64,000 nt of DNA. Source: a virus. Its lineage: Duplodnaviria; Caudoviricetes. Numbering within the stretch: position 1 is the first letter of the stretch; each line of letters opens with the position of its first letter. Made by a program: the position numbers and the translations under genes. The stretch lies in IMG/VR virus record IMGVR_UViG_3300001580_000006, positions 96,001-160,000 of that record. One strand, written 5' to 3'. Shown here piece by piece: positions 1 through 64,000 of the stretch. The notes below the pieces were generated by a model. It worked only from the letters and a program-made list of their open reading frames with translations, had not been told where the DNA came from and made no database searches.

Positions 1-510
1 TTCTTTGTATCCTCCAAGCGCTAGAATGGCTGCATCCATTGCGTCTGGAGAAGTATCTTGTAAGTTCCAGTTCTGTCTACGGAAAATTGCGTGAGCTATA
101 TCTTTCGAGGTTACACCCTTACCTAGCGCATATTTCCTTGCCCTCATTACGTTAATCATATGTGGCACTATACCATTCTTATAGAGTTGGTGCAGAAGTG
201 CTCCCTTCAGCTCTGATATTACTGTCTGTCCGCGAGTCATTCCTGGGCGCGGCGTAAACTCCTCAACAACTATAATATCTGGTCGTCTGCGGTCAATTCT
301 TTCAATGAGCTGATCAACTATATAAGATATTCTCGCTTGTGTAAATTCCGACCTAGCTATTATTGTTTCAGCATATAGCTCGTTCAGGTCCGATCTGTAT
401 TGCGCTACACCACAGTTCTCGCTACCGAGATCGATCCCCATTACTCTAGTCAACAACCCAGACCTACTTGCTACTAGCAGCTTATGACTAGCGTTCAATT
501 CATTTTTCAT
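1..510 (-). CDS. ruvC: RuvC-like Holliday junction resolvase (runs off the window start; not in the ORF track)
   Basis: Manual translation: MKNELN...VMGIDLGSENCGVA...PDIIVVEE...ELKGALL...RKYALGKG...DAMDAAILA. The GID, E and D..DA catalytic pattern of RuvC is present. Confidence 0.8.
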   Translation of the reverse strand, partial: MKNELNASHKLLVASRSGLLTRVMGIDLGSENCGVAQYRSDLNELYAETIIARSEFTQARISYIVDQLIERIDRRRPDIIVVEEFTPRPGMTRGQTVISELKGALLHQLYKNGIVPHMINVMRARKYALGKGVTSKDIAHAIFRRQNWNLQDTSPDAMDAAILALGGYKE

Positions 511-1078
511 TTGCCATACCAAATTTGCATGGATGATAAAGCGCTGAACACTGTGAGCATAAATCTCTGCTAGGCCGTGGTTGAGCCAACTGGTCTAAAG
601 AACTTGTCCATAATTGATACAGCTCTCTGGCTGTGCCCTGCATCGCTGTTCCGGTAGTTAAGTTCCACAGTTTTGCATCAAAGAAGGCGGCTCGTGATAA
701 ATCCAGTGCCAGTAAGCGCTCGTCGAAGTTTATACACACTCTCTCTGGTTCGGTATTATTTGATACAACTATGTGGATGTCTGGCCCATCATGTACATCA
801 TCCTCGACGTGCGGCGTCTCTATCTTTTTATGGGCAGGCAGCTCAAATCGCACAAAATCTGGTCTACACTTTGTATTATGTATTAGTTCGCACATCGTTA
901 GAAGCTCTACTTTATATGACATGTCGTCTGGTAGCTTCTTCGCAAACTGACCTAGTCTTGTGTTTGGATTCGTTAATCGCTGTATTGCCCTGATAGGTAT
1001 TGGCTCTCTTTGACTGCGTTTGAGCACGTTCCTATATGGGCACAAATAAGCGGTTCGTATATGCTGATAAGTAAACAT
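500..1078 (-). CDS. Cas4-like/PD-(D/E)xK-fold protein with 1+3 Cys motif, degenerate active site
   Basis: N-terminal YLCPYR and C-terminal PRPSRDLCSQCSALYHPC. PD is present but no (D/E)xK. Confidence 0.45.
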   Translation of the reverse strand: MFTYQHIRTAYLCPYRNVLKRSQREPIPIRAIQRLTNPNTRLGQFAKKLPDDMSYKVELLTMCELIHNTKCRPDFVRFELPAHKKIETPHVEDDVHDGPDIHIVVSNNTEPERVCINFDERLLALDLSRAAFFDAKLWNLTTGTAMQGTARELYQLWTSSLDQLAQPRPSRDLCSQCSALYHPCKFGMANEK

Positions 1079-1353
1079 TACTTTTTAGTCAGTGCTGTTA
1101 CTAAAGTATGCACTCTCTCTTCGAGAGTATCTAGCATATCTGGAGACAACTGTCCGTGTGTATCCAGGCCTATCTGCACTATTGAGGCGATATCCTCCAG
1201 CACTTGCAGTCCTGTGTCGTGTAACTGACAGTCCTGCATAGCCTTTACTACTACATCGTAGTGTGGCTGGATCTTTCCTTCTCTTGATTTGAACACTATC
1301 TTAGCCAGCTCTTTGCAGGTGCTTAGTATTTTGTCCTGTTCTGTTTGCTTCAT
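1078..1353 (-). CDS. hypothetical protein
   Basis: GGAG RBS; stop codon overlaps the next start. Confidence 0.6.
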   Translation of the reverse strand: MKQTEQDKILSTCKELAKIVFKSREGKIQPHYDVVVKAMQDCQLHDTGLQVLEDIASIVQIGLDTHGQLSPDMLDTLEERVHTLVTALTKK

Positions 1354-1426
1354 CTTATCTCCGCTAATTCAGGTCCCCTGTGGTTAAAAATGGGTGTTCT
1401 ATAAAAATTAATAGAGGGTACGACCA

Positions 1427-2743
1427 TTAAATGGTCGTAGCCCTCCGCCTGGAAGCACCGACTGGAAGCGCTGCAGCAGTTGTTACGTCTGCTCTTCCGC
1501 CAACTCTTTTGAAAGAACTCACACGCGCATACTCTATCTGAGCCATCTTCGATGTGTTGCCGACAAACCTAAAGTACTTAGTACCTTTGCAGGTCGGTAC
1601 TATCTTGTTCTTCTGGAATGCGATTTCTATCACTGGCTTGAATACTGGAATAGCCGGATCGTTTGGATACGTTACTTCGCGGTATTCAGCGTTTTGTTCA
1701 CCGCCAGCGTCTATCTCATTATGGGCCAGCATTACTAGGTTGCTCTTGTAGTCTATTTCGGCGGTCTCAGAGATGTCCTCTCTAATAGGCCGGCGCGTCT
1801 CGTTACCCTGTTTGCTGCGCAGCTTATTTAACTGAACACTCATCAGCAGGGTATTTTTATGTTCGACAACTGACTCTTTCAGTTTAATTGCCGTGTACAT
1901 AAAGCGTTCACGTAGTTCCATACCTTGGTGCTGTATGTCGTGGAAGTTATCAATTATCAGAATTACTTTCTTGTTGTGATGCTTATTGCACACAAAATCA
2001 TTTATGCGTAAGATATCCGTTAGAGTGGATACAGACGATGAGTCCAGAATCATGTAGGAGTCCTGCATTAGATCAGTCATCTTCTTCCACGAAGAAGTTA
2101 GAAGCTCTCTCTGTCCATTCTGTAGGTTTACTGGTATTGCTACCTGTTGGGCGTCGAGCCCTCTGGCAGCGCCACCATATATTGATAGCTGTGAAATTAG
2201 GTGCGGCATCATTTCTTTGATGCTGTCGTCCAGCGTTACATAGATAACAAAGACCTGTTCTGGATTATATAAGGGTAGATTGATTGAGACGTTGCGTAGC
2301 CAGGAAGTTTTGCCGGACGAGCCGCGCCCGCCTATTACATACATTAAGCCACCTGTGTGCAGCCCATTCATGTCGGCGTTTAGTTCTTTCATGTCGTCGC
2401 CTAGATATAAGCCGCTGGGCCTCAACACGTTTTCGAAGTATTCCTTGGCTTCGTTTACAAACTTCATGCCAAGTTCTAGCACATTGCCTATATTAGTCTG
2501 TGGTAGGTGTGCGGTTTGCTGAGCTACAAGCTCTTGGATTTCTAGGATAGGTTTTCCGGAATTTATAGCTCGCGTTAGTTTTGATCTGAAGTGCGCATCG
2601 GAGTCGACGTCCTTAACCAGCTTTAAAAGACTGGCCACCTGTCTTCCGACGTCTTCAGGAGTAGAGTCCGTACCAGCAGCAATGTCAGCTTTGAGCTGGT
2701 CGTTCTCTAGGATTTTTCCAAGTATATCCATATGTTCCTCCAC
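1427..2743 (-). CDS. DnaB-like replicative helicase
   Basis: Walker A GGRGSSGKT, IIDNFHD, QLNK..R..D..E..IDYK, and KNK motif. Confidence 0.85.
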   Translation of the reverse strand: MEEHMDILGKILENDQLKADIAAGTDSTPEDVGRQVASLLKLVKDVDSDAHFRSKLTRAINSGKPILEIQELVAQQTAHLPQTNIGNVLELGMKFVNEAKEYFENVLRPSGLYLGDDMKELNADMNGLHTGGLMYVIGGRGSSGKTSWLRNVSINLPLYNPEQVFVIYVTLDDSIKEMMPHLISQLSIYGGAARGLDAQQVAIPVNLQNGQRELLTSSWKKMTDLMQDSYMILDSSSVSTLTDILRINDFVCNKHHNKKVILIIDNFHDIQHQGMELRERFMYTAIKLKESVVEHKNTLLMSVQLNKLRSKQGNETRRPIREDISETAEIDYKSNLVMLAHNEIDAGGEQNAEYREVTYPNDPAIPVFKPVIEIAFQKNKIVPTCKGTKYFRFVGNTSKMAQIEYARVSSFKRVGGRADVTTAAALPVGASRRRATTI

Positions 2744-2754
2744 AATTAAGTCGT

Positions 2755-2783
2755 ATTATAGCACAAAACTAATTAAAAGTCAA
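2755..2783 (-). promoter_or_regulatory. sigma70-type promoter for the helicase operon
   Basis: TTGACT-17 nt-TATAAT with TG extended -10. Confidence 0.8.
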
Positions 2784-2855
2784 GTACTTTTTTGACTATG
2801 TTATAATTTTACCATATATTTATGCTAAATTCCAACTTTGGGCCAAAGATTATTC

Positions 2856-2884
2856 TTGACTTTTCCTCCAATTTGTGGTATAAT
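2856..2884 (+). promoter_or_regulatory. sigma70-type promoter for groES (divergent from the helicase promoter)
   Basis: TTGACT-17 nt-TATAAT with TG extended -10; GGAG RBS downstream. Confidence 0.8.
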
Positions 2885-2914
2885 GTATAAAACAAACTGT
2901 GAGAGGAGATTACC

Positions 2915-3238
2915 ATGCGCATGAACCCAATGCCCGGGAAAGTCATTCTGTTTCTAACTAAGGAGCCAGAATCACAATCCAAAACTGGAATAATCCTAGT
3001 CAATCGCGACAGGGAAGACGGCTTTCGCAGTGGCACCGTAATAGCTGTCGGCGGCCCAAGAACCACTCCTAACGGAGCCAAGATTCCGTCCGAGATATCT
3101 GTAGGCGAAAAGGTGCTAATCCTACGATATGCCGGTATGTCCTTTCCCCCAGAGGTCGTGGGGTATGACGGGCCAGTAGAACAAGGCGACGAAATCAGAC
3201 TGGTCCTAGACGATGACATTCTGCTAACAATTGAGTAG
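2915..3238 (+). CDS. groES: GroES/Cpn10 co-chaperonin
   Basis: P..GKVI...SKTGIIL...GTVIAVG.PR...VGEKVL..RYAG...DDIL. Confidence 0.85.
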   Translation: MRMNPMPGKVILFLTKEPESQSKTGIILVNRDREDGFRSGTVIAVGGPRTTPNGAKIPSEISVGEKVLILRYAGMSFPPEVVGYDGPVEQGDEIRLVLDDDILLTIE

Positions 3239-3716
3239 TAAATTGAAAACTAAGGATATGGCGGCGTATAAGCGCAAGTATCGACTTGAGCACAAAGAGG
3301 CGTATTCAGGTGCCAGCCATAGGCATTATGCTAGTAACAAAGAAACTGTATTAGCGCACAACCGTACATATTATGGTGCCAACCGTAGTAAGATATCTGC
3401 ACAAAAGAAACTATATAATGCAGCGAATCGTGCAAAGATTGTTGCGTGCAGTCGCAAGCGCCAATTTGGTTTATCAGAATCCGATTTTGAGTCTATGTTG
3501 TGCATTGCAGAAAACAAATGCCAGATCTGTGCCACGCCGTTCAAAGATGAATTATATAAAGGACCGTATGTTGACCACGACCACAAAACTGGAAGGATTC
3601 GCGGTTTGTTGTGTGCTAAGTGTAACAAAGCATTAGGGCTATTTGGCGATAGCCCGGCTGTACTGAGTGCAGCAGCAACATATTTACAAAAACACTTAAT
3701 AGATAGCATTGAATGA
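3231..3716 (+). CDS. Endonuclease VII-family HNH nuclease (probable free-standing homing endonuclease)
   Basis: CQIC...VDHDHKTGRIRGLLCAKCNKALG. Confidence 0.85.
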   Translation: MSSKLKTKDMAAYKRKYRLEHKEAYSGASHRHYASNKETVLAHNRTYYGANRSKISAQKKLYNAANRAKIVACSRKRQFGLSESDFESMLCIAENKCQICATPFKDELYKGPYVDHDHKTGRIRGLLCAKCNKALGLFGDSPAVLSAAATYLQKHLIDSIE

Positions 3717-4672
3717 AAGATCTCTTAGAGTTTTACCAGCCAGTGGCTGGAAGTGATGAGCCGTTAAGGCCCAAAGGTGAGTACTATTGGGAAGATCTGA
3801 GCATTACCTTGAACGTTTTGCCAACCCAGGACCTGGTATTTGGAGGTTGTTCAAGGAAGAGTGTGTGGTGTCGTAGCCGACCATCCTCTTCATATGTGGT
3901 TCCTCCGTTGGCAGAAAGAAGGGCTGAAGCGAAGATATTGATGGAAAAGAAGGATTATGGCCTCCTCTTTGGACTACAGAAGGCAGCAGCAGAAGGGGAA
4001 GAGCTTCCAGATGTCGCCCAAATCGATTTAGAGGTGCCGCCATGGCCCGATTCTATACAACTGCCACTAGCAGATAGCTCAAATCCTCTGGTTATAGAGG
4101 CTAGTAACGATAAATGCTTGCTGCACCTAAGGTTACCTCTAATAAGAGAGGTGGACGGGCACGCTACGGTAATCGTTGTTAGAAGCCTATCTTCTAGGGC
4201 TGCCTGCTCCAACGCAATTTATGGAAAGCGTGGTACACAAACGCAGCCGCAGGCACGAGACATAGTTCTAGCCTGTATATTGTTATATGCCATATCGTTA
4301 CAGCCAAAACCCATGCGATTTGTGGATCGATGTTTGATAATATATTCAGATCAGGCATTTCAAAACACCATGCAGTATTTAGTTGAGTTGGGCCCAACTG
4401 GCCCAATTATTAATGGGTTCGTCTATAAAGAAATAACTCCAGAGGCCGTGCTAACAAGGTTGCGGCTTACGCATATGATGGTGGCTACTGGAGATGGAAA
4501 ACCAGACTTTGTATTTGACACCGCCGATGCACAGATGGCAGCCGCCGCGGCTGAGTTAATAACTCAGAAACAAGTCGGCTGGAAACCCGTAGCAGGATAC
4601 CCCTGCAAAGCATGCGGATTCGCTGATAGATGTATACCAAAAGACTGTGAGATAGAAGAAGGGGCTGGATAA
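3713..4672 (+). CDS. Cas4-like protein with 1+3 Cys motif, catalytic residues apparently lost
   Basis: GGCSRK near the N-terminus and PCKACGFADRC at the C-terminus. Confidence 0.45.
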   Translation: MKDLLEFYQPVAGSDEPLRPKGEYYWEDLSITLNVLPTQDLVFGGCSRKSVWCRSRPSSSYVVPPLAERRAEAKILMEKKDYGLLFGLQKAAAEGEELPDVAQIDLEVPPWPDSIQLPLADSSNPLVIEASNDKCLLHLRLPLIREVDGHATVIVVRSLSSRAACSNAIYGKRGTQTQPQARDIVLACILLYAISLQPKPMRFVDRCLIIYSDQAFQNTMQYLVELGPTGPIINGFVYKEITPEAVLTRLRLTHMMVATGDGKPDFVFDTADAQMAAAAAELITQKQVGWKPVAGYPCKACGFADRCIPKDCEIEEGAG

Positions 4673-4687
4673 CCAGCCCCTTCTTTT
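4656..4687. terminator. bidirectional intrinsic terminator
   Basis: AAGAAGGGGCTGG-ataa-CCAGCCCCTTCTT hairpin between convergent genes. Confidence 0.75.
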
Positions 4688-4696
4688 ACCAGCTGG

Positions 4697-4744
4697 CTAG
4701 CACTTTTTCTTGCTAGCCTTCTTCTTAGTTTTCTTAGCAGCCAT
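4697..4744 (-). CDS. 15-aa lysine-rich micropeptide MAAKKTKKKASKKKC
   Basis: Strong GAGGAGG RBS upstream of the ATG; followed by the terminator. Confidence 0.55.
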   Translation of the reverse strand: MAAKKTKKKASKKKC

Positions 4745-4777
4745 GGTAAATCCCTCCTCTCTGCAGTCTTAGATACC

Positions 4778-4909
4778 TTATTTCTTAGGTGACTTAGCCT
4801 TATTGGCAATCTTGGTCACCGATCCGCCGTTAGAAATGGTTGGGACCTTGGGGATCTTAGTTGGGGTGGCCGAAATGCGTGGGGCAATCGGCTTGCTGAG
4901 CTTAGCCAT
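4778..4909 (-). CDS. 43-aa basic Lys/Pro-rich peptide (true start is probably MAKLSKP)
   Basis: GGAG RBS before the ATG at 4909; the longer ORF would span the promoter. Confidence 0.6.
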   Translation of the reverse strand: MAKLSKPIAPRISATPTKIPKVPTISNGGSVTKIANKAKSPKK

Positions 4910-4949
4910 TTGTATTCTCCTGGTTATTATTAAGTGTTGGAACCGTATA

Positions 4950-4978
4950 ATTATACCATAAATCTTGGTCAAATCCAA
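4950..4978 (-). promoter_or_regulatory. promoter for the basic peptide pair
   Basis: TTGGAT-17 nt-TATAAT with TG extended -10. Confidence 0.65.
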
Positions 4979-4985
4979 AAAGATT

Positions 4986-7511
4986 TTACTTTAACTCTTC
5001 TTGAATGGCCCCTTCTATGGTAGAATCAGTGGGCATCTTTACTGACCAAGTGCGGTTGCCTATTACTAGTGCTGGTATGTCTCGTACATTGCGCATTAGC
5101 ATATCCGTAAGGATATCTGTAGCCTCGGCATGTTTGTCAATATCAAACTCATGATAATGATATTCATATTTGCCTGGCATTTTCTTTAGTAATGCCTGAA
5201 TACGGCCGTCCGTTGTTTTACATATAGAGCACCCCGGCTTTCCATATAGATGGATTGCTTTGTCGCGCCTTATATTTACATTTACTGGAGACCCAAGACT
5301 GCGGTCATTGTGCTGTTTGCGGTCTTCGCGCTCCTGCTGTTTACCTTTATTCCACTTGTCTGACTCACCATAATACCCAGTAACCCTGGTAATATAGGTA
5401 ACGTTCTCAGACGAGCACTTCTTGCAGGCGTCTAGTTCACCTTTCTCAACTGTACTACAATCATTACATCTAGTAAAGGTTGGGCTAAACACAACCTGAT
5501 CGTTCTGCGATAGATCATATATCTTAGTTATGAAGCTTGCCACTGCCTTAACGTCTGGAGTAGCGTCACCCATCCAAGCGTGTGTAATAGATCCAGCGTC
5601 TATAGCGCCATGGAACTGGCCCTCTAGTAATATCCTATCAACCAAACTGACATTAGCATCAACCGCAATATGCGTCGAGTTAGTATAGTAGACTGAGCCA
5701 GTTTTCACGTCACCCTTTACCAGCTTCTTAGCATCTGGATACTTCTCCAGGTCTAGCTTGGCAAACCTATACGCCGTTGATTCAGCTGGTGTTTGTTCTA
5801 AAGCAATATTCATCTTATGCTCTTTAGAGAGACGCTGACATGCTATATACATGTGAGACACTATCTTTAAGCCAAGTTCAAATGCTTGCTGATCTTCGTG
5901 TAGTTGTTTACCTGTAAGCTCCTGGACAGCTTCGTTTAGCCCAAGTACGCCAATAAGGTATCGTGCTGACCCTAGACCAAAATACGGTGCTCCGTCTTGA
6001 TCGTAGGTAAGTGTAGCTAGAGGACCATGTTCCTTTAGCGCCAATAGTTTATTTATGAATTTCTTTTTCTGAATGTGCGCGTCTACCGCTGTAGCAAAAT
6101 ACTTGTCCAAGCGTTCGGTAAATATCTTTTCCAGCTCTGGGAGGTCATATGACCCAGCTTGTTTGGCTTCTAGCGCAAACCTAGGAAGGTTAAGAGTAAT
6201 ATTCTGTAGGGCCGCAAATCTCATTCTCCACGGTTCGTGTTTGGCTGTCTCTACTTCGTCGTCAGACATGTTGACTCGTAATCTGCAACACTGTGACACG
6301 ACGTTTGTATCTCCTCGCTCAAACACCAAGTACAGGGATCCAGTTTTTGCAACTGCTTCAGATATTAGCTCTAGGTGACCTTCATGGTTATCAGTACGCC
6401 AGAAGTCTTTGGTAATATGGACATTAGCTTTTGGAAAGAAGAACGGCAAGCCATTGGCATCGCCATCTTTATATACCTCAATACACGCTCTTAGGAACCG
6501 CCTGCTTTCAGCAGTATAGTCTCCATATGTAAGAAATCCATCCTTCATGTTGTGCTTAAACATCTGAGCATTCTTTGGAAGATCGCGGACGAACTCTGTA
6601 TGCGACTCACCTAACTTATCTATCCATTTATGAATAAACCTACCACCTGGTCCTAAGGCAAATGTGTCCTTATAGCGAGGCGGTGTTTCATAATAGAAGT
6701 TTAGGTCGGAGAATATCGCTTGGCCTCCCCTAGTTCCAAGAAGCTGCGAGAATGAGAATATCATGTCTTGGGCTGATTGTTTAACAACCTCGTCAGAGAC
6801 GCCTTGTACAAATGGTGCCATGAATATGTTCACAGCATCCCAACCGATAGCCCCAGCAAAGTGACCTTGTAGTAACGAACTAAACTCTTTGATGTGGTTT
6901 ATAAGTACTAATAGGTGCTTGGCCGGCTTCGATGGATTGGGGTATGCTTTAGAAGATAGTCCATAGCGTATCACGTATGCCAGGTTCTGTCCTGAACAAT
7001 ATGGCCTGTCTACCAGCCCAAGATCATGCAGGTGCATATAGCCATCTTTGTGTGCAGTTGCAACTTCCTTACTGAATACCTCTCCAGAATCAAGAGCAAA
7101 CTGCTTCTTTATATTCTCGCCAATATATAAATTTATTGCCTCTGGGTTGTGCGGTACATTCGAGTTCTCTTGGTTGCCACCAGTAATCAAAGCTGATAGG
7201 TCACGGAATGACATAACGGCCAAGCTACCTTTTCTCCACTTTGCGCGCATGCCTCTTGACAAAAGCTCTGCCTGTGTAAGGGTTCTGATCTCTGCTGTAG
7301 TTACTGTTTCTAGCCCAGCATCCACGACTTTCTTTTCTACTGCAGTGGCAATAGAGTCAGCCACCTCTGGTTTTATACCAAGCTCATCAGTTAGCTTTTC
7401 TATAACCCGGGCTTTGTTCCACTCCTCGTGGGTAAAATTTGTAGTTGACCCCACCATTAAATTATTAGCGGTTGGATCATTGGTTGTCTGTCTAACTACC
7501 TTTGGGGACAT
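4986..7511 (-). CDS. nrdD: Anaerobic (class III) ribonucleoside-triphosphate reductase with N-terminal ATP cone and C-terminal glutaredoxin-like domain
   Basis: HLHDL, RPYCSG, SQCCRL, EQTPAES, YYTNSTH, CxxC..CxxC, glycyl-radical motif RVTGYY; tail YGKPGCSICK...IPALVI. Confidence 0.92.
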   Translation of the reverse strand: MSPKVVRQTTNDPTANNLMVGSTTNFTHEEWNKARVIEKLTDELGIKPEVADSIATAVEKKVVDAGLETVTTAEIRTLTQAELLSRGMRAKWRKGSLAVMSFRDLSALITGGNQENSNVPHNPEAINLYIGENIKKQFALDSGEVFSKEVATAHKDGYMHLHDLGLVDRPYCSGQNLAYVIRYGLSSKAYPNPSKPAKHLLVLINHIKEFSSLLQGHFAGAIGWDAVNIFMAPFVQGVSDEVVKQSAQDMIFSFSQLLGTRGGQAIFSDLNFYYETPPRYKDTFALGPGGRFIHKWIDKLGESHTEFVRDLPKNAQMFKHNMKDGFLTYGDYTAESRRFLRACIEVYKDGDANGLPFFFPKANVHITKDFWRTDNHEGHLELISEAVAKTGSLYLVFERGDTNVVSQCCRLRVNMSDDEVETAKHEPWRMRFAALQNITLNLPRFALEAKQAGSYDLPELEKIFTERLDKYFATAVDAHIQKKKFINKLLALKEHGPLATLTYDQDGAPYFGLGSARYLIGVLGLNEAVQELTGKQLHEDQQAFELGLKIVSHMYIACQRLSKEHKMNIALEQTPAESTAYRFAKLDLEKYPDAKKLVKGDVKTGSVYYTNSTHIAVDANVSLVDRILLEGQFHGAIDAGSITHAWMGDATPDVKAVASFITKIYDLSQNDQVVFSPTFTRCNDCSTVEKGELDACKKCSSENVTYITRVTGYYGESDKWNKGKQQEREDRKQHNDRSLGSPVNVNIRRDKAIHLYGKPGCSICKTTDGRIQALLKKMPGKYEYHYHEFDIDKHAEATDILTDMLMRNVRDIPALVIGNRTWSVKMPTDSTIEGAIQEELK

Positions 7512-7558
7512 TTAAATCTCCTTGTTGTCTATTGTTTGTGATTGGGTTTCCCTCCTCG

Positions 7559-7972
7559 TCAGTCGTCCCCTAGATAAACAAAGTACTTAGCAAATAAATC
7601 TAGCCCTTCTTTTTGCAGCTCTCCGCATTTTATCATATCACTTACAGTGTGTGTACAGTTTCTGCTGTTAGATAAGGTCTTACATAGGTTTGCTTCACAA
7701 AGGGTTATTTCAAACGCTAGAGATATCTTATCTATGATCTCTAGCCATTTCTTTGTGGCCAACTCGTCGTCCTTAACTTCATCAAAGATTGCACCTGGAA
7801 TACCAGCATACTTGTTTTGCCCGAGCCTTTTACGGCACTCTTTAAGCCTTGGCAGTACAAACTTTGCAACGGTAATGTCAAGACACCACAACTCATTGTC
7901 CGCAAACCCACGAGTCAGCCTTTGGAAAAACCAGCGGACCTCATATAAAGCCTCTACAATCCAATTAAACAT
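7559..7972 (-). CDS. hypothetical phage protein
   Basis: GAGG RBS; operon context. Confidence 0.6.
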   Translation of the reverse strand: MFNWIVEALYEVRWFFQRLTRGFADNELWCLDITVAKFVLPRLKECRKRLGQNKYAGIPGAIFDEVKDDELATKKWLEIIDKISLAFEITLCEANLCKTLSNSRNCTHTVSDMIKCGELQKEGLDLFAKYFVYLGDD

Positions 7973-7982
7973 ACTACCTCTT

Positions 7983-8669
7983 TTAACAAGTGCAGTTTGG
8001 CTCTACCTGCTCGGGTAGGTATTCTTTGATTCGACCAAAAATAAATGGGTACAGCGTTACAAATTTACGCAGGACTTCATACATTATACTGCGCATAGCT
8101 GGGTGAGCCTCAGGCTGTGCGCGTAGTGAGAATATATGAAACCACTCCCGTATGTTTGCTGTTACAACAATGGTAGACGCTGTACAAGTTGGTAGCACAG
8201 ACCTAGCTATCTCAGGTGGATATCCATTTTTTATCATCTTAAAATATGACTCTTCGGCTGTGCTAACGGCCGACCACCAAGCAGCCTTTGCTGGGTCGCC
8301 GCCGGCTCTCTCATAATCAGTAATGGCTGTTTTAAAAGGACTGATTACTTTTATTTCATTACCAAGACGGTTGGTACTGTAGTTGCAATATCTAGTACTC
8401 TCTTGTGCAAACGCTACGCCGATTCTGTGTCTTACAAGTTCGTGTGTTACTCCACGGTCTACAACAAGACGAGCTGCTATGTGTGCGTGTTCGAACATTG
8501 CTAGGTGCTTACGCTCCCACAGCTTGTCAAACAGCTTTTTATTTGCATCCGGCGCTGACATATCCTCAGTCAAATAGCAGACGCGCGCAGCGTCTACTAT
8601 TGACTTAATGATAGTATCTTCATCAGGAGGATTTATCAACCCAAATGATTGAACTACTAAGTTAGGCAT
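7983..8669 (-). CDS. thyX: FAD-dependent thymidylate synthase
   Basis: H..MFEH, THELVRHR....AQESTRY, ARSVLP, NIREW.H...R....AH. Confidence 0.93.
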   Translation of the reverse strand: MPNLVVQSFGLINPPDEDTIIKSIVDAARVCYLTEDMSAPDANKKLFDKLWERKHLAMFEHAHIAARLVVDRGVTHELVRHRIGVAFAQESTRYCNYSTNRLGNEIKVISPFKTAITDYERAGGDPAKAAWWSAVSTAEESYFKMIKNGYPPEIARSVLPTCTASTIVVTANIREWFHIFSLRAQPEAHPAMRSIMYEVLRKFVTLYPFIFGRIKEYLPEQVEPNCTC

Positions 8670-9052
8670 TAGCTAACATCGGCTCCAGCGTTAGCGCCAT
8701 AGCCAAAGCTAGTGTCCTCGCCGCCAGCCTTAGCTTTACGCTCAGTTACAGTGGCGCTCATAATCTCAGCGATTATAGCGTCTTGTAGCTCTTTCGAAGC
8801 AGAGGTTAGAGTCTTATCTTTTCCTTCCTCGAAGTTGAACGCGACGGCCCTTTGCTTTGGCCTGCTGTTGGTCTTTTCCCACTCGGTCTGCTCTACAGTC
8901 GGCCACTCGATAAACTTTCCGCCCTCTGGGTTCTTTGATTGCCACACTTTTATGTTGCGGACTACGATTGCTGATCCTATTCCGACGTCGGCTATCTTTA
9001 ACAGATTTCCCTTGCCGTTGAAGCAGCGCTTTACTGTGATTTTGGTTGCCAT
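8669..9052 (-). CDS. SpoVG-like nucleic-acid-binding protein
   Basis: IADV.IG..IVVRNIKV......FIEWP pattern with an acidic/flexible tail. Confidence 0.55.
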   Translation of the reverse strand: MATKITVKRCFNGKGNLLKIADVGIGSAIVVRNIKVWQSKNPEGGKFIEWPTVEQTEWEKTNSRPKQRAVAFNFEEGKDKTLTSASKELQDAIIAEIMSATVTERKAKAGGEDTSFGYGANAGADVS

Positions 9053-9341
9053 GGTTTCTATCCTCCAATATTTTGGTTAGTTGTTTTACTAAATGCTGTA
9101 TAGTTCTTATCTTGCGATTCTTATGAGGCTTTTTACTGTATGACTCAACAAATTTATTTACAAGCTCTACGAGCTGATCATGGAATTTACCCATGTCAGA
9201 GTTAGATGCCCACACCCTGGTCACGTCGCTAAGACTAATACGGTTGGCTATAATAGTCTCATCCTCTTTTATCAGCTTATGCCCCTCGACGACCTGACAG
9301 TCAGGATAAGAATACAGCGCAAGCTTAATTACATATGGCAT
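8814..9341 (-). CDS. hypothetical protein (3' part overlaps the SpoVG-like gene in another frame)
   Basis: Fills the gap between the polymerase and SpoVG-like genes. Confidence 0.45.
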   Translation of the reverse strand: MPYVIKLALYSYPDCQVVEGHKLIKEDETIIANRISLSDVTRVWASNSDMGKFHDQLVELVNKFVESYSKKPHKNRKIRTIQHLVKQLTKILEDRNHGNQNHSKALLQRQGKSVKDSRRRNRISNRSPQHKSVAIKEPRGRKVYRVADCRADRVGKDQQQAKAKGRRVQLRGRKR

Positions 9342-9356
9342 TTATTGTACCTAGGT

Positions 9357-11438
9357 TTACATTAAAGATTTTTCCAGTTTGCTTAGGCTGTTGACTACTT
9401 GGATTTCCTTTGTTAGCTCGATATCTCCTAGCTTCCAAGTCATAGCTTCATCCATAGCATCGTAGACATACTTATACTCTTCTGGGTTGTTATTGCACAT
9501 AGATAGTATCTCATCATGGATATGTAGAACAGTCCGTACGTCTATATCTGCGTGCTTCCAGGCACTATCTAATCTAGCCAGTGTCTGCTTTAGAACATCA
9601 GCGGCAGTGCCTTGGATTATAAAGTTAACAGCCATTCTCAGTTTGTCAGGAGATGGATTTTGTCCAACCACAATTCTACGACCAAACTCAGTTTCAGAGT
9701 AACCTTTAAAAGAAATTAGTTCGTTAGTGTCTTGTAGCCATTTGGCCAACTCAGGATAAACTTTAAAGAACCCTTGTATAATAAATTCGCATTGCTTTAC
9801 AGTATAGGTTCTACCTGTGCTAGTTGTCAGGTTTAATGCTAGGGTTCTAGCACCGCCTTGGTAGACGACCAGGAATGAAGTGGTCTTGGCATCGTCACGC
9901 TGCTGCTTACGTTTGATCGCTAGTTGATAGGCCTCCATATTATGGCCCTTTTCTTGGTCAGACATCTCATCCCAGTGCTCTAAAAAGTCTGGTTTCATCT
10001 CTGCCAGAAACTGTTCATAAGGGACATCCCATATCAACGCAGCGGTATAAGCATGCATGTCCTTGCCTTCAATCATCAACCTCTTCATAACCTGGTCGTC
10101 ACTGAAGTACGCAGCTATTCTTAGCTCTATAGCATTCCAGTCAGCCTTTACAAAAACCTTGTTCGGATCTGCAATTAGCAATCCACGAATATCCAACTGT
10201 TTATTCTTTGGAAGATTCTGTAGGTTTGGTGAGGAAGCAAACCTCCCAGTTTTTAGAATCTGCCTAAATTGGGTGTGGAGTCTTCCATCTTTAATTATAC
10301 TAACTGCCTCAGACTCTTCAGCTGAAGTTTTAACTTTGGATTTGCCGGCTAGTAAGCTATCTATATAAGTGCTGCGTATTTTGTCGTGTGTTCTATACGA
10401 TAGAACGTGGTCTATCATCTTGCATGTACATACATGCAGTGGAACTTCTGAATCAAAATACCTGGCTTTGATTGAATTCAATACTTGCTTAGCGGTAGAG
10501 AACTCAGCGTCTGGATCATCAAAGTCTGGCTCAAACTCTTCTGGCACCGGAACAGCCGCAGTTGTAAACAGTCTAGATACTTGCTTATTCTTAGCAATAT
10601 CAACTGAGTAGCTTTTGGCATCTTCCGCGCTCCACCCTGATGCTATAAGGAGCTCCCTGGCTGTTTCCTTTGCGCCGGCTTTAGCTTTAGTAATCTCCTC
10701 CATACACACAGCTCTAAGTGGCGCAACCTTCTGTCTATCTATGAGTATACCAAATGCCTCCATTTCTGCTAGAATTCTTACTAATGGTAGTTCTATCTCT
10801 GTAAGAACCTTTCTAGTAGTCTGGGGCATTATTGTTTCCTGTTGCTTAAATAGGGCAAATGTGTTTGCAGCGTCAGGGCCACCATACCTAGCACCGTCCT
10901 CTACTGACACTGTGGCTATACTACTCTCTAGCTCATTATAGCGTATAACCTTACGACGCAAGAAATGCTCTGTCTGCCACTTAAGTGCAGCTGGAACCTT
11001 CCAGTCAAGCATTCTTGCAGCCAACATAGTATCAAAATGCAGTGGGAAGCCATTGGTAAAATCTATGCCGTTTGTCTTTAGCACCATGTAGTCGTACTTA
11101 GCATGATGCATAACCAATGGCTTCTGCTGTAAGATAGGCCCAATGACTTCTTTTACCTTAGCCCATGATAACTGTTCCTCAACAGGAAACCTATTGTTCT
11201 GAAACATGTTAACTTGGGCTGGATGCCTGTGAGCTACTGGGATGTACCAGGCCCGATCTCCAGATATTGCTAATGGCAATGATACTATTTTAGCAATGGT
11301 GGGGTCAAGCGCAGTAGTTTCGGTATCTACAGCTATAACAGGCGCGGCCATAAGAGCCTGAGCTACCTGGTTAAGGTGATCCTCAGTCATTACAACCTCG
11401 ACCGTTATCTTTCCGGACAGGTCAAGGACTTCGTTCAT
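9357..11438 (-). CDS. polA: Family A DNA polymerase with 3'-5' exonuclease domain
   Basis: Exonuclease motifs DTET, HHAKYD, DTM; TGRFASSPNLQN; motif A DWNAIELR, motif B RDDAKTTSF..VY, motif C HIHDE. Confidence 0.93.
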   Translation of the reverse strand: MNEVLDLSGKITVEVVMTEDHLNQVAQALMAAPVIAVDTETTALDPTIAKIVSLPLAISGDRAWYIPVAHRHPAQVNMFQNNRFPVEEQLSWAKVKEVIGPILQQKPLVMHHAKYDYMVLKTNGIDFTNGFPLHFDTMLAARMLDWKVPAALKWQTEHFLRRKVIRYNELESSIATVSVEDGARYGGPDAANTFALFKQQETIMPQTTRKVLTEIELPLVRILAEMEAFGILIDRQKVAPLRAVCMEEITKAKAGAKETARELLIASGWSAEDAKSYSVDIAKNKQVSRLFTTAAVPVPEEFEPDFDDPDAEFSTAKQVLNSIKARYFDSEVPLHVCTCKMIDHVLSYRTHDKIRSTYIDSLLAGKSKVKTSAEESEAVSIIKDGRLHTQFRQILKTGRFASSPNLQNLPKNKQLDIRGLLIADPNKVFVKADWNAIELRIAAYFSDDQVMKRLMIEGKDMHAYTAALIWDVPYEQFLAEMKPDFLEHWDEMSDQEKGHNMEAYQLAIKRKQQRDDAKTTSFLVVYQGGARTLALNLTTSTGRTYTVKQCEFIIQGFFKVYPELAKWLQDTNELISFKGYSETEFGRRIVVGQNPSPDKLRMAVNFIIQGTAADVLKQTLARLDSAWKHADIDVRTVLHIHDEILSMCNNNPEEYKYVYDAMDEAMTWKLGDIELTKEIQVVNSLSKLEKSLM

Positions 11439-11439
11439 G

Positions 11440-11934
11440 TTAGGTAGTTGGTGAGATTTTTGCGTCTACGGAGCGCTGAATAACAACGTCGCGGACTAGG
11501 TTTGAGATAGCCGAAAGATAGGAGATCCACTCGGCCCAGAAGTTTTTGTATACATCGCACAAAGCTTTGTCAGCTTTGCTGGAATTATACTTCTGCGTAG
11601 CTCCAACAGCGGCAGCTTCAGCCATGGCTTTCTGTTTGCCATCTGAGAGCTTCTTAGTCTCTTCATTGCCGAGCAGTTTAACCATCTCCTGCTGAGCTAT
11701 AATGTCAGCTTCGTTGTCGGAGAGGATAGCAGCCCAGTTAGAGCTATCAGATTTCTTGGACCAGTGGTTGTGGTTAAGCGTAGCTACGCCAAACCGGAAG
11801 CTGATTAACTGCGACAGCGTGTTTATGTCACAGGTAGCCAGCAGGTTATCAACGTTTGCCGACATAGCTTTTCCAAGCTCATCAGCGGTAGAATCTACCT
11901 CTTCACGAGTGTAGACTTTCATATCTAGTTCCAT
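11440..11934 (-). CDS. hypothetical helical protein
   Basis: GGAGG RBS; first gene after a promoter. Confidence 0.6.
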   Translation of the reverse strand: MELDMKVYTREEVDSTADELGKAMSANVDNLLATCDINTLSQLISFRFGVATLNHNHWSKKSDSSNWAAILSDNEADIIAQQEMVKLLGNEETKKLSDGKQKAMAEAAAVGATQKYNSSKADKALCDVYKNFWAEWISYLSAISNLVRDVVIQRSVDAKISPTT

Positions 11935-11956
11935 ACTTCCTCCGTTTGGGGTTATT

Positions 11957-11985
11957 ATTATACCACATTAATTTGCAAAAAGCAA
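11957..11985 (-). promoter_or_regulatory. promoter for the polA/thyX/nrdD operon
   Basis: TTGCTT-17 nt-TATAAT with TG extended -10. Confidence 0.7.
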
Positions 11986-12021
11986 GTGCTTTACAGACTA
12001 TATTTTAGTGCATAGTGTAAG

Positions 12022-14898
12022 CTATTGCTCTTCTGGCTCTTGCTTGCCTAGAAATCTTTTGGCTAAGCTAGACGCCAGTAAACTGGCCTGTTCATCGGCT
12101 GACTCCGGCGGAATGCCATCTAATACTGCATCTCCGGCTTCTGCCTTTGCCACAACATCCTGTGCTAATAAGGCATCATAGGAGTTGTCTAGTACCATTA
12201 CATAAACATTTACAGAACCCTTCTGCCCAAACCTATGGCACCTATCCTCAGCTTGGCGCATTATAAATGGACTGTAGTGCTGCTCTACAAATACTACCGT
12301 TGATGCAGATTGTAAGTTAATAGTATCTCCAGCAGCTTCGATAGAGCCTATGAATATTCTACGATCAGGGTTGTTATTAAACTCGTCTATGATATCAAAC
12401 CGCCTGGTCTGATCATTCATTCTTCCATCTATAAGCAAAGAGCCAGGAAACGCTGAGGTTAAAATATCCGATACGTCATGGTGTCTAGTAAACACAACTA
12501 TCTTTCCCTTGTCGTCTTCCATCTCCTCCAACAAATCCTGTATGAACTCTACGGCAGCTGGAGCTTTCGCAACACCAACCTTCTTCATAAGACTAAATAT
12601 CATTCCCTGAACTTCTGGTTTTCTCATACAGGAAATTATTTGGGCGATAGTAGGAGCTCTATTGCCGAGCTCTCTCCCTAGTTCTTTGAATAGAGACTTC
12701 TCAGCTTTACGCACCTCAACTCGGTTCTTTGCATCAGTCTCTAACTCAATGATGGTCCGCACTTTTGGTGGGAGGTCTTTAAGAACTGCCGACTTTAGTC
12801 TACGCATCATACAACTTTCAGACAGCTTCTGGTGAAGATCGTCCATATTTATTGGAGCTGACTTTTTATAATCCTGATTGCCAGAGTGTGTTACAGGGTC
12901 ATACCCAAAGTATCTACGCAAGAACCAAGCCTTATCTGGGAATGTTAGTGGGTCAATGAGATGGATGATCTTCCACAGGTCAAGCACCTTATTGTATATT
13001 GGAGTTCCGGTTGCACAGATTACAGCTTGAACCTTCCTGCAAATAGTCATAGCTGCCTGTGTTCGCTGCGCTTTGTAGTTTTTGCAGTTGGAGACTAAAA
13101 CCCCGTTGGCGAAATAGTTATTGTTATTAGCAACTTCTATGTTGTATACAGGTATTAGATCCTGCGTTTGGCTATTTCCTGTAGAACTCGTGGTAGGTCC
13201 GCTATAACCTCCTCGTTCCAGAACCTCAGCACTAACCACCCGAGAGCACGCAAGACCTCTGTTTTCCGATGGTCGAGGAACCGCCAAAGTTTCAGTTTGT
13301 GTGTTTTGCCGTCGATCTCTATTGCTATCTTCCGTATTGGATCTGCTATATCCACTTTGTAGCAATGAGGTAAACTTTTGAATTGTTCGGCAACAGGATG
13401 CGTTAATATAATATATTCTGTTGGAAGACCTAGTGCATCCGCAACTAATTTCTGCTGAGTAGTTAGTGTTCCATTGCCACCCCGTGCCAAGAAGGTTCTG
13501 CCAATTAACTTTTGCCGCATCTTTTCCCTGGCAACGGGGTCTGCCATTGGATTGCGCTCCCTCATCCTCTGCGCAGCATCCGGGCGCCTTCGTCCTACAT
13601 TTGATGCCTGTGCTGTCTTTATTACAACACGACAGATTTCTTTTCTGCCCGGCTGTGCCATTCTCCATTTTGCGGCACAGGTGTTGCCGCAAAAGCGCAA
13701 TCTGTTCTTTGCACCATAATGATTTTTTGGTATAAAGGTCCTGCCACAATACTCGCAGATCTGTGGCTTTATTGGCTTCTTTAGCGCCTTGCTTATCGCG
13801 CTTCTTACATCGATTCGCGCATTTACCGCTATAGCGGCACAGCTTCGGGAGCAGTATACCGTTGTCGTCCTGCCGCGTTTTCTGGTTTTGAACTTCTTGT
13901 GGCAATACCGACAAGACATCTCTGTTAGACAAGCTTGCCGCCTCTTTGTAGCCCGAAGCAGTCCAGATCTTGTGGTTGCCAGTGCAGATAAATTCTCCAT
14001 GTTCATGGGTTATCCTCATCAATGTGTTAGTATAATTATAGCACATTTCATAGGAAAATCCAATATGCCTCTTAAATCTTTCTGCAATGGGCTGCCACTC
14101 TAACTGTCCAGTTTGTTTGTTATGGGACAGAGCCAGGTGCCCAACGCCGTGTTCAACCACGTCGCCTATTGACTGTGGTCCTTCATCAGTTATTATAGTA
14201 GCATTATATGGAAAGCAAAAGTGTGCTTCATCTAGTACAATTAACTGTGGGGCAAACTCTTTAATAACGTCTACGTACCTATTAAGTATCTCATAGTTAA
14301 TTATGAATACTATTCTTCCCCCTTGTTGAAGGTAGACGCGGCTTTGTTTCATCCAGTCTATACAGTCGTTCCCAGTGGCGAACCTTACGAGCTTTTCGCC
14401 CATAAGCCACTTGTTTGTCTCCCTTTCCCAATTCTTTTTTCCTATCGCTTTGCATACAACCACAACCTTTCTAATATCGGTTCTTAAGTTTAGCCAGGAC
14501 AGTATCTCGATTGTCTTTCCTGTGCCCATTTCGTCGGCTAATAGGATACGGCCATCATGTAACTGTGCAAACTCTACTGCAGCCCTCTGGTATGATCTTA
14601 CGATAAGCCCTTCTGGACACGGCACCTCTATATCAGATTCAGTGGCCCTAGATAGAGCCTTAGACTTGACCTTACGGTCCGCCAAAGTTATGGCTTCTGC
14701 TCTGATTGGTTCTATCTCCGGATCTAGAACTACACCTGGAGTGTCGCTGCCAAGTAGGCTAAGAAGTTGTTTGCGATTTAAGTACCAGCATTTATCTTCT
14801 GGCGACCAGGTAGCCTTAACGTCCTTTAAATAATCCTTCTCGTGATATGAAGTGATTGCGACGTATAAGTCTGCGCCAGGCTCTTTAAATATCTGCAC
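12022..14898 (-). CDS. SNF2/HARP-like SF2 helicase interrupted by an intein
   Basis: LADEMGTGKT, LDEAHF|CKN, ATGTP, QAEDRCHRFGQ. Confidence 0.9.
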   Translation of the reverse strand: MQIFKEPGADLYVAITSYHEKDYLKDVKATWSPEDKCWYLNRKQLLSLLGSDTPGVVLDPEIEPIRAEAITLADRKVKSKALSRATESDIEVPCPEGLIVRSYQRAAVEFAQLHDGRILLADEMGTGKTIEILSWLNLRTDIRKVVVVCKAIGKKNWERETNKWLMGEKLVRFATGNDCIDWMKQSRVYLQQGGRIVFIINYEILNRYVDVIKEFAPQLIVLDEAHFCFPYNATIITDEGPQSIGDVVEHGVGHLALSHNKQTGQLEWQPIAERFKRHIGFSYEMCYNYTNTLMRITHEHGEFICTGNHKIWTASGYKEAASLSNRDVLSVLPQEVQNQKTRQDDNGILLPKLCRYSGKCANRCKKRDKQGAKEANKATDLRVLWQDLYTKKSLWCKEQIALLRQHLCRKMENGTAGQKRNLSCCNKDSTGIKCRTKAPGCCAEDEGAQSNGRPRCQGKDAAKVNWQNLLGTGWQWNTNYSAEISCGCTRSSNRIYYINASCCRTIQKFTSLLQSGYSRSNTEDSNRDRRQNTQTETLAVPRPSENRGLACSRVVSAEVLERGGYSGPTTSSTGNSQTQDLIPVYNIEVANNNNYFANGVLVSNCKNYKAQRTQAAMTICRKVQAVICATGTPIYNKVLDLWKIIHLIDPLTFPDKAWFLRRYFGYDPVTHSGNQDYKKSAPINMDDLHQKLSESCMMRRLKSAVLKDLPPKVRTIIELETDAKNRVEVRKAEKSLFKELGRELGNRAPTIAQIISCMRKPEVQGMIFSLMKKVGVAKAPAAVEFIQDLLEEMEDDKGKIVVFTRHHDVSDILTSAFPGSLLIDGRMNDQTRRFDIIDEFNNNPDRRIFIGSIEAAGDTINLQSASTVVFVEQHYSPFIMRQAEDRCHRFGQKGSVNVYVMVLDNSYDALLAQDVVAKAEAGDAVLDGIPPESADEQASLLASSLAKRFLGKQEPEEQ
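13155..14006 (-). CDS. DUF559/Vsr-like endonuclease with zinc-finger repeats, nested out of frame inside the intein
   Basis: CRYC..YCSRSC and CEYC..FCGNTC repeats, RMRERNPM, YKVDIA...IEIDGKTH...D..K...L...GWLVLRFWN; own GAGGA RBS. Confidence 0.85.
   Translation of the reverse strand: MNMENLSALATTRSGLLRATKRRQACLTEMSCRYCHKKFKTRKRGRTTTVYCSRSCAAIAVNARIDVRSAISKALKKPIKPQICEYCGRTFIPKNHYGAKNRLRFCGNTCAAKWRMAQPGRKEICRVVIKTAQASNVGRRRPDAAQRMRERNPMADPVAREKMRQKLIGRTFLARGGNGTLTTQQKLVADALGLPTEYIILTHPVAEQFKSLPHCYKVDIADPIRKIAIEIDGKTHKLKLWRFLDHRKTEVLRALGWLVLRFWNEEVIADLPRVLQEIAKRRI
14035..14063 (-). promoter_or_regulatory. internal promoter within the intein, upstream of the nested endonuclease
   Basis: TTGGAT-17 nt-TATAAT with TG extension, 29 nt upstream of the ATG at 14006. 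Confidence 0.7.
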
Positions 14899-15071
14899 TA
14901 CTTACCTTTTAACCTCTCGTTTAGGTATTCTCCCTTAGCTTTCGTTCCGAGCTTTAGGATAGCATAAACGCACCCACAGTCTTCGCACTGATAAATCTTT
15001 TTGTCTGCGTTTACGATTGTTTGAAATAAGCATAGCCCACATTGTGGACATGCTCTAAATTCATCACCCAT
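14898..15071 (-). CDS. small zinc-ribbon protein (57 aa, not in the ORF track)
   Basis: MGDEFRACPQCG...YQCEDCG; fills the intergenic gap exactly. Confidence 0.55.
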   Translation of the reverse strand: MGDEFRACPQCGLCLFQTIVNADKKIYQCEDCGCVYAILKLGTKAKGEYLNERLKGK

Positions 15072-15474
15072 ATATTTCTTTGCTGAACAACGCTAATTGT
15101 ATTATAGAGTCAGCGGCAGGTGAGTCTATATCACCAACGTCAACTAGCCCATACTTTGATGCGTACAGCCTAAGCCCAGCTTTTAAGCTGTCTAGGGTTA
15201 GGGTAAACCTAGCTGCATCTTTTTTCCACTCTCCATCCTCATCTTCTAGTAGAACAGAGAGCCCCCTACTAATGGCCTGACTAGTATACTCCAGATCTTT
15301 TGGCAACTTATCACATTTTACTATGGTTGCACGCTTGCACCAGTAGTTTACTCCACCCTCTAAAGCAGTGCACACTATGTCGTCAATGTCTTCTTGTGTC
15401 AGTTCAATCTCGGTTTGGATTTTTATCGGCTCCATTATCGATCTCCTGTAGTTGCTCTTTTGTAATTCTATCAA
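15064..15474 (-). CDS. hypothetical phage protein
   Basis: DIVCTALEGG.NYW...DIDS..AD.IIQ.ALF...YG; probable start at MEPIK. Confidence 0.6.
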   Translation of the reverse strand: MIELQKSNYRRSIMEPIKIQTEIELTQEDIDDIVCTALEGGVNYWCKRATIVKCDKLPKDLEYTSQAISRGLSVLLEDEDGEWKKDAARFTLTLDSLKAGLRLYASKYGLVDVGDIDSPAADSIIQLALFSKEIYG

Positions 15475-15628
15475 TTACCCGACGTCTTTTCTTAAAGCGG
15501 TTTGACTGACACCACGGACAACTGCCGTGTGCCCTACAGCTTCCAAAGAATCGTCGCCCGTCTTTGTATTGCTTTCGCCAATCTTTTCTATGCGGATAGT
15601 TCTTATCGAATGACATGTTCTTTACCAA
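15404..15628 (-). CDS. small basic Cys/His phage protein
   Basis: SCRAHGSCPWC. Confidence 0.55.
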   Translation of the reverse strand: MVKNMSFDKNYPHRKDWRKQYKDGRRFFGSCRAHGSCPWCQSNRFKKRRRVIDRITKEQLQEIDNGADKNPNRD

Positions 15629-15636
15629 AAGAATTA

Positions 15637-15664
15637 GCCCTGGCTACACTTCTATAGCCAGGGC
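15637..15664 (-). terminator. putative terminator hairpin
   Basis: GCCCTGGCTA...TAGCCAGGGC inverted repeat followed by a T-rich tract on the minus strand. Confidence 0.5.
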
Positions 15665-15684
15665 GTCACCATATAGGTTACTAG

Positions 15685-16986
15685 TTACGTTTTGCGCATC
15701 CTACGAGCTGGAACTTCATCCATTGGATCATAGTACTTGGTAAGAATGCCATTCTTATCCGGGTTAAGAGAAACTCGATCTTCTAGATGAATGTTAGTCT
15801 CTCTGTGAATACCATGATCATTGTCAAACAGGAATATCTTTTGCGATGGCGGAGAAGCCACCTGCATCTTGTTTATAGACAACTCTGTTCCACCAACCAT
15901 TGAGCCATTGGTAACAATATAGTTGGCATCAATAGAGGCTGGCGTATGAATATGGCCAACCAGTAATATGTCTATTACTCTGTTGAACAACCGTGGTAGT
16001 TTTCTGGCCATTCTGTCTAAACCGTAGAATGGTATACCATAGGAACTGGAGCCTGAGTTGTGCCCATGCTGTAGACAGAAAGTGAATTTCCCGTGCTGCA
16101 CTAACATCATTGGGCTCTCTGCAACATAGACATTCACATTTTTCTGATTACGAAGTAGGAGCTTTAATAGCCTATAGAACATATAGTCTAGGTTGGTACG
16201 ATAGTGCAGCTGAGATTTCTTACCACCTATAACACCGTGGTTTCCACTGACTCCATAAATATCAATTTGTGGAATCTCTTTGGCCAATCGTAGAATAGAC
16301 TCTGTTTCTTTCATAACGCAGTCTAACACTTGGTCAAAAGCTCCACGGTCAATATAGTTGTTCTGCCCCGGGTAAACCAACTCACCAGTTTGCTGATCCC
16401 CCAACCAGTTAAGCACAAGCTTATTTATACCAAGGTGGCGGTCCTCATGATAAAACTGTATAGTCGTATCAGTGAGCATGTCCAGCCTACTAGCATACAT
16501 ATTAAAGTCATACTCAGCCAATCCTTGCACCCAGGCCTTATCAACCACCTCGCCAACGTGTGCATCTGACCGTAAGCCGTGCATAGTCTGCTCTTTCCTA
16601 ACCTTATGTGGTTTAGGGGGCCTAACTATTGGTATATGAATTCTGTTGACGTTGGCTTCAACAGCTTCATAAACCAATCTAGCAAACTGTTTTGATTTCT
16701 CGATCTGCTCGCGAAGACTCTCATTTTCTCTAGCTAAAATAGCAGGAGATACTGGACCATCTGTGCCATAGGCTTTGTATTTTCTAAACTCCTTAGCTTC
16801 TTCGCTACGCTTCTTCTTCCACTGGTTAACCACACCAAGTCTGCGAGCTTTATGATCACAAGCTGACGTAGATAAGCCCATTAGCTTCATAATTGCAGAT
16901 GCTGTAGTCTCTGGGTCTGCTAGTAGCTTCTTAAACTGCTCTACCGACTCCGGTGTCCACTCATTGTTTTTGGTTTCCATAATCAC
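15685..16986 (-). CDS. Calcineurin-like metallophosphoesterase with N-terminal HTH-like region
   Basis: SDAH.GE, LGD, GNHG, HGH, GHIH. Confidence 0.8.
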   Translation of the reverse strand: MIMETKNNEWTPESVEQFKKLLADPETTASAIMKLMGLSTSACDHKARRLGVVNQWKKKRSEEAKEFRKYKAYGTDGPVSPAILARENESLREQIEKSKQFARLVYEAVEANVNRIHIPIVRPPKPHKVRKEQTMHGLRSDAHVGEVVDKAWVQGLAEYDFNMYASRLDMLTDTTIQFYHEDRHLGINKLVLNWLGDQQTGELVYPGQNNYIDRGAFDQVLDCVMKETESILRLAKEIPQIDIYGVSGNHGVIGGKKSQLHYRTNLDYMFYRLLKLLLRNQKNVNVYVAESPMMLVQHGKFTFCLQHGHNSGSSSYGIPFYGLDRMARKLPRLFNRVIDILLVGHIHTPASIDANYIVTNGSMVGGTELSINKMQVASPPSQKIFLFDNDHGIHRETNIHLEDRVSLNPDKNGILTKYYDPMDEVPARRMRKT

Positions 16987-17567
16987 TCCCCTATATTTTC
17001 TACTGCTTCTCGCAGGACTTCAGTTATTTCATCATCATCTAGCTCTTCACCATTCTTAAAAAAGGTGTATTCTGTCCAGTCATTTACTGCGGTAAAGTCG
17101 GCTTGCGCTGTATACTCGTTGTCATCATCCTCAAGATCTACTGCATAAAAGGTAGTGCTACCTGTTATGTCTACGTTGGCAACTCTGCTCATTCTATTAC
17201 TCCACTAGTTAGTTCTTTAGTTTCACCCGATCCTAGCCACGGTATTAGGTCTACGACGTATCTAATCTCGCCTTCCTTTTTTAGTGCGTAATCTACAAAT
17301 ACGGAGACCCTAACTGCACCGCGTTTAGTGGCGGCCACGGTTTCTATGCCGCTAGCCTTAGTGCCACATCTGTGGGCTTTACCGTTATTGCCCTGTACCG
17401 TTCCATAAAACACAGCCATATTATTATACCATACTTTATATTGAATTCCAAAATGCTTGGCCGTTTCGAAATTGGCCAACTATTTCTCTACTGTTATACC
17501 CCAGCCAAGTGTAGCTAGAGCCTCAAAAGCTGCCTCATCAGCACTTAAAGATTCTAAATCATACTGG

Positions 17568-18134
17568 TCATTCGGGTCTTCCAGGTTTGTTAGCTTGTAG
17601 CCCATCTATTACTTTAAGAAGATCCCAAGGTTGCTTTATTCGTATTCCGTCCCACTCTTTATTCCATGGCCGATCCATAGCAACCGCGATCTTCCCGTGC
17701 TCCTTATAAGCATTTAAGTTTTTAAGTGAATCGTCAAGATATAAGTCACAGTCTATCTTCCATTTCTCATGACTGAATGTAAAGCTATCCCATGGTATGC
17801 CGTTATTTTCAATCCAGCTTAAGGTAAGTGGTGCTGGATCACATTCATACATTCTAGGTTGTGAGGTAATGATGTGAATTTTATAGCCGTTTTCTCTTAA
17901 GCACCGCATTAGCGATCTGGCTCCAGGTACGGCTTCAGCCTTCAAGAAGACATCTGCTATTACATTCTTGCTATAAGTGTATGGCCAAATATCGCTACCA
18001 AGTTGGAATGATGGCGCTAGGTCATACTCTGTGACATCCTTAGTCCAATGATCTGGAAAGTCTTTTTTATAGCGCTTAGTAAGAGCTTTTACAAACTCTC
18101 TCAGCACTTCATCTACATCAATTCCTATTGTCAT
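17568..18134 (-). CDS. 5'(3')-deoxyribonucleotidase (HAD, NT5C-like)
   Basis: IGIDVDEVL, IITS, K....D.YLDD, RPWN. Confidence 0.85.
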   Translation of the reverse strand: MTIGIDVDEVLREFVKALTKRYKKDFPDHWTKDVTEYDLAPSFQLGSDIWPYTYSKNVIADVFLKAEAVPGARSLMRCLRENGYKIHIITSQPRMYECDPAPLTLSWIENNGIPWDSFTFSHEKWKIDCDLYLDDSLKNLNAYKEHGKIAVAMDRPWNKEWDGIRIKQPWDLLKVIDGLQANKPGRPE

Positions 18135-18483
18135 AAACTACTCTCCAGTATAATTCTGCGGCGTTACATTGAGCTGCTTTGTATCTAACCTCAGCCTCAA
18201 GACTTTTATTTTGTATATAGACGTCCCACGCAGCAGCTTCAGTCATACAATATATTTTCCACGCAACGACATTATGTTTGTACTTCATTACGTTATAGTC
18301 ATACAGGTTATTTTCTTGATATTGTCTATGCCAGGACAACAGTCATCTTGTATTTTTCTCTGTGCCTCATCACATGAAAGCCCATATACTAAAAGGTACT
18401 CGTGTGTTCTATCTGCTGTTCCCTGACAATAAGACACGCCGTCAACTCGGAATAGGTATGCCTTCATACTATGCTCCAATTGT

Positions 18484-18765
18484 TTAATATTCAGAAGATG
18501 CGAAGAATCCAGGTTCATCTCTGAGCTCAAGTTCTTCTCGGAAAGACCGGTGCTTTCCTATTGACCCATCTGCTGTGTCATCATAGAACTTGAAGGTATC
18601 CAGTTCTTCTTCCGATAACCTTCTGGGTTCAGTTTCTTTCAAAGTTTCATCCGTGTCAATGCCTTCGCCAAGGGTGTCAATAAGATGTTTTGTGTAGACC
18701 TCCGTGGCTCCATCTTCCGTGTCTGCACAGACCCAGTCGTAATCGTTCATTTGATATACGTTCAT
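18484..18765 (-). CDS. hypothetical acidic phage protein
   Basis: GAGG RBS; operon context. Confidence 0.55.
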   Translation of the reverse strand: MNVYQMNDYDWVCADTEDGATEVYTKHLIDTLGEGIDTDETLKETEPRRLSEEELDTFKFYDDTADGSIGKHRSFREELELRDEPGFFASSEY

Positions 18766-18780
18766 GTTACCTCGTTAAAT

Positions 18781-19137
18781 TTAATGGTAATCTATTTCAA
18801 AGAAATTCAGCATACCACGACAAGGTTGAAATGGTAATAGTTCGGCATCACTAACTATGAAACCTACGGGTCCCATAAACCATGGCGAGAGGGAATTGTC
18901 CACGCAATCAATGACTTTGGCTTTACCAATTACACCACCAGTTTTCAAACCCTCAACTGGCCATATCAATTCAGGAAAGTGTTCGTGGATCCAGACTGCC
19001 CCATCATGGTCATACTTTCTGCTAGCATGTATTAGAAACTCGCCACGGAATTTGGTATGCCACTTTCGGTTTTCGACGTCTTTAATCCCAGCAGCCAGAA
19101 AATAAGCCCAAGGTTGTTGAAGCGATAGAGCTTTCAT
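18781..19137 (-). CDS. ASCH domain protein
   Basis: ALSLQQPWA....GIKDVENR.W....RG..LIHAS. Confidence 0.88.
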   Translation of the reverse strand: MKALSLQQPWAYFLAAGIKDVENRKWHTKFRGEFLIHASRKYDHDGAVWIHEHFPELIWPVEGLKTGGVIGKAKVIDCVDNSLSPWFMGPVGFIVSDAELLPFQPCRGMLNFFEIDYH

Positions 19138-19514
19138 AATGAGTTCTCCCAGCTTTCTTCTTTTTCTTTGCTACCAAACAGTTCTATTAAGTACTTACGT
19201 TTTGCTAACTGGTCAACAGCATCGGCTAAGTTCAGTCCTCTTAGAAGAATAGGGTCGGCTTGATAAGCATCTAAGTATGGAATCCACGCCACAGTAAACG
19301 GCTTCCTTTTGTAGACGTAATAGTATGCTTTGCCATCGGCTACGGGCCAAGATAAGATGCCGCCTACAACCTCACCTTCTGGTAGGTTGTCGGATATTTT
19401 CTGTAGCCTATCCATTTCGTTCTGCTCTTCTTTGATTCTACGGCTCATTGCACTATTTGACGTATCACTATAATCAAGATGATACGGCCATGTATATTGT
19501 AATACTTTAGCCAT
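19134..19514 (-). CDS. hypothetical phage protein
   Basis: VADGKAYY motif; overlapping stop/start. Confidence 0.55.
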   Translation of the reverse strand: MAKVLQYTWPYHLDYSDTSNSAMSRRIKEEQNEMDRLQKISDNLPEGEVVGGILSWPVADGKAYYYVYKRKPFTVAWIPYLDAYQADPILLRGLNLADAVDQLAKRKYLIELFGSKEKEESWENSL

Positions 19515-22096
19515 TAGCTTTCTACCTGTATTAAGTGGTTAATCGGGTCGACTACTATTCTATATGGCAACTGAGAATAGATGGCTGGGTTCTGCATCAC
19601 CATGAACCTGTGCTTTCTGCCAGACTCCTCCATGGCTGCTCTTTTAAACTCTAAGAACGCTTGGGCATTCTCTGGTGTCATAGTAGCACCAGTTTCATCT
19701 GTATACGAGGTTAAGTATGTCTTGTTAAGTCCTTTGCTGTGATGGATTAAAGCTGCTTCAATTATAGCCTCCTCTACCCATGCTTTCTGTGAGTCAGAGA
19801 GCTTTTCTACTAGACAGCTCTCTACGCCTGGTCTAATAGCTCGAAAGTCTAGTACATCAACCTCTTTGCCTTTCTCGGTAGCATCTCTAAGCGTCTCTAT
19901 TTTTATGCTTATACTGTCTGGATTATAATCTGATAGTAGACGGTTGGCGGTTACTTCGATGTCAGTTCTTATTGCCTCCAGCTCCATGGCTGGCATCTGC
20001 CCTGGTCTTATTGCTGAGGCAATTAGCTCCCACTGTGCTATCTCGTTCTTTAGCTCAGCCATCTTTGTAACTGCTGCTTGGTCTACACCATTTAATGCAA
20101 CGAGTGCTTGCTCAAACGCATGTACTTTATATTTAGCTCCAGCTTCAGCATCCCCAGTTGTGTTTAGCTCAGCCTTTAGTTTACTTAACTCAGTGTTATA
20201 GTCAGACTCAGCCGTTCTACGAGTTGCAATTTCTGAAATATCTACCGCATTTGGAGCAGTAGTCTTTAGATAGCCTAACTTATCTATCAAGTCAAGATAG
20301 AGCTTATAGTCTGTCATCTTTTCAGGGGAGTTGCTGTCCTTCCAATTGCTCAATGCCTTGCTAGTATCCGCAGCTTTCTTTTCAGCTTCAAGTTGGTTAG
20401 CGTAAGCTGCGTTGTATAGCTTCTCTATTGCAGTAATATCATACGTGGTGGTTGTTTTAGCAGTAGCCTCACCTATGTAGACTAGAAGCTCATTCTTCCT
20501 GTTACGTAGTGGTATGTCCTCTTTAGCTACTAGCTCTGGAACCAGCTCATACTTAGCTAGCTCAGCAGTTGCCTGATCAAGCTTTTCACTATTAGCTGCA
20601 ATGTTGGCTGTATATGAATTCTCGTCTTCAAGTAACTTAGCTAGCCTCTTCTCTCTACTAGTTTTAGCTTCATTACCAATTCGTACCGCTAACTGATAGT
20701 CCTCTTCAGATATCTTTGCTACTTTATACGCAGGACAATCCTCGAATAAATCCGATCCTATATCCTGGCAAGGCACCATGCTTTTTAAGGCGTACTTCTT
20801 TTCTGCCTCTTCTTGCTTTAGTTCTTCAGCAGTTGGGCTAGACAAAGCAGTCTTATATGACTTAGCGTTTACTAGCAGATCATTGGTAGCTTTAATAGCA
20901 GACTGTAGTGCAGCTATATCTCTTTTTAGATTAGACTGCTTTGTCATAAGATCTTGTCTAGCAATGACTTTCTCTAGCTTGTCATCTATTAAAGCTAGTT
21001 CTGCTTCAGCATCTCTAAGACCATTGCATAACTTGTCTTGCTCTGATAGTAAAGTTACTGCCTCACTCAGCGTTACTTTATATCCGTCTGCTCTCTGTTT
21101 AGCTAGTTCTACAGCCTGCTGTGCTAGTTTATTGGCGCTATCCAATTCTCGCAATGTGTCTTCCCAGCCACGGAACGACGAGGTGAGATCTTTGTCGGTT
21201 ACAGAAAATCCATGCTTAGTTTCTAAGGCAGCCTTCTGTAACAATAATTCGTTTATTTTAGCCTGGTGCTCTTCTGCAGCTGCAAATGAACTATTTAATC
21301 TAGACAACGCAGTAGAATTTTCAGTGGACTCTATATTAATTTTAGCTAGTCTAGTTTCAAGCGTTGCTTTGTTTACTAATATAGTATCGAGTGAGTCTTT
21401 GGCTGGCTTTAGGTGTTCGTCGGTTAATCTCTTAGCTGCACCTAGTTCATCACCTTTAATCACGTCGGCGTAGAAAGCATCGGCCTGGAAGTATGAGCTA
21501 ACAGCCGTAAATGCCTGCAATATCTGTTGAGCCACTTGTGAGCTCTTGGTACCTAGTTCTGCTTCTAGTACCTTAAGTTTACCCTCAGCGTGTTCCATCT
21601 TAGCCGCATAATGATCTAATCTATTAAGCTTATAGAACAACTCTTGCCTAAGTCCGCGCCGTATGTCTATAATTCTAAAGGACCTTTGTGAGCAGAACAC
21701 TGTTCTGAAGAACACGTTTGGAGAGCCTAACAGGCCCTCTAGCTTCTCATTATAGCTTCTTATATTACCTGACGGGTTTATATCAGTTCCATCAACTAAA
21801 AGAAATGCCGAGGATTTTGATTTAGTAGTCTTAAATATAGATCGAACAGTAACACCGTCGAACTCAAACGTAAGCTCTCTGCCACCACCGGGAATAAACA
21901 TATCCTCTAGCTTTGGAGCTTCAGGGTAATTAAGATAGGGTTGCATTAGGTATAGCAAGGTGGTCTTGCCGGCACCGTTGGGGCCGACTACCCCTATCAT
22001 ACCGTCTATGTTGGACAGATCTAGACTTACATCATGTATTTTTGATCCAATTACCAACCCTACAGAATCTTTTATCTCTATGTGCTTAAGTATCAT
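19514..22096 (-). CDS. sbcC: SbcC/Rad50-like SMC ATPase
   Basis: GPNGAGKTT, Q-loop, long coiled coil with a central Cys pair, degenerate C-terminal LSDSQ/DE; adjacent to SbcD. Confidence 0.82.
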   Translation of the reverse strand: MILKHIEIKDSVGLVIGSKIHDVSLDLSNIDGMIGVVGPNGAGKTTLLYLMQPYLNYPEAPKLEDMFIPGGGRELTFEFDGVTVRSIFKTTKSKSSAFLLVDGTDINPSGNIRSYNEKLEGLLGSPNVFFRTVFCSQRSFRIIDIRRGLRQELFYKLNRLDHYAAKMEHAEGKLKVLEAELGTKSSQVAQQILQAFTAVSSYFQADAFYADVIKGDELGAAKRLTDEHLKPAKDSLDTILVNKATLETRLAKINIESTENSTALSRLNSSFAAAEEHQAKINELLLQKAALETKHGFSVTDKDLTSSFRGWEDTLRELDSANKLAQQAVELAKQRADGYKVTLSEAVTLLSEQDKLCNGLRDAEAELALIDDKLEKVIARQDLMTKQSNLKRDIAALQSAIKATNDLLVNAKSYKTALSSPTAEELKQEEAEKKYALKSMVPCQDIGSDLFEDCPAYKVAKISEEDYQLAVRIGNEAKTSREKRLAKLLEDENSYTANIAANSEKLDQATAELAKYELVPELVAKEDIPLRNRKNELLVYIGEATAKTTTTYDITAIEKLYNAAYANQLEAEKKAADTSKALSNWKDSNSPEKMTDYKLYLDLIDKLGYLKTTAPNAVDISEIATRRTAESDYNTELSKLKAELNTTGDAEAGAKYKVHAFEQALVALNGVDQAAVTKMAELKNEIAQWELIASAIRPGQMPAMELEAIRTDIEVTANRLLSDYNPDSISIKIETLRDATEKGKEVDVLDFRAIRPGVESCLVEKLSDSQKAWVEEAIIEAALIHHSKGLNKTYLTSYTDETGATMTPENAQAFLEFKRAAMEESGRKHRFMVMQNPAIYSQLPYRIVVDPINHLIQVES

Positions 22097-23256
22097 AGAC
22101 CTATATCCTTAATATGGTATAGCTTAGTAGACAGCTCTTGTGTAACTGCTACTACTGGTACCTGATTATCGGCCCATAGTTGAAACTTCTCTACGAACGT
22201 TGGCTTACTAGCCAGCTCTGGAATCCTAGCTTTACTTGCTTGAGTAGATATAATACGGAATACTGGATCCAAGAAGACTCTTCGTATTTCTGCTTCAGCT
22301 AGATTGGCTTCATCAACTTTATAATCCATTGGCATCTCTATGGTTACATGCGCTCTATAAGAGATAACGCCATCAGGCAGGTTATGCTTTTCTCTAAATG
22401 CTTTTATGTCCTCTTCTACGTATGTAGACCTGATATGTATTTTTACAAATGGCTTAGCTGGTAAAGGAGTTAGAGCCATATGCATACCAGTGTCATCGAT
22501 GGTTGCATACCTAAGAGCTTTCATTGAGAAGTCATTAGCTTCAGTTGGGAACAAGGATCCTGTATACCAAATCCATGGGTAATCCTGCGAGTGTGGGGCT
22601 GTGTGCTCGTGCCCTAGAGCAACTAGATCAAACTTTGGTACCTTCTCTGCAGGTATGACTAACCCGGTTCTTATTCCACAGAAGTTTACTGATAAGTGAG
22701 ATACAAGGATGTGGGGTTTGTCAGCTGGCACAGCGCCGTGCATAGTCTCTGCAACAGCTATCCATCTATCTATAGCAGACTGCACTGGATCATTTCTTTC
22801 AGCTGATAGACCAGGGACTGGCAACAGTGATATATATGCTACTAGATCTAAGTTGAGCTGAGGATCCATAGCAGCATTAAACTCTGTTATCAAGCATAGC
22901 CCAGTAGCCCTATTACGATATACAGCAACTGTCCGAGGCTTCGAAGCTAGTACAACAGGAAACTCAGCCTTACTGTGAAACAGGTTATACACGTCTAGTA
23001 TGCCAGGAACGTCGTGTGACAGTGTTCCATATACACCAACGACTGGGGCAACCCTAGATAAACCTCTAAGAAACTTGCCCATCTCTATAACAGTTGGGTC
23101 GTCTAGCCTTACAGACCCATTAAATAAATCTCCGCACACTAATATAATGTCCGGACGTTCTTCATAGGCAGACTTCATAGTGGCATCTACTGCCTCAGCA
23201 AACTTCTTGGTCCACTGCGGGCACAGATGAAAGTCACCTATCATTAAAGCTTTCAT
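22093..23256 (-). CDS. sbcD: SbcD/Mre11-like nuclease
   Basis: GDFH, GDLF, GTLSHD, SH, ALGHEH, YTGS. Confidence 0.82.
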   Translation of the reverse strand: MKALMIGDFHLCPQWTKKFAEAVDATMKSAYEERPDIILVCGDLFNGSVRLDDPTVIEMGKFLRGLSRVAPVVGVYGTLSHDVPGILDVYNLFHSKAEFPVVLASKPRTVAVYRNRATGLCLITEFNAAMDPQLNLDLVAYISLLPVPGLSAERNDPVQSAIDRWIAVAETMHGAVPADKPHILVSHLSVNFCGIRTGLVIPAEKVPKFDLVALGHEHTAPHSQDYPWIWYTGSLFPTEANDFSMKALRYATIDDTGMHMALTPLPAKPFVKIHIRSTYVEEDIKAFREKHNLPDGVISYRAHVTIEMPMDYKVDEANLAEAEIRRVFLDPVFRIISTQASKARIPELASKPTFVEKFQLWADNQVPVVAVTQELSTKLYHIKDIGL

Positions 23257-23621
23257 TTCTTTGGTTTCCTTTTAGGTTTAGGCTTTTTAACTGGCTTTCC
23301 GGCTTTGATCTTAGAGTTACTTGGCGGGCTAGAGATGTTTGGTTTGTCTGCTGACATTCTTCCTAACTTTCCTTCATGCACCGCAAACTTTATTTCGCCG
23401 GTAAGTTGAGCTGGCTCTTCGATCAGTTCTACATAAGAGTAGGGGGAAATATCTACGCCACCAGCAGTAGGATAGAACGTCTTGTCCTTAATAGTTACAG
23501 GCTTACGATCTATTGGAACTATTCTAGCTCTGCATTCGTTGACTGTAGCAACCCTAAACAGCTCGGGCCCAGATAGCTTTATAACCTGCCCTACTATAAG
23601 TAGTCCTGTATTCATCGCCAT
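23253..23621 (-). CDS. hypothetical protein with basic tail
   Basis: Operon context. Confidence 0.5.
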   Translation of the reverse strand: MAMNTGLLIVGQVIKLSGPELFRVATVNECRARIVPIDRKPVTIKDKTFYPTAGGVDISPYSYVELIEEPAQLTGEIKFAVHEGKLGRMSADKPNISSPPSNSKIKAGKPVKKPKPKRKPKK

Positions 23622-24022
23622 TAAAATGGTAAATCCTCTTTAGGTGGTTTATCCCACGGTACAACAGCTGGAACATCGTCTAATGTCTTTGGTAGCATAC
23701 TAGCTTCTATCCTGTACAGTGTTTCAACAGCAGCTAGAGCATTCCAAGCAACGGCCGTAAGATGGTCTTCGTCACGAAAGCCACCCAAGTATTTGAATAG
23801 ATGCCTAATAGCAGAGTCTAGATACCTACTAACTGGTTGGCCCTTTAGCCAATTATGGTCACCATATTTTTTTGCGCCGTTCTCATAGTGACGGGCTAGT
23901 CTATATAAGGCGTACGGAGGAATTAGGTCAAACCGCCCTTTGCCGGCTCTGGTATCTCTAACGCTACCAGTCTCAAAGCTTTGTCTCTCTCCAGAGTCTA
24001 CTACCTTATCAAAGGAAGCCAT
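23621..24022 (-). CDS. dATP/dGTP diphosphohydrolase (DUF5664-like)
   Basis: F.TG.VRD...GK.RFDLIP...GAKKY...NW.KG......DSA.RH......EDHL....WN. Confidence 0.85.
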   Translation of the reverse strand: MASFDKVVDSGERQSFETGSVRDTRAGKGRFDLIPPYALYRLARHYENGAKKYGDHNWLKGQPVSRYLDSAIRHLFKYLGGFRDEDHLTAVAWNALAAVETLYRIEASMLPKTLDDVPAVVPWDKPPKEDLPF

Positions 24023-24426
24023 TATAGTTCATCTCCTGTTCTTAACTTTACATCTCTAATGTCTTTGAAGAACTCTTCATAGGTTTTGTATTTAGTTCGT
24101 ATCGATTTTTTAACCTCAGCTAGATCTACCCCCAACTCTTTGATCATAAATCTAAGAACATTGTGAGGCGAGAATACTTTCATTTGGCACATTGGACAGA
24201 ACTCAACAGGAACCTCATCGGTATAGCAATCAGCCTCCTCTTCCCAAGTGTCCCATTTCTCTTGTTGGCCTATTTTGTGCTCAAGGCACACTATATGACC
24301 AAAAACGCACGAGAACATATCAAAGTCTCCGGGGCCTTGATCATAACCACTTACGGTTTCTCCGCACACTTCGCAAATGAATGAAGTGCTAGAGCTGTTT
24401 GAAACAAAAGCAAATCTCGTTATCAT
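24022..24426 (-). CDS. FVSNSSS-leader family protein with Cys-rich zinc-binding domain
   Basis: MITRFAFVSNSSSTSF; CEVC, C..GH..C..H, CPMC. Confidence 0.7.
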   Translation of the reverse strand: MITRFAFVSNSSSTSFICEVCGETVSGYDQGPGDFDMFSCVFGHIVCLEHKIGQQEKWDTWEEEADCYTDEVPVEFCPMCQMKVFSPHNVLRFMIKELGVDLAEVKKSIRTKYKTYEEFFKDIRDVKLRTGDEL

Positions 24427-24616
24427 AGTTACCTCATACAGAATATAGTTATCTGCTCGTCTGTGGTAAACCCTCCCTCAAACGGTAAAGGTTGCGCCAG
24501 CTCATGGTGTATTTGGTAAGTATCAGCCAAAGTAACCTCAACTTTCTGTATAAGGCTAATCATTTGATGAGCCTCTTCCTCGCTTAGGCCACGCTTTATT
24601 AAGTCTGATGTCGTTA

Positions 24617-24991
24617 TCATTTTCTTAAGAACTCTATTAGTTTGTCGTGCGATTTAAACTTACTGTGGATCTCTTTCCTTACCTCATCCTCTTTTATGCC
24701 AAGTACTTTAATTATATAGTTGTATACGTCATCGTCTCTAAGAGTTTTCATGGTGCATACGGGGCAAAATTCTTTCTTTACCTTGCCGTATAAATCATCA
24801 TTACCGTGATCGTTATAGGTCTCATAGCTATCTGGAAGATGGCCGGCGCACATGATGTGTCCAAATCCGCATTCAGCCATGCCTTGGTTCTCTAATGATT
24901 CGCCATCATATACTACGGCTGCTTGACTGCACACTTCACACACATAGCTAGATGATGAGCTGTTGGATACGAAAGCAGTTCTTATTCTCAT
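24617..24991 (-). CDS. FVSNSSS-leader family protein with Cys-rich zinc-binding domain
   Basis: MRIRTAFVSNSSSSSY (ATGA overlap at 24991); CEVC, C..GH..C..H, CPVC. Confidence 0.7.
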   Translation of the reverse strand: MRIRTAFVSNSSSSSYVCEVCSQAAVVYDGESLENQGMAECGFGHIMCAGHLPDSYETYNDHGNDDLYGKVKKEFCPVCTMKTLRDDDVYNYIIKVLGIKEDEVRKEIHSKFKSHDKLIEFLRK

Positions 24992-25365
24992 TTCGGCTCC
25001 TTTATCCACTTAACTAATTCATCTATGGTCTGAAACCTATTCTTTATTTCTTTGCCAATGGTTGCAGTGTTAAAACCATACTGCTTCCATATATATTTTT
25101 CTATCATTTCATTAGTCAGAAAATAGCCCTTGCAGCAGCAACACAGGTCGGCCGGCACATAGAACCTATCATTGTCTGGTGACTCCAGCCACTCTTCAAA
25201 GGCTTCAAAATTCTCACCACCTTCCATGCATGCGTCGCATATTGTGTGTCCGTTTACGCACTCATAATAATCCATTGATTCGTCATAACCTTGTCCTCCA
25301 CAGTTGCTACAATAAACAAACGAAGACGAAGAACTATTCGAAACGAAGGATTCACGAATTTTCAT
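24988..25365 (-). CDS. FVSNSSS-leader family protein with Cys-rich zinc-binding domain
   Basis: MKIRESFVSNSSSSSF; CSNC, C..GH..C..C, CCCC. Confidence 0.7.
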   Translation of the reverse strand: MKIRESFVSNSSSSSFVYCSNCGGQGYDESMDYYECVNGHTICDACMEGGENFEAFEEWLESPDNDRFYVPADLCCCCKGYFLTNEMIEKYIWKQYGFNTATIGKEIKNRFQTIDELVKWIKEPK

Positions 25366-25769
25366 TTAACGTCAGCCTCCTTAAAGAACTCTTTCCACGT
25401 TTCATACGTACTTGGGCTGTTGAAGTCCCAGTCCCAGTGCTCTATTAATAGATTGCCGTCTGGCAGTGCATCTTTATTTATACTACCAGCGTCTTCTACA
25501 AAGTAGTATACAACATAAAACACAGGCTCACCCATATCTGGTGAGTCCTTGTGGTCTTTGGCGTGCTGTAGTATTAAGTCTACAGTTTTACGGCTAGTTA
25601 CGTTGCCGTATGTATTGCCTTCATAGCCCGAGTCATATATTCCAGGATCGCAGTATATGTCTTTAGATTTCAGCATGTCTGCTGTTATCTCTTTCGGTGC
25701 TATTCTATTGCAAACAACGATGCAATTGGAGGAGGACGAGTTGCTTACAAATATAAGTCTTTCCCTCAT
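25362..25769 (-). CDS. FVSNSSS-leader family protein
   Basis: MRERLIFVSNSSSSNC. Confidence 0.65.
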   Translation of the reverse strand: MRERLIFVSNSSSSNCIVVCNRIAPKEITADMLKSKDIYCDPGIYDSGYEGNTYGNVTSRKTVDLILQHAKDHKDSPDMGEPVFYVVYYFVEDAGSINKDALPDGNLLIEHWDWDFNSPSTYETWKEFFKEADVK

Positions 25770-25770
25770 T

Positions 25771-26358
25771 TTATTCTCCTATGTCTACTGTTTGATTCAT
25801 ATCTACTGCACAGTACGTGGTTTTATAGATCTTAATAACCTTTTCAATATGATAGTGTCCAAATAGCCAGTACCTTGGTTTGTGTACTTTATTCATTTCA
25901 TCTAGCAACAAGTTTGTAGGCGTTGGCACAGCATTGCGCAGTAGTCTTTTTGCTATCGAGCGAGGACCCTCATGTGATATCACTATGTCTGGTTTTTCCT
26001 TAATGTACAGCTCAAGAGCTTTATCCATTGCTTCAATAGACAGTTGCTCTTTTGGCCAGTAATCCACACCTGGAGTACGCATTTTCCAATCTACTGAGCA
26101 GCCGCCTGACACAAAGAATAGTTTTCCAAGTGGAGTATCCAGCGTTCCATAGTCGCCAAGGTACCCCTTGGTTTTTGTACAAAGATCTGGATTATCGTGG
26201 TTGCCTCTTATAAAGTAGTGATTACCAGGCGGTACTTCTGGAAGTGGGACACCAAAACCAAGCCCCAAATCTCCAAGCTGGAAAGTCCACTCGCTATCTT
26301 TTATTACACAGAGATACCAATCAAAGTCAGCATGAATGTCTCCTATAAACCGGATCAT
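25771..26358 (-). CDS. Metallophosphoesterase
   Basis: GDIH, GDLG, GNHD, SH, GHYH. Confidence 0.85.
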   Translation of the reverse strand: MIRFIGDIHADFDWYLCVIKDSEWTFQLGDLGLGFGVPLPEVPPGNHYFIRGNHDNPDLCTKTKGYLGDYGTLDTPLGKLFFVSGGCSVDWKMRTPGVDYWPKEQLSIEAMDKALELYIKEKPDIVISHEGPRSIAKRLLRNAVPTPTNLLLDEMNKVHKPRYWLFGHYHIEKVIKIYKTTYCAVDMNQTVDIGE

Positions 26359-27095
26359 TCTATATCTCCAGTGTCCTTATTCAAGTCTAGGTTATATTGT
26401 TCTTGTACATGATCAAAGATTTTCCCAAGCTTCTCCTTGACTTTATCATATGAGTCCATTTGCCTAAGTACATATGCTGGGTGCGCAACCCACGAGTATG
26501 CAATTTTCTGGTACTTTCCAAACGTTATATCTTCATCCAAAGGACTGTGTGACCCCGTCACGCCCAACCTACGCATTGCAGTAGCACCTAAGGCTATAAT
26601 GAAGTAAGGCCGTAATAGGTATATCTGATGTTCTAAGTACGGAGCACAAGCCTTTACTGGCTCTTCTAGAGTTCCTTCTCCTCCATCCTTATTTACTTTG
26701 CACAGCAAGGTATTAGTGTGGTACAGTTTCTCGTGGTCTATCCCAAGTTCTTCTAGCATTTGGTGCCATATTCTTCCAGATGGTCCAACCAGAGGCGAGC
26801 CGGCTATGACCTCATCCTTTCCTGGCGCTTCCGCCAGGATCATAACTTTTGCATAGGGGTTGCCCTTAGACAAGACAGATGCCTGTCTTATTTGTCTAGA
26901 CTTTCTACCCAATGAACATCTGGTACAGGAGTTTGCTAAGCCTCGCAGCCTCTCTATATAATCCTCCCTATTATCAGCTGTAAGCATGCACTTAAGAGGA
27001 TCCTTGGAGCTTTGGTGCATACTCTGTCCAAATAAATCTCCTTGGTCGCCCTTTGATAGTCTGCCATAAGCAGGTAATAGTGGTCTAGACATCAC
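26355..27095 (-). CDS. Uracil-DNA glycosylase, family 4 (Fe-S type)
   Basis: CTRC.L, EAPG..E...G.P.VGPSG, TN..C, C, LGATA, HPAY.LR. Confidence 0.9.
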   Translation of the reverse strand: MMSRPLLPAYGRLSKGDQGDLFGQSMHQSSKDPLKCMLTADNREDYIERLRGLANSCTRCSLGRKSRQIRQASVLSKGNPYAKVMILAEAPGKDEVIAGSPLVGPSGRIWHQMLEELGIDHEKLYHTNTLLCKVNKDGGEGTLEEPVKACAPYLEHQIYLLRPYFIIALGATAMRRLGVTGSHSPLDEDITFGKYQKIAYSWVAHPAYVLRQMDSYDKVKEKLGKIFDHVQEQYNLDLNKDTGDIE

Positions 27096-27719
27096 ACCTC
27101 TTTATTTGTCAGCTCTCTTAGCTGGTTTATCATTGGACAGAGCTCGAAGGAGCACGCCGGGTCTCCATCCATCATTTCGAATCCTCCCTCTCCATCTTTC
27201 TTATACGGTTTCCAGGCACATGTTCCTTCTAGTATCTCATCGCTGCCCATATGGTTTCCACAGAACCCATGGTCTTCAAATACGTGATATATATTCTTCA
27301 GTGTTTCTTCCGCCAACACACCAGATCGTATGCCGGCGAGGAAGCTATAAATCTCAGCTGTAAACCCGCTATGAAACCTATGCTTCTCGTACCACTTGTT
27401 GGCTATTGACCACTCTCTTTCAGTGTATTTACCCATTTATCACTCAACAATCCAAGTAAAAAATCAGGATCTGACCCTTGTTTTACCAATTCGTCTGACA
27501 TCTCTGTGGCTGTAAGAAACTTGGGCTTGCCAAACTTTACTATGCCTGACATGTGCCCGTAGGTTGTTTGGTAGTGTATATCGTCTATATCCATTTTCCC
27601 TACCGCTTCTGGGCGGCCAGATATTTCAGTATCATATAGTAGTTCTATTTTAACTATATGTTTAACCCACCTGTTCATGCTATCTTTTACAGGCTTCTTC
27701 GCTTTAGCTATCTTGTACT

Positions 27720-28832
27720 TCATTTTACGCCAAAGGTCTCCTTTAGCCAGTTAATTGAATCGACAAATGATTTTCCTTGAGTAAACTCGACAAATTTTAT
27801 AGCATCTCCGCCAGCGTCACTTCTCTGAGATTTGCACGAGAAACAACAGAACGTATTGGTGCGGTTGTAAATAACCAGAGATGGATCGCTATCGTTGTGC
27901 TGCGGACATTTTATGTAGGACCTATCACTGCTCTTCTGGTGGACTTGATAACCAAGAGCACCGCATATACTATGTATGCTTATACTCTTTAGGTCATCTA
28001 AGTTATTAGTTTTCTTAGACTTAGGGGCAGCCTTCTTGCTTTCAGCTACTAGTGGTTTACCCCATGACTGCTTTATCAGTCTTATGATTTCATCACGAAA
28101 GCCAGAACCAAGGTTATTATAGAGATCATTGACATCTGTTTTGCTATGTCCAGGCAGCTTCTTTGGAACAGCAACGCACACTGTAGCTTTAGGGAACTGA
28201 GTCTTGAGGTCTATGCCGAATTTTGTAAATCCAGCTACTCCCTGCCCAGCGCTATCATTGTCTGCGATAAGTACAAACTTATTCCACTTGCTGCCAAGGA
28301 ATGGTATCTTCTTACTGGCCATACCTATTCCGTATAACGCTAGTGCTGGAAGCCCAGCTTGGTGTAAAGTAAGAGCGCAGATTGGAGACTCAACTAATAT
28401 GAGTGGGTCGTTCTTTGGGTCGGGGCTTGATTGTAAACCATATGGATACCGTAAGTCCTTGGCATATAATATCTTGTGCTTTGGCTCAGCATTATCTATT
28501 GATCTAGTGGCTACCATAACAAGCTGCTTATCGTGCACAGAAGGAAAAACAATACGATTGTTCGCTGCGTACGAATCCCACCCTAACCTGCTTATTGCAG
28601 AGATGAGACCAGTTGGAGGCAATTCCGGAATGAAACCAACGGAAGCCTTTTCTAGTATCTCACTACGTAAACCGCGGCCACTTAGATAAGACTGGGCCTC
28701 TTTGTGATGAGACAACTCGTGTCTCAATAGCTCTAGAACTGCTGAAGTCAAATCAGGAACCCCTTTTTCGGCTTTCTTTGCTCCTCGGCAACTGAGATCA
28801 TTATGGCAGCTGTTCGGGTGCATTTGTCGCAT
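27720..28832 (-). CDS. DnaG-type primase with TOPRIM domain and C-terminal CHC2 zinc finger (start uncertain, possibly ~28751)
   Basis: YL..RG, RIVFP, LVES, DND..G, KTDVND; C-terminal CPQH.D..PS........CFSC....GD.I.F. Confidence 0.8.
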   Translation of the reverse strand: MRQMHPNSCHNDLSCRGAKKAEKGVPDLTSAVLELLRHELSHHKEAQSYLSGRGLRSEILEKASVGFIPELPPTGLISAISRLGWDSYAANNRIVFPSVHDKQLVMVATRSIDNAEPKHKILYAKDLRYPYGLQSSPDPKNDPLILVESPICALTLHQAGLPALALYGIGMASKKIPFLGSKWNKFVLIADNDSAGQGVAGFTKFGIDLKTQFPKATVCVAVPKKLPGHSKTDVNDLYNNLGSGFRDEIIRLIKQSWGKPLVAESKKAAPKSKKTNNLDDLKSISIHSICGALGYQVHQKSSDRSYIKCPQHNDSDPSLVIYNRTNTFCCFSCKSQRSDAGGDAIKFVEFTQGKSFVDSINWLKETFGVK

Positions 28833-30262
28833 ACCCGTATATCCTTATTCATAATCCATTTAGCTGGTTTATCACATAAATCACACTTACCTTCAGCTCC
28901 TGCACGTACATTACTTACGAGTGTGTCTAACCTTAAGTGTACTAGTTCTTCTTCGATTATGTGTACCATACGATCAGCCACTCGACGGGCCATTCCAGCT
29001 ATCGTTGGGTAATCTGAAGTATGTGGAGTTATAGGTAGAGCGATTATACGGTTAATCTGGGCTTTGTTCAGGCCAAGGCGTGCACCAAGATCAGCTATCT
29101 TCTGTTTATTTGGCATGTGTCTCCTTGAACCAATCCTTGTTTCTATGCCTATTCTTGCGTCTATACGACATACTCTTTATACCATAGAAAGCACGTTGTG
29201 CTAGACCACCAGCAGATATCAATAAGTCGGCAGCGTCTACGATCACAGCTACAGCTAGTAGAGCAACAAGGGCCTTGTTTGGATTCCGCTTTATACCCTT
29301 AACTGTCCTCCGGATGCTCGATGCTCTGAGCACTGCTTGTATCGACATTAGTTTCTCCAAGTATGATGTTAACTATTCCACCGTGGTTTTCTTCCATTAG
29401 CATAGCGTTAACTAAAGTGGCATAGCCAGCTGTAGCCAATAACCTATGGACTATCATTTGCAGGGCCAGCATCTTTGCGCTTTCTGGGTCCTGTCCTCTT
29501 TTTACTAATTCTGTGGTTAGCTGTATGAGTGCTACATCCGCCTCCGCAGGCAATAGTACCGTTTGCTTTGTCATAGCCTGTCAGTTTAGCCTCCTCTCTA
29601 TTAAAACCAATTTTTTCCAGCTGCATTAGATTCTCAAAGTATAGGTAAGCTAGCACATGGATAATATAGTTTGATGCCGATGCGCTAACCATAACGCCAA
29701 GTCGGTCCAGCTCTTCCTGTTTAAGGCTTGGCACCGGCTTGTTTGGTTCGTTACGCAAGCTCATTACCATATCTAATATATCTTGCCCTAAGCAAGATTT
29801 GATATACTGTATCATTGCTGGGTAGTTTTCTTGTGAATACTCATGAAAAGCCACCCTATTCGTTTGATTACGTAAAAAGTCCAATGCCGTATCTAGAGCT
29901 TTCTCTGATCTTTTGGCATTAGTGCTCATAAGTCTTTCTCCTTAAGTTTGCTAGTAGGTAGATCTTTCAACGTCGGTTCTGCTCTAGGAGACTCTACTTT
30001 AAATGAGTCACCACCCAACTCTTTATCGGTATTACTATGCGACATTATTACTAATTGGACCGAGTTTCCTCTTACGTCAGCTGCGGCTACTATTTTGTTG
30101 GGCCATGCATCTTTTACTATCCCTATGCCAAGACCATCTTTTTTGCCGGCGTCTACGCAGGCGGCTAATATACCTTCTAATACTTCAGTTCCAGTTGGCT
30201 TGTCTACTTTTAGCATACCTGATATTTCTACTGCGCGTGCGTATAGTGATTCGAATAAGCCG

Positions 30263-30655
30263 TTATTCAATATCTCCATCTGATTCCTCCCTAGGGCTTT
30301 CTACGTTGTCTGGCGGTAGCTGTGTAATTAGCGATCTGACTATGTCCGTCATCTCAGCTAGTACAATCAGCTGTGTGCCAACTTTAACATACGCCTGGTT
30401 TTTATATTTACGAAACGTTCCGCCAAATGATATCTGTGCTCCGGCAGACATCTTTGGTATTATTGGATCATCTGCTCTGCCGTACCATTGGACGTTTAGT
30501 GTGAACTCCTCTGTTATAGCCTTACCTTTAGCGCCGGTGAACACCTCTGCGCTTAGTACCTTGAAATATAATGTGCCATAACCAGGGTTAGTTCTACTAG
30601 CATCCCACGCTGGATCGGTAGAGACTAGACCAACTACGGTTACAAAAATCATCAA
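30263..30655 (-). CDS. possible OB-fold single-stranded DNA-binding protein
   Basis: V.VVG.V..DP, V.WYG, G..I...G.F, acidic C-terminus; near the recombination genes. Confidence 0.45.
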   Translation of the reverse strand: MMIFVTVVGLVSTDPAWDASRTNPGYGTLYFKVLSAEVFTGAKGKAITEEFTLNVQWYGRADDPIIPKMSAGAQISFGGTFRKYKNQAYVKVGTQLIVLAEMTDIVRSLITQLPPDNVESPREESDGDIE

Positions 30656-32523
30656 CTACCTTTTGCTTTTGCTCTAGCAGTAGATATATTGTTAGAGCAT
30701 TGTTGTGCTATGGCAGATGCTTTGTCAAAGTCTATGCCAAATTTTTCCTTGAGAAATGTATTTACTGAATCAGTGGTGTCCTGTGGCCATTGATCCTCAA
30801 ATCCAAAGCCAACGAACTGGTGCTTGGGTTTTTCATCAGTAGTTTTATTACCAAAGCCTATTCCTTTGCTTTTGCTTCCAGCTGCTATAGATGCTAGCAC
30901 TATAGCTGAACTTAAGTATGCTGTACGCCCAAGAGTGTCAGTAACAAAGCCATTGGTAAGCATATTTCTTACTATATCTGCAACTGTGGAGTGCGCAGCA
31001 TCTAAATTGTCTAGAACAAGAATGGGGTTATTAAATGTATTCAACTGTGTAATAAGGGATCCGCCCTTGTCAGAAAGGATATAACCAGCTGGAGCGCCTA
31101 ACCACCTATTTACTGTAGATGAATCAATAAACTCCTGTAGATCATAGTAGATAACTGCGTTTCTTCCATACAGTGCAAAGCTTAACTCTTCAGCATATAC
31201 CGATAGTAGTCCTTTGTTTGGGGTGCTTATTAGCGCACTCGCCAGTGGTTTGCGATAAGATTTAGCTAGCCCTTGGGCTACAATGCTTTCTGTAGTCTTA
31301 GAGCAATTAGGAAGAAGGGTCGTTAAGTACGATAAGCTCGTTAATAGCTTGCTAGTGTCTTTGGTAACCATGGCGGCTAAAAACGGATTCTCATTACGGG
31401 ATAATACGTCAGCTACTATGCCATCATTGACTTGCGCCGTGTTCTTAAGTCTGGCTCTAGCCATCAGCGAGTCAATAAACGATAGGGCTGCATCTGGTTG
31501 ACTGTGGTTCGGGCTATAGAATGTGCTATATGTTACAAGATCAGAGACGTTGTCCATTGGTATACCAACCTGGTGGTAGCCTTCGTATACCGGTGCTACT
31601 TTAGTAACCAGTTTAATTACTTCATCAAAGGGCAGCTCACCTACGTTTATTCTCTGTACTCGGCGCTCTAGTGCACGATCAGGTTCTATGCTTCCAGCGA
31701 ATTCTTGTGGGGTAGTAGAGCCTATCAATCTGATATCACGCCTGGCTAAAGCAGGTTTCAATATGTTTGCGGCATCAGAAGTCTGCATAGACTTGGTGGC
31801 AAATAAGGAATGGATTTCGTCAGCGAATAATATTACCCAAGGTAAGCTAGCACACTCCATAATGATTTGCTGAAGAACCGCGGCTACTTGTGAGCTGTGA
31901 TCACTGCGAGCCATTATCTGAGACGGAGACAGCTCTAGTATAACTGATTGAGACAAAGGACCACGAATAGTGCCATCCACCATTCTTTGTGCCAGACCTT
32001 CAATAATGGCAGTTTTACCAACACCAGCAGGTCCTACTAGTACAGGATTTGCTTTGTTACGACGCATTAGGGTCTGAACGATGGCATCTATAATATCCTG
32101 TCTTCCATATACTGGGTCCAGCTCTCCATCAATAGCTTCTTTGGTTATATTCCTAGTTATCTTACCTAGTAGGAAGCCAGAGTCAGATATATAATGACAG
32201 CGCTGGGTAAGCAGATCTATATCAGCTTTAGGTTGCTCTACTACAATGTCATCAGATATAATGCCTAGCTTCCTACATATTCCTATAAGGTCATCTATGT
32301 CTGTATAATGTTTTTGACTTGTATTGGCTAAGTCTTTTAGAACGCAGTCTAAGACTTTGTCGGCCTTAATGTTATCCATCAACGGTACTGCTGAAAATTT
32401 ATCCGGTGCTAATTCATATATCGCAGTTATGATGGCTACACGTTCTGGCGTATTGGCCAAAATCAGCTCGTTTATGCGGCGTAGCGCTGAGACAAGTCTA
32501 AACGAATACAGAGCAGATTTCAT
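30652..32523 (-). CDS. ClpA/ClpB-like AAA+ ATPase with degenerate second AAA module
   Basis: [56 protein letters not shown]. Confidence 0.88.
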
Positions 32524-33206
32524 TACTGAATCGCATTCTCATTTGGGTTTCGAATGTTGTCAAACACCTGTTCGATCATATTGACTATCTTATCCTCGTC
32601 ATACATATAGCCCATCTCGCGTAGAAGAATCTCCTGGCTACCGAAGTCTATCTTTGACCCGGTTCCGGGGTCCTGGTAACCGAACATGAAGAACTTGTAG
32701 TTATTGATTGGGTGGTAGACATTCTTCGACTTCATGTAGTAGATCCTGCCTAGTCCGAAAGCGGCGCAAGCTCTACGGAACGCATCAGTAGCAGCTGACT
32801 TCACCACCTCAGTATTGCCCCTGAACTCGCCTTCGTTGCCAGCAACGGCATCGCCTTCGCCTACTTCTTGACGAGAGATAATACCCATATCGGTCTTGAT
32901 GGATATAGTGCACTTGACGGCAGCGGTCATACGTTTGTCTGTCTTGGTAACATCAGCTATCTGAATCTCAGAGTTCCAGTTGTGCGTGCCAATCCTACGA
33001 TCAAGCTCTTCCTGAGCTTTCTGCTTATCATAGTACACTAGAACTGAAGCACAGGGACGTTTGCCAAACTTCTGGTGGTTGAATTCCTTGATGACGCTCC
33101 CGGGCCGTAGGCTAAGAGCCTGGCCAGGAAACGGAATGGATAGCAGCGTGCTTAGGTGGGTGGCCGGTACACCATCTTTGAATATTAGGTCTGCGTTGGT
33201 TTTCAT
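32523..33206 (-). CDS. Rad52/Sak-like single-strand annealing protein
   Basis: L..PF, Y.D.....LD...G..NW, K.AATDAFRRAC..FGLGR.YY. Confidence 0.8.
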   Translation of the reverse strand: MKTNADLIFKDGVPATHLSTLLSIPFPGQALSLRPGSVIKEFNHQKFGKRPCASVLVYYDKQKAQEELDRRIGTHNWNSEIQIADVTKTDKRMTAAVKCTISIKTDMGIISRQEVGEGDAVAGNEGEFRGNTEVVKSAATDAFRRACAAFGLGRIYYMKSKNVYHPINNYKFFMFGYQDPGTGSKIDFGSQEILLREMGYMYDEDKIVNMIEQVFDNIRNPNENAIQ

Positions 33207-33692
33207 TGTAGGTCTCCTATTGTTTTGTTTTCTATCTAGCTATGATAATGCCAGCTGTCGAACTTAATATTCTCGTAGCTTTTTCGTGGCATTTATCGCA
33301 CTCCACTGGTTCATTGCTTTGCGACATAGGAACTATCCTCTCAAAGGTGTTCCCACACTTGCATTGATACTCGTAGGTTGGCATTAGTTTTCTCACCTTA
33401 GTATGTGTTCTTGCGTAATATAATTATTTATTCTTTGTGTACCACTAACGAACCGCGTCTAAGTGCATAGCCTATATTAGTAATCGGTTTCCTAAATAGG
33501 TCTGTTCTGGTGAGGTACTGTGTAGAACTATCTATACTATTAAATATACTATATCTACCATTCTTATTCTTCTTTATGGTCTTTATAGACAATACCCCAC
33601 CGCTCAGTACTATAGCAAACTCATGCTCTTCATTATCGGCTAGTAGTGGAAAGAACTCGGCTTCTGATATTGGCTCCCACCCCATAAGGCTC

Positions 33693-34145
33693 CTATTCGT
33701 TAATATGAATACCACTGCGCAGCTTTCTAGATAAGTCTATTAAACCAGGTAAAAATGGTCTGTAGTACTTTAGAATGGCTGCAAATACATATTCCATTTC
33801 CTCTGCTACTTTGTCATCGTGTTCTTCAAGCTGGTCGTCAGTAAGATTCTTTTTAGCTATATCATCTCTGCACAGCTGTGGTATGTGAACTAACTCATGA
33901 AATACTGATATAGCCTTATCAGCATCTGACTGATTTCTTTTTACGAATATAGTTAGTAGCCCAAACGAGGACTTCCTAGACTTATTCTTTTTCGAAGGTG
34001 CGTGCTGCTCTATATAAGCAGTGCACTCCCTGAGATATGACGTTTCTATTATGAATACGTTTTTGCAAATCTCAATTATTTCCCAGTCAGGCTGTATGCT
34101 AATGTCGTATGCGTCAAATGTACGCTTGCATGATGCTACCGACAT
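33693..34145 (-). CDS. hypothetical protein with HExxH motif (possible zinc metallopeptidase fold)
   Basis: VFHELVH. Confidence 0.35.
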   Translation of the reverse strand: MSVASCKRTFDAYDISIQPDWEIIEICKNVFIIETSYLRECTAYIEQHAPSKKNKSRKSSFGLLTIFVKRNQSDADKAISVFHELVHIPQLCRDDIAKKNLTDDQLEEHDDKVAEEMEYVFAAILKYYRPFLPGLIDLSRKLRSGIHINE

Positions 34146-34200
34146 GCTTTGTCCGTCTTCGGTATTACTCTTATAGTCGGCTTGCCGGCATTAAGAACCT

Positions 34201-34545
34201 TTAATACTTTACTAGCACGCCCGATTTTAGTTGCTCTTGCAATAGCCATATAAAGAACTTCATCCTTTCAGCTTGAGGCCATGATTTTACCACAAAATCT
34301 ATGAATAAGTCAAGCATTATTTTTTGGTAATAGTTGCGGTTATGTACTTGCTTAGACCAGAATGACTTAAACCCCTGCTTGTGCTCACCTTCTATATGGT
34401 GTTTTTTACACAACGGTATAGCTGTCATGTCACTAGCTTTAAGTGCCATTCCGCCGCCATCTTCGTGTGCAGCTTCCGATACTTGGCCACAAAGAACGCA
34501 GGGCTTTGATCTAATAAACTTAAGGTACTGATCTCCGTATTTCAT
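34201..34545 (-). CDS. DUF968-like HNH-type nuclease
   Basis: FIRS.PC..CG...AAH.....KASD...IPLC..HH...H. Confidence 0.75.
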   Translation of the reverse strand: MKYGDQYLKFIRSKPCVLCGQVSEAAHEDGGGMALKASDMTAIPLCKKHHIEGEHKQGFKSFWSKQVHNRNYYQKIMLDLFIDFVVKSWPQAERMKFFIWLLQEQLKSGVLVKY

Positions 34546-34958
34546 AGGTTGTCTAAATAACTTGCTATGGATGGATGATATGTCTTCACCGGCCCATAGT
34601 TAGTCCACACTATGAAAGTTTTTGTAACATTGTATGAAGGAGATAGTTGTACCCTATCTCCAACACGCACAGCTCCACACCACACATGCGTTCCATCCTG
34701 ACCGTTCTCTAAAAACGTAACGTCTGGTGGAATTTCTCGTAAGATTTTCTCTCCTCTTACAGTTGGCGAGAATGACTCCCTAGCGGCCACTAGATTATCT
34801 GTAATAGTTTTATATGTGAAGTTGCAGGATATTGGCCTACCTTCTACAAATATGTATCCGGTTGACTCATGTATGTCATCTGTAGGTGCCATTTCTACAA
34901 CATCGCCGCGTTTTACAGAAGAACCGAATGCTTGCTTATGAACTATGTATAACCTCAT
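34542..34958 (-). CDS. hypothetical protein (TNYGPV paralog family)
   Basis: VRVGD...VWTNYGPV, shared with 43678..44280. Confidence 0.55.
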
Positions 34959-35953
34959 TCTACTTCGTCTACGACTGCCTTCTTTGGTGCAACCGTTTTG
35001 ACGGCCTCCATTATTTTAGCTTTTATGCTATCCGCTTCGCTGGCATTATCCTTCAACCATGTTATGGTATTGGCTCTACCATTGGCTATCTTATTCTCGC
35101 CGTACACAAACCAAGCACCAGCTTTTGATAGAACACCATACTTTATGCCGATATCTAAAATCTCCCCGGTAGAGTTAATGCCCTCGCCAAAGATGATTTC
35201 AAACTCAGCTTCACGGAATGGCGGAGCTAGTTTATTCTTCTGGACTACCACCTTGGTCATCTTGCCAGTCTTAACTTCGCCTTCTTTTATCATTTCGGTT
35301 TGGGTTACACGAAGTCTTACCGATGACCAGAACTTTAGGGCTAAACCACCAGGAGTAGTCTCTGGGTTGCCAAACATCACACCAATCTTAAGTCTGGTCT
35401 GGTTGGTAAACGCAACCAAGGTATTAGTTTTAGATGCATTACCAACAATTTTACGAAGAGCCTGGCCCATAAGCCTAGCCTGTAGGCCCATGTGGGAGTC
35501 ACCCATGTCGCCCTCTAGTTCAGCCTTTGGAACTAAGCCGGCCACTGAGTCGATTACTATAATTCCATACTCACCGGCTGCGCACGCTTGGTCAACTACA
35601 TCTAGTGCCATCTCTCCATAATCTGGTTGGTGATAGTCCATGGCTTCTACGTCGACACCTAGCTTAGCTGCATACACTTTGTCTAGAGCAAACTCTGCGT
35701 CAACATATAGAGCTTTAGCGCCACGTTTCTGAGCTTGAGCTATTAGACTAAGGCACAGCGTAGTCTTACCAGACATTTCTGGTCCATATATCTCTATAAC
35801 TCTGCCTCGTGGCATACCACCAATACCTAGAGCTACATCCAGACCAAGTGATCCGGTGGGTATAAAGTCTACTATTTCTGGGGCGTCGTTGAACGTTTGT
35901 ATAGTACCCTTACCATACTTTTTATTTATACTTGCAATGAACTCACCGGCCAT
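34955..35953 (-). CDS. recA: RecA recombinase
   Basis: [44 protein letters not shown]. Confidence 0.97.
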
Positions 35954-36257
35954 TTTTAGTCTCCCATATTTTTAATTGATTAGGATTGTCGTAAAATACA
36001 TCTGCTATTATAGTAACTCGTCGGTGCGGCACTAGCTCCTTTATAGCCTTAACATCGCTGAGTTCAACTAGTGGCTTTCCGCACATACAGTATAGCTCTA
36101 CTGACACTGACTGTATATCATTTTCTGCGGTAGCCCGCTCAGGCGTATGCCAGCCCTCAAGCTGAGTAAACTTACGAGACTTGACTATATACCTATACCC
36201 AAACTTGTCTGAGCACCTGCGGCACTTGAATATTGTTTCCAATATCAATGGTACTCC

Positions 36258-36602
36258 TTATCCAGAACAGGTTTCACCATACATAAATTCGGATGGTGGA
36301 ATACTACCTTCAATTTTGTGCTTCTTAACCAAGTCAGCTATTTCTTTGTCTACTATAGCACAGGCTTCTGGTATAGTATAGTCTTTTAGAAGCTGCTCAG
36401 CATCCTTTCCAATGCCCCACGCATTGTTATCGTTTACTAAGACAAGCCAATCTCCAATAGTTGTCTGTCCATAGTATGAATCACTATTGTCATTAGCACC
36501 AAGGGCTTTAGCTAGCCTGTCAGCAACAGTTGGAACAGTAATACCAATTATACAAAAGCTGGCGCTTGAGCTATTCGATACGAAACCAGTTCTTACCTTC
36601 AT
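36258..36602 (-). CDS. FVSNSSS-leader family protein
   Basis: MKVRTGFVSNSSSASF. Confidence 0.7.
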   Translation of the reverse strand: MKVRTGFVSNSSSASFCIIGITVPTVADRLAKALGANDNSDSYYGQTTIGDWLVLVNDNNAWGIGKDAEQLLKDYTIPEACAIVDKEIADLVKKHKIEGSIPPSEFMYGETCSG

Positions 36603-36886
36603 CCGTTATATCCTCCATCTATGTACCAGTTCAGATTTTCTGCTCTAGCCTCAATACCAACAGAGGCAAGCTGTGCCACTACCCTATTCTTAAACTCTAA
36701 TAGTGTTTCGCTGTCTTTCATGTCTGTTGGTGGCAGTCCTACAAACCTGTCGTCTTCGCAGTATTCTCCGATACCGGAGTGTGACTCCAAATCAGTGCCT
36801 TTTAATGAGCCACAGTCACGCTGTACGCCTAGTATGCAAAAGCTGGAGCTTGAGCTGTTTGAAACGAATCCTTTTCTAATCTTCAT
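36599..36886 (-). CDS. FVSNSSS-leader family protein
   Basis: MKIRKGFVSNSSSSSF. Confidence 0.7.
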   Translation of the reverse strand: MKIRKGFVSNSSSSSFCILGVQRDCGSLKGTDLESHSGIGEYCEDDRFVGLPPTDMKDSETLLEFKNRVVAQLASVGIEARAENLNWYIDGGYNG

Positions 36887-37102
36887 TTTCCTTTGGTGCC
36901 TCCACTATAATTTCTACGTACTCTATGGTCCAAATACCAGCATGGTTTTTGTACGGTACACAGCTAGCTGTATATATGGTCTCGTCTCCTGTAAACTCTT
37001 CTTTGTCAGTCAACCTAAACATAGAGCCATTGGGTACATCCTGAAGTTCACAGTCTAGCCATTTCCCGTCCACCCTATGCTGAAAGTGCCTACCCATCTT
37101 CA

Positions 37103-37615
37103 TTATCGGTCATCTCCACTGCCTTGTAGTACCCCACGGTCTTTACGTGAGTACAGTTTGTTTATGTTCTCTTTTGCTACATCGTCCATTCTTAATCCAA
37201 GCTCAGAACAAGTAGCTGCAATATACCACAGAACGTCGCCAAGCTCTTTACGAACCTGCTCTACGTACTCGGCGTCTAGCTGGTAACTACCGCGATCCCG
37301 TATCATCTTCTTTGTCTTCTCAGCCACCTCTCCAGCTTCACCAGCCAAACCAAGGACGGTGTACTGTACGTTGGTTCCAATATTTGGATATATGGCTACA
37401 CTGTTGGCTTTGTCTTGATATTCATTAAAATCCATTACGCTTCCAGTGCTGTTACAGTATTGGCAAGGCTCTTCTACTTGCTCTGAGCCCCAACTAGTTT
37501 GCTGACCAGCTAAAGATCTATCGCCGGCATCTATAGCCATATCCATTGTTATAGTCATAGACACTGGTTGTTCATAGCATGTAGCTCCTTGGCCGTGGCA
37601 TATCGGGCATCTCAT
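37103..37615 (-). CDS. MazG-like NTP pyrophosphohydrolase with N-terminal CxxCxGxG zinc finger
   Basis: LGLAGEAGEV...KK..RD, ELGDVLWY, N..KL..R..RG...GSGD.R. Confidence 0.85.
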   Translation of the reverse strand: MRCPICHGQGATCYEQPVSMTITMDMAIDAGDRSLAGQQTSWGSEQVEEPCQYCNSTGSVMDFNEYQDKANSVAIYPNIGTNVQYTVLGLAGEAGEVAEKTKKMIRDRGSYQLDAEYVEQVRKELGDVLWYIAATCSELGLRMDDVAKENINKLYSRKDRGVLQGSGDDR

Positions 37616-37790
37616 ATCTCTCTGCCTTCACTATCGAATACCTTAATACAGTCTGTCAGAAAGTTTTCGACGGTGCTATTGCCATTCTCAATGTCTTCAT
37701 AGAATTTGCTGATAATATCGCCAACATCAGCGTCATTATCAGGAAAATCTACCTCTTCGGTATACGATATTTTTATCTTGTACTTAGCCA

Positions 37791-38930
37791 TCAGTTGTCC
37801 TCCTCCATTCTTTCTGCTAAACCTACTGGTAGAAACGGTATACCGTCCTCTGTAAGGAACTGATATTTAACTACTAACATTTTGCCGATCCAATTTTTGC
37901 GGTCTTTCCAGATTTCAGCGCGCTCTTCCATAGATGTCTTCATTACCACCTTGAAGGTCAGGCCTTTCTTTGCTTCGCAGACAAACACAGCGCAGCCTTT
38001 CATTTTGCCTACGCCTTCCTCAACGTCTACGATTTTAAATTCGCTATCTACGAAGGCTTTCACCTTTAGTAGGTCGGCAGAGCGATGTCCAAACGAATAC
38101 ATTCCTGCTTTAGCCCGAACAATAGCTCCTTCATATCCTTGCTTGACAAACTTAAGGCGTAGCTTTTCCACCTCGTCAGCGTCCTTTGCTTCTACCGTCT
38201 CTACTATTACTAGGTCATTTTCGTTTGACGTAAATGGAGTTGCCAGTTTAAGGCCACTCAGCCTTGCTTCCCACGGTAGTTTACTATCTCCGTCTATGGT
38301 CGGCATATCATAAATGTTGTAACTTATGGCTTCAGAGCCTTCACGATTCTTTTTTACTAAGCGATTGATAGCCTGTAGTCCTATACCATGAACATATAGT
38401 TCACCGTCTAGCACACTCTTTTTATTAGACTTAAAGAATGGCTCTAATGCCTTAACGATGTGCGGGACGTTATATTCTTTTCCACTACGTGAAAGCAACA
38501 CTACGCGCTTTCCGTCCCACCTAGCCAAACAACGTACGCCATCTAGCTTAGGCTGAGCATCTACAGGATATTTTAATTTCTTGTTACGGTCCTCAAATTT
38601 ATGTGCGAGCATGGGTAGCATAAGCTGCTCATTAGCTTCGTCCATAGTCTCAGAATACTTACGATCTAACTTATTCTGCCACAAAGCTTTGGCTTCAAAT
38701 GCAGCCTGAGCTTCAGCGTTACGCTCATTGGACCGGCCAACGTTGGTTGGCTTGGCTTCATACTTAGCAACCTGCTTCTTACCATCTATTTGACCATATT
38801 CGGTACAGACATTCTTTCCTTCAGTCCACACCTTCCATGTAAATATGGCTCCACCCTTACCTTTCTGATAGAGGATGGGGTGCGGGGTGTCAGTTTCCTG
38901 GTGATCTGTATTTCCAAAGTAATGACTCAT
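37791..38930 (-). CDS. ATP-dependent DNA ligase
   Basis: PMLA, QPKLDGVR, SRSGK, LDGELY, GYEG..VR, LLKVK, G.P..P. Confidence 0.92.
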   Translation of the reverse strand: MSHYFGNTDHQETDTPHPILYQKGKGGAIFTWKVWTEGKNVCTEYGQIDGKKQVAKYEAKPTNVGRSNERNAEAQAAFEAKALWQNKLDRKYSETMDEANEQLMLPMLAHKFEDRNKKLKYPVDAQPKLDGVRCLARWDGKRVVLLSRSGKEYNVPHIVKALEPFFKSNKKSVLDGELYVHGIGLQAINRLVKKNREGSEAISYNIYDMPTIDGDSKLPWEARLSGLKLATPFTSNENDLVIVETVEAKDADEVEKLRLKFVKQGYEGAIVRAKAGMYSFGHRSADLLKVKAFVDSEFKIVDVEEGVGKMKGCAVFVCEAKKGLTFKVVMKTSMEERAEIWKDRKNWIGKMLVVKYQFLTEDGIPFLPVGLAERMEEDN

Positions 38931-39328
38931 TTTTAGTCCTCCTGCGGACAGGCTCTTTTACCTCTAGCCTTTTTAACGTTTGTAATGTTGTAATCAGAGC
39001 AATCAGCACAAATCTCGCTTAGTAAATTATCGAGTGCCTCCTCGGCCTCTACCTCGTCCTCTGCCGCTATCATTATCTCAGCTGTTACCTTATACCACTT
39101 GTTCATTTACTCCTCTATTATCTCTAAGGCTCCGCAGTCGTTGCCTTCTTGGTCTGAGTTAACCCAGACTTCATATGTCTTTCCTTTGTTTGCAACTTTA
39201 AAACCAAAGCCCTCTTGGTGCTCATCTGTAAAACAACTAGTAATTGTACCACCAATAAGAAGTTGCAGTATCTGCTCAGCCTCGTATGCTGCATTGTGGC
39301 TCATTTATAGTCTCCCGGTTTTGTTTTC

Positions 39329-39362
39329 AAAGTCGGAGTAGATATTAATCCGCTCCGACTTC
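39329..39362 (-). terminator. hairpin terminator after the Ubl gene
   Basis: AAAGTCGGAG...CTCCGACTTT inverted repeat immediately downstream of the stop codon. Confidence 0.55.
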
Positions 39363-39367
39363 TACGC

Positions 39368-39589
39368 TTAGTTGGATTTCTGACGAACCTCGGCGATTAG
39401 GATGGTTCCGCCATTGATGGCCAGGGTCTGAGTTGGGCTCTCCACCAGGACAGAGTTCTGCCTAATCTCAGAGTTCGCACTGATCTCCAAGTGGGCGGTG
39501 TCGATGGCGTCCTGGACGGTGGCGTTATCTTCTAAAGCCACTGGGTTCAGAATGCCAGGCATCTTCCCAATGTTGCAGGTAATGGGCAT
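39368..39589 (-). CDS. ubiquitin-like (beta-grasp) protein
   Basis: 73 aa: strand, GKMPG turn, strand, ATVQDAI helix, IRQN, terminal strand. Last gene of the E2-JAB-E1 operon; AGGAG RBS. Confidence 0.7.
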   Translation of the reverse strand: MPITCNIGKMPGILNPVALEDNATVQDAIDTAHLEISANSEIRQNSVLVESPTQTLAINGGTILIAEVRQKSN

Positions 39590-39662
39590 CTTTGATACTC
39601 CTTGTTAATGGTTGATTGTTAACTAATCCCAATCGGGATATTATAGCATATAGGGGTGACAA

Positions 39663-40346
39663 TTATTTCCAGTTATCGGTTGCTACATAGAATGGGCGCA
39701 TGCTAACTAGAGTGTGATTAGGGTATGGCCAACCACGGTGATTACATACTAATATGTGTGAAAGCATACCAGATGCTACCTTAAGCGTTGAGCTGATAGC
39801 TCTATTTCTGCAGTCGCCCATTTCATCATCTGGTTTGTCTTCAAACAGCGTGGCCTCCCACTTCTTAATTGAGTCTTGGTCACAAGGGTTAAATGCATAT
39901 AGTCTAAAGACTTCCGATGATAGCCTAGACTCAACAAACAATTTAATGTTTGGGTTGTTCTTAATACTCGATTCCCATAACTTGCGTCTGCTGTCCCAGG
40001 TATCTACAAACAGCATTACTATACCAGATAAGCCGTTTATTTTAATTAGCTTACCTTTCGACTGAATGGGCATGAAATCCATTTCTGATATTTCAGATAC
40101 AATCTCTTTCATAGCCTGCACCTTTGGCCGGCCCCAGTCTGACTTGCGGAACACCTGGTTCGGTATATTGTGGTCCTCTATGGTATCAAAGTCATAGCCT
40201 ATACAATGCTTAACTCCCATTCTTGCAAGGGTTTCTATGACGTTGGATCCTGTAGCACCTACTCCAATAACGTGAACAGGCTCTTTCATTTCTTCTGGGT
40301 TGAATACGTCTAACTGTCTCCAGTAATCTACTTTCATTATTGCCAC
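39663..40346 (-). CDS. ThiF/E1-like ubiquitin-activating enzyme
   Basis: RQ.D, IGVGATGS, YDFDTIE.HNI.NQ, G.PKV, VD....R, Cys in MGDCR. Confidence 0.88.
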   Translation of the reverse strand: MAIMKVDYWRQLDVFNPEEMKEPVHVIGVGATGSNVIETLARMGVKHCIGYDFDTIEDHNIPNQVFRKSDWGRPKVQAMKEIVSEISEMDFMPIQSKGKLIKINGLSGIVMLFVDTWDSRRKLWESSIKNNPNIKLFVESRLSSEVFRLYAFNPCDQDSIKKWEATLFEDKPDDEMGDCRNRAISSTLKVASGMLSHILVCNHRGWPYPNHTLVSMRPFYVATDNWK

Positions 40347-41083
40347 CTTTCCATCCAGTATTTATCTACTTCTGCATACTCTTCAGCTTCTGTCCTCTCG
40401 TCTTCAAAGCGTTCGTGTATTGAGCGATCTATAAAGGGTGTGCTTATTTTAATTGGAATTCTTTTGTCCTTGATGCTATCTTTTATTACTTTGTCGATCT
40501 CGTCTTCGATGCCGTCTTCCATAGGAACGGCAATATACCAAGGAACATCGTCCCATCTCCAACCTTGCTCAAAGTTCATAATGTCTACCCGAGCTGCAAT
40601 ATTGGCGTTGAATATAATTCTGATATACCACGGCTGTGCAGAGGTCTGCAGTTTTTCTGGGTCACCGTGTAGTCTAAACTGATCTTCATCTGGTCCAGAT
40701 GGTGACACTTGGTCATCGTCTCCCCACGGGTGTAGGTGGCCCCAAGCTTTTAGCCTATTTACATCTGTCGGATTACGCTCAGCAGTTTTAAAATAGGCAT
40801 CATACATACCATCAAACGTCATTTCCGTTTCGGCTCCATGGCACTCTTGCTCTGGTATAATAATACCATCGATAAGGTATTCAGACGGTGATACCTTAGT
40901 AACAGTATGGTACCAAGATACTTCCAGCCCCTTTGGCATTCTACGAATAAGCGTAGCTATTCTATTATACACCTCTGGTGTAAACTTAACTACTGGAGGT
41001 TTATCTTTGTTGATTATAGAATATTGCGTTTTGTAGGGACCTCTTCCCTTAACCAATAACGCCTGCTTCGATGGTTCCGGCAT
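40337..41083 (-). CDS. JAB/MPN+ metallopeptidase
   Basis: EVSW, IP.QE, WGHLHP......PS..D (E, HxH, SxxD). Confidence 0.8.
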   Translation of the reverse strand: MPEPSKQALLVKGRGPYKTQYSIINKDKPPVVKFTPEVYNRIATLIRRMPKGLEVSWYHTVTKVSPSEYLIDGIIIPEQECHGAETEMTFDGMYDAYFKTAERNPTDVNRLKAWGHLHPWGDDDQVSPSGPDEDQFRLHGDPEKLQTSAQPWYIRIIFNANIAARVDIMNFEQGWRWDDVPWYIAVPMEDGIEDEIDKVIKDSIKDKRIPIKISTPFIDRSIHERFEDERTEAEEYAEVDKYWMERWQ

Positions 41084-42866
41084 TTTGATCTTCCTCTTCT
41101 ATTGTAATAACGTTTGCTAGATCTTCGGTTTGATATCTGAGTGACAGTATCTCGTTCTTCTCTTCGTTGGTCAGTCGCTTCTTTCGGCTGTTTGGACTAA
41201 GCGGCCAGTCTACCACATGCATACCTAGGCCATCATTTATGTTTACCGAAGTTGCGTGTCCGATTATTCCATTGATTATGGTAACTACGTCTCCCTGCTT
41301 CATAGCTTTATTCATCCAGTCTTCAGCGTTACCCCAACATACGCTCTGGTTTGTAAAAGCATGAGGTACTGAAGACCCGTTTGGTCTACGATCCATGTTC
41401 CAGAATTTGATATCATGTACTGAGCCCTTAATTGGTATATCTACCAGTAGGCGTCCTACGTCAAATACTAGTCCACCAGGTATCATAATCTCTACGTTGC
41501 GAGTGTTCAGGATCAAATGATTGCCAACTAAGTGCAGTGCTTTGACATAGACACTGGTAAGAGCAGCCGCTACGCTGTTCTTAGCGCGCTCTATAATCTT
41601 ATCCTTGTTGCGCTTCTCTATCCTGTTTATCATTAGCTCAAGTTCTGTTCTAGCTATACGCTCTTCACACCTCTTTAACTCTGCCTGCAGGCTAGCCTGG
41701 GTTTTGAAGTCACGGGCCAAGGACTCTTCCAGTTTACCGATGTTGTCCTCAGTTATCTTCGACGCCATCTCTATAGTCTCTGGCGGAATTATGGTAACTG
41801 GATAAACTATCTCATCGGCTATCTTTTTGAACCATGCATCTGGGACCAAATCCTTCGTCAGCTCAGCCGAACTTGCTAAGAACTCTAAGGCAATAACCTT
41901 ACTCTTATATGAATATAATAGAAACGATAGTGCGTACGCTAGCTGTTTGACTACATTAGCTATTTGATCCTTGTGTTGTGATACTAGTAAGTAATTAAAC
42001 ATCAATAGCTTAGCGCTTATGTATGCTCCGTCTTTCTTTACTGCGGTATAAATACCTAAACAGGTTCCATCAGGAGCAACTATGTTTTCTATGTCATACG
42101 CTTTGCTATCAGCGAACAGCGATCTATCATCTGACTTAATAAAGTCCGGGATATAGTAGCCAACATGGTTAAACCTATTTTGAGGTGCGGTATACTTTAT
42201 ATCTAGGCAATCAACTGTCTCAACTTCAGTATCTTTAGTGTATGCGGAATCTATATATCCACTATACAGTACAAACGTTCCATTGTCTTGAAACTGCAAC
42301 TGTGGGTTCATAGAAACCCTTTGTTTATTACGCGTGTCGGCTGGCTGTGAATCTACAACAACAGATGCAAGCCCCATAGTCTTACAGAAGTTTGTTATCA
42401 TATTCAATACTGGTCTTACGCTATCGTCTTTTAAGAACTGATCGGCGTGTCGACTGTTTGGCCGTATAGCTATGCCGTCTATGTCTAGTGCAACAGCTCT
42501 AGTAGCTGTAGTACCGGCGTCATACGTTATTGATTCAACTTCTAAAACATTTACGTCAGCCCCGCCATATAGAACGTGCACCTCTAGATTAACACTCATG
42601 TAGTTATCATGTAGGAAGTCAGCAGTAAGCGCTGGCTGCCCAGCTGCTATTGGTAGCAGCGACAACATATTAATAATGGTATCAGTGTCGGAATGGATTA
42701 CGGGCACAACACTGCCGTCGCCTAGGGCAAAATCTGTTGCCCTATTGGTTCTCAGAAATGTGTTGACTCTTTCAATATCTCTCTTAGTGTGAAAGAATGC
42801 AGGCAGTCTTATCTTTACCGTTGGTTTATCTGCATACTCTGTAAGAAAGTCTAGGAGGGTGAACAT
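41049..42866 (-). CDS. large protein with coiled coil and C-terminal prokaryotic E2-like domain
   Basis: G...V.IP...PHAFTNQSVCWGN (the PH..x..C.G pattern of E2); directly upstream of the JAB and E1 genes. Confidence 0.65.
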   Translation of the reverse strand: MFTLLDFLTEYADKPTVKIRLPAFFHTKRDIERVNTFLRTNRATDFALGDGSVVPVIHSDTDTIINMLSLLPIAAGQPALTADFLHDNYMSVNLEVHVLYGGADVNVLEVESITYDAGTTATRAVALDIDGIAIRPNSRHADQFLKDDSVRPVLNMITNFCKTMGLASVVVDSQPADTRNKQRVSMNPQLQFQDNGTFVLYSGYIDSAYTKDTEVETVDCLDIKYTAPQNRFNHVGYYIPDFIKSDDRSLFADSKAYDIENIVAPDGTCLGIYTAVKKDGAYISAKLLMFNYLLVSQHKDQIANVVKQLAYALSFLLYSYKSKVIALEFLASSAELTKDLVPDAWFKKIADEIVYPVTIIPPETIEMASKITEDNIGKLEESLARDFKTQASLQAELKRCEERIARTELELMINRIEKRNKDKIIERAKNSVAAALTSVYVKALHLVGNHLILNTRNVEIMIPGGLVFDVGRLLVDIPIKGSVHDIKFWNMDRRPNGSSVPHAFTNQSVCWGNAEDWMNKAMKQGDVVTIINGIIGHATSVNINDGLGMHVVDWPLSPNSRKKRLTNEEKNEILSLRYQTEDLANVITIEEEDQNAGTIEAGVIG

Positions 42867-42885
42867 CTATTATCCTCGCTATAAT

Positions 42886-43521
42886 TTATGTGGTAAGAAA
42901 TCTCTTATCGTCGGGAGTAATGTCACACTCTCCAAGAAACAAGGAGAGCGGCCTAAGTGATTCTGGTAGAGAGTTGAACAGCATCTCATCTCCAAACATC
43001 CGCACCAATGCTATGTTAGAGAGCATAGCTATTCTACCTTCGAATCCACTTAGGGCTAAGTCAATAAGCCCAGACTCGTTTATAGTTAATTCTATTTCCT
43101 GATCCTTCATTATTTCCCAGTCCGGTGCAACGCCCTCAGTCTGATCTGAACTAAACGCACACGATAGTATTTCTAATAGACTAGTAACACTGTCTGAGGT
43201 TGTATATCCTTCAGTATCATATAGCATCTCAGTTGTGGTAAACCACTCATACTTCTCGTCTTTGAGGTCGTCAGCTTTATCTGGTAATTGAGCAGTAAGT
43301 AAGCCAATTAGGTGTTTTAGTTTGTCTTCGTCTAGGTATAAATCTGTGGTTATCTCAGAACTGGCACACTGTTTGCACTTCTTCTCTTCCATAGAATCTT
43401 CTAAGGTAGGAAGACTAATTAGTGGCACTGGTTTAGTAATATTGATCTTTTTCCAGCAGTTTTTGCACAAGGCAATGAACTGGAATGACACTGTCTCTGC
43501 CCAAATACTAAGCTGTGACAT
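42886..43521 (-). CDS. hypothetical protein with N-terminal CxxC..CxxC
   Basis: CKNC, CKQC. Confidence 0.55.
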   Translation of the reverse strand: MSQLSIWAETVSFQFIALCKNCWKKINITKPVPLISLPTLEDSMEEKKCKQCASSEITTDLYLDEDKLKHLIGLLTAQLPDKADDLKDEKYEWFTTTEMLYDTEGYTTSDSVTSLLEILSCAFSSDQTEGVAPDWEIMKDQEIELTINESGLIDLALSGFEGRIAMLSNIALVRMFGDEMLFNSLPESLRPLSLFLGECDITPDDKRFLTT

Positions 43522-43677
43522 TTAAACCCTCCACGGTATCTTGATGATTAGCTGTTTGTTCCATCTCCTCAAGCTTTTTAGTAGCACAAGCACAGCTGCA
43601 CAGAAATAAGCTTGTGGTTTTGTTAAACATGTTGGTATTGGTGTTACACACTGAACACCGACCAGCAACACGTAATC

Positions 43678-44280
43678 TTACCGAGTCGTAGTGGAACCAA
43701 TTGAGTTGCGAAACCATTCTTGGTGCTCCATTGCTGCTACGTATTCTATTGTTATAGTTGAATTTGGTCTAGCATATTTTGGTATACCTACTAGGGCTTT
43801 TGCAAACTTTGACTGCAGTAGACTATACCATTTCAAGTTTACTGGCCCATAGTTAGTATGCACTGTGTATATATTAGTTGTCCAAATAGTGCTAACTACA
43901 GGATCTCCGACTCTTATAGCTGACGACCATCTAGTTACTCTTTTTGGTACTCTAATTATAGTGCCTATTGGTTCTGCGTTTAGCACTACTTGACTAGCTG
44001 GTTGAAAGAACCAATCAATCTGCAACTTTGCCAGCTCGTTGGCCTTTATAAATACAGCGTCAAGCTGTGTGTATATTCTTATGCCCTGTACTGGATTGCC
44101 GACTATTTCTGCAAAGTCTCCAGCTCGTATGCAGTCATAGTTGCTTATGTTAGACAGTGTTTCGTTGCCGTCTTTGTTCCTAATTCGTCGCACTCTCCAG
44201 TACTTCGGTAGGCTCTGCAAGCTGTGTAACGTATGCATAATTTCTCGTATACCTGTCCATTGTGGGTTTAGCCATAGCAC
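43678..44280 (-). CDS. hypothetical protein (TNYGPV paralog family; start uncertain)
   Basis: WRVRRIRNK.G, I.AGDF, IRVGD, VHTNYGPV. Confidence 0.55.
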   Translation of the reverse strand: MLWLNPQWTGIREIMHTLHSLQSLPKYWRVRRIRNKDGNETLSNISNYDCIRAGDFAEIVGNPVQGIRIYTQLDAVFIKANELAKLQIDWFFQPASQVVLNAEPIGTIIRVPKRVTRWSSAIRVGDPVVSTIWTTNIYTVHTNYGPVNLKWYSLLQSKFAKALVGIPKYARPNSTITIEYVAAMEHQEWFRNSIGSTTTR

Positions 44281-44668
44281 TACTATCGTTTATACTAATA
44301 GGACCGTACTTAGAGTGCACCAACATTGTTCCAGTTTCTGCATACTCTTTCTCGTCAAGCTCTACATACGCAGGAATATTTAACACCTCTTTAATACTAT
44401 TCATGCGCCAGCCAAGTTTTTCTGAGTCGGCTATAACATACGAAAACTTTCCGGTTACCGGTCTTTCAGTAGCAGGCCGCAGGTACTTAAGTAAATCTTT
44501 CCGCCTAAAGCCATATATCCCGCGTCTTGTAAACACATCTATTTGTATACGTCCACCATAACGCTCTCGCGTTACGACAAAATCCCCTGGCTGTACGTAG
44601 TTTGACTTCCATACGTTGCGGCCCATCTTGTTTCGTAATCTTTTTACACGAAAAAATTCATTTGCCAT
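44180..44668 (-). CDS. hypothetical protein (TNYGPV paralog family)
   Basis: FRVKRLRNK.G, V.PGDF, VHSKYGPI. Confidence 0.55.
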   Translation of the reverse strand: MANEFFRVKRLRNKMGRNVWKSNYVQPGDFVVTRERYGGRIQIDVFTRRGIYGFRRKDLLKYLRPATERPVTGKFSYVIADSEKLGWRMNSIKEVLNIPAYVELDEKEYAETGTMLVHSKYGPISINDSSAMAKPTMDRYTRNYAYVTQLAEPTEVLESATN

Positions 44669-45435
44669 AACTGCATCCTTTTTAAAATATGATGTCAGGG
44701 CTCTTTTTATTTAAACTCAGCGCCCACGAATCGCAATTGATAAGTGAGGGAGATATAAAGGTTGGAGCCAATAACCACTGACATCAAGTACTATTACCCA
44801 ATGCTATCTCCTGCCGACCGCTTCCTTCATCTGTAAACATTTTTGAGTCTACAAATAGAATGGACAGTCCACTTGCTGTAGGTATTGGAACGAACATGCT
44901 TGTCATTACCATGTCTTCTCCGTCTACCTCTGGTTGAAGATATATGTCGGCGACCTTACCAGCATCCCTGATCTGTATAGACATATTGTTGTCGTTGTAT
45001 CGAGCGTAAACATCGGACACTTGCTCGCCCAAGGCCAAGAAGTGCAACAGTCTGCCAGGTATTAGATCAGACAGAATTATCTTGTGCAGTTTCGCGTCCC
45101 CACTGTATGTCACTTTCATCTTTTACCTTCCCAATTTTGTGAATTTGAGCTCGGCACTCGGGGCAACCGATTCTTGAATATAAATCGCAGGTGATTTGAT
45201 CTATCTCGTCTGACCAGTCACACTTGCTGCACTCTACTGAATAAATCATGGAAGTAGTTGTAGCTCCTCAATAGCTTCACTTACCTTATTCTTTGCAACA
45301 GATAGTCTGTGTAGATCGAGATAAAAGGTAGTAGTCTTTTCTATAGCAGTAAGTTCTTTGTACTGCTCTTGCAAAGACTCTAGCACTTTGGCCGTTTTAG
45401 TATGCTTCTTAGCTTGCATTTACCTATACCTAGTT

Positions 45436-45469
45436 AAAAAATAAGGGGATAGTATTTCTACTATCCCCT
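45436..45469 (-). terminator. intrinsic terminator downstream of the Ro60 gene
   Basis: AGGGGATAGTA/TACTATCCCCT hairpin followed by a T tract on the minus strand. Confidence 0.75.
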
Positions 45470-45504
45470 ACTGAACTCAGTTATTGGCGGCTGCAGCTCT
45501 TGTC

Positions 45505-46950
45505 CTATTGCCTACAATCTGAGCTTTCGTATGCTCGTATGTAATCCATTACATGCTCTGACCACCCGTCAATGTGCGTCCACTTGCCATACCCAATCCC
45601 GTTCTTTTCAATAGAGACGTTGATTAGATAGTTTTCGGTAGCCCAAGAGGTGTCAGCGTTGGTTGGATCTCCTTTAGAGCCCTTGGCATCACAATCCTGT
45701 TCGTCAGTGAACACTATAACTCTATCAGCGCTACCTTCCTCTCTTTTGACGTAGTCCATAGCCTGTTTCAGGAATATTCCGCCACCGCCTAGGCTCTGCT
45801 CTGCCTTCTTTACTGCATCTATTAGAGCAAAGCCATAACGCGGAGCAACTAAAGCAGTTTGATGCACCCTAGTGTGGTCGTTGCCGGCAGTACAGTAGAT
45901 CCGTGCATCCACACACCGTTCTCTAGCAATAACAGCTAAAGCAGCAGCAACATCTAGACGATTACGGTCGGATTTGGCTGATATATTGCCGCGCATAGAG
46001 CCGGAAACATCTATGATTAAAACTGTTTTGCCTGGAAGCTTGGAGTATCCATCCAAGTATTTCAACATTGCTTGCTCAATCTTGTTTTCCCACTGCGGGG
46101 CAAACTGAGCAGCTGATATGAACTGGAATGGTAGCACCATGCCGGGCTTCAGCCTATCTAAGGCTTCGAACACTAGCTTCTCGTTAACTCCGTTGTCTTT
46201 GAAGTTACGCAGATTGCGTAGTACAGCCAAAGCTCCCATCTTATTGTTGGATAAAAGACGCTCAAACTCTAGGCGCTTAGCTTCCTTGTCGTTGCCACAG
46301 GCTGATATGGCTACTTCCCAGGTGTCTGGGGTAGCTAAGGTGTTGGCGCGTAGCCTTCCCCAAAGAGTAGCCTGGTCCTCATCAATAGGACGAGGGTGCA
46401 CTAAGCATAGAACATCGCGTAGCTTTATTACCTTGTCATCGCCGCGGTATTTAGCCAACTGATACTCGTCGAAGCGGCGGAACGCACTAGCTAAACCAAC
46501 CTTGAACTGCCAAGGAATCGGCACCCTCTTGCCATATCTGTGATCAGCAGTACGCTTAGGCTTAGCTTGTCTATTTATACCCCAATATATGGCTAATATT
46601 TCTGAGAGCTCGTCTGCTCTTTTAATAATCTCCGGAAGCAGTTGCCCAACCAGCTTCTTATGCTCTGGGTGTCTTAGCATTAGGTTGGCTATAAGCAGCG
46701 GTGCATGACGGATTTTCATATCCAGTCTGGTCTCAATAGCCATATTGAATACGCTATGAGGATCTACTTGGCCTATTAGCTCAGCTATACGCTCGGCTAT
46801 AGACATACCACCCTCATAGAATGAATCTTCCCAAAGCATGCACGCCATTAGTGACCGCCTCAGTTTCTTTTCAGCTGAAATCATGGCGGCATTTGCGCCA
46901 CCAGCTGTATAAACTGGAGGTCTTTTGGCAGTTGTGTTTATTCTCGCCAT
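45505..46950 (-). CDS. Ro60/Rsr TROVE-vWA RNA-binding protein (start at MARINTT, RBS AAGGGAG)
   Basis: LRR...CMLWED.FYE.G, R.APL, RADE, FDEYQLAKY, LRDVL...HP.P, PDTWE, ALAVLRNLRN, vWA DVSGSM and TDEQ. Confidence 0.92.
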   Translation of the reverse strand: MARINTTAKRPPVYTAGGANAAMISAEKKLRRSLMACMLWEDSFYEGGMSIAERIAELIGQVDPHSVFNMAIETRLDMKIRHAPLLIANLMLRHPEHKKLVGQLLPEIIKRADELSEILAIYWGINRQAKPKRTADHRYGKRVPIPWQFKVGLASAFRRFDEYQLAKYRGDDKVIKLRDVLCLVHPRPIDEDQATLWGRLRANTLATPDTWEVAISACGNDKEAKRLEFERLLSNNKMGALAVLRNLRNFKDNGVNEKLVFEALDRLKPGMVLPFQFISAAQFAPQWENKIEQAMLKYLDGYSKLPGKTVLIIDVSGSMRGNISAKSDRNRLDVAAALAVIARERCVDARIYCTAGNDHTRVHQTALVAPRYGFALIDAVKKAEQSLGGGGIFLKQAMDYVKREEGSADRVIVFTDEQDCDAKGSKGDPTNADTSWATENYLINVSIEKNGIGYGKWTHIDGWSEHVMDYIRAYESSDCRQ

Positions 46951-46968
46951 AGTCTTACTCCCTTTTTG

Positions 46969-47468
46969 ACTAGGTAATTTGATTGGCCCCGCCGTACACG
47001 GCTTTACGTGCGACAACAAAAGGCTTAGTATACTATACCTATTGCTGGTTTTGATCAAACTAACCGCGGGTTATTGTTCGGCTTGCCAGATTCTCACTGG
47101 ACGCTCGTCCTTACGGACATTCAATATAGTGTTGCTGCCCCACTATTATCGGCTGTGGGTCACCATCATACAAAGTGCCATTTTGCGACTAAGCACCATG
47201 GCTGGTTGCGCATACAGTCTTTCAGCGCTACGTCATTTGGCGGACATACCAAGCCTAGCCGGTTTTCGGTGGACTGCAATCTTACCTTCCATGGTCTTTG
47301 GTCAACCTCTACCACGCGCAGCGACTTTCAGGTGCTAGGCATCTGTATGGAAGACTGCGTAGACAAACCGGCAAAATTTAACGCTACTCGGCATAGTCGA
47401 ATCGGGCAGTACTGCGGTTTCCCGCGTGCTCTGATTAAGGGCGAAGTAACCCAACTCTTCACCTGAGT
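46969..47468 (-). ncRNA. putative ~500-nt structured RNA starting with a Y-RNA-type 5' motif
   Basis: 5' CAGGUGAAGAGUUGGGUUACUUCG; no credible ORF on the transcribed strand; many local hairpins; abuts the Ro60 RBS. Confidence 0.55.
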
Positions 47469-47480
47469 AGCTTTTCTAAC

Positions 47481-47550
47481 TTGCCCGGAATAAGCGACTT
47501 GAGTATATTATCGTTTACAGTCGAAGTAACCCAAGCCTACACCAGGGCAA
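47481..47550 (-). ncRNA. minimal Y RNA (Ro60-binding helix, no tRNA-like domain)
   Basis: UUGCCCUGG-UGUAG-GCUUGGGU-UACUUCG...ACUCAAGU-CGCUUAUU-CCGGGCAA; the ends pair; lies between the promoter and the Ro60 gene. Confidence 0.75.
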
Positions 47551-47571
47551 TTTCTTTACTAGAATCAGCAT

Positions 47572-47600
47572 ATTGTAGCACAGAATCAATTAAAAGTCAA
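47572..47600 (-). promoter_or_regulatory. promoter of the Y-RNA/Ro60 unit
   Basis: TTGACT-17 nt-TACAAT with TG extension. Confidence 0.75.
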
Positions 47601-48448
47601 GTACTTTTTAACTCTGACCACAATAAATCTGATATCAGATCGTTTACATAATCTCTATCGTTATTATCAGGTAGCTGTGACTTGCTTGCAGCAGTGTTGA
47701 ACAGTTTCTTTTCGTGCTCAGCCATCTTTAATACTGACTTGAGGCTAAACTGTCCTTGCTTTATAGCTAACAACTCTTCTCTATCGATAGTGCGATAGTT
47801 TGTCATGTTCCCAGTGTCCAACAGCTCTCGTCCTAACCGATAGATGCGAATGAGGTGGGCTGCGTTCTTAGTGTCATACCCAAACTTATCAACTAAGGCT
47901 TTCCGCTTCTCACCCATGTATCCAAGGTATTTGTTGACTGCCTTAGTCTCTTTGTTTAGGTTGAAGTATGCAAAGGCACGACTATACCACTTCGGCTTTA
48001 CTAGATCAGGGTGTGATCTCATCATCTTGTCGAACTGCCCTTTTGCGTAGCCACCAAATGCGTCGCGCACTCTCGTTCGTGACAGAAATGCCTGCCTATT
48101 CTTTATGAGTTCAGACGATATGCACGACACAGTGGTTCTAAACTTTGCATCCAACCACAACCAGCCCAATACGTTAGGGTTGCAGCCTAGGAGAAGAGAT
48201 ACCGCCTTGCGTAATTCATAGCCTACACAGTCTACTAACACCCCACTCTCCATACGCATATAGTCAAAACCATCGTCTGACCTGTTGTAGCCGTCGAGGT
48301 TTAGATAGTAGTGACGGTCACGTATGTACACCTGGAAAATATCGTGATCATCTACTCCAACCTTATGCTCTGGAGGGATATATAAATTGTGGGCCTCTGA
48401 TCCGCGCAGGCCAGCGTATACTATCTTCCTTGTTTCTGCTTTAGGCAT
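47597..48448 (-). CDS. Pol-beta superfamily nucleotidyltransferase (RlaP/YcgL-like, RNA-repair associated)
   Basis: RGS.AH.L....DD.D, NPNVL..L, F.GYA..Q, GYDTK.A.H..R, L..IK.G. Confidence 0.85.
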   Translation of the reverse strand: MPKAETRKIVYAGLRGSEAHNLYIPPEHKVGVDDHDIFQVYIRDRHYYLNLDGYNRSDDGFDYMRMESGVLVDCVGYELRKAVSLLLGCNPNVLGWLWLDAKFRTTVSCISSELIKNRQAFLSRTRVRDAFGGYAKGQFDKMMRSHPDLVKPKWYSRAFAYFNLNKETKAVNKYLGYMGEKRKALVDKFGYDTKNAAHLIRIYRLGRELLDTGNMTNYRTIDREELLAIKQGQFSLKSVLKMAEHEKKLFNTAASKSQLPDNNDRDYVNDLISDLLWSELKST

Positions 48449-48460
48449 TGTCCTTATAAC

Positions 48461-48847
48461 CTAGAAGTCGGTATTTCTGATTATGGCTTTGATGCGACCG
48501 TTGCTAAACTCTACTGCTGGAGTTAGCTCCCACTCCTCGTCAGAGTTGTTAAGTTCAACCAGCAGCTCTTCCATAGTGGAAACGTTAATCAGCTGATAGC
48601 GAGCGCCGATTGACCGCACTCGCTCTATGGTAATGGCCTCTTCTGTCTCAATCGGAGTATCGGTAATAGTCACTACGTCGTTGTCGGCCAGGTCGGAGTA
48701 GAGGTCATCGCACTCCGTGCCGTTGATGGTAATAGTCTGATTCTCATCGACTATGTTAGCCATCCGAAAAAGGGTATCCACCGTTGCGTCATTTGGGTCC
48801 AAAGCTACTTTGCGCTCTGCCCCGTTGTGTACCATGGTGACAATCAT
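48461..48847 (-). CDS. protein with N-terminal ubiquitin-like domain
   Basis: V.....G....V.L....ATVDTL......ITING......L.D.DVVTI. Confidence 0.55.
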   Translation of the reverse strand: MIVTMVHNGAERKVALDPNDATVDTLFRMANIVDENQTITINGTECDDLYSDLADNDVVTITDTPIETEEAITIERVRSIGARYQLINVSTMEELLVELNNSDEEWELTPAVEFSNGRIKAIIRNTDF

Positions 48848-49183
48848 TGTATCTCCTTGGTTATTATTGCGTTGTCTGGTAATCTTTCAAGAAAGCGTGC
48901 TGGAACGACACCATTTTTCCATAGGTTGGTTGTAGCTAACTCGCTACCGTCATGGAACTTTATGGTGAATCGTTCGGCATCGTGGCCTTTCCACTTATCG
49001 GGAATATTTTCTTCATCTAGCTGAAAGCAGGTACGATCTGCAATGACAAATACTTTATTTCCAGCTTGTATACTATCTATTCTGTTTTGCCAATATAGGC
49101 AATCGTAACACAATGATTTAGTAAGCATTTCTGCAGCAGTGTCGTCAGAGTAGTCTCTTGTAGCCTGCCGTCTACCACAAGTA

Positions 49184-49831
49184 TTACACCTTATCTCCGC
49201 TTGAATCATCGCTGTCCCTCAATAAGTTCTTGATGTCCGCATCGGGCGTGGAGCGATATCTAGTAGTAGCGCAGGCCATGAAGCATAAAGCTTCACGGGT
49301 ACCTTCCCCTGTTCCAGCGTAGTTGGCAATGTTGCCTTTACTAATACCGATTGACGCACCTGCCGCAAATGCATCTTGATTAGCAGCCAGAAAGACAAAC
49401 ACCCATTTGTACACATCTGTCTGGTGAGAGATCATCTCATTAATTTGCTCGCGATGGAAGCTAGAACTTGCGTTCTCTTCTCCATCTGTAAGTATAGCAA
49501 TAATAACCTTCTCAGGTCTTTCGTCCTCTGGTAGGTTATTCAGTTGGTCGCCTATACGATTTATTGTCTGTCCGATAGCGTCGTATAGTGCTGTGGTTCC
49601 GCCAGGTCTATAGTTCTCTTCGGTAAGCTCTGGGGCGTCGGCGACGGGTTTGCGGTCTGTTAGAACAGATACCTCATGGTCAAATAGCACAATGGTAATA
49701 TTGGCATCTCCAGGACATTTCTTTTGCTCTTTTAGAAATGTATTGAATCCGCCAATAGCATCATTGGCAACGTGGCCCATGGACCCAGACTTATCAACTA
49801 TGATCCCAATTTCGGTAAGGTCCTTTTTCAT
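49184..49831 (-). CDS. vWA domain protein
   Basis: DKSGSM, G.TALYDAIG, ILTDG.ENAS. Confidence 0.88.
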   Translation of the reverse strand: MKKDLTEIGIIVDKSGSMGHVANDAIGGFNTFLKEQKKCPGDANITIVLFDHEVSVLTDRKPVADAPELTEENYRPGGTTALYDAIGQTINRIGDQLNNLPEDERPEKVIIAILTDGEENASSSFHREQINEMISHQTDVYKWVFVFLAANQDAFAAGASIGISKGNIANYAGTGEGTREALCFMACATTRYRSTPDADIKNLLRDSDDSSGDKV

Positions 49832-50040
49832 TAGCCCTCCACTTTAATAAGCATTCCTTCTCCCACAGGAATACTTAAATCAGTTGTAATGGTATCGTTT
49901 ATCTTTACAGTGTACATGTCTTTTGTCCACTGCTCAGTCCTTTTTAACAAATTCACCATGTCCAACACAGTACAGGGCTTCACCGAAGTAGTCCCAAATG
50001 TGTGAACTCTGCCACCGTTCAGCTGAACTTTGACTTCCAT
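49831..50040 (-). CDS. small ubiquitin-like/ThiS-like protein ending in Gly
   Basis: 69 aa: V.V.LNG, TV.D, VKIN, V.EG..I.VEG. Confidence 0.5.
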   Translation of the reverse strand: MEVKVQLNGGRVHTFGTTSVKPCTVLDMVNLLKRTEQWTKDMYTVKINDTITTDLSIPVGEGMLIKVEG

Positions 50041-50048
50041 ATATTCTC

Positions 50049-50570
50049 CTAATCAGATAGTTGCATATTCAATCTTCTTGCCATACTTTTGCTAAAGGTT
50101 CCAACGGCTGGACGTCGGCCATTCTTTGCTATGCTTTTGGCGTAGGCTATCCCTTCTGGAAAATCATTGTTGACAAATAGCACTACGTCCCCTTCTTTAA
50201 GCGTATAGTTAGGTCTACGCTTTATACCATTAATCATGGTCGCGTTGGTACTGTACCGCGTCTTACCAAAGTAGTACTTGTATAGCTCACCAGCAGTGGT
50301 GCTATTCTTAATAGCCACCTGCTCTACTGGCCCTGGTATTCTACCAGCAGTAATGATTATGTTGCTAGCCAGCGTAAACTTTATGTCGAAAGACTCGGAA
50401 GGGGGGAATTGCGAAGAAGGGAGGGAAGACGTACGGCTTGGTTTCTTCGTAGTATTTTCACACTCTTCATTTTTAATCTCATTGGCCAGCTCGTTGTCTT
50501 CTACGCTACATTTATCACAAAGAGACTTCCCCTCATCGGCAAAACGTTTGCATAATTTACATTGTGGCAT
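50049..50570 (-). CDS. zinc finger plus internal ubiquitin-like domain protein
   Basis: CKLC..CDKC; IITAGRIPGPVEQVAI...ING......LKEGDVVLF resembles the 39368 Ubl. Confidence 0.55.
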   Translation of the reverse strand: MPQCKLCKRFADEGKSLCDKCSVEDNELANEIKNEECENTTKKPSRTSSLPSSQFPPSESFDIKFTLASNIIITAGRIPGPVEQVAIKNSTTAGELYKYYFGKTRYSTNATMINGIKRRPNYTLKEGDVVLFVNNDFPEGIAYAKSIAKNGRRPAVGTFSKSMARRLNMQLSD

Positions 50571-51396
50571 AATACCTAATCTTTATAATTACAATCCAAA
50601 CATACTTGATTTTGACTGACGTCTGGGTCAATCGCTAAGAAGTTTTTGCTACCACAGCTAGGACAGCTTAATCCAAGCCACTGCAGGAACTTAGTCCATG
50701 GACTGAAGTTCTTTCTTTCTGTCTTTTCTTTCTCGCTCACGCTTTTTCCTTGGGCGCAGTGCAGCTTCTAGCTCTCCTTTCCACACCACGTCCCATTCAT
50801 GGTTCTTTATTCTTATGACCCTATACTTTTGCTCTGATTTAATACAGGCGGCAATAACTTTTCTTCCTACTGTGTCAAAGCCTTTTTCGGTAAAGAAGAA
50901 CCGACAGTTGCGATTCACCGCTCTTGTCGGCCCCATTATATCATCTATCCAGGCACTAACAACCTCGTCGGTTGTAATGCCGCATAGACCATGTTTATAT
51001 GCTGAGAACTTTAATTTAGACTTATGGCCAACTGTCATATGGATGCCAAGTTCTTTGGCTAGTCTAAGTGCATTGTCAATGCTATATTCGTTGATAACTT
51101 CGATACGATAGTACATTAATTATACAGTTCTTCTGCAGCTTCTGCTGCTCTATCCATTATTGGCTCATACTGGTCATTATCATACTGAAATGGGTCTGGG
51201 CTAGACGTGCGTACTTTGCAAGCTGGGTGTATACCAGCTTCGTCAAATAGATAGTTTATTATGCTGCCTGCACTTACTCCAACTACCATAGCTTCTAAAG
51301 TGGAAGCTGATAGATTTGGTAGGTGTAGATCTCTTATGCTTATTTCGTCGCGTTCAGCCCAAGATTTACTTGTACTCATCTTAACTGCTCTCCTAC

Positions 51397-51472
51397 TGGT
51401 TGCGGGGGCAGGAATCGAACCTGCGACCGTATGGGTTATGAGCCCAACAAGCTACCTCTGCTACACCCCGCG
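51397..51472 (-). tRNA. tRNA-fMet (CAT)
   Basis: C1:A72 mismatch, GGG-CTCATAA-CCC anticodon arm, TTCGA T-loop, encoded CCA. Confidence 0.9.
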
Positions 51473-51547
51473 ATGAAATCGTTTTGGTTTTTGCTAACTA
51501 ATATGTTATAATATAAGTAGTTATAGTAACTTTAAAGGAGTATACTT

Positions 51548-52111
51548 ATGAAAAGTCTTAATGGGCCAAAGGCCGGTGGCGCTATCCGCGCTGTTCAGCA
51601 GCGTAGAGACTCGATACAGAAGTACTACGAAAACCCTAAATTATGTCTTAATTGTGGTAAAGTTATAGAAGTTGGTGACCGCAAGGTTAGTGATGTTCGT
51701 ACGTGTTCATACTGTAGTCATTCTTGCGCCGCTAAAGCCAGCAATCATGCTAGAGGTTGTTCTCCCAAGGTGACTTGCACTAAATGTGGTTGTAGTCTTA
51801 GAGTTAAGTCCTCCAAAGCAAGAGGAACATGTGGCAACTGCTACAAGACTTTACTATTTGGTAGACGACGTAAGGACCAAGTACTACGTACTACTATAGG
51901 TGCACATGCTAGAACCTTATATATGAACAGTGATTTACCAAAAACCTGTTTTTCTTGTGGCTATGGCAAACATATTGAAGTTTGTCATATACGTAGTGTA
52001 TCCTCTTTTCCGCCATCGGCTTTAATAGAGGAGATTAACGCGCTAGATAATCTCAAAGCTCTATGTCCAAATCATCATTGGGAGTATGACCAGGATATAG
52101 AGCACGACTAA
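51548..52111 (+). CDS. HNH endonuclease (free-standing, antisense to its neighbours)
   Basis: YCSHSCAA; C..CGY.KH.EVCHI......N...NL..LCPNHHWE; own TTGGTT-17-TATAAT promoter (51484..51512) and AAGGAG RBS. Confidence 0.85.
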   Translation: MKSLNGPKAGGAIRAVQQRRDSIQKYYENPKLCLNCGKVIEVGDRKVSDVRTCSYCSHSCAAKASNHARGCSPKVTCTKCGCSLRVKSSKARGTCGNCYKTLLFGRRRKDQVLRTTIGAHARTLYMNSDLPKTCFSCGYGKHIEVCHIRSVSSFPPSALIEEINALDNLKALCPNHHWEYDQDIEHD

Positions 52112-52399
52112 CCCCTATTACTCCACCCCGCTATATAATGTTGACGTGATATACTTCCTGTATATCGTATTTTACTATTGCTGGTACTTTATCTCTACAG
52201 CCACTTTGTGTCATATCGTTGTCTGGAACTAGATCCCAAAACGTGTCGTACAGCTCTAGCCACTTATCTGTAGATAGCTTTTTATTATATGTAGCTTTGT
52301 GTGTGGCTACGGCTTCTTCAAACACTCTTTTATTTCTACAAGCAGCGTAGTGAATCTCGTCGCTATCAATCCACACTACAAGCCAGGCTTTTGGTTTGC

Positions 52400-53236
52400 T
52401 CATAGTTTGCTAACAGCTTCTGCTATCTTTGGCAGCCACTTTTCGTATTTGGCTTTCCGCGTAGCATCATTGTCTGAACAATGGTCATAGTTATACTGCA
52501 TATCAGCTAGCTTTACTTCTAAGACTAGCTTAATCCCAGATGCGATAAGCCTCTCCATATACATGTCGTAGGTCTCTGTTTTAGATCGAGAAAGCTCTTG
52601 TACACAAGTAGCAAGACGTTTTGGTATACCCTTAGTTATTAGGTCTTCAATAGTAATACCGCTATCCTCTATGACATCGTGTAGTATGGCAACTATCTGA
52701 TGATTCATGTCGACGAATTTATTAGCTATTGACATAGGGTGTATGATATATGGATCGCCGGCATAGTTTTGCCCAGCGTGTGCCTTTAAGGCTATAGCTA
52801 CAGCTTTATCATACATTTGGGTATGATAGCGCGCATCGTTTTTCCAGATGTGCAACATCTTGTTGATCTTTTCGAGCTGCACCTGTGCTGTTGCGGCGTC
52901 TACTGGATCTGAGGGGCGAAGGCCCTCCAAATCTTCCTTAAGAAAACGTAGTGCTTTAATAGCTTCTGGATCTGGGTTGTACGGTGGTTGATCAACAATT
53001 ACGTAGCGTGCGGCAAGCTCCTTTGCCAGGTGTCTCATATAAGCAGCTTCAGCACCAGAAGCATGACACTCTTTGATAATGCTATCAACTACGGTATTGT
53101 ATTTATCATTTGACACGCTATCTATAAGACAATCGTCACCCATGAACCGTACGTCGGCTTTGCAGTTAATACAACGATAATTCTCGTCCTTGTCGTACTT
53201 AAGTGTGAACTGCCCACACGCTTTACAGTAGTACAT
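52400..53236 (-). CDS. HD-domain hydrolase (RelA/SpoT-hydrolase-like) with N-terminal zinc finger
   Basis: AHAGQ...G.PY..HP, AILHDVIED, VKLAD...N. Confidence 0.8.
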   Translation of the reverse strand: MYYCKACGQFTLKYDKDENYRCINCKADVRFMGDDCLIDSVSNDKYNTVVDSIIKECHASGAEAAYMRHLAKELAARYVIVDQPPYNPDPEAIKALRFLKEDLEGLRPSDPVDAATAQVQLEKINKMLHIWKNDARYHTQMYDKAVAIALKAHAGQNYAGDPYIIHPMSIANKFVDMNHQIVAILHDVIEDSGITIEDLITKGIPKRLATCVQELSRSKTETYDMYMERLIASGIKLVLEVKLADMQYNYDHCSDNDATRKAKYEKWLPKIAEAVSKL

Positions 53237-53382
53237 CTTTCTCCTATCTAGTTTGTAATAGCTGACATATGTTTCATTGTCAATTTAAGTGCGAAGGTCT
53301 TCCCACGAGTTTACGTGCGTCTACGCCTCACTTTCCTTACACACTATTACGGCCGACGTAACCTGAGTCTTTAACTAGAACT

Positions 53383-53475
53383 TGGTGGACTGCACAGGGT
53401 TCTAACCTGTGTCTCTAGGACTAATATCCAACGTCTTGGAACGCCTTCAAGAGTTTTCCATTAAACTAGCAGCCC
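53383..53475 (-). ncRNA. tRNA-like RNA (93 nt) with expanded anticodon arm
   Basis: GGGCTGC/GCAGTCC acceptor plus ACCA, D arm GTTT-AATGGA-AAAC, T arm ACAGG-TTAGAAC-CCTGT; extra hairpin in the anticodon arm. Confidence 0.7.
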
Positions 53476-53480
53476 ATATT

Positions 53481-53556
53481 TGGTCGGAGACCCCGGGCTC
53501 GAACCGGGGGCTTCATGCTCCCAAAGCATGCACGCTACCAACTGCGTTAGTCTCCG
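53481..53556 (-). tRNA. tRNA-Pro (TGG)
   Basis: Canonical 76-nt cloverleaf, CATGC-TTTGGGA-GCATG, encoded CCA. Confidence 0.93.
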
Positions 53557-53806
53557 ATTTGTTGTGGTAGTGCTTCTATGTAACCCCAGTGGTCTACTAT
53601 TTTGCTCACTTCAAGCCAGCGGTTTTTGTATGGTCCCACACTGTGTGGGAAGTGCACCAGAACCTTTGAGCCGCTAGGAGAAACCTCACGGATAACAATT
53701 TCTAAGAAGTCACTACTGCAGTAGATATCTTGTACAAGAATACGTTTACCTACCAGTAGCTTTATTATTTCCAGTGAAAGTTTTTGTTCCATTGTTCTCC
53801 GTATAA

Positions 53807-54091
53807 CCGCTCTCGCCGACAGCCTGAGGTAGATGGATGTCCAAAGGCAACCTACCTTTTTGCCAGGATTTTATGGCTATCTTGATTCTTACTGTCGTAA
53901 GTCATTAAAGGCCTTTTCTATTTTTCATCGCAAGGCAACTCGATTCAAACTTGGTAACTTAATGCTTGAGTCTTCAAATTAATTGCATTAGGGATACAGT
54001 CAAATGACCGTATAAATATGCATTAGTTATTTCAAATCGTTTCTAACCCTCACGAGGGCCTCTGTGTTCCCTTTTTACGTCGGTAAAGCGG
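53807..54091 (-). ncRNA. putative ~285-nt structured RNA downstream of a coiled-coil gene
   Basis: Non-coding gap whose ends pair (CCGCUUUACCGAC / GUCGGCGAGAGCGG) and which has internal hairpins. Confidence 0.55.
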
Positions 54092-54097
54092 AACTTG

Positions 54098-54619
54098 TTA
54101 TTTCGGGGCTTCTATTAGATCCATAGTGGCATTAATAACTTCCAGGCGAGACTCGATGTTGTCATATAGGTCTTGCCAGAACCCCATGCGCTCATTCTTC
54201 TCCTGCTCGTTGTAGAACTTAACTACGCCCGGGCTGGCCTGGCTTGCCACCTTTAGGGACTGCGTCTTAGCCCTTTCCTCAGTCAAGGATTTCCATAGGG
54301 ATATTGCTAAGTGCGCGCCTTTGCGGCGGATGTTGAGCAGTGTGTTGAGAGAGTACTTCTTTCCGCCCATCTCAACAGTCAGCATGACATTGGTGTAATC
54401 AATGTCACGCTTCAGCTTCAGATACCGCTGAACCAGGTCTTCGCCGGACTGCATCATCGACTTAAGCTCCTTAGTCTGTTCGCTCTCGTCTTTGAACGCC
54501 GGCTTCATGTAGGCTGGGATGGCAGCATACTCGGTGACCTGTGCGCCCAAGCTAGCCAAGCGCTTCTCGATGATCTTCAGCTCTTTAAGGCCTTCGATTA
54601 TTTTCATTGTGTCCTCCAC
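54098..54619 (-). CDS. helical coiled-coil protein (DIP1984-like)
   Basis: MKIIEGL.ELK...K.L, LK..I..TN, I...L...NA; GGAGG RBS. Confidence 0.55.
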   Translation of the reverse strand: MEDTMKIIEGLKELKIIEKRLASLGAQVTEYAAIPAYMKPAFKDESEQTKELKSMMQSGEDLVQRYLKLKRDIDYTNVMLTVEMGGKKYSLNTLLNIRRKGAHLAISLWKSLTEERAKTQSLKVASQASPGVVKFYNEQEKNERMGFWQDLYDNIESRLEVINATMDLIEAPK

Positions 54620-55101
54620 ATTTATTTATAGTTATGGATTAAACTCCATCATGCTGAGTGTGGTGCTTGGCAATCTTCGTTACTGGACGAAGCTTGGCTA
54701 ACTCCTCTTCCTTCTTAGCCATCTTCTCTCTTTCCTCGGCCGCGTACAAGCGGCTAAGATGCTTGACGTATATCTTGCGGTGCCGGTGCACGTCTTCTAG
54801 CATTCCTTCTGCCTTCTTCTCCAAGATAAGATTCTTTAGCCGGTCATTGCACCTAGAGACGGCTTCGCCATATCTTTCGGTGGCACTGTACTTCATGTAC
54901 GGATTGTTCCTAGCCCGCTCTATTGCAACAGTGCGTCCTCTCTTACGAGAGTAGTTATCTAAGGCATTGTGTAGCACAATACCAATAGATATTTCGTCAT
55001 TATCGTACCTTGCGGCCACAGTAATGCCGCCGCTATTTTTGCAGCAGCCGCCTCCGCATGGGGGTTGATGTCGTATGAACAATAGTTCCATGGCTGACTC
55101 C

Positions 55102-56262
55102 TTATAGTCCATGTTTTAATTGATATTCAGGGCTTATAACTTTTAGTTGTACTCTGCCAAGTTTTGGATGCTTGCGTTCTACTGTAGGTTTCCACACTAG
55201 TCCCTCTCTTAGTTCACTAGCTAGTAATGCACTTGGTCCATTAGAGAACTCAACCATCTTGTCTTTGGCTGGCAGCTCTCCTTTATAAACTACTGGTACA
55301 AACGGTAGTCCTAACTCTTCTGCTATCTTCGTAGCCATATCGTGATTGACGTACACACCTGCAATCATTATGTCGAAGACCCTAAAGTCGTTTTGTACTA
55401 ATTTATAAACGTTGCGAACAGCAGCTCCTACCGATGGTCCTATAACCTCTGCCTGCACTGCGATATCTCCACTATCGAAGCCGAACGAGTTGCTTTCAAA
55501 GAACTTACGCAGTCGTTTCTCTACGTCCCAGCGTTTAGAAACCTCTACCCAGTGATTCTTGCCATCGAAGTTTTTGCCTACGCCAAGCTTACGCAGCAAC
55601 CAGAGGACAGCTCTATTCCATAGTTTGCCTTCTCCAGAACGGTACTTTAGTACAGACCTAGAGCATACACCATAGACCCCATCTTTCAAATAGAACGTGG
55701 AGGAGCAGCCCTCAAGCTTTTCTGTGGCAACATATTCGCCAGGGAATTGGTCGAATACATCTGGATAATTCTGCCACCTTTCAGAATCAGTCTGAGGGAT
55801 GTGCTCTGGAAAGTGATATTTCTTCCTCGCCCAGCTAACACGCTTTAGTAAGAATCTTTGTAGCTTGCCATATGATTCTCTCTTATCTAGCTCCTCAAGA
55901 GGTTCGTACTTCGCTATATCATAGAACTTACTAGCGTCATCACCTTCCTTCATACCAGCTGGGCAAGGCTGCAACAAACCCTGGGATAGAACTCCACCCA
56001 TCTTCATAGTACGTAGACGATACTCGGCTTTGTCCTTAGCACGAGCTTTTAAAAAGCCGAACTCTGGTCTATCCATTTTTAGTATGGAATCAGGAGGCAT
56101 AAAGGTAACAAGGTCGCCTACTTTATAGTTACCTTTTTGATCTATTACTTGGTAGCCAAGTACATAATATAGCTCTATGCGGTCTTTGCCTTCAATTGGC
56201 TCAACCTTTAGGATTTTGGTAATAGGGCAAGTAAACGTGCTCATTGGTGGTTCTTTTTCCAC
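55102..56262 (-). CDS. RNA ligase (Rnl2/DRB0094-like)
   Basis: I..V.PI...DRIE, SQGL, IP.TD.ER.QN, TEKLEG.S, CSR, Q.E..G, FD, VP, REG.V, LK.IS..Y. Confidence 0.88.
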   Translation of the reverse strand: MEKEPPMSTFTCPITKILKVEPIEGKDRIELYYVLGYQVIDQKGNYKVGDLVTFMPPDSILKMDRPEFGFLKARAKDKAEYRLRTMKMGGVLSQGLLQPCPAGMKEGDDASKFYDIAKYEPLEELDKRESYGKLQRFLLKRVSWARKKYHFPEHIPQTDSERWQNYPDVFDQFPGEYVATEKLEGCSSTFYLKDGVYGVCSRSVLKYRSGEGKLWNRAVLWLLRKLGVGKNFDGKNHWVEVSKRWDVEKRLRKFFESNSFGFDSGDIAVQAEVIGPSVGAAVRNVYKLVQNDFRVFDIMIAGVYVNHDMATKIAEELGLPFVPVVYKGELPAKDKMVEFSNGPSALLASELREGLVWKPTVERKHPKLGRVQLKVISPEYQLKHGL

Positions 56263-56686
56263 TCCTTTAGTGTATATGATGGGTCATAGCTACAACTTTG
56301 GCAGATGTGGCCTGGGAATGCAAATGTTTTGCAGTTTGGGCATCTCCATGCACCAACATAGTCTACAAATGACATAGCGTTAGAGAGCTCCTGCTCTATT
56401 AGCTTAAATTCGTCTGTGGTACTGTGTGCTTCTGACAAAGACGTTAGCCAACTACATTTCTGACATAAAGGGTGTTTTCCGCCAGGGCACTCCGCCCTTT
56501 CATCAAATGCTAAAGGTTTTGTGTAATAGTTTGCACACGGTGGCCTTACTTCATTAGCAAGGTGTTTGTCAAGAAGCTCAGTATGCAAGTTACTTAAGTT
56601 GTCGAGGGCCTTGGTTGGAATCTTGTTGCCATGCCTATATGGTGCTGTAACTTTATTTACAGCAAGCAACAACTTTTCGTAATCTG

Positions 56687-57289
56687 TCATTGATATAATC
56701 CACCATCAGTTATGTACTTAGCTACCGCTTCTGGAACAAGGTGTGCTATGTGACCCTGACTTTCTACTATTGCTCTGATAGATGTTGAGCTTATGTTAAG
56801 GTTGTCTACATTTATTAGCTTAAGCTTACTTCGCCATTTATCTGGTATGTCATAACCAAGCCTTGACATTACGCAAACAGTAGATAACTCAAATAGTCGA
56901 TCTGGGTCTTTCCAAGTAGATAGCTCCGCTGCTTGATCAGTTCCCATCAGTAGGAATAGTTCGCAATGCTTTCCGACCCCCTCTCTCATATGAGCTAAGG
57001 TGTCTACTGTATATGAAATATCGCTGTTGTTTACTTCGTAGTCAGAATAAAGAAATGTTGGACGGAAAGGCTTGGGCTCAGAGTATGGCTCTATTGCAAG
57101 CTTTACCATCTCTAAGCGCGTCTTAGCACTAGTAGCGTATCTACGCTTATGAGGAGATTTATTTCCTGTCGGAATAAAAATTACTCCGTCGAGCCCTAAC
57201 TGTAGCCCGGCGGAGTAGGCAGAACTTAGGTGACCGTTGTGTATTGGGTCAAAGGTGCCACCGAACACCCCTATTTTTGCTTTGTGCAT
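56687..57289 (-). CDS. nadD: nicotinate/nicotinamide mononucleotide adenylyltransferase
   Basis: GVFGGTFDPIHNGH, PHK, SYTVDTL, MGTD, W, ISST.IR. Confidence 0.93.
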   Translation of the reverse strand: MHKAKIGVFGGTFDPIHNGHLSSAYSAGLQLGLDGVIFIPTGNKSPHKRRYATSAKTRLEMVKLAIEPYSEPKPFRPTFLYSDYEVNNSDISYTVDTLAHMREGVGKHCELFLLMGTDQAAELSTWKDPDRLFELSTVCVMSRLGYDIPDKWRSKLKLINVDNLNISSTSIRAIVESQGHIAHLVPEAVAKYITDGGLYQ

Positions 57290-57508
57290 CCGTAGGCCAT
57301 CTTCCTTGGTAGTTCTTTCATTTGGTACTCGTCTAGCGACAGCGATACTCCACAGTTTTTACAGAAGAACTTAGTATACTTAATGGTTTCTCCATTCGGC
57401 CTTCGTACACCAGTATCTATAATCTCTGGGTGTTGTAAATCAAAGTCACGCTTTGTGTTGCTGATTTTAATGTTTCTGAGAAGTTTTTGCAGTTTGTTCA
57501 TAATGATG

Positions 57509-57639
57509 TGGTAGGGGAGCCAGGGGTCGAACCTGGAACCTCACGCTCCTAATGCGAAGTAACCCTAATCTACACTAGGCATAAGCCAGAATTAGCGACT
57601 AAGGCAACGGATGCGCTCTGCCAATTGAGCTACTCCCCT
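57509..57639 (-). ncRNA. tRNA/Y-RNA chimera 1: 76-nt tRNA body plus 55-nt Y-type insert (57556..57610)
   Basis: AGGGGAG/CTCCCCT-ACCA, intact D and T arms; insert contains AGUGUAGAUUAGGGUUACUUC paired with CCUUAGUCGCUAAUU. Confidence 0.8.
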
Positions 57640-57866
57640 ACATTTAAGTTTTCCTTATGTGCTTTATTGATGTACCACAATGTGGACAGTGCTGTATTCT
57701 ATAAAACTTACCAACTGTTGGTGTTATAAAAAAGTTTAGGTCATGGTCTGTCCACGGTGTGGTAATTACTCTCTGTAGCAGTATGTCCTCTGCCATATCC
57801 TTACAGCAGAACTCTATTGCAGAGACGTTCCATTTTTCTTTATAGTGTACTGTCATAACTTCCTTT

Positions 57867-58000
57867 TGGTGGGGGAGGACCGATTTGAACGGCCAACCTA
57901 CGGATTAATAGTCGAAGGATTCCTAGTCTTCACCAGGCTTACGCCGGGACCGGCGACTAGGCCTTTGTTTCGTTGCTCTAGCCAGTTGAGCTACTCCCCC
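57867..58000 (-). ncRNA. tRNA/Y-RNA chimera 2: 77-nt tRNA-Asn-like body plus 57-nt Y-type insert (57914..57970)
   Basis: GGGGGAG/CTCCCCC-ACCA, intact D and T arms; insert contains GGUGAAGACUAGGAAUCCUUC paired with CCUAGUCGC. Confidence 0.8.
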
Positions 58001-58005
58001 AAAGT

Positions 58006-58206
58006 TTACTTGCTACTAGACGTTGAGTTCTTAAAAAGGACTGAGCATAGAAGATAAAGCCCCAACGCCTGCCAAAACGTGATGGTTGGTATGCCAAACA
58101 GCATTGGCATTAACCAATTCCACAGCCACATAATTGGAAAACCCAGTATCAGCCCAGTTATGCCTATGATAGCCAGACCTAGTAGAAAACCTAAAAGTAT
58201 TACCAT
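58006..58206 (-). CDS. small membrane protein
   Basis: Hydrophobic; WLWNWLMP..FG.P.ITFWQALGL; GGAG RBS. Confidence 0.7.
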   Translation of the reverse strand: MVILLGFLLGLAIIGITGLILGFPIMWLWNWLMPMLFGIPTITFWQALGLYLLCSVLFKNSTSSSK

Positions 58207-58226
58207 TGTTTCTCCTAAAGTTTGTA

Positions 58227-58255
58227 ATTATATCACAAAATTGTTTAAAAGTCAA
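58227..58255 (-). promoter_or_regulatory. promoter upstream of the tRNA/Y chimeras, nadD and RNA ligase
   Basis: TTGACT-17 nt-TATAAT with TG extension. Confidence 0.8.
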
Positions 58256-58537
58256 GTACTTTCTTGTGTGTGCCCGAGTTTCATTTCCTGCCTTTTGTTT
58301 TGATCAAACATATCTTCCTGATGAATGACCCACAGCCCAACATCACCTAGCTTCATGTCAAATACAAGGGCTATAGCTTCTTCGTTGACGATAATAAGGT
58401 CTCCATTAAATGATTTCACCAGTGCATTAATTGAGTATAGCACAGGTCTTACGCCGATTCTAATAGCCAAGCCATCGGCTGTCTTGACAAAGAATGCTTT
58501 GTCACCAATTCTGAATAAAGCCTTATGAGGCAAGCTG

Positions 58538-59068
58538 TTAACGGCGCATACGCGACAATCCTGGCACAGATTCTGGTATGGTACGTACATTATGAATAAG
58601 ATCCAAAAGGTTTACGGGGTAGTAGTCTGTAACTTCTACAGATACATTTACATTTATGCCGGTGTCAAAGGTTCTGAGGCTTTTAGAGTGAATGTGCCCA
58701 TGAATGTTTATCTGCCCATCTGGAACTTGAGTAGGCCAGTGCGTTAGCAGAACGCCAGGCTGGAACTCATGGCTTTTCTTTACGGTGATAAAGCCAGCAC
58801 GAGACCACCAGCCTTTAGATCGTTCGTCGTGGTTGCCGGCGATAAGAATCTTGTGCCCATTCAGCTGATTCAGCACCGGCTTTAGCCTATCGAACCTAGC
58901 TAATCCCACATCACCAAGGTGATATACAGTATCATCTGGACCAACAACACAATTCCATCGCTCTATTAGAACTTTATGCATCTCGTCAATAGAAGAGAAC
59001 GGCCTATTTTCGTACTTGATAATGTTCTCGTGGAAAAAATGATGGTCAGATGTTACCCACGTTATCAC
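58538..59068 (-). CDS. Metallophosphoesterase
   Basis: SDHHF.H.NI, HLGD, GNHD, H.P, HGHIH. Confidence 0.88.
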   Translation of the reverse strand: MITWVTSDHHFFHENIIKYENRPFSSIDEMHKVLIERWNCVVGPDDTVYHLGDVGLARFDRLKPVLNQLNGHKILIAGNHDERSKGWWSRAGFITVKKSHEFQPGVLLTHWPTQVPDGQINIHGHIHSKSLRTFDTGINVNVSVEVTDYYPVNLLDLIHNVRTIPESVPGLSRMRR

Positions 59069-59408
59069 AGCCCACGCGCACGTCTGTACGCAGTGTGTTC
59101 AGATTCATCAAAGTCATCGCTGCAGCGAGCCTCTACGAACGCTGGATGATATATATCGTCATACATTAGAGTCCACGTTGCTCCAGGAGGTGCAATTGAG
59201 TCGAACAGCTTAGCCATTTTGTACTGATTATATGCGCTAGAGTGCCTTTGATCCAGATAACATAGATCATACAGTCTATATACTGCAGCTATTTTGTCAT
59301 TTGGTACGAAGACAACTCTGCGTAAGCGGGGTTCTCTAGGGGGCTCAGCTGGCGCCTCCAGTAGCGGAGGTGGTTCTTTCTTCAGTCCGAGTCCAAACAG
59401 CTTTCTCA

Positions 59409-59720
59409 TTACCAGTCCACCTTGTTGTTGTCGACACAGATCATGCCAAACAGCGCAGCAATAGCGATGTCCAGAAGTTCTTCTGATACAATCTGTCTGC
59501 CGTCTATCGTTTTATGGCAATTGCGTACTGCGTCACGAAGTTCGTCATGCTCTTCATCAATCGCCCCAAAGATTTCGTGCGTACTGACGAACGCTTTTCT
59601 ACCTTTTTCCTCTATCTTATCAGCAAGCATATCTTGGAGTTTGTCCAACCCAAGACGAAGCTCCGCATCCGTAACGTCAGGTCTGGCATGATAGTGCGTA
59701 TTATTAATGTTGAGTGCCAT
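59409..59720 (-). CDS. MazG-like helical protein
   Basis: S.HE..G.I.EE..E, EELLDIA. Confidence 0.55.
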   Translation of the reverse strand: MALNINNTHYHARPDVTDAELRLGLDKLQDMLADKIEEKGRKAFVSTHEIFGAIDEEHDELRDAVRNCHKTIDGRQIVSEELLDIAIAALFGMICVDNNKVDW

Positions 59721-60469
59721 TAGAACACCAGCGGCTGCGATGGGCCTCCAGTGCCCAGAGCTTGGCTCTGAGAGCTTACTGACTTGCTTACAAAGGTAGC
59801 AAGCTTGGCCAGCTTTTGCGGGGTAATTGAGCCGACGTCAACATACTGAGTCAGCTGAGCGTCATTGGAGAATTTGTCCAGCGAAGCAGCGACCCCGTTG
59901 TTGGCGGTGTTGACTCCTATTAGAATGGTGATGAGCGATTCGATGTCTTCGCCGACCTTCGATCTGTTTACCAGGTCAGCGATCATTCCTGGAGTAGTGC
60001 TGGATTCGTTGTCTTCCCCGTCCGTTATAATAAACACTATGCCATTGGCCATAAAATCCTGGTCGATCAGCTTCTTAGCATAAGTTAGAGTGGCCCCGAT
60101 ACCGGAGTAGGTGGCATCAAATAATGCCGTCATCCCGTTGCATACAGGCTCCACGTAGTCGGCCGGGTCTATTGTTGAAAGCAAACGGAACCCGTGGACC
60201 TCCTCCAACCCTTGATTAAAGGTCAGCAGGCGGAGCATCAGGTTCTCAGCTCGGGGTGACTTCTTACAGGCCTCTACGACGGTTTTAATGGCCTCTAGGA
60301 GCTGCGTATTGAACCCACCCACACTACCTGACCTATCGGTCGCGATGGTCACCAGGGTGTATTCTGTAGCTCCTAGGTCTTGGATCCTAACTCCAGAAAA
60401 CTGAAACGAGCCGCCGCCGTCGACGGTCATCTTCTCCAGATCTTTACCTAAGTCTTTGAGTTTCGGCAT
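59720..60469 (-). CDS. vWA (TerY-like) domain protein
   Basis: DRSGSV, G.TALFDA, ITDG.DN.S. Confidence 0.85.
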   Translation of the reverse strand: MPKLKDLGKDLEKMTVDGGGSFQFSGVRIQDLGATEYTLVTIATDRSGSVGGFNTQLLEAIKTVVEACKKSPRAENLMLRLLTFNQGLEEVHGFRLLSTIDPADYVEPVCNGMTALFDATYSGIGATLTYAKKLIDQDFMANGIVFIITDGEDNESSTTPGMIADLVNRSKVGEDIESLITILIGVNTANNGVAASLDKFSNDAQLTQYVDVGSITPQKLAKLATFVSKSVSSQSQALGTGGPSQPLVF

Positions 60470-60470
60470 G

Positions 60471-61265
60471 TTACACCAATACCTTATCTGATGTGGTGAT
60501 AGACATGCCGCGCTTGGTCATCTCGGCGACAAAGTCTGTACCCATCTTTTCGAAGCCAGTAACTGAAGAGGAACAATCTTCTAACAGTATGAACTTCTTG
60601 ATGTTATCCTCGCCAAAGTTGTTGGCGATATCACGGATGGTGTTGGCCACACAATGGCTTAGGGCCTCGCCGGCGATGAGAATCATGTCGGCTTCCTGTA
60701 AGGTCTTGATCAGCCTAGTGTTAAGCATGGTACTGGGGTCTGAAGGATCTGGAACGTCCGCCTGGACGGCCGAGTAGTGCTCGGTCCAGAAGTTGGATCC
60801 CTTGGTGACGTAGTCAATCATGCCGAAATAGTCCTCTTCCCACTTTACCAGCTCTTTGTAGAGGTCAGGGTGGATGTTGTGGCCCGGGGTGCCTATCAGG
60901 CAGTGGGGCGGCCAAATGCACAGCGGATAGCGACCGTTTTTGGCCAGTTCGGTAACGTAAGCTACTGCTCTGGGAAGGAACTGCGGGTTTGTGGTTGTCC
61001 AGATACCGCTCTTGACGTCCTTTTCGCTGATGATGGTAAACGGCCCTGGGTGCTCCCCTTTTGAATTAATCCAGAACAAGGGATGGGCAATGTCGACCAG
61101 GTGGTGAGTATCCATGGTTACATGGATATCGTCCAGCTTGTCACCGATCCGAGCGACCATCTTGGCCAAATTGGACATGTCTTTGTCGGCTCCACCGACG
61201 AATAACGCCCCTTTTGGGTCACAGAAGTCGTTCTGTGGATCGATAACGATTAAGTGAATCTTCAC
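60471..61265 (-). CDS. isochorismatase-family cysteine hydrolase (nicotinamidase-like)
   Basis: IDPQNDF, D.H, H, WPPHC..G..G, K, GEALSHCV. Confidence 0.85.
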   Translation of the reverse strand: MKIHLIVIDPQNDFCDPKGALFVGGADKDMSNLAKMVARIGDKLDDIHVTMDTHHLVDIAHPLFWINSKGEHPGPFTIISEKDVKSGIWTTTNPQFLPRAVAYVTELAKNGRYPLCIWPPHCLIGTPGHNIHPDLYKELVKWEEDYFGMIDYVTKGSNFWTEHYSAVQADVPDPSDPSTMLNTRLIKTLQEADMILIAGEALSHCVANTIRDIANNFGEDNIKKFILLEDCSSSVTGFEKMGTDFVAEMTKRGMSITTSDKVLV

Positions 61266-61277
61266 GTTATCCTCCTG

Positions 61278-61808
61278 TTAATTGTTGGTTTCTTTTATTA
61301 TAGTTATTGTACCATCCTTGGCAAGGTTGGTTATGTGATTTATTGGAGCATTGGAAAGACCCCAACCTACCTCAACATACAATATGTAAGTTGGCGGAAG
61401 GCCTTTAACAGTGTTCAAGAACTCTTTTCTGCTTGCTAATCTTTCGACAAGGTTTTTTATAGCAGTTTGATATCTACTTCGAATAACAGAGTGGATGTCT
61501 GAATGTGGTTCCATAACAGCCATAGGTGTGCTGGCACTAACTTCTCGTCCAATAGTTAGTGCAAACAATTCGTCTGTGTGCAGTTTGCGAAGAGCTCCTG
61601 TCGCCTCCCTCTGCAATCTAGCTACATGAGCGATGGTGTTTTCTATTATGCCTATTTCTCTTGACAGACCGTCTACTACTGCGTTAGTGTCTGCTGCCCG
61701 CACAGTTTGTACTCCAAACAGACCGAGAGTATCTAGTATAACTTTGGGGCCGGTTATAATAAAGCTTGTAGAGCTGCTGTTGGATACGAAGCTGTCTCTA
61801 ATCTTCAT
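61278..61808 (-). CDS. FVSNSSS-leader family protein
   Basis: MKIRDSFVSNSSSTSF. Confidence 0.7.
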   Translation of the reverse strand: MKIRDSFVSNSSSTSFIITGPKVILDTLGLFGVQTVRAADTNAVVDGLSREIGIIENTIAHVARLQREATGALRKLHTDELFALTIGREVSASTPMAVMEPHSDIHSVIRSRYQTAIKNLVERLASRKEFLNTVKGLPPTYILYVEVGWGLSNAPINHITNLAKDGTITIIKETNN

Positions 61809-62236
61809 TAATATCCGCCTTCTTTTCCTATTATGAGGTTAGCTGTCTCTGTATTGAAGTCCATCATAGTCATTGCTTTACAAAGATTGGCTGCTCTGCC
61901 ATCCTCTTGATCCCCAACGAAGCCGATAAACATGGCGGCTTTGCTATAAGCACGCGCGTATTCGTAGGCTATCTTGTGTGATCTCTCTGGTTCCCAAACC
62001 TCACCATGGTAGCCATGCTTAGCGACGTAGTCGTCCAACGCAATTTCTTCGAGCCGTTGCTTCTGCAGTAGGATACGGGCCAGCATCAACTCCTTACCAG
62101 ATAAGCCTGAGCTGGAAGGAATGCACTTAGCAATGGCCTCTGATAGCTGTATGTCAGTAGGGCGCAATCCAGTCTTCGATACTATTACGTAGGAAGAGGA
62201 GGAGCTGTTTGAAACGAAAGCTGTGCGTATTTTCAT
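61808..62236 (-). CDS. FVSNSSS-leader family protein
   Basis: MKIRTAFVSNSSSSSY. Confidence 0.7.
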   Translation of the reverse strand: MKIRTAFVSNSSSSSYVIVSKTGLRPTDIQLSEAIAKCIPSSSGLSGKELMLARILLQKQRLEEIALDDYVAKHGYHGEVWEPERSHKIAYEYARAYSKAAMFIGFVGDQEDGRAANLCKAMTMMDFNTETANLIIGKEGGY

Positions 62237-62457
62237 CCGTTATGTCCTGTCTTAGTTAAGAAGTCGTCTAGATTGTAGCCAGCAGCGTGTACTGCCAAGT
62301 ACGTAGCGTTATCTGACTCGTCCACTACTATCCCAGTATCGTCATTAATGTACACGTCTGGTGTGCTATGAAGTACGCCTATACCGGGATGTGACGGATC
62401 TGTAATAACATAACTACTCGAACTGGAGTTGGATACGAAACTTGTTCTTATTTTCAT
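62233..62457 (-). CDS. FVSNSSS-leader family protein
   Basis: MKIRTSFVSNSSSSSY. Confidence 0.7.
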   Translation of the reverse strand: MKIRTSFVSNSSSSSYVITDPSHPGIGVLHSTPDVYINDDTGIVVDESDNATYLAVHAAGYNLDDFLTKTGHNG

Positions 62458-62864
62458 GAGTACCTCGTTCCTGTAAATATTCTCAGTTTGCTGGGGGTTT
62501 GAAAGTCCTCGCCTTTAGCATATACGTTGAATTTTTCTATCAACATCCATGCGTCCTTTCGAAGCTTTTCTATGTCATATCGTTTGTTTTCAAGCTTGTC
62601 GCCCCAAGCTAGAGGTATACCTAGTATTATTTTGCCTTTGCTGGCTTCACCGTCTTCTCCTACTAGAATGACACAGTCATCTTCTGTGTTATTACCAAAG
62701 CTGTCTAATGCATCTCTTATAGAATCCTCATCGTTTTGATCAAATTCGTTCATACTCATCTTGGCAAGAATAATTCTGTTATGTTTAGTGTCTGCTAACT
62801 CAACACCAGCAATAACAAATGAGCTTGAACTAGAATTTGACACGAATTTGTAACGGTGTTTCAT
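62454..62864 (-). CDS. FVSNSSS-leader family protein
   Basis: MKHRYKFVSNSSSSSF. Confidence 0.7.
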   Translation of the reverse strand: MKHRYKFVSNSSSSSFVIAGVELADTKHNRIILAKMSMNEFDQNDEDSIRDALDSFGNNTEDDCVILVGEDGEASKGKIILGIPLAWGDKLENKRYDIEKLRKDAWMLIEKFNVYAKGEDFQTPSKLRIFTGTRYS

Positions 62865-63016
62865 AAATCTCCTTGGTACTGTTCATAGTCCGCAAACCAT
62901 TCTATGGAACAGCATTTGCAAGTACCTTTCCATGTGTATTGGTATTGTTCGCCAACTAACTCCATGGAGACCTCTGCCCCACAGACACACGTTAATTTTG
63001 GTACAACGCCTGGCAT
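62861..63016 (-). CDS. small Cys-rich protein (51 aa, not in the ORF track)
   Basis: MPGVVPKLTCVCG...GTCKCC; its stop overlaps the next ATG. Confidence 0.45.
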   Translation of the reverse strand: MPGVVPKLTCVCGAEVSMELVGEQYQYTWKGTCKCCSIEWFADYEQYQGDL

Positions 63017-63113
63017 TTCAAAATCCTATTTTACAGAAATTTCAAATTGTAACTCGAAAATCAAAACTTCGCCGGGAAAATTTCCAGATTTTCGGTTTTT
63101 CCTAATAGCATTT

Positions 63114-63938
63114 TTAGTGCTGACTGATTCTGCGATGAACTACGTATCTAAACGTGCCACCGTGCTCTAGGCAGGAACCTACTGTGCCGTCTTCGTCAGC
63201 ATACCTTAGGGTAAACCAGTGTTTGTTTGGGTGTGCGAGCTGGATGGCCTGCCAATCCTCTTTGGCTCTCTTCTTACTGTAATTAGCAGAATCCTTACTG
63301 TATTTGTTCTGAGCAGCACCAAAAGCCGCCCTGTCCAGATATTTCTGCCAACCGGGTAGTGGGCCAAACTGCTTTACTGCGGCTTCTGATAAGCTTGAGC
63401 TACTTACGGCGTCTATGAGGTGTTTCGATAGTCTTATTAGTGCCTCTGGGTCAAAGGAGTTCTCTTTTGGTGTAAATCTATTGTAGACACTTACTAAGTG
63501 CTTGTCACCATACTTTGCTTCGGTGTCGAGTCCTCCTACCTTATCAGCAAGCCATAAGTATAAAGCTGATGCTGCACGAACCGCATCGATGTCATATTGC
63601 TCCATATCAGAGTACTTTTCGTGGCTTGGCCATTCTCCAAACAGACGTACGACGTCATCATGGTATTCCCAGCCACTAGACAGCAGCTCCAGTATCTGCT
63701 CAGTAGTAGCCTCGCCCTTAGATAAGTCAGATAACACTATTTCAAGAATGGTGCCATTGGTTGGTATTCTGGAGACATCGTCGTAGTAGTCTGGAGCCGC
63801 TATGTATGGCCCATCAAAATCTACTAGTTGCCTAAATAGAATCTTTGATAGTTCTTCTTTGGTAGTTGGAATAGAATCTAGTCCTACCAAAAACCCTGAA
63901 GAGGACGAATTTGCTACATGTCTAAGTCTATGCTTCAT
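63114..63938 (-). CDS. FVSNSSS-leader family protein (variant HVANSSS)
   Basis: MKHRLRHVANSSSSGF. Confidence 0.65.
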   Translation of the reverse strand: MKHRLRHVANSSSSGFLVGLDSIPTTKEELSKILFRQLVDFDGPYIAAPDYYDDVSRIPTNGTILEIVLSDLSKGEATTEQILELLSSGWEYHDDVVRLFGEWPSHEKYSDMEQYDIDAVRAASALYLWLADKVGGLDTEAKYGDKHLVSVYNRFTPKENSFDPEALIRLSKHLIDAVSSSSLSEAAVKQFGPLPGWQKYLDRAAFGAAQNKYSKDSANYSKKRAKEDWQAIQLAHPNKHWFTLRYADEDGTVGSCLEHGGTFRYVVHRRISQH

Positions 63939-64000
63939 TTATACCCCATAGTTATAAACCCACCGTCTACCTTACTACCGTTTGCAACAATATGCAGTAC

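Follow-up and report, generated by a model that had tools for sequence, protein, structure and literature searches.

Over 852 nt of an intein-containing phage helicase gene, both the helicase frame and a second, +1-shifted frame are open, and the second frame encodes an EDxHD/Vsr-like (DUF559) endonuclease. The locus lies in a 64,000-nt window (positions 96,001 to 160,000 of the IMG/VR virus record IMGVR_UViG_3300001580_000006), and all features described here are on its minus (-) strand. Very probably, two overlapping genes, one for a self-splicing intein and one for an overprinted homing endonuclease, here form a single mobile unit. The positions given for the helicase, intein, nested open reading frame (ORF), promoter, and ribosome binding site in an initial annotation of this DNA were all confirmed by the ORF list and by direct reading.

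Inteins are usually described with the homing endonuclease as an in-frame domain. At the present locus, a class-1-type intein in motif II (Walker B, DEAHF/CKN, the slash marking the insertion point) of a jumbo-phage SNF2 helicase would be translated within the helicase precursor and then excise itself by splicing, its ends folding as a Hint domain and its 210-residue middle being a mere stop-free linker in the host frame. The DNA of this middle, read one base later, would be a separate homing endonuclease gene with two zinc modules, whose phage-type promoter, Shine-Dalgarno site, and ATG would all lie within the intein coding sequence. The presumed targets of the nuclease are the intein-less helicase alleles of co-infecting relatives; after the cut, repair would copy in the whole unit, and the intein would render the insertion harmless for the helicase. 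The predicted steps are activity of the internal promoter, separate translation of the nuclease, splicing, cleavage, and homing.

Helicase precursor and intein anatomy

The helicase precursor (12022..14898; 958 aa, including the intein) was identified from the ORF list and by Pfam matches to SNF2-rel_dom (E = 1.8e-29) and Helicase_C (E = 3.2e-10), with a weak match to Intein_splicing. Its N-extein (aa 1-227; 14218..14898) ends with the first part of helicase motif II (...VLDEAHF), as defined by alignment with intein-less homologs (DEAHY[IV]KN), and its C-extein (12022..13086) starts with CKNYKAQRT and comprises the remainder of motif II together with the helicase C-terminal domain, according to Pfam and alignment. 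Between them lies the 377-aa intein (13087..14217), which extends from Cys1 to Ser-Asn377 and is followed by a +1 Cys; the boundaries (DEAHF/C...SN/CKN) correspond to an in-frame insertion at a conserved site, as the corresponding stretch in intein-less SNF2 homologs is DEAHY[IV]KNxKAxRT.

Two splicing parts were delimited by pLDDT and by comparison with the closest relative of the locus (L168). The N-terminal part (intein residues 1-110; 13888..14217) contains block A, with the nucleophile Cys1 (CFPYNAT...), and block B (T79-x-x-H82, reading T79-G-N-H82 in CTGNHKI), and the C-terminal part (residues 321-377; 13087..13257) contains blocks F/G and ends in ...NYFANGVLVSN. Cys is the first residue in 76/81 family members, His82 is nearly invariant in a 63-sequence alignment, Asn377 is invariant, and the +1 residue (...VLVSN/C in the window) is Cys in 67 loci and Ser in 13.

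A penultimate His is common in inteins but not universal. The His expected of class 1 inteins is Ser here, and the Ser-Asn end that the initial annotation had singled out is therefore present, but it is not unusual in the family, which has SN in 32/80, HN in 47/80, and GN in 1/80 members. The penultimate Ser marks a clade and is no defect peculiar to this intein copy.

In the AlphaFold2 model of the intein, pLDDT reaches at least 90 only at residues 1-50, 66-110, 321-333, and 355-377. A search of the PDB with this model gave 47 matches at E values of 0.001 or less, led by intein splicing domains; the best of them by fold include the NrdJ-1 and gp41-1 split inteins. The host frame matches only mini-intein splicing domains, by its two ends. 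The residues between the splicing parts (111-320; 13258..13887) form a linker, recognized by low pLDDT (mostly 45-58 per 10-residue block, 70 at most), by dN/dS, and by the Pfam search, which found no domain in them. For the entire 377-aa intein, the only Pfam match is Intein_splicing, and the search found neither a LAGLIDADG nor an HNH domain in the host frame, consistent with the earlier statement that the intein middle lacks a homing endonuclease motif in this frame. The linker would be translated but is apparently unstructured, the absence of stops being its sole constraint. Such a long, tolerated linker is a permissive insertion site and could serve intein engineering.

The nested nuclease gene and its start signals

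The nested ORF (13155..14006; 283 aa; ORF list, Pfam, alignment, and fold) starts 892 nt from the helicase start and is hence in the +1 frame (892 mod 3 = 1). Its initial description as a zinc-module and DUF559 nuclease was borne out. Residues 216-280 match Pfam DUF559 (E = 6.5e-13; 49 bits, with a cut-off of 20.6), and the catalytic core (13272..13352), defined by invariant columns, Pfam, and the structural matches given below, carries the EDxHD motif residues D219, E230, D232, H236, and D245. These five residues are invariant in 33 homologs, as are all eight zinc-ligand cysteines of two zinc-ribbon-like CxxC...C...C modules (C32/35/52/56 and C84/87/106/110; 13677..13913), in which pLDDT is mostly at least 90, with one 10-residue block at 71. 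The mean pLDDT of the AlphaFold2 nuclease model is 88.8, and its best PDB match by Foldseek is 3r3p, the catalytic domain of I-Bth0305I (probability 1.00; TM score on the target, 0.63; a modest E value of 3e-3). Other matches, likewise with modest E values, include 3hrl and the Vsr structure 1vsr; by phmmer, the nuclease matches 3hrl at E = 1.7e-6. Together with the selection described below, the invariant residues and the fold support the view that the nested ORF is a real nuclease gene.

I-Bth0305I (Taylor et al. 2011, PMC3239194; PDB 3r3p) is the prototype of the EDxHD homing endonucleases. It shares with the nested nuclease the Vsr-like catalytic domain with the E-D-x-H-D residues and a multi-domain build with N-terminal modules for DNA binding, putative in the present protein. 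However, I-Bth0305I is encoded by a group I intron in recA of a phage, and its N-terminal motifs are of the NUMOD type, whereas the present nuclease overprints an intein and has, in the N-terminal place of the NUMOD modules, its two four-cysteine modules and an RM..NNPM motif; the Pfam search reported no NUMOD match.

A promoter-like element, TTGGAT-N14-TGC-TATAAT with an extended -10 region, is located upstream of the nested gene (14035..14063), with TTGGAT at 14063-14058, a 17-nt spacer, and TATAAT at 14040-14035. The initial annotation had proposed a TTGGAT-17-TATAAT promoter; the element is present and exactly matches the phage's own promoter class. Its -35 hexamer is weak relative to the generic sigma-70 consensus; a generic sigma-70 scan did not list the element and found no excess of promoter-like sites in the region 12000-15700. 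In contrast, the phage-specific composite motif TTGNNT-N14-TGNTATAAT occurs at 7 sites in the window, versus 0.02 expected, and at 13 sites in the 223-kb genome, versus 0 for the reversed control; none of the remaining six window sites lies within a long same-strand ORF. In L168, both hexamers are identical, while the spacer differs at 6/14 positions. The case for a promoter is based on this composite motif and on the conservation in L168.

The internal promoter is held by a 9-codon loop insertion (IGFSYEMCY; intein residues 52-60; 14038..14064), which the window and L168 have in common and whose columns are occupied in only 0-1 of the 62 other inteins in the alignment (A4); its pLDDT in the intein model is low. 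The Shine-Dalgarno sequence GAGGA (14013..14017), reported earlier and read again here, lies 6 nt upstream of the nested ATG (14006), and GAGGATAAC and the ATG are identical in L168. The features that are new in the present analysis are the putative phage-class promoter in a 9-codon intein loop and its conservation, with the ribosome binding site and the ATG, in the closest relative. They imply that regulatory DNA, too, can be overprinted on a protein that needs to fold and splice. Family-wide, Shine-Dalgarno motifs precede the nested start in 24/70 loci (9.4% expected; P ~1e-8), and an ATG is found shortly upstream of the first zinc module in nearly all loci. As the annotation had predicted, expression of the nuclease looks independent of the helicase, judging from the identity of promoter, ribosome binding site, and ATG in L168 despite spacer divergence, from the 13 versus 0 motif sites, and from the Shine-Dalgarno enrichment.

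These start signals also bear on an alternative in which programmed ribosomal frameshifting from the helicase/intein frame yields a fused nuclease, without independent initiation. Strand and offset never vary: all the nucleases lie on the host strand in the +1 frame, which is in favor of frameshifting; however, this fixed relation is explained by descent because the C-terminal motif of the nuclease and an intein strand are co-encoded (see below). The ATG before the first zinc module, the Shine-Dalgarno enrichment, and the start signals common to the window and L168 argue against such a fusion, and the first ~25 nuclease residues, which are unconserved and have low pLDDT, are as expected of a free N-terminus over intein block B. 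We therefore regard frameshifting as improbable.

Stop codons and selection in the two frames

That 852 nt are open in two frames was seen in the ORF list, and chance was examined as its cause by synonymous shuffling of the nested ORF (n = 20,000), with stops counted in the helicase frame. None of the 20,000 shuffles was stop-free in this frame (mean, 12.8 stops expected; 0 observed), whereas the third frame of the nested ORF holds 25 stops, compared with 24.4 expected. Shuffling of six further loci had the same outcome. Across 80 distinct ORFs, no host-frame stops were present versus ~1,034 expected, and the third frame contained 1,986 stops versus 1,825 expected. As controls, three non-nested (free-standing) relatives hold 18-33 stops in the corresponding frame, and 48 ordinary DUF559 genes hold 2-154 stops each. 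Chance is excluded as the cause of the stop-free host frame, and the earlier proposal that selection keeps the intein frame free of stops is supported by the comparison of these sequences.

The means by which the frame could be kept open can be read from the codons of the nuclease. A stop in the host frame requires a nuclease NNT codon before a codon starting with AA, AG, or GA, and every amino acid with an NNT codon has a synonym that does not end in T; thus, synonymous choice alone can keep the host frame open, with the nuclease protein unharmed. Although 20% of the codons in the nested ORF of the window end in T, none of its 77 codons starting with AA, AG, or GA follows an NNT codon, and the same is true of all 6,758 such codons in the 80 ORFs. 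The open host frame is therefore cheap to maintain, and with this family nature offers a clean case of overlapping genes: one of the two frames is selected just for the absence of stops, a demand that synonymous choices in the other can satisfy.

Frame-specific dN/dS, which had been suggested as a check, revealed different constraints along the intein. In the overlap, dN/dS among related pairs is 0.12-0.22 in the nuclease frame, with substitutions accumulating at nuclease third positions, and 0.75-1.67 in the host frame. In the N-terminal splicing part, dN/dS in the host frame is ~0.1-0.2. The comparison of the window with L168 agrees with this pattern: substitutions in the N-terminal splicing part cluster at the third positions of host codons, and 14 of the 16 differences in the C-terminal splicing part are at host position 3. 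In the overlap, purifying selection therefore acts on the nuclease frame only, whereas at the splicing ends it is the host frame that is constrained; the latter backs protein splicing of the intein, if only indirectly. At the 3' end of the nuclease gene, a double-constraint zone (13155..13245) encodes both GWxVLRFWNEE, the C-terminal motif of the nuclease, and SRVVSAEVLE, a beta-strand of the intein; its substitution rates are below those of the preceding 300 nt in 5/6 related pairs.

In light of these rates, it is very improbable that the nested ORF is merely what is left, silent or in decay, of an endonuclease gene that invaded, with the helicase/intein frame as the only one that matters. 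Gosselin, Arsenault and Gogarten (bioRxiv 10.1101/2025.01.02.630785), who proposed that such inteins originate from a mini-intein invaded by a free-standing endonuclease gene, predict that these ORFs decay once they are unable to spread, and we found no near intein-free allele of the window helicase, the closest intein-less homologs being ~34% identical; both points would fit a relic. However, a relic would account neither for the low dN/dS and third-position substitutions of the nuclease frame nor for the invariance of its catalytic and zinc-ligand residues, the ORF is intact in 80/80 loci, and the start signals are conserved with L168.

Spread of the nested layout and comparison with known systems

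The helicase gene gave no match when compared with the phage collection by Megablast; the relatives were found at the protein level. In the viral collection, the nuclease has 254 relatives, and its homologs form 1,771 protein clusters. In all 80 related viral loci, the nuclease is in the +1 frame within a spanning open frame of 617-2,578 aa. The nested layout was also found in 10/13 full-length relatives from bacterial or metagenome-assembled genome (MAG) contigs, obtained by a scan of genome contigs with an 11-sequence alignment as query, and in the four cultured-phage records checked, where the nested gene is unannotated; these four GenBank records thus each miss one gene. The intein site is Walker B/motif II in nearly every locus, the hosts being SNF2 or DEAD helicases and clamp loaders. 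In this large family of phage inteins, a same-strand, +1 Vsr-like nuclease is the rule and the normal state. Splicing of the Snf2 intein of Deinococcus radiodurans is reported to have been shown experimentally (Southworth and Perler 2002, cited in PMC11219805); the full-length relatives of the nuclease did not include a Deinococcus locus.

The first description of out-of-frame endonucleases in inteins dates from 2025 and concerns other inteins, and the few cases known since have been called rare. As in the actinobacteriophage non-canonical inteins (bioRxiv 10.1101/2025.01.02.630785), the intein of the window is contiguous, and a separate endonuclease ORF lies between the splicing blocks in another frame. 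The window also has the stop-free intein frame and, in the overlap, the purifying selection on the endonuclease frame and the relaxed host frame that are expected of inteins with an out-of-frame endonuclease. The Vsr-like/EDxHD type was among those reported for the actinobacteriophages, too. There are three differences: (i) their Vsr-like nuclease is antisense and their same-strand case is an endonuclease VII-like nuclease in frame 3, whereas the present Vsr-like nuclease is on the same strand at +1; (ii) they reside in genes for DNA polymerase, minor capsid, terminase, and thymidylate synthase and not in those for SNF2/DEAD helicases and clamp loaders; and (iii) such layouts are called rare there, while here they are the rule (80/80 loci).

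An out-of-frame endonuclease was also described in a cyanobacterial dnaX intein (Gorbalenya 1998, as cited; Phillips, DeSimone and Gogarten, bioRxiv 10.64898/2026.09.14.751524). The overlapping frame encodes the endonuclease and has a low dN/dS, raised in the host frame, as in the window; unlike in the window, the nuclease is of the LAGLIDADG type, the host is a bacterial chromosome gene, the arrangement is called a rarity, and no internal promoter is mentioned in the sections examined. The ShiLan insertion in a phage methylase (Arsenault et al. 2025, PMC11855218) resembles the present locus in its hidden out-of-frame endonuclease on a stop-free host frame, but it has no splicing domains, is retained as a loop of the host protein, and carries an HNH-type nuclease.

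The fractured genes (Dassa et al. 2009, PMC2677866), most of them phage genes of DNA metabolism, involve the same nuclease family in the same intein place; there, the coding sequence of the C-terminal intein part shares nucleotides with the 3' end of the endonuclease gene, and gene-control elements accompany the endonuclease. Their hosts are gp41 helicase, IMPDH, DnaE, NrdA, NrdJ, ligase, and terminase, with SNF2 unmentioned. The nested layout connects contiguous inteins to these fractured-gene/split-intein arrangements and bears on how inteins acquire endonucleases. As the closest published Vsr-like arrangement is a fractured gene with split inteins, and given the NrdJ-1 and gp41-1 fold matches, the helicase might be proposed to be functionally split as well, with trans-splicing of two pieces and no role for the open host frame. 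We consider this extremely improbable: the host in fractured genes consists of two ORFs, whereas the 958-aa ORF of the window is uninterrupted, as are its counterparts in 90 related loci; the N-part has no terminating stop; and the lack of host-frame stops in the overlap of these 90 loci (~13 expected per locus) would be unexplained if read-through were irrelevant.

Finally, two points could suggest an error: the DNA was taken from a metagenomic virus record, and the nuclease shares the strand of the helicase, just one base out of step. Even so, there is practically no chance that two compensating frameshifts of sequencing or assembly mask an ordinary in-frame endonuclease domain, given that the +1 relation recurs in 80/80 viral loci, 10 MAG/genome loci, and independently sequenced cultured phages, that simple errors predict ~13 host-frame stops over the overlap and 0 are present, that the nuclease has its own conserved ATG, ribosome binding site, and promoter, and that in-frame fusions are absent from the best 150 of the 1,771 clusters, all of which are 434 aa or shorter.

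Beyond the reading as one mobile unit of two overlapping genes, we tentatively offer a wider one, which taken as a whole is somewhat doubtful. In it, the +1 overprint would be the ancestral, locked-in design of the whole intein family and no passing intermediate. Intein and nuclease would be locked together because the catalytic C-terminal motif and the intein strand share nucleotides, so that neither could be lost or shifted without harm to the other. The unit may have spread as a whole from one Walker-B site to another, across at least three ATPase families, and may have shifted between neighboring codons, and the window lineage may have gained a copy of the phage promoter in the intein loop, uncoupling the timing of the nuclease from that of the helicase. 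A comparison of inteins with exteins, in which horizontal transfer should leave the inteins more alike, gave a mixed picture without a clear sign: a contrast of this kind is absent from other pairs and was seen, for example, between two loci (L028 and L036), whose N-exteins are 41% identical and whose intein N-parts are 89% identical.

Two reading frames of the helicase intein

The window derives from a jumbo phage (source record of 223 kb, about 94% complete), in which an SNF2 helicase precursor ORF of 958 aa (12022-14898, minus strand), with Pfam matches to SNF2 and helicase C-terminal domains and a weak one to Intein_splicing, encloses a second ORF of 283 aa (13155-14006, minus strand). The nested ORF starts 892 nt after the helicase start, which puts it in the +1 frame, and both frames are open over 852 nt. 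Because intein-less SNF2 homologs give an uninterrupted junction sequence (DEAHY[IV]KNxKAxRT, against DEAHF/intein/CKNYKAQRT in the window), the 377-aa intein was placed at C228-N604 of the helicase ORF (13087-14217, minus strand). The ORF positions, the frame offset, and a Pfam DUF559 match to the nested protein over the curated cut-off (E 6.5e-13) confirm the double coding reported in the initial annotation, whose interpretation (an independently expressed nuclease in an intein that is kept open for splicing) is supported. Likewise, no homing endonuclease motif had been recognized in the middle of the intein, and the splicing domain was the sole Pfam match to its 377 host-frame residues.

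A model of the host-frame intein, built with a 63-sequence alignment, reaches pLDDT values of at least 90 at residues 1-50, 66-110, 321-333, and 355-377, while the 10-residue blocks of residues 111-320 lie mostly at 45-58, with a maximum of 70. Foldseek matched only about 110 columns of this model, all to Hint-type autoprocessing domains and mostly to mini-intein splicing domains, including DnaX mini, NrdJ-1, Mtu RecA, and gp41-1. The nuclease-frame model has a mean pLDDT of 88.8, and the solved structures that match it best are the catalytic domain of I-Bth0305I (3r3p), a DUF559 protein (3hrl), and Vsr. With D219, E230, D232, H236, D245, and two four-cysteine modules invariant in 33 homologs, the nested frame encodes a coherent zinc-module and DUF559 nuclease, as had been proposed.

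Selection on the two frames

Frame-specific dN/dS was calculated for gapless inteins of 1,095 nt that form one clade. Their N-terminal splicing parts differ mostly at host codon position 3 (host-frame dN/dS of about 0.1-0.2). Within the overlap, substitutions are found at nuclease position 3 (equivalent to host position 1), and dN/dS is 0.12-0.22 in the nuclease frame versus 0.75-1.67 in the host frame. The pattern is the same between the window and L168, the locus of its closest relative: host position 3 accounts for 31 of 58 differences in the N-terminal part and 14 of 16 in the C-terminal part, and host position 1 for 143 of 272 in the nuclease core. The nuclease start does overlap intein block B, as first noted; the host frame dominates over these first ~25 nuclease codons, which are unconserved and have low pLDDT in the nuclease model. 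The nuclease motif GWxVLRFWNEE and the conserved intein strand RVxSxExLE are encoded by the same nucleotides, and this 45-nt zone shows fewer changes than the preceding 300 nt in five of six pairs, as would be expected from double constraint. Some residues of the host-frame linker (13258-13887) also seem conserved in the family, e.g., Arg at intein position 300. They overlie the codons of the catalytic E-x-D-G, so that their apparent conservation looks like a by-product of that of the nuclease rather than a sign of a folded host-frame domain.

Chance does not account for the open host frame. When the synonymous codons of the nested ORF were permuted with protein and codon usage preserved, the helicase frame acquired a mean of 12.8 stops and was stop-free in none of 20,000 shuffles; the third frame, an internal control, has 25 stops (24.4 expected). 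A host-frame stop requires a nuclease codon NNT followed by one beginning with AA, AG, or GA. None of the 77 such codons in the window follows NNT, with 20% of all codons ending in T, and the same is true of all 6,758 in 80 distinct family ORFs (0 host-frame stops versus about 1,034 expected). The suggestion that selection keeps the host frame free of stops is supported.

Predicted promoter and start signals of the nested gene

The TTGGAT/TATAAT promoter of the initial annotation holds as a prediction, with one qualification. A generic promoter scan did not list it, because TTGGAT matches TTGACA at only three of six positions, but the site belongs to a phage-specific composite and is conserved in L168. 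Its -10 element is a perfect extended TGCTATAAT. In the window, TGNTATAAT occurs 13 times (4.0 expected) and the composite TTGNNT-N14-TGNTATAAT seven times (0.02 expected); the whole 223-kb genome has 13 composites, versus 0 for a reversed control. These counts point to a sharply defined predicted promoter class. A T-rich run often follows the -35 element at its sites. None of the other six motif matches in the window (2755-2783, 4950-4978, 11957-11985, and 58227-58255 on the minus strand; 2856-2884 and 51484-51512 on the plus strand) lies within a long same-strand ORF, and most are shortly upstream of ORF starts, one being 22 nt ahead of ATG 11934; the intein copy is the only one of the seven inside such an ORF.

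The intein element is located within nine inserted codons (IGFSYEMCY) that belong to a loop modeled with low confidence. This insertion is absent from the 62 other aligned inteins and present in L168, which comes from a syntenic phage with a helicase 51% identical to that of the window. The two sequences agree fully in TTGGAT, TGCTATAAT, GAGGATAAC, and the ATG; the 14-nt promoter spacer has six differences, and identity in the surrounding intein is only 61-64%. The proposed ribosome binding site stands. Family-wide, an ATG lies a few codons ahead of the first zinc module in nearly every locus, and in 24 of 70 loci a Shine-Dalgarno core of at least 5 nt precedes a candidate ATG (9.4% expected; P of about 1e-8). 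Because of the promoter class, the conservation in L168, the ATG, and the Shine-Dalgarno cores, we infer, as the best reading, that the nuclease is transcribed and translated independently. The conserved, predicted internal promoter is an addition specific to the window. L168 (1-5670) and the window (9357-16986) have the gene order around the helicase in common (a metallophosphatase-like gene upstream; small ORFs and then a family A DNA polymerase downstream), and L168 looks like a related phage rather than a transferred cassette.

Distribution and insertion points of the nested nuclease

A tBLASTn search of a phage collection located nuclease relatives within genes annotated as helicases in Vibrio, Pseudomonas, and Corynebacterium phages. 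The match is +1 to the annotated coding sequence in all four records examined, and the nested gene is annotated in none. These GenBank records (MT104474, Pseudomonas phage MR14; MG324353, Corynebacterium phage phi673; MG592563 and MG592463, Vibrio phages) list only the spanning coding sequence, as helicase or "coil containing protein." Vibrio phages CP-T1, 24, and Rostov M3 gave further matches, within features annotated as "putative helicase."

A profile scan of viral contigs gave 254 nuclease relatives, of which 80 loci were kept; in all 80 the nuclease is +1 within an open frame of 617-2,578 aa that spans it, and the third and antisense frames are stop-rich. The sole exception in detail is L038 (3291-5319), where a deletion near the nuclease C terminus (LRFGI, then a stop) shifts both frames. 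There the helicase moves to another frame just ahead of intein blocks F/G and the layout is broken; either decay of this copy or a fault in the assembly could be the cause. Among bacterial and metagenome-assembled contigs, 10 of 13 full-length relatives show the same nesting, and the three others have 18-33 stops in the corresponding frame, as compared with 2-154 in 48 ordinary DUF559 genes. One non-nested relative, L095 (3495-4136), is a free-standing gene that lies between a metallo-beta-lactamase-like gene and a DESHH helicase without an intein, whose start it overlaps by 26 nt; it has 18 stops in the frame that nested copies keep open. No in-frame fusion to a host protein was seen, since none of the best 150 of 1,771 homologous protein clusters exceeds 434 aa. 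Two host ORFs of nested nucleases, L024 (161-4189) and L057 (1478-5083), have a LAGLIDADG_3 match further upstream, which suggests that each of these genes carries a second intein, of the canonical type.

Out-of-frame intein endonucleases have been described recently. The endonuclease of the Synechocystis dnaX intein is encoded outside the intein frame (Gorbalenya 1998, as cited), and frame-specific dN/dS has been reported for cyanobacterial dnaX inteins (bioRxiv 10.64898/2026.09.14.751524). Actinobacteriophage inteins in polymerase, capsid, terminase, and thymidylate synthase genes carry antisense LAGLIDADG, antisense Vsr-like, and frame-3 endonuclease VII-like genes (bioRxiv 10.1101/2025.01.02.630785); their Vsr-like gene is antisense, whereas that of the window is same-strand, +1, in a contiguous helicase intein. 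Vsr-like endonucleases are otherwise found in fractured genes with split inteins (PMC2677866), in group I introns (PMC3239194), and as free-standing genes. In the literature searched, neither a same-strand +1 Vsr-like gene within a contiguous helicase intein, nor such nesting as a family rule, nor a promoter borne in an intein loop had been described, and the window layout is a variant not previously reported there.

The intein and nuclease unit is inserted at the Walker B/motif II Asp-Glu of SNF2 helicases, ResIII/DEAD helicases, and DnaX-like clamp loaders. Three neighboring insertion points (marked by a slash) occur among 71 distinct loci: DE/C in 58, DExH/ in 6, and DExHx/C, that of the window and L168, in 7. 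On a maximum-likelihood nuclease tree from a quick search, in which the placement of the window is weakly supported, the insertion-site label needs 8 changes (minimum possible, 2; shuffled mean, 12.6). One two-codon shift, that of L063 within L067/L081, has 100% SH-aLRT support on this tree, and the site of insertion seems to have slid between them. These inteins (L063, 3191-4210; L067, 3179-4342; L081, 3071-4345) have about 77-81% nucleotide identity over the aligned part and interrupt the same clamp-loader-like motif two codons apart, as LLDEAH/C...N/CLTK in L063 versus LLDE/C...N/CHSITK in the other two.

Follow-up and report, generated by a model that had tools for sequence, protein, structure and literature searches.

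The window, a 64,000-nucleotide stretch of DNA, belongs to an IMG/VR record of a phage that is 223 kb long and 94% complete. In the replication arm of this record, with DnaB, polymerase, primase and ligase genes around, lie four minus-strand genes that overlap or are closely spaced. They encode an E2-like protein (41049..42866, 605 aa), a JAB peptidase (40337..41083, 248 aa), an E1 enzyme (39663..40346, 227 aa from a GTG start codon or 224 aa from an ATG at 40337) and a ubiquitin-like protein, Ubl (39368..39589, 73 aa). All four open reading frames are found as the original prediction had described them from the sequence, consecutive and co-oriented, and its statement that a phage carries the complete cascade holds for this record, in which the cassette sits amid phage replication genes. 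The E2 gene runs 35 nt into the JAB gene, whose start codon is preceded by the ribosome-binding site GAGGAAG. The alternative ATG of the E1 gene overlaps the JAB stop codon as TAATG; this start, giving 224 aa, is more likely than the GTG. A candidate fifth gene (42886..43521, minus strand) ends 19 nt upstream of the E2 gene and encodes a protein of 211 aa that contains a zinc-ribbon-like CxxC...CxxC motif. A Pfam scan gave no match for this protein. The two closest relatives, L005 and L006, encode weakly similar proteins directly ahead of their E2 genes (phmmer 1.8e-4), and C19, C22 and C52 are kept in the alignment with them. That the 211-aa protein belongs to the cassette is inferred from its position only, and its role is unknown.

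The E2-like, JAB and E1 genes occur together in 17 of 17 independent loci, and the Ubl gene is also present in 15 of them. These are the loci that could be inspected, where the contig reaches far enough. They come from four MAG contigs and from viral (IMG/VR) and metagenome contigs; for eight relatives the source is an IMG/VR viral contig, 15-175 kb in length. The synteny survey that had been called for thus finds the gene set recurring, and the four-gene arrangement is far beyond chance. The E2, JAB and Ubl of the cassette go unrecognised by the models of Pfam, NCBIfam, PADLOC and PHROG, and no paper on the cassette was found in the literature; the family is uncatalogued.

The 605-aa protein had been predicted to end in an E2-like domain with a PH..C-W-G-N motif, and P501-H502-x7-C510-W-G-N is indeed present. 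The C-terminal domain adopts a UBC fold in the structure model, and the absence of such a fold, which would have refuted the prediction, is thus not what is seen. The UBC-like core (residues about 437-557; nt 41196-41558, minus strand) has the features of that fold: an N-terminal helix, an antiparallel beta-meander, an active-site loop and C-terminal helices. It includes His502 (41361-41363, minus strand) and the candidate catalytic Cys510 (41337-41339, minus strand). The P, H and C of the motif and G512 are invariant in the domain sequences of 80 relatives (Cys510 in 80/80). The E2-like proteins of the cassette family are 600-760 aa long. The family motif, (A/H)-P-H-(V/I)-x3-G-x2-C-(L/W)-G-N, matches E2 active sites in its H-to-C spacing and its G-x-x-C-L context, and meets the criterion of an HPN-type motif with a catalytic Cys about 8-10 residues on. 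Among E2 enzymes, the family profile matches only UBE2W, in its active-site segment (E about 1). The Pfam models UQ_con and Prok-E2_A to E do not match the E2-like protein of the window at E up to 1, nor any of 44 E2-like relatives at E up to 0.01. The core is preceded by a long helix (residues 362-436; nt 41559-41783, minus strand) and by residues 1 to about 355, the fold of which is unknown: this region gives a poor structure model and matched nothing. As a proposal, the long helix and the N-terminal region of about 355 residues would dimerise the protein or dock it on targets.

The JAB peptidase, a metallopeptidase of the JAMM/MPN+ type, carries E54 and H116-x-H118-x10-S129-x-x-D132, the E, HxH and SxxD that had been noticed before, and the E, HxH, S and D are invariant in 18/18 cassette JABs. 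The spacer from HxH to S has 10 residues in the window's copy versus the canonical 7 in several relatives. Alone, the window's JAB has no Pfam match; one relative matches Prok-JAB at 2.6e-4, and the family profile matches solved JAMM enzymes in the PDB, namely BRCC36 (3e-5), RPN11 (5e-5) and CSN5 (1e-4), and also AMSH and JAMM1.

The E1 enzyme matches Pfam ThiF (PF00899) with 58 bits against a cut-off of 28.1, as a single domain at residues 24-195. It is also matched over its full length by phrog_15670 (8e-18), PADLOC E1-E2 models match it at up to 6e-12, and the family profile matches the active adenylation domain of Uba1, ThiF, PaaA, MccB, UBA5 and MoeB. R10, GxGxxG, D52, K75 and D115 are conserved in 17/17 cassette E1s, N60, N63 and R120 in 16-17/17, and Q64 in 16/17. 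Cys179 (codon 39810-39812) is conserved in all 16 full-length cassette E1s. With the GxGxxG loop and Cys179 in place, the description of a ThiF/E1 enzyme with a candidate catalytic Cys stands. The profile alignments to PDB entries stop near residue 127, so the position of Cys179 relative to a crossover loop or CYS domain is unmapped. The relatives' E1s have 221-278 aa, and the window's enzyme is a minimal single domain, with neither an inserted CYS domain nor a UFD. How such an E1 would hand over a thioester to an E2 is unclear, which is a point against conjugation. Co-folding of E1 with Ubl gave a score of 0.56 (best control 0.00), with runs agreeing in at least 94% of contacts and partner pLDDT at least 87. 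Of 80 solved complexes, 58 get as far as this mark, as do 2 of 110 mismatched pairs; scores no higher than 0.60 come from only 7/80 solved complexes and from both mismatches that pass. The modelling thus lends only weak support to a putative E1-Ubl interaction, and the pass may reflect likeness only, because E1-Ubl complexes have already been solved.

A phage could use these proteins for counter-defence and not for tagging of its own: the JAB would strip host conjugates of the Bil or CBASS type, and the Ubl, E1 and E2 would serve as decoys or competitors for the Ubl immune pathways of the host. The cassette is phage-borne and lies in the early replication arm, host Ubl systems such as Bil and type II CBASS are antiviral (PMC10557695, PMC10097602), and JAB-E1 pairs without an E2-like domain or GN-type Ubl occur in phages as well, in the second operon of this phage and in FpV4-like Flavobacterium phages. 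However, E1, E2 and JAB strictly conserve all their catalytic residues even between distant relatives, as expected of an active cascade and not of decoys, and nothing links the cassette to hosts carrying Bil or CBASS, so that we consider counter-defence rather improbable. It describes a role more than a mechanism and is compatible with conjugation.

The Ubl gene had been credited with an extended -10 element, a strong ribosome-binding site and a terminator of its own. The elements are there: the 73-nt spacer between the E1 and Ubl genes contains the extended -10-like element TGCTATAAT (39648..39640, minus strand, read from the sequence) and AAGGAG (39603..39598, minus strand), 8 nt ahead of the Ubl ATG at 39589, and directly after the Ubl stop lies a terminator-like hairpin of 14 bp (39331..39362, minus strand; MFE -18.8 kcal/mol, z -5.2, with 0/200 shuffles folding as well). 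However, TGCTATAAT has no -35 element and the U-tract after the hairpin, UUUGAAAAC, is weak. Since the consensus scanner listed neither element, the internal promoter, a candidate only, and the terminator remain plausible but unproven.

A 73-aa protein without a beta-grasp fold would also have refuted the prediction, and this outcome is likewise not seen. The AF2 model of the Ubl (pLDDT 87.5, pTM 0.71) resembles MoaD by Foldseek (4e-4, TM 0.73), with MoaD, SAMP1, ubiquitin, SUMO and the Bil Ubl 8tyx_A as the top matches; these and NEDD8 are matched with probability 1.00 and TM 0.6-0.74. The closest sequence relatives are SAMP2, ThiS, MoaD and RnfH; the family profile matches SAMP2 at 9e-4, with the G-N of the family aligned over the G-G of SAMP2.

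The end of the tag is unusual. To our knowledge, every characterised conjugated Ubl ends in Gly-Gly or Gly. The window's Ubl ends in ...VRQKSN (Asn73 codon 39371-39373), having neither Gly-Gly nor a single Gly at its C-terminus, and so fails this criterion for a reactive end; the Asn end had not been remarked on earlier. The terminal Asn is the sole invariant residue among 19 Ubl domains, of which 18 end in G-N, usually K-G-N, and the window's copy in S-N. In 9 of 15 distinct Ubl genes the stop codon directly follows the Asn. Relatives also encode head-to-tail di-Ubls, with every unit ending in KGN, or tails beyond KGN. These di-Ubls and tails are polyubiquitin-like and fit a processing protease; tandem di-Ubl precursors are typical of conjugated tags. 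The mature C-terminus is inferred to be the Asn, or the preceding residue if the Asn is a cleaved cap like Ala98 in Ensifer BilA.

The same proteins could form a sulfur-carrier pathway, in which the E1 adenylates the Ubl, which becomes a thiocarboxylate and passes its sulfur on to a metabolite, a tRNA or a DNA base. The carrier would be trimmed by the JAB, as happens in CysO/Mec+ or QbsC/D/E, and the 605-aa Cys protein would be a sulfurtransferase and no E2. The E1 has the size and architecture of MoeB/ThiF, enzymes that at such a size usually serve sulfur transfer, and the relatives of the Ubl named above are in keeping with such a pathway. Trios of E1, JAB and Ubl are known from sulfur pathways (Iyer et al., 2006, PMC1779556). 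However, every locus links the cassette to a UBC-fold protein that has an E2-type active-site motif, known sulfur carriers all end in Gly-Gly and not in an invariant Asn, and tandem di-Ubl precursors again point to conjugated tags. The original prediction had noted that no sulfur-cofactor genes are nearby, and this extends to the whole 223-kb record, in which ThiG, MoaE, rhodanese and cysteine desulfurase (Aminotran_5) gave no matches while the same searches match 11-14 of 14 control genomes, although enzymes of the host cannot be excluded. A sulfur-carrier function is therefore quite unlikely.

Could the Asn itself be the reactive end? MccB and PaaA belong to the E1 family, and their substrates are peptides with Asn or Glu-Glu-Asn at the C-terminus. 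With chemistry of the MccB type, the E1 would adenylate the C-terminal Asn, its side-chain amide would cyclise to a succinimide, and this activated ring would either undergo attack, by a lysine or by the Cys of the E2, or become an N-P linked protein-nucleotide adduct in place of a tag carried as a thioester. Such a route would give meaning to the sole invariant residue, which occupies the terminal-Gly position of SAMP2, and to the genes that stop right after it, and MccB (4e-11) and PaaA (2e-11) are among the better PDB matches of the E1 profile. However, ThiF and Uba1 outscore MccB, and the N-terminal domain that serves MccB as a peptide clamp is missing from the E1, whose sequence starts directly with the Rossmann fold. 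Moreover, the substrate is a folded 73-aa protein, whereas that of MccB is a heptapeptide, and the Asn may just as well be a residue that the JAB cuts off, for P1' recognition or as a cap, like Ala98 of Ensifer BilA (PMC10557695). We thus regard MccB-type chemistry as very unlikely for this cassette. The broader idea of a chemically new tag, in which the minimal E1 activates the invariant C-terminal Asn as the reactive end and transfer could take a succinimide route with alpha- or beta-linked products in place of the universal glycine acyl-adenylate/thioester route, is also unlikely, if a little less so; if true, Asn-succinimide tagging would be a virus-owned system mechanistically unlike every known Ubl pathway.

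The reading that we favour, and think probable, is that the cassette is a phage-encoded ubiquitin-like protein-conjugation module of an uncatalogued family. It starts from what is observed, namely the folds or families of the four proteins, the conservation of catalytic residues and the synteny; adenylation, thioesters, isopeptide formation, the mature C-terminus and all statements on targets are inferred, with no biochemical data on the cassette. An outline of the process would be as follows: initially, the minimal E1, which presumably dimerises with itself as MoeB/ThiF do, binds the 73-aa tag and adenylates its C-terminal carboxylate with ATP. The E1 may hold the tag on the loop Cys179, and the tag would then pass as a thioester to Cys510 of the UBC-like C-terminal domain of the 605-aa protein, and from there to lysines of unknown phage or host proteins in the early or middle phase of infection. 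The JAB would remove conjugates and trim tag precursors, trimming being needed in those relatives that encode tandem di-Ubls or tails after KGN. The earlier proposal of host or competitor proteins being tagged, with the N-terminal region of the E2-like protein selecting them, is untested; no E3 and no target is identifiable for the cassette. The tag without a Gly or Gly-Gly end, the poorly modelled N-terminal 355 residues and the lack of biochemistry also count against conjugation.

We know of no prokaryotic Ubl conjugation that has been characterised other than as a host anti-phage weapon (Bil, type II CBASS and probably Bub). Here it is large phages that own an E1-E2-JAB-Ubl cassette, complete and strictly conserved. 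This turns the picture round, and suggests that bacterial viruses use covalent tagging to remodel proteins, much as ubiquitin is exploited by eukaryotic viruses. E2 sequence space is also broadened by the family because no current HMM sees the domain, and the invariant terminal Asn of the tag implies either a new processing rule, the cap residue being fixed, or a new chemistry of activation. As the 73-aa tag and the 227-aa E1 are small proteins that look soluble, the cassette is directly testable in E. coli.

Among known systems, Bil (BilABCD, types I and II) comprises bacterial ISG15-like anti-phage ubiquitination operons (PMC10557695). The cassette resembles it in that four separate genes of one operon encode the Ubl, the E1, the JAB/JAMM peptidase and an E2 that has the UBC fold and a catalytic Cys, and possibly in that the E2 dimerises. 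In Ensifer BilA, Ala98 is a one-residue cap after the reactive Gly that is removed (PMC10557695), and the JAB of the cassette is for this reason expected to pre-process the Ubl. However, Bil lies in host defence islands whereas the cassette is phage-encoded, and a host-encoded anti-phage defence is not supported, with no PADLOC match for E2, JAB or Ubl. Its 227-aa E1 is a single adenylation domain whereas BilD has IAD, AAD and CYS domains (PMC10557695), its E2 is a C-terminal domain behind a long helix that Prok-E2/UQ_con models do not recognise, and its Ubl ends in the invariant Asn, relatives often having tandem di-Ubls. Type II CBASS Cap2/Cap3 (PMC10097602) resembles the cassette in its compact E1 adenylation domain, E2-type Cys chemistry and JAB-family peptidase, but Cap2, in which E2 and E1 are fused, conjugates the C-terminus of the CD-NTase without a dedicated Ubl (PMC10097602). 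In the cassette, E2 and E1 are separate with the JAB gene between them, there is a dedicated beta-grasp tag, and no CD-NTase turned up when 15 neighbouring ORFs were scanned against Pfam. Archaeal SAMP2/UbaA/HvJAMM1 and the sulfur carriers ThiS/MoaD share the minimal MoeB-like E1 and an associated JAMM peptidase, SAMP2 being the closest solved sequence relative of the Ubl; these systems are E2-less with Gly-Gly tags, whereas the cassette always has the UBC-like protein and a tag ending in (G/S)-Asn. Bub (PMC11601596) is likewise a prokaryotic E1/E2/Ubl pathway that has diverged, in which precursors are processed and the Ubls have several beta-grasp units, and BubCD is among the matches of the E1 profile (1.6e-8). 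Bub, however, uses serine (oxyester) intermediates, a peptidase-E1 fusion without a catalytic Cys and a serine protease (PMC11601596), whereas the cassette has invariant cysteines in both E1 and E2 and a JAB metalloprotease.

The original prediction described four consecutive co-oriented genes, and these exist as stated on the minus strand, encoding an E2-like protein of 605 aa (41049-42866), a JAB/MPN+ peptidase of 248 aa (40337-41083), an E1 of 227 aa (39663-40346) and a ubiquitin-like protein (Ubl) of 73 aa (39368-39589); the four-gene cassette is confirmed. The E2-like and JAB genes overlap by 35 nt, the ATG of the JAB gene is preceded by the ribosome-binding site GAGGAAG, and an ATG of the E1 gene overlaps the JAB stop codon as TAATG. 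The Ubl gene had also been credited with a promoter, a ribosome-binding site and a terminator of its own. The 73-nt spacer before it does hold TGCTATAAT (39648..39640) and AAGGAG, and a 14-bp hairpin (-18.8 kcal/mol, z -5.2) lies 3′ of its stop codon, but the U-tract is weak and a generic scanner listed neither promoter nor hairpin, so these two elements are candidates only.

The source record is an IMG/VR virus of 223,464 bp, 94% complete by CheckV, of which bases 96001-160000 are considered here. Large ORFs in this region match phage families: DnaB helicase, NrdD, DNA polymerase, helicase, exonuclease, SbcD, primase, a two-domain AAA+ protein and RNA ligase. In the neighbourhood of the cassette are genes for an ATP-dependent DNA ligase, a MazG protein, RecA and a TROVE/Ro60-like protein. 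Because of these replication-type genes, the cassette is placed in the arm of a jumbo phage that serves replication and nucleic-acid metabolism. The TROVE/Ro60-like gene, which has a vWA domain, lies 2.6 kb upstream in the same orientation (45505-47058, minus strand); since no Ro60 homologue was found beside the cassette in any other locus inspected, it was rejected as a member and is not treated as part of the system. ARAGORN finds tRNA-Met (CAT) and tRNA-Pro (TGG) genes at 51397-51472 and 53481-53556, both on the minus strand. The two-domain AAA+ protein (623 aa, 30652-32523, minus strand; AAA, AAA_lid_9 and AAA_2, PHROG 'ATP-dependent protease') resembles a ClpB-like gene directly after the E1 gene in one comparison locus, L007 (phmmer 4e-38). 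This likeness hints, weakly, at a possible link between tagging and an unfoldase, AAA+ similarity being generic.

How widespread is this cassette? Its relatives emerged only by exhaustive HMMER search. Word-index protein searches found no relative of the E2-like protein and matched the JAB and Ubl only to themselves, a blastn query with the cassette had no match in 50,697 phage records, and back-translation scans of IMG/VR with single proteins gave none for the E2-like protein and JAB and two short contigs only for the E1. HMMs of the four families were run over every locus fetched from contigs encoding relatives, IMG/VR and GTDB genomes, the IMG/VR and GTDB loci having been located with the narrower family alignment A7, as A3 and A4 were too diverse. 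All 17 independent loci with sufficient contig extent have JAB and E1 genes together with the E2-like gene, and 15 of them encode a Ubl; this count excludes the window, takes the identical copies L003/L004 and L011/L013 once each, and leaves out L021, which lies at a contig end. The family HMM scan detected no Ubl in L003/L004, and the L005 and L018 contigs stop before the expected Ubl position. On L003 and L004, two IMG/VR contigs 4.6 and 4.9 kb long, the E2-like domain lies within a 534-aa protein rich in CxxC zinc-ribbon repeats, followed by a 73-aa probable membrane protein, JAB and E1. Directly upstream of the E2-like gene, the window encodes a zinc-ribbon-like protein (211 aa, 42886..43521, minus strand), and so do its two closest relatives. 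Four MAG matches, assigned to Patescibacteria, Thermoplasmatales, Chitinophagales and Ectothiorhodospiraceae, have the same cassette and may be binned phage contigs. No cultured phage carrying the exact cassette family was found, and tblastn of the E2 domain (window protein and one relative) against INPHARED phages gave no match.

The E2-like protein was unrecognised by any profile library searched, and no Pfam family is assigned to the domain in 44 relatives. Exhaustive HMMER search with it retrieved 90 proteins at E <= 1e-3, two of which align over most of its length (32% and 29% identity) and the rest over residues 370-570 only. Within this domain G471, P501, H502, C510, G512 and D545 are kept in 80/80 trimmed sequences, the consensus being APHVFxxGxACLGN...SVNxxDxxGxxIxxWP; the putative active-site motif is strongly conserved, and its segment reads like an E2 active site. 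The sole E2 touched by the profile is UBE2W (HPHVYSNGHICL), at an E-value of about 1. The best PDB matches of the profile were designed ankyrin repeats (DARPin), rejected as a short repeated VNxxDxxG likeness without any domain-level stretch. AlphaFold2 models residues 360-580 at pLDDT > 90 as one 75-residue helix, a beta-meander, a P-H...C loop and three helices, and the top 50 Foldseek matches are nearly all E2s, at weak E-values (0.03-0.2). When the whole 605-aa model was searched by structure, coiled coils that matched the long helix (358-440) swamped the result, and only two E2 rows surfaced. A UBC fold of the C-terminal domain is moderately well supported. Residues 1-360 have low pLDDT, and the N-terminal region gave no usable atlas feature match and a structural TM of no more than 0.28; the fold of the N-terminal 355 residues is unresolved and should not be equated with a new fold.

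In eleven distinct loci a further E2-like paralogue occurs that lacks the P-H...C motif (L007, at 6983-7852, L010-L012, L014-L017, L019 and L020, with three E2-like genes in L018). These extra copies often retain the C-terminal D-x-x-G...(W/F)P motif and may be read as a UEV-like inactive variant or partner. The window cassette lacks this paralogue, and the whole phage genome has only one E2-like domain.

The E1 is readily recognised: it matches Pfam ThiF with 58 bits (cut-off 28.1), phrog_15670 across its full length, and the Cap2-type E1-E2 models of PADLOC over the nucleotide-binding part. The arginine finger R10, the GxGxxG loop, D52, N60, N63, K75, D115 and R120 are invariant among 17 cassette E1s, and Cys179 is present in 16/16 full-length ones. 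It is a single domain without IAD, CYS insertion, UFD or zinc motif. Because the family profile matches the Uba1 active adenylation domain, ThiF, UBA6, PaaA, MccB, UBA5, MoeB, BubCD and Cap2 alike, sequence comparison places the cassette E1 in the E1 superfamily without assigning it to one branch. The window JAB alone has no match in the profile libraries searched, Pfam included. A profile of eight cassette JAB homologues matches BRCC36 (3e-5), RPN11, CSN5, AMSH and archaeal JAMM1, and E54, H116, H118, S129 and D132 are kept in 18/18 cassette JABs. The spacer from HxH to S has a three-residue insertion in the window JAB and is the canonical x7 in several relatives.

The window Ubl is an orphan by sequence search, and a five-member family profile matches SAMP2 (9e-4), Pyrococcus PF1061, RnfH, MoaD and ThiS. 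From an alignment of 19 domains AlphaFold2 predicts a beta-grasp with confidence (pLDDT 87.5), and the Foldseek neighbours of this model are MoaD, SAMP1, ubiquitin, SUMO, NEDD8 and the Bil Ubl 8tyx_A (probability 1.00, TM 0.6-0.74); the 73-aa protein is, as had been proposed, a beta-grasp Ubl. The final Asn is the sole invariant column among the 19 domains, and the residue before it is Gly in 18 and Ser in the window copy; the family G-N aligns over the G-G of SAMP2. In nine loci, viral contigs and MAGs, one gene encodes two head-to-tail beta-grasp units, each ending KGN. The stop codon comes exactly after Asn in 9/15 distinct Ubl genes, and some others have tails of A, I, IR or 14-21 residues beyond it. 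From these sequences, the family resembles a system of polyubiquitin-style precursors that have ...(G/S)-N as their fixed end. The mature end could be Asn, or the preceding residue with Asn as a cap, and we cannot tell these alternatives apart. In Ensifer BilA the cap residue is Ala98, removed by its JAB (PMC10557695). A third small ORF of the phage (84 aa, G000:C1:192430-192684 in whole-record coordinates, minus strand) weakly matches the cassette Ubl HMM (E = 6e-4).

What chemistry could such proteins perform? A role of the Ubl as a sulfur carrier is disfavoured because its end is Asn, a UBC-like partner is always present in the cassette, and searches of the phage for ThiG, MoaE, rhodanese and cysteine desulfurase gave no match. 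Asn-dependent chemistry of the MccB kind cannot be ruled out. The reading with the best support is an active cascade of Ubl conjugation, in which E1 would adenylate the Ubl, Cys510 of the E2 would carry it as a thioester for transfer to lysines, and JAB would process the precursors and deconjugate the products; function and targets remain to be shown. A co-fold of E1 with Ubl scored 0.56 against 0.00 for controls, subject to the calibration caveats of the method, and this predicted pairing is only weakly supported, as the pass may also come from E1-Ubl complexes having been solved already. The interpretation of a phage-carried E1-E2-JAB-Ubl cascade is upheld at the computational level only. 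Whether the cassette serves counter-defence is a question of biology, not of mechanism, and such a role is compatible with conjugation.

A second Ubl-type operon lies in the same phage, 453 nt past the window end (G000:C1:160453-165727, minus strand; partly covered by locus L002). It encodes a 364-aa protein, a canonical JAB (HSH-x7-SGED), a 224-aa E1 27% identical to the cassette E1, a 184-aa protein, five tandem paralogues of 132-146 aa and a 73-aa Ubl ending SGGR, and it has no E2-like domain. Therefore, one phage has two systems, a GG-type one that lacks an E2 and an Asn-type one that contains it. Among cultured phages, those of Flavobacterium psychrophilum named FpV1-4 and the FPSV series (88-92 kb) have an E1 with 30% identity, annotated 'thiamine biosynthesis protein ThiF'. 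Beside it in Flavobacterium phage FpV4 (NC_041872.1, 58923-69513; locus L022) are a JAB (HIHSH...SGTD), an unknown 420-aa protein and a 289-aa protein whose Ubl-like N-terminus ends ...KSGG before a long tail; the E2 HMM has no match in this locus. These phages share only the E1/JAB type with the cassette, and might serve as a model in culture for Ubl systems of phages.

The literature searches turned up no account of an E1-E2-JAB-Ubl cassette encoded by a phage, nor of a Gly-Asn tag, and the jumbo-phage survey by Aravind and colleagues touches on ubiquitin in passing only. The cassette represents both a new family and a new variant among ubiquitin-like conjugation systems, virus-encoded and with an unusual Asn-terminated tag, its function and targets not being shown. 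SAMP-type systems, unlike it, are E2-less. It is not Cap2/Cap3, because it has neither a fusion nor a CD-NTase, and it is not Bub, because its cysteines are retained and its protease is a JAB. It resembles Bil in encoding Ubl, E2, JAB and E1 separately and in the proposed pre-processing by the JAB, but fails membership on E1 architecture, tag end and genomic owner.

What the first reader, a model, noticed from the sequence alone, without database searches (positions are those of the whole stretch)
45436..47600. Self-contained Ro60 transcription unit: promoter, mini Y RNA, ~500-nt RNA, Ro60 gene, terminator
Seen: a TTGACT-17-TACAAT promoter is followed by a 70-nt hairpin RNA with the Y motif, a second Y-type 5' motif opening a ~500-nt non-coding stretch, the TROVE-vWA gene and a strong terminator. 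With the two chimeras, this phage has at least four RNAs sharing one motif but attached to very different modules: none, a large RNA, or a tRNA. Known: Ro60/Y RNPs act in RNA quality control and occur in RNA-repair operons, and some phages encode them. Inference: Ro60 acts here as a hub that loads interchangeable RNA effector modules.
Basis: partly seen in the sequence, partly recalled or inferred. Interest (0 to 1): 0.82.

Follow-up and report, generated by a model that had tools for sequence, protein, structure and literature searches.

The report
Phage Ro60 operon, two mini Y RNAs
A 223-kb uncultured phage carries an ordinary Ro60 RNA-binding protein gene behind its own promoter and two small partner "Y RNAs". 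The supposed 500-base RNA is really a second 89-base Y RNA followed by 432 unexplained non-coding bases.

Summary
All features lie on the minus strand.

- **Promoter (47600..47572):** near-consensus sigma-70 type, one of seven such sites in the genome (1.3 expected).
- **Y1 (47550..47481):** a 70-nt Y RNA.
- **Y2 (47471..47383):** a second Y RNA.
- **Non-coding leader (47382..46951):** 432 nt.
- **Ro60 (46950..45505):** TROVE plus vWA, 481 aa.
- **Terminator (45469..45434):** strong.

Both Y RNAs carry the two-helix handle found about 100 times on the Ro60 strand in 119 related loci. Fourteen of its 16 pairs covary. A covariance model built only from other loci hits this window at Y1 (E 5e-15) and Y2 (E 1e-5) and nowhere else.

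The second motif therefore closes on itself after 89 nt and does not open a ~500-nt RNA. The remaining 432 nt have no credible ORF, no homologue, no Rfam match, no further handle and no fold signal (z -1.05). They stay unexplained.

A layout of promoter, several Y RNAs, then Ro60 is the rule in related phages and is published for M. smegmatis and Thermus phage phiLo. The "hub with modules" idea is the established Y RNA model. This is a new member of a known kind. Other notes of this scan on the same genome cover the same RNAs.

The parts
47572..47604 (-). Sigma-70-type promoter. The -35 TTGACT is at 47600..47595, the extended -10 TGcTACAAT at 47580..47572, and an A-rich shared box lies upstream. 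The predicted transcription start is about 47566-47564. The -35 overlaps the stop codon of the upstream RlaP gene.
   Evidence: scores it 10 of 12 with TG. Searches find the 15-mer box exactly three times in the genome. One search finds 39-nt and 36-nt similarity to the other two copies. One search finds seven near-consensus sites in the genome against 1.3 in shuffles. The other six are each followed by an RBS and a start codon.
47481..47550 (-). Y1, a 70-nt mini Y RNA. Its handle is helix 1 (6 bp), a bulged U, a GG/CC pair, an internal loop of 4 nt (UGUA) on the 5' side and 7 nt (GCUUAUU) on the 3' side, then helix 2 (8 bp). A 26-nt distal loop begins UUACUUCG.
   Evidence: One search gives fold z -3.0. 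One search finds 16 of 16 handle pairs. One search gives CM R1 58.7 bits, E 5e-15. One search shows a distal loop nearly identical to 70-nt members in L047 and L095.
47383..47471 (-). Y2, an 89-nt Y RNA. The handle architecture is the same, with a 43-nt distal module that includes a GAAA-capped hairpin. It departs from two positions invariant in the 32 aligned mini members: the bulge is A instead of U, and the 3' loop is GACUAUG, ending in G instead of U.
   Evidence: One search gives an MFE of -34.5 kcal/mol, z -3.35, and a structure equal to the family consensus. One search finds 16 of 16 pairs. Searches give CM 27.3 bits (E 1e-5 over the window) and 33.8 bits with filters off. One search lists the invariant columns T7 and T62.
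46951..47382 (-). 432-nt non-coding leader between Y2 and the Ro60 start. Its function is unknown. The Shine-Dalgarno GGGAG lies at 46962..46958.
   Evidence: No credible ORF on the minus strand in table 11, with TAG=Q, or in table 4 (where the only open frame needs 6 TGA read-throughs). The + strand ORFs of 119 and 130 aa have codon scores of -0.14 and -0.07, while real genes score 0.07-0.41. They have no family or homologue. Fold z is -1.05 and local z is never below -2.4. There is no Rfam match, no further handle, and no nhmmer, blastn or tblastx relatives.
45505..46950 (-). Ro60/Rsr orthologue of 481 aa, with a TROVE domain and a vWA domain carrying the MIDAS motif DVSGSM.
   Evidence: One search gives Pfam TROVE at 2.5e-12. 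One search aligns residues 37-473 to phiLo Ro60 (9KOP/9L5Y) at E 1.6e-15. Searches find hundreds of phage and metagenome homologues at 38-54% identity, aligned from residue 1.
45434..45469 (-). Intrinsic terminator with an 11-bp stem, a GAAA loop and a UAUUUUUU tail, 36 nt after the Ro60 stop codon.
   Evidence: one search gives a hairpin-containing fold of -24.5 kcal/mol, z -3.85, with 0 of 200 shuffles as good.
47597..48448 (-). Context: the upstream gene, a nucleotidyltransferase of the RlaP family (RNA repair pathway, DNA polymerase beta type).
   Evidence: One search gives PF10127 at 3.2e-18.

Best explanation
This is a phage Ro60/Y RNA operon. A host-type sigma-70 promoter starts a transcript of about 2.1 kb. 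The transcript carries a ~15-nt AU-rich leader, Y1 (70 nt), a 10-nt AU-rich linker, Y2 (89 nt), a 432-nt untranslated stretch, the Ro60 ORF and an intrinsic terminator.

Shown here:
- The parts and their order.
- The handle structure of Y1 and Y2, and its covariation across about 100 relatives.
- Its strict co-orientation with Ro60 genes.
- Ro60 identity.

Inferred:
- The two Y RNAs are cut out of the precursor at the AU-rich linkers, as for M. smegmatis YrlA and YrlB upstream of rsr.
- They are stabilised by the Ro60 made from the same transcript, which binds the conserved helix-bulge-internal-loop handle.
- Their distal loops recruit partners. Because no RNase PH-type PNPase core was found in this 94%-complete record, the most likely partner is the host PNPase, as shown in vitro for Thermus phage phiLo.
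- With RlaP next door, RtcB elsewhere in the genome and two tRNA-shaped Y RNAs under the same promoter box, the particle probably serves RNA surveillance or repair, or control of host RNA decay, during infection.

The 432-nt stretch is most likely just the 5' untranslated region of the Ro60 mRNA, with unknown or no function.
For: - **Promoter class:**
- **Y1 and Y2:** both fold into the family consensus and have 16 of 16 handle pairs.
- **Covariation:** on 32 independent mini Y RNAs, 14 of 16 pairs change on both sides. The covariation score is 0.81, against 0.21 in shuffles and at most 0.21 when partners are slid.
- **Covariance model:** a model built without the window finds only Y1 and Y2 in 64 kb. 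It makes 116 hits in 39 viral loci, all on the Ro60 strand, usually ending within about 100 nt (often 8-40 nt) of the Ro60 start.
- **Link to YrlA:** the ~135-nt members of the same handle family are hit by Rfam YrlA RF02553 at E 2.5e-9 to 1e-2. The GGYGWAG part matches the published GNCGAAN0-1G Ro60 motif, and UUAC matches the published YUAY (PMC4201824).
- **Closest relatives:** L001, L003 and L004 show Y arrays running up to the Ro60 RBS.
- **Precedent:** M. smegmatis YrlA and YrlB lie upstream of rsr and come from one precursor. phiLo Yrl1 and Yrl2 lie upstream of Ro60 and bind host PNPase.
- **Genome context:** Ro60 identity, RtcB present, no RNase PH domain.
Against: - There are no expression data. 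Processing, Ro60 binding and the PNPase partner are all inferred.
- Y2 breaks two positions that are invariant in 32 aligned family members and scores half as high as Y1. It may bind weakly or be decaying.
- In most related loci (27 of 39 in the CM hit list) the last detected Y RNA lies within about 100 nt of the Ro60 start. A 432-nt gap is unusual and unexplained.
- The covariation set was chosen by requiring at least 15 of 16 pairs, so the percentage paired is partly by construction. The compensatory changes, the unselected 3'-loop conservation and the independent CM hits are not.
- The Rfam YrlA model does not hit Y1 or Y2.
Confidence: 0.75

Rival explanations
1. Cis-acting operator. Y1 and Y2 are not released. 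They stay in the Ro60 mRNA leader, where Ro60 binding feeds back on its own mRNA through stability or translation.
For: The Y elements and Ro60 share one promoter, with no terminator between them. In relatives the last Y ends 8-40 nt from the start codon, next to the RBS. In the window a 5-bp stem (UAGUC/GACUA) brackets the Shine-Dalgarno sequence (read).
Against: Here the nearest Y is 432 nt from the RBS, too far for direct occlusion. The same handle occurs downstream of Ro60 in some loci (L018, L021) and in tRNA-shaped RNAs 10 kb away in this genome. M. smegmatis YrlA and YrlB are processed to discrete Rsr-bound RNAs (PMC4201824). The two roles do not exclude each other.
Confidence: 0.12
2. 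The second motif is the 5' strand of a giant (~500-nt) Y RNA, closed by a 3' strand near the Ro60 RBS, or the 432 nt are a separate large structured RNA that works with Ro60.
For: 432 nt without a gene is long for this tightly packed phage. GC is 48% against 44.8% for the genome. There are GNRA-capped hairpins and three GUCGC words (read). A weak complement (ACU-AGG/CCU-AGU) lies at 46971..46966.
Against: - Y2 closes locally with 16 of 16 pairs and matches the CM.
- The distal candidate has no helix 2 partner (by inspection).
- The whole 525 nt folds at z -1.86 and the 432 nt at z -1.05, with local z never below -2.4.
- There is no Rfam match even with lax filters.
- No similarity was found in 119 Ro60 loci, the phage collection or the genome itself.
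- Long gaps in relatives (L030, L039) turn out to hold divergent Y RNAs, which the window's gap does not.
Confidence: 0.1
3. The 432 nt are decayed remains of a former Y RNA array. The tRNA-like Y RNAs were lost here after the tRNA-shaped chimeras elsewhere took over their role.
For: Relatives carry two to about ten Y RNAs in this position (L004). Y2 itself is degenerate at invariant positions. GUCGC, the junction of helix 2 and the 3' loop, occurs three times in 432 nt against about 0.4 expected (my count).
Against: The CM with filters off finds nothing above 3 bits there. No UUAC-UUC signature and no T-arm or tRNA signal is present. This cannot be told apart from random sequence.
Confidence: 0.1
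4. The stretch encodes a protein on the opposite strand (ORFs 46979..47338 and 47074..47466, 119 and 130 aa).
For: Two long stop-free frames lie on the + strand.
Against: Their codon-usage scores are negative, outside the range of 72 real genes. There are no Pfam or PHROG hits, no tblastn hit in 50,697 phages or 119 loci, and no homologue among 5.8 billion proteins for ORF119. ORF130 would run antisense through the whole of Y2. Nearly all neighbouring genes are on the minus strand.
Confidence: 0.03

Closest known systems
M. smegmatis rsr locus with YrlA and YrlB, and S. Typhimurium rsr-yrlBA-rtcBA (Chen et al. 2013/2014, PMC4201824)
   Same: - The Y RNAs are on the Ro60 strand within 2 kb. In M. 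smegmatis both lie upstream and are processed from one precursor.
- There are at least two Y RNAs per genome, one of them a simple hairpin type.
- The 5' motif GGYGWAG corresponds to GNCGAAN0-1G, followed by YUAY.
- RtcB is in the same genome.
   Different: - Neither RNA in this unit has the tRNA-like T, D or acceptor domain, and Rfam RF02553 does not hit them.
- The tRNA-like partners of this phage are whole tRNA cloverleaves encoded 10 kb away.
- RtcB is about 37 kb away, not in the operon.
- A 432-nt leader is present.
Thermus phage phiLo Ro60 with Yrl1 and Yrl2 (Hu et al. 2025, PMC12135203; PDB 9KOP, 9L5Y)
   Same: - A phage Ro60 gene has two small Y-like RNAs directly upstream.
- The protein aligns over nearly its full length (E 1.6e-15).
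- Neither phage is known to encode PNPase: the phiLo paper reports none, and no RNase PH domain was found in this record.
   Different: - Low sequence identity: phmmer scores only 59.9 bits over the full-length alignment.
- The phiLo Yrls were defined by a CGAA motif in a bulge. Here the loop reads UGUA or UGAA.
- Binding and PNPase attenuation were shown in vitro for phiLo. Nothing has been tested here.
Y RNA arrays upstream of Ro60 in uncultured phages
   Same: The handle, the strand and the order (upstream gene, Y RNAs, Ro60) are the same. The mix of mini (60-100 nt) and ~135-nt members is the same in the family overall.
   Different: Relatives usually include at least one YrlA-type member and end the array 8-40 nt before the start codon. 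The window has only two mini members and a long leader.

Membership tests
Ro60/Rsr (TROVE + vWA ring protein) | TROVE domain | tested here: met
   Pfam PF05731 at E 2.5e-12, 47 bits against a cut-off of 23. The match is partial, covering residues 205-295.
Ro60/Rsr (TROVE + vWA ring protein) | C-terminal vWA domain with a MIDAS DxSxS motif, and full-length collinearity with a solved Ro60 | tested here: met
   Residues 37-473 align to phiLo Ro60 (9KOP/9L5Y) at E 1.6e-15. DVSGSM aligns with DVSGSM.
Ro60/Rsr (TROVE + vWA ring protein) | Binds Y RNA and misfolded RNA | not testable with these tools
   Needs RIP or EMSA.
Bacterial/phage Y RNA (YrlA/YrlB lineage) | Encoded within 2 kb of Ro60 on the same strand | tested here: met
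   Y1 and Y2 lie 433-600 nt upstream of the Ro60 start on the same strand.
Bacterial/phage Y RNA (YrlA/YrlB lineage) | 5' and 3' ends pair into a stem that carries the Ro60 motif (GNCGAAN0-1G type) at a bulge or internal loop | tested here: met
   Handle with 16 of 16 pairs in both RNAs. Covariation in 14 of 16 pairs across 32 relatives. CM E-values of 5e-15 and 1e-5. The motif reads GGUGUAG in Y1 and GGUGAAG in Y2. Relatives read GGYGWAG, including exact GGCGAAG.
Bacterial/phage Y RNA (YrlA/YrlB lineage) | Bound and stabilised by Ro60 | not testable with these tools
   Co-occurrence only: 116 of 116 CM hits lie on the Ro60 strand in 39 viral loci.
YrlA proper (Rfam RF02553) | tRNA-like domain with T arm, closed acceptor-like stem and D arm | tested here: not met
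   No RF02553 or tRNA hit at E up to 10 on 46900-47620 or 44000-56000. The distal parts are only 26 and 43 nt. RF02553 does hit the ~135-nt relatives. Y1 and Y2 are therefore hairpin-type (YrlB-like) Y RNAs, not YrlA.
Sigma-70 promoter / intrinsic terminator | -35 and -10 hexamers at 17-nt spacing; GC-rich hairpin plus U run | tested here: met
   These are consensus matches only. The transcript ends have not been mapped.

The most novel reading that the evidence does not exclude
The 432-nt ORF-free stretch co-transcribed between the Y RNAs and Ro60 is a new large non-coding RNA of the Ro60 system. It could be, for example, a decoy or substrate-like RNA, or a scaffold loaded by Ro60. Alternatively it could be a long regulatory leader that couples Ro60 synthesis to Y RNA processing.
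Probability: 0.1. Interest if true: 0.6.

Novelty: new member of a known kind. Interest (0 to 1): 0.33.

Why it matters
- The report gives a clean, fully mapped example of a phage Ro60 operon: promoter, two hairpin-type Y RNAs, Ro60 and terminator.
- It defines a precise, covariation-backed handle for this Y RNA lineage: helix 1, a bulged U, a GG/CC pair, a 4-nt/7-nt internal loop, helix 2, then UUAC.
- That definition could improve annotation, because Rfam YrlA misses the hairpin-type members and scores even the ~135-nt members below its threshold.
- It removes a false lead, the "giant Y RNA".
- The biology itself (phage Ro60 with several modular Y RNAs, probably using host PNPase, with RlaP and RtcB in the genome) follows published work and is not surprising to a specialist.
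- The open item is the unexplained 432-nt leader.

Tried and rejected
1. **Long-range closure of Y2 near the RBS (46990..46965).** Rejected. There is no helix 2 partner, and local closure is perfect.
2. **My first pairing of Y1 (CGACU/AGUCG).** Rejected once the family consensus showed that GUC belongs to helix 2.
3. **RNAs on the + strand.** Considered because CGAAG is the reverse complement of CUUCG. Rejected for three reasons: the tRNA-shaped copies fix the strand, the published motif maps to GGYGWAG on the minus strand, and 99 of 110 motif hits lie on the Ro60 strand.
4. **Rfam** at gathering and at E up to 10 gave nothing in the unit.
5. **Search for relatives of the 432 nt.** nhmmer, blastn and tblastx against 119 loci, the genome and the phage collection found nothing. 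An exact 17-mer scan of IMG/VR gave six chance hits with no extension. A 26-mer of Y1 gave none.
6. **Small conserved ORF, as in soil-bacterial Ro60 loci (L109 type).** It is absent here.
7. **Other genetic codes (TAG=Q, table 4).** No credible ORF appears.
8. **Promoters of L001 and L003.** TTGACA is visible just before the first Y RNA, but the scan did not pass them, so I do not use them as evidence.
9. **Closer relatives of this phage's Ro60.** None above 54% identity in IMG/VR or JGI metagenomes, so the leader could not be tested by covariation.
Full report
**Setting.** The window is bases 96001-160000 of a 223-kb IMG/VR phage record, 94% complete by CheckV. Nearly all genes here are on the minus strand. 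All coordinates below are window coordinates, and the RNAs are read on the minus strand.

**The observation.**
- The promoter TTGACT-17-TACAAT lies at 47600..47572, with TG before the -10.
- It is part of a longer box. The 15-mer GTACTTGACTTTTAA occurs exactly three times in the genome, at window 2787, 47604 and 58259, all on the minus strand, and the similarity extends over 36-39 nt.
- A wider pattern, TTGAC[TA]-N16-18-TAnAAT, finds seven sites in the genome against 1.3 in shuffles. The other six are each followed within about 25-40 nt by an RBS and a start codon.
- The copy at 2787 drives a DnaB-like helicase. The copy at 58259 drives a small ORF followed by the two tRNA-shaped Y RNAs.
- Ro60 is 46950..45505, 481 aa. 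The Shine-Dalgarno GGGAG lies 7 nt before the ATG.
- Ro60 has a Pfam TROVE hit at 2.5e-12 and aligns over residues 37-473 to the solved Thermus phage phiLo Ro60, including the MIDAS DVSGSM.
- The terminator at 45469..45434 has an 11-bp stem, a GAAA loop and a U run, with fold z -3.85.
- The upstream gene is an RlaP-family nucleotidyltransferase. Its stop codon overlaps the -35, and no terminator lies between it and the promoter.

**The Y motif is real and belongs to a large family.**
- GGGTTACTTCG occurs three times exactly in the window, against 0.48 expected even when one mismatch is allowed.
- A wider regular expression finds exactly four copies in the whole genome: 47544, 47464, 57577 and 57935.
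- I fetched 119 loci around Ro60 homologues, 39 viral and 80 metagenomic, all at 54% identity or less. In them the motif YGGYGWAG-N5-7-GGUUACUUCG appears about 100 times, 99 of 110 on the Ro60 strand.
- The GGYGWAG part, which is exactly GGCGAAG in several loci, is the published GNCGAAN0-1G Ro60 motif. UUAC is the published YUAY (PMC4201824).

**The handle structure.**
- Reading a canonical member (L109) gave the architecture: helix 1 (6 bp), a bulged U, a GG/CC pair, an internal loop of 4 nt on the 5' side and 7 nt (GYUUGUU) on the 3' side, helix 2 (8 bp), then UUAC and a distal module.
- A scan for that architecture found 94 elements with at least 15 of 16 pairs. Sizes are bimodal at 61-97 nt and 124-145 nt.
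- I aligned 32 independent mini members, with the window left out. The two helices are 96.5% paired, and 14 of 16 pairs change on both sides. The covariation score is 0.81, against 0.21 in shuffles and at most 0.21 with slid partners.
- The percentage paired is partly by construction, because I selected for pairing. Three things were not selected: the compensatory variety, the conserved 3' loop, and the following test.
- A covariance model built from those 32 hits the 64-kb window at exactly two places. Y1 at 47550..47481 scores 58.7 bits, E 5e-15. Y2 scores 27.3 bits, E 1e-5, or 33.8 bits at 47470..47384 with filters off.
- In 39 viral loci the model makes 116 hits, all on the Ro60 strand.
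- Rfam YrlA (RF02553) hits the ~135-nt members of the same family at E 2.5e-9 to 1e-2, below its gathering score. This ties the handle to the published YrlA lineage. It does not hit Y1 or Y2, which lack T, D and acceptor-like arms.

**What the second motif opens.** Y2 closes on itself.
- Helix 1 is GCUACUC[A]GG with CC-GAGUAGC, and helix 2 is GAGUUGGG with CCCGAUUC. That is 16 of 16 pairs.
- The MFE structure equals the family consensus, with z -3.35.
- Y2 is therefore an 89-nt RNA at 47471..47383, 10 nt after Y1. It is not the 5' end of a 500-nt RNA.
- I tested the alternative closure near the RBS (46990..46965) by hand. It offers a 6-bp helix 1 but no helix 2.
- Y2 is atypical. Its bulge is A and its 3' loop ends in G, whereas both positions are invariant (U) in the 32-member alignment.

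**The remaining 432 nt (47382..46951).**
- The minus strand is full of stops. The longest ORFs there are 49 and 44 aa. No credible ORF opens under TAG=Q or table 4.
- The two + strand ORFs, of 119 and 130 aa, have negative codon-usage scores. The 72 long genes of this phage score between 0.07 and 0.41.
- Those ORFs have no Pfam or PHROG family and no tblastn hit in the phage collection, the 119 loci or the genome. ORF119 has no homologue in the 5.8-billion-protein set.
- As RNA the stretch folds no better than shuffles (z -1.05), and local windows never go below -2.4.
- It has no Rfam match even with lax filters and no further handle.
- It has no relatives by nhmmer, blastn or tblastx. A 17-mer scan of IMG/VR gave only chance hits.
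- I therefore call it a non-coding leader of unknown function.
- It is unusual. In most related viral loci (27 of 39 in the hit list) the last detected Y RNA ends within about 100 nt of the Ro60 start, often 8-40 nt. Two apparent long gaps, in L030 and L039, turn out to hold divergent Y RNAs.

**Comparison with what is known.**
- The closest Ro60 relatives repeat the design. L001 has a YrlA-type plus a mini Y and then the RBS. L003 has three Y RNAs. L004 has about ten.
- M. smegmatis YrlA and YrlB lie upstream of rsr and come from one precursor. [quoted passage not shown]
- Thermus phage phiLo has Yrl1 and Yrl2 upstream of its Ro60. Both bind Ro60 and the host PNPase and attenuate it in vitro (PMC12135203).
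- This genome also encodes RtcB but no RNase PH-type PNPase core. A host partner is therefore the likely effector. That is inference.

**Mechanism proposed.** One sigma-70 transcript of about 2.1 kb is made. The Y RNAs are excised at the AU-rich flanks (15-nt leader, 10-nt linker, and GUUAAAUUUU after Y2). Ro60 from the same mRNA binds and protects them. The distal loops recruit partners. Y1 carries a degenerate copy of the anticodon-arm-like hairpin common in the family. Y2 carries a 43-nt module with a GAAA hairpin. Only the anatomy, the family membership and the protein identity are shown. Processing, binding and the partner are inferred.

**Verdict.** This is a new member of a known kind, with one unexplained feature, the 432-nt leader. 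Other first-stage notes of this scan on the same genome describe the same RNAs: a tandem 70/89-nt reading that agrees with mine, and a "giant Y RNA" reading that my tests contradict.

Noticed in passing
window 47398..47387 and 46954..46943 (-): A 12-nt direct repeat, GACUAUG(C/G)CGAG, flanks the 432-nt leader. One copy is the odd 3' loop and helix of Y2, and the other spans the Ro60 start codon. About 0.6 such repeats are expected by chance in this region. It may therefore be nothing, or it may be a trace of how the stretch was inserted.
   Followed up: partly
window 2787, 47604, 58259 (-): The same 15-nt promoter box occurs exactly three times in the 223-kb genome. It sits in front of a DnaB-like helicase, in front of the Ro60/Y unit, and in front of the small ORF followed by the two tRNA-shaped Y RNAs. 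Ro60 and all four handle RNAs are therefore probably co-regulated with an early or middle gene class.
   Followed up: partly
G000:C1:180172-181113 (-), outside the window: The phage encodes an RtcB RNA ligase of 382 aa about 37 kb from Ro60. No RNase PH (PNPase core) domain was found in the genome.
   Followed up: partly
related loci, e.g. L002:1215-1344, L053:962-1097, L097:1688-1989, L111:2753-2891: In 46 of 80 unique family members, the hairpin right after UUAC (the 'V' arm of the YrlA papers) has a 4-6-bp stem and a 7-nt loop. In 27 of these the loop has the full anticodon-loop signature Y-U-NNN-R-A, with many different triplets. The literature I read says YrlA lacks an anticodon loop (bioRxiv 312249).
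   Followed up: partly
L001:2752-2978 and L003:2604-2979: In the closest Ro60 relatives the handle's GG/CC pair is replaced by GC/GC (UGCCGUAG paired with ...GC-CCCGC). This is a further compensatory change that my regular expression missed but the CM found.
   Followed up: no
L004:1486-2984: About ten Y RNAs lie in a row upstream of one phage Ro60 gene, in a 107-kb viral contig.
   Followed up: no
L032:1353-1739: A permuted tmRNA (Rfam 130 bits) sits immediately next to the Y RNA array of another phage Ro60 locus.
   Followed up: no
window 49184..49831 (-): A stand-alone vWA-domain protein of 215 aa (phrog_7371) lies three genes upstream of Ro60, beyond RlaP and two small ORFs.
   Followed up: no
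L109:2341-2730 and homologous places in L105, L113, L120, L095, L044, L106, L091: In soil-metagenome Ro60 loci a conserved small ORF of about 129 aa, with no Pfam family, sits between a YrlA and the next Y RNAs.
   Followed up: partly
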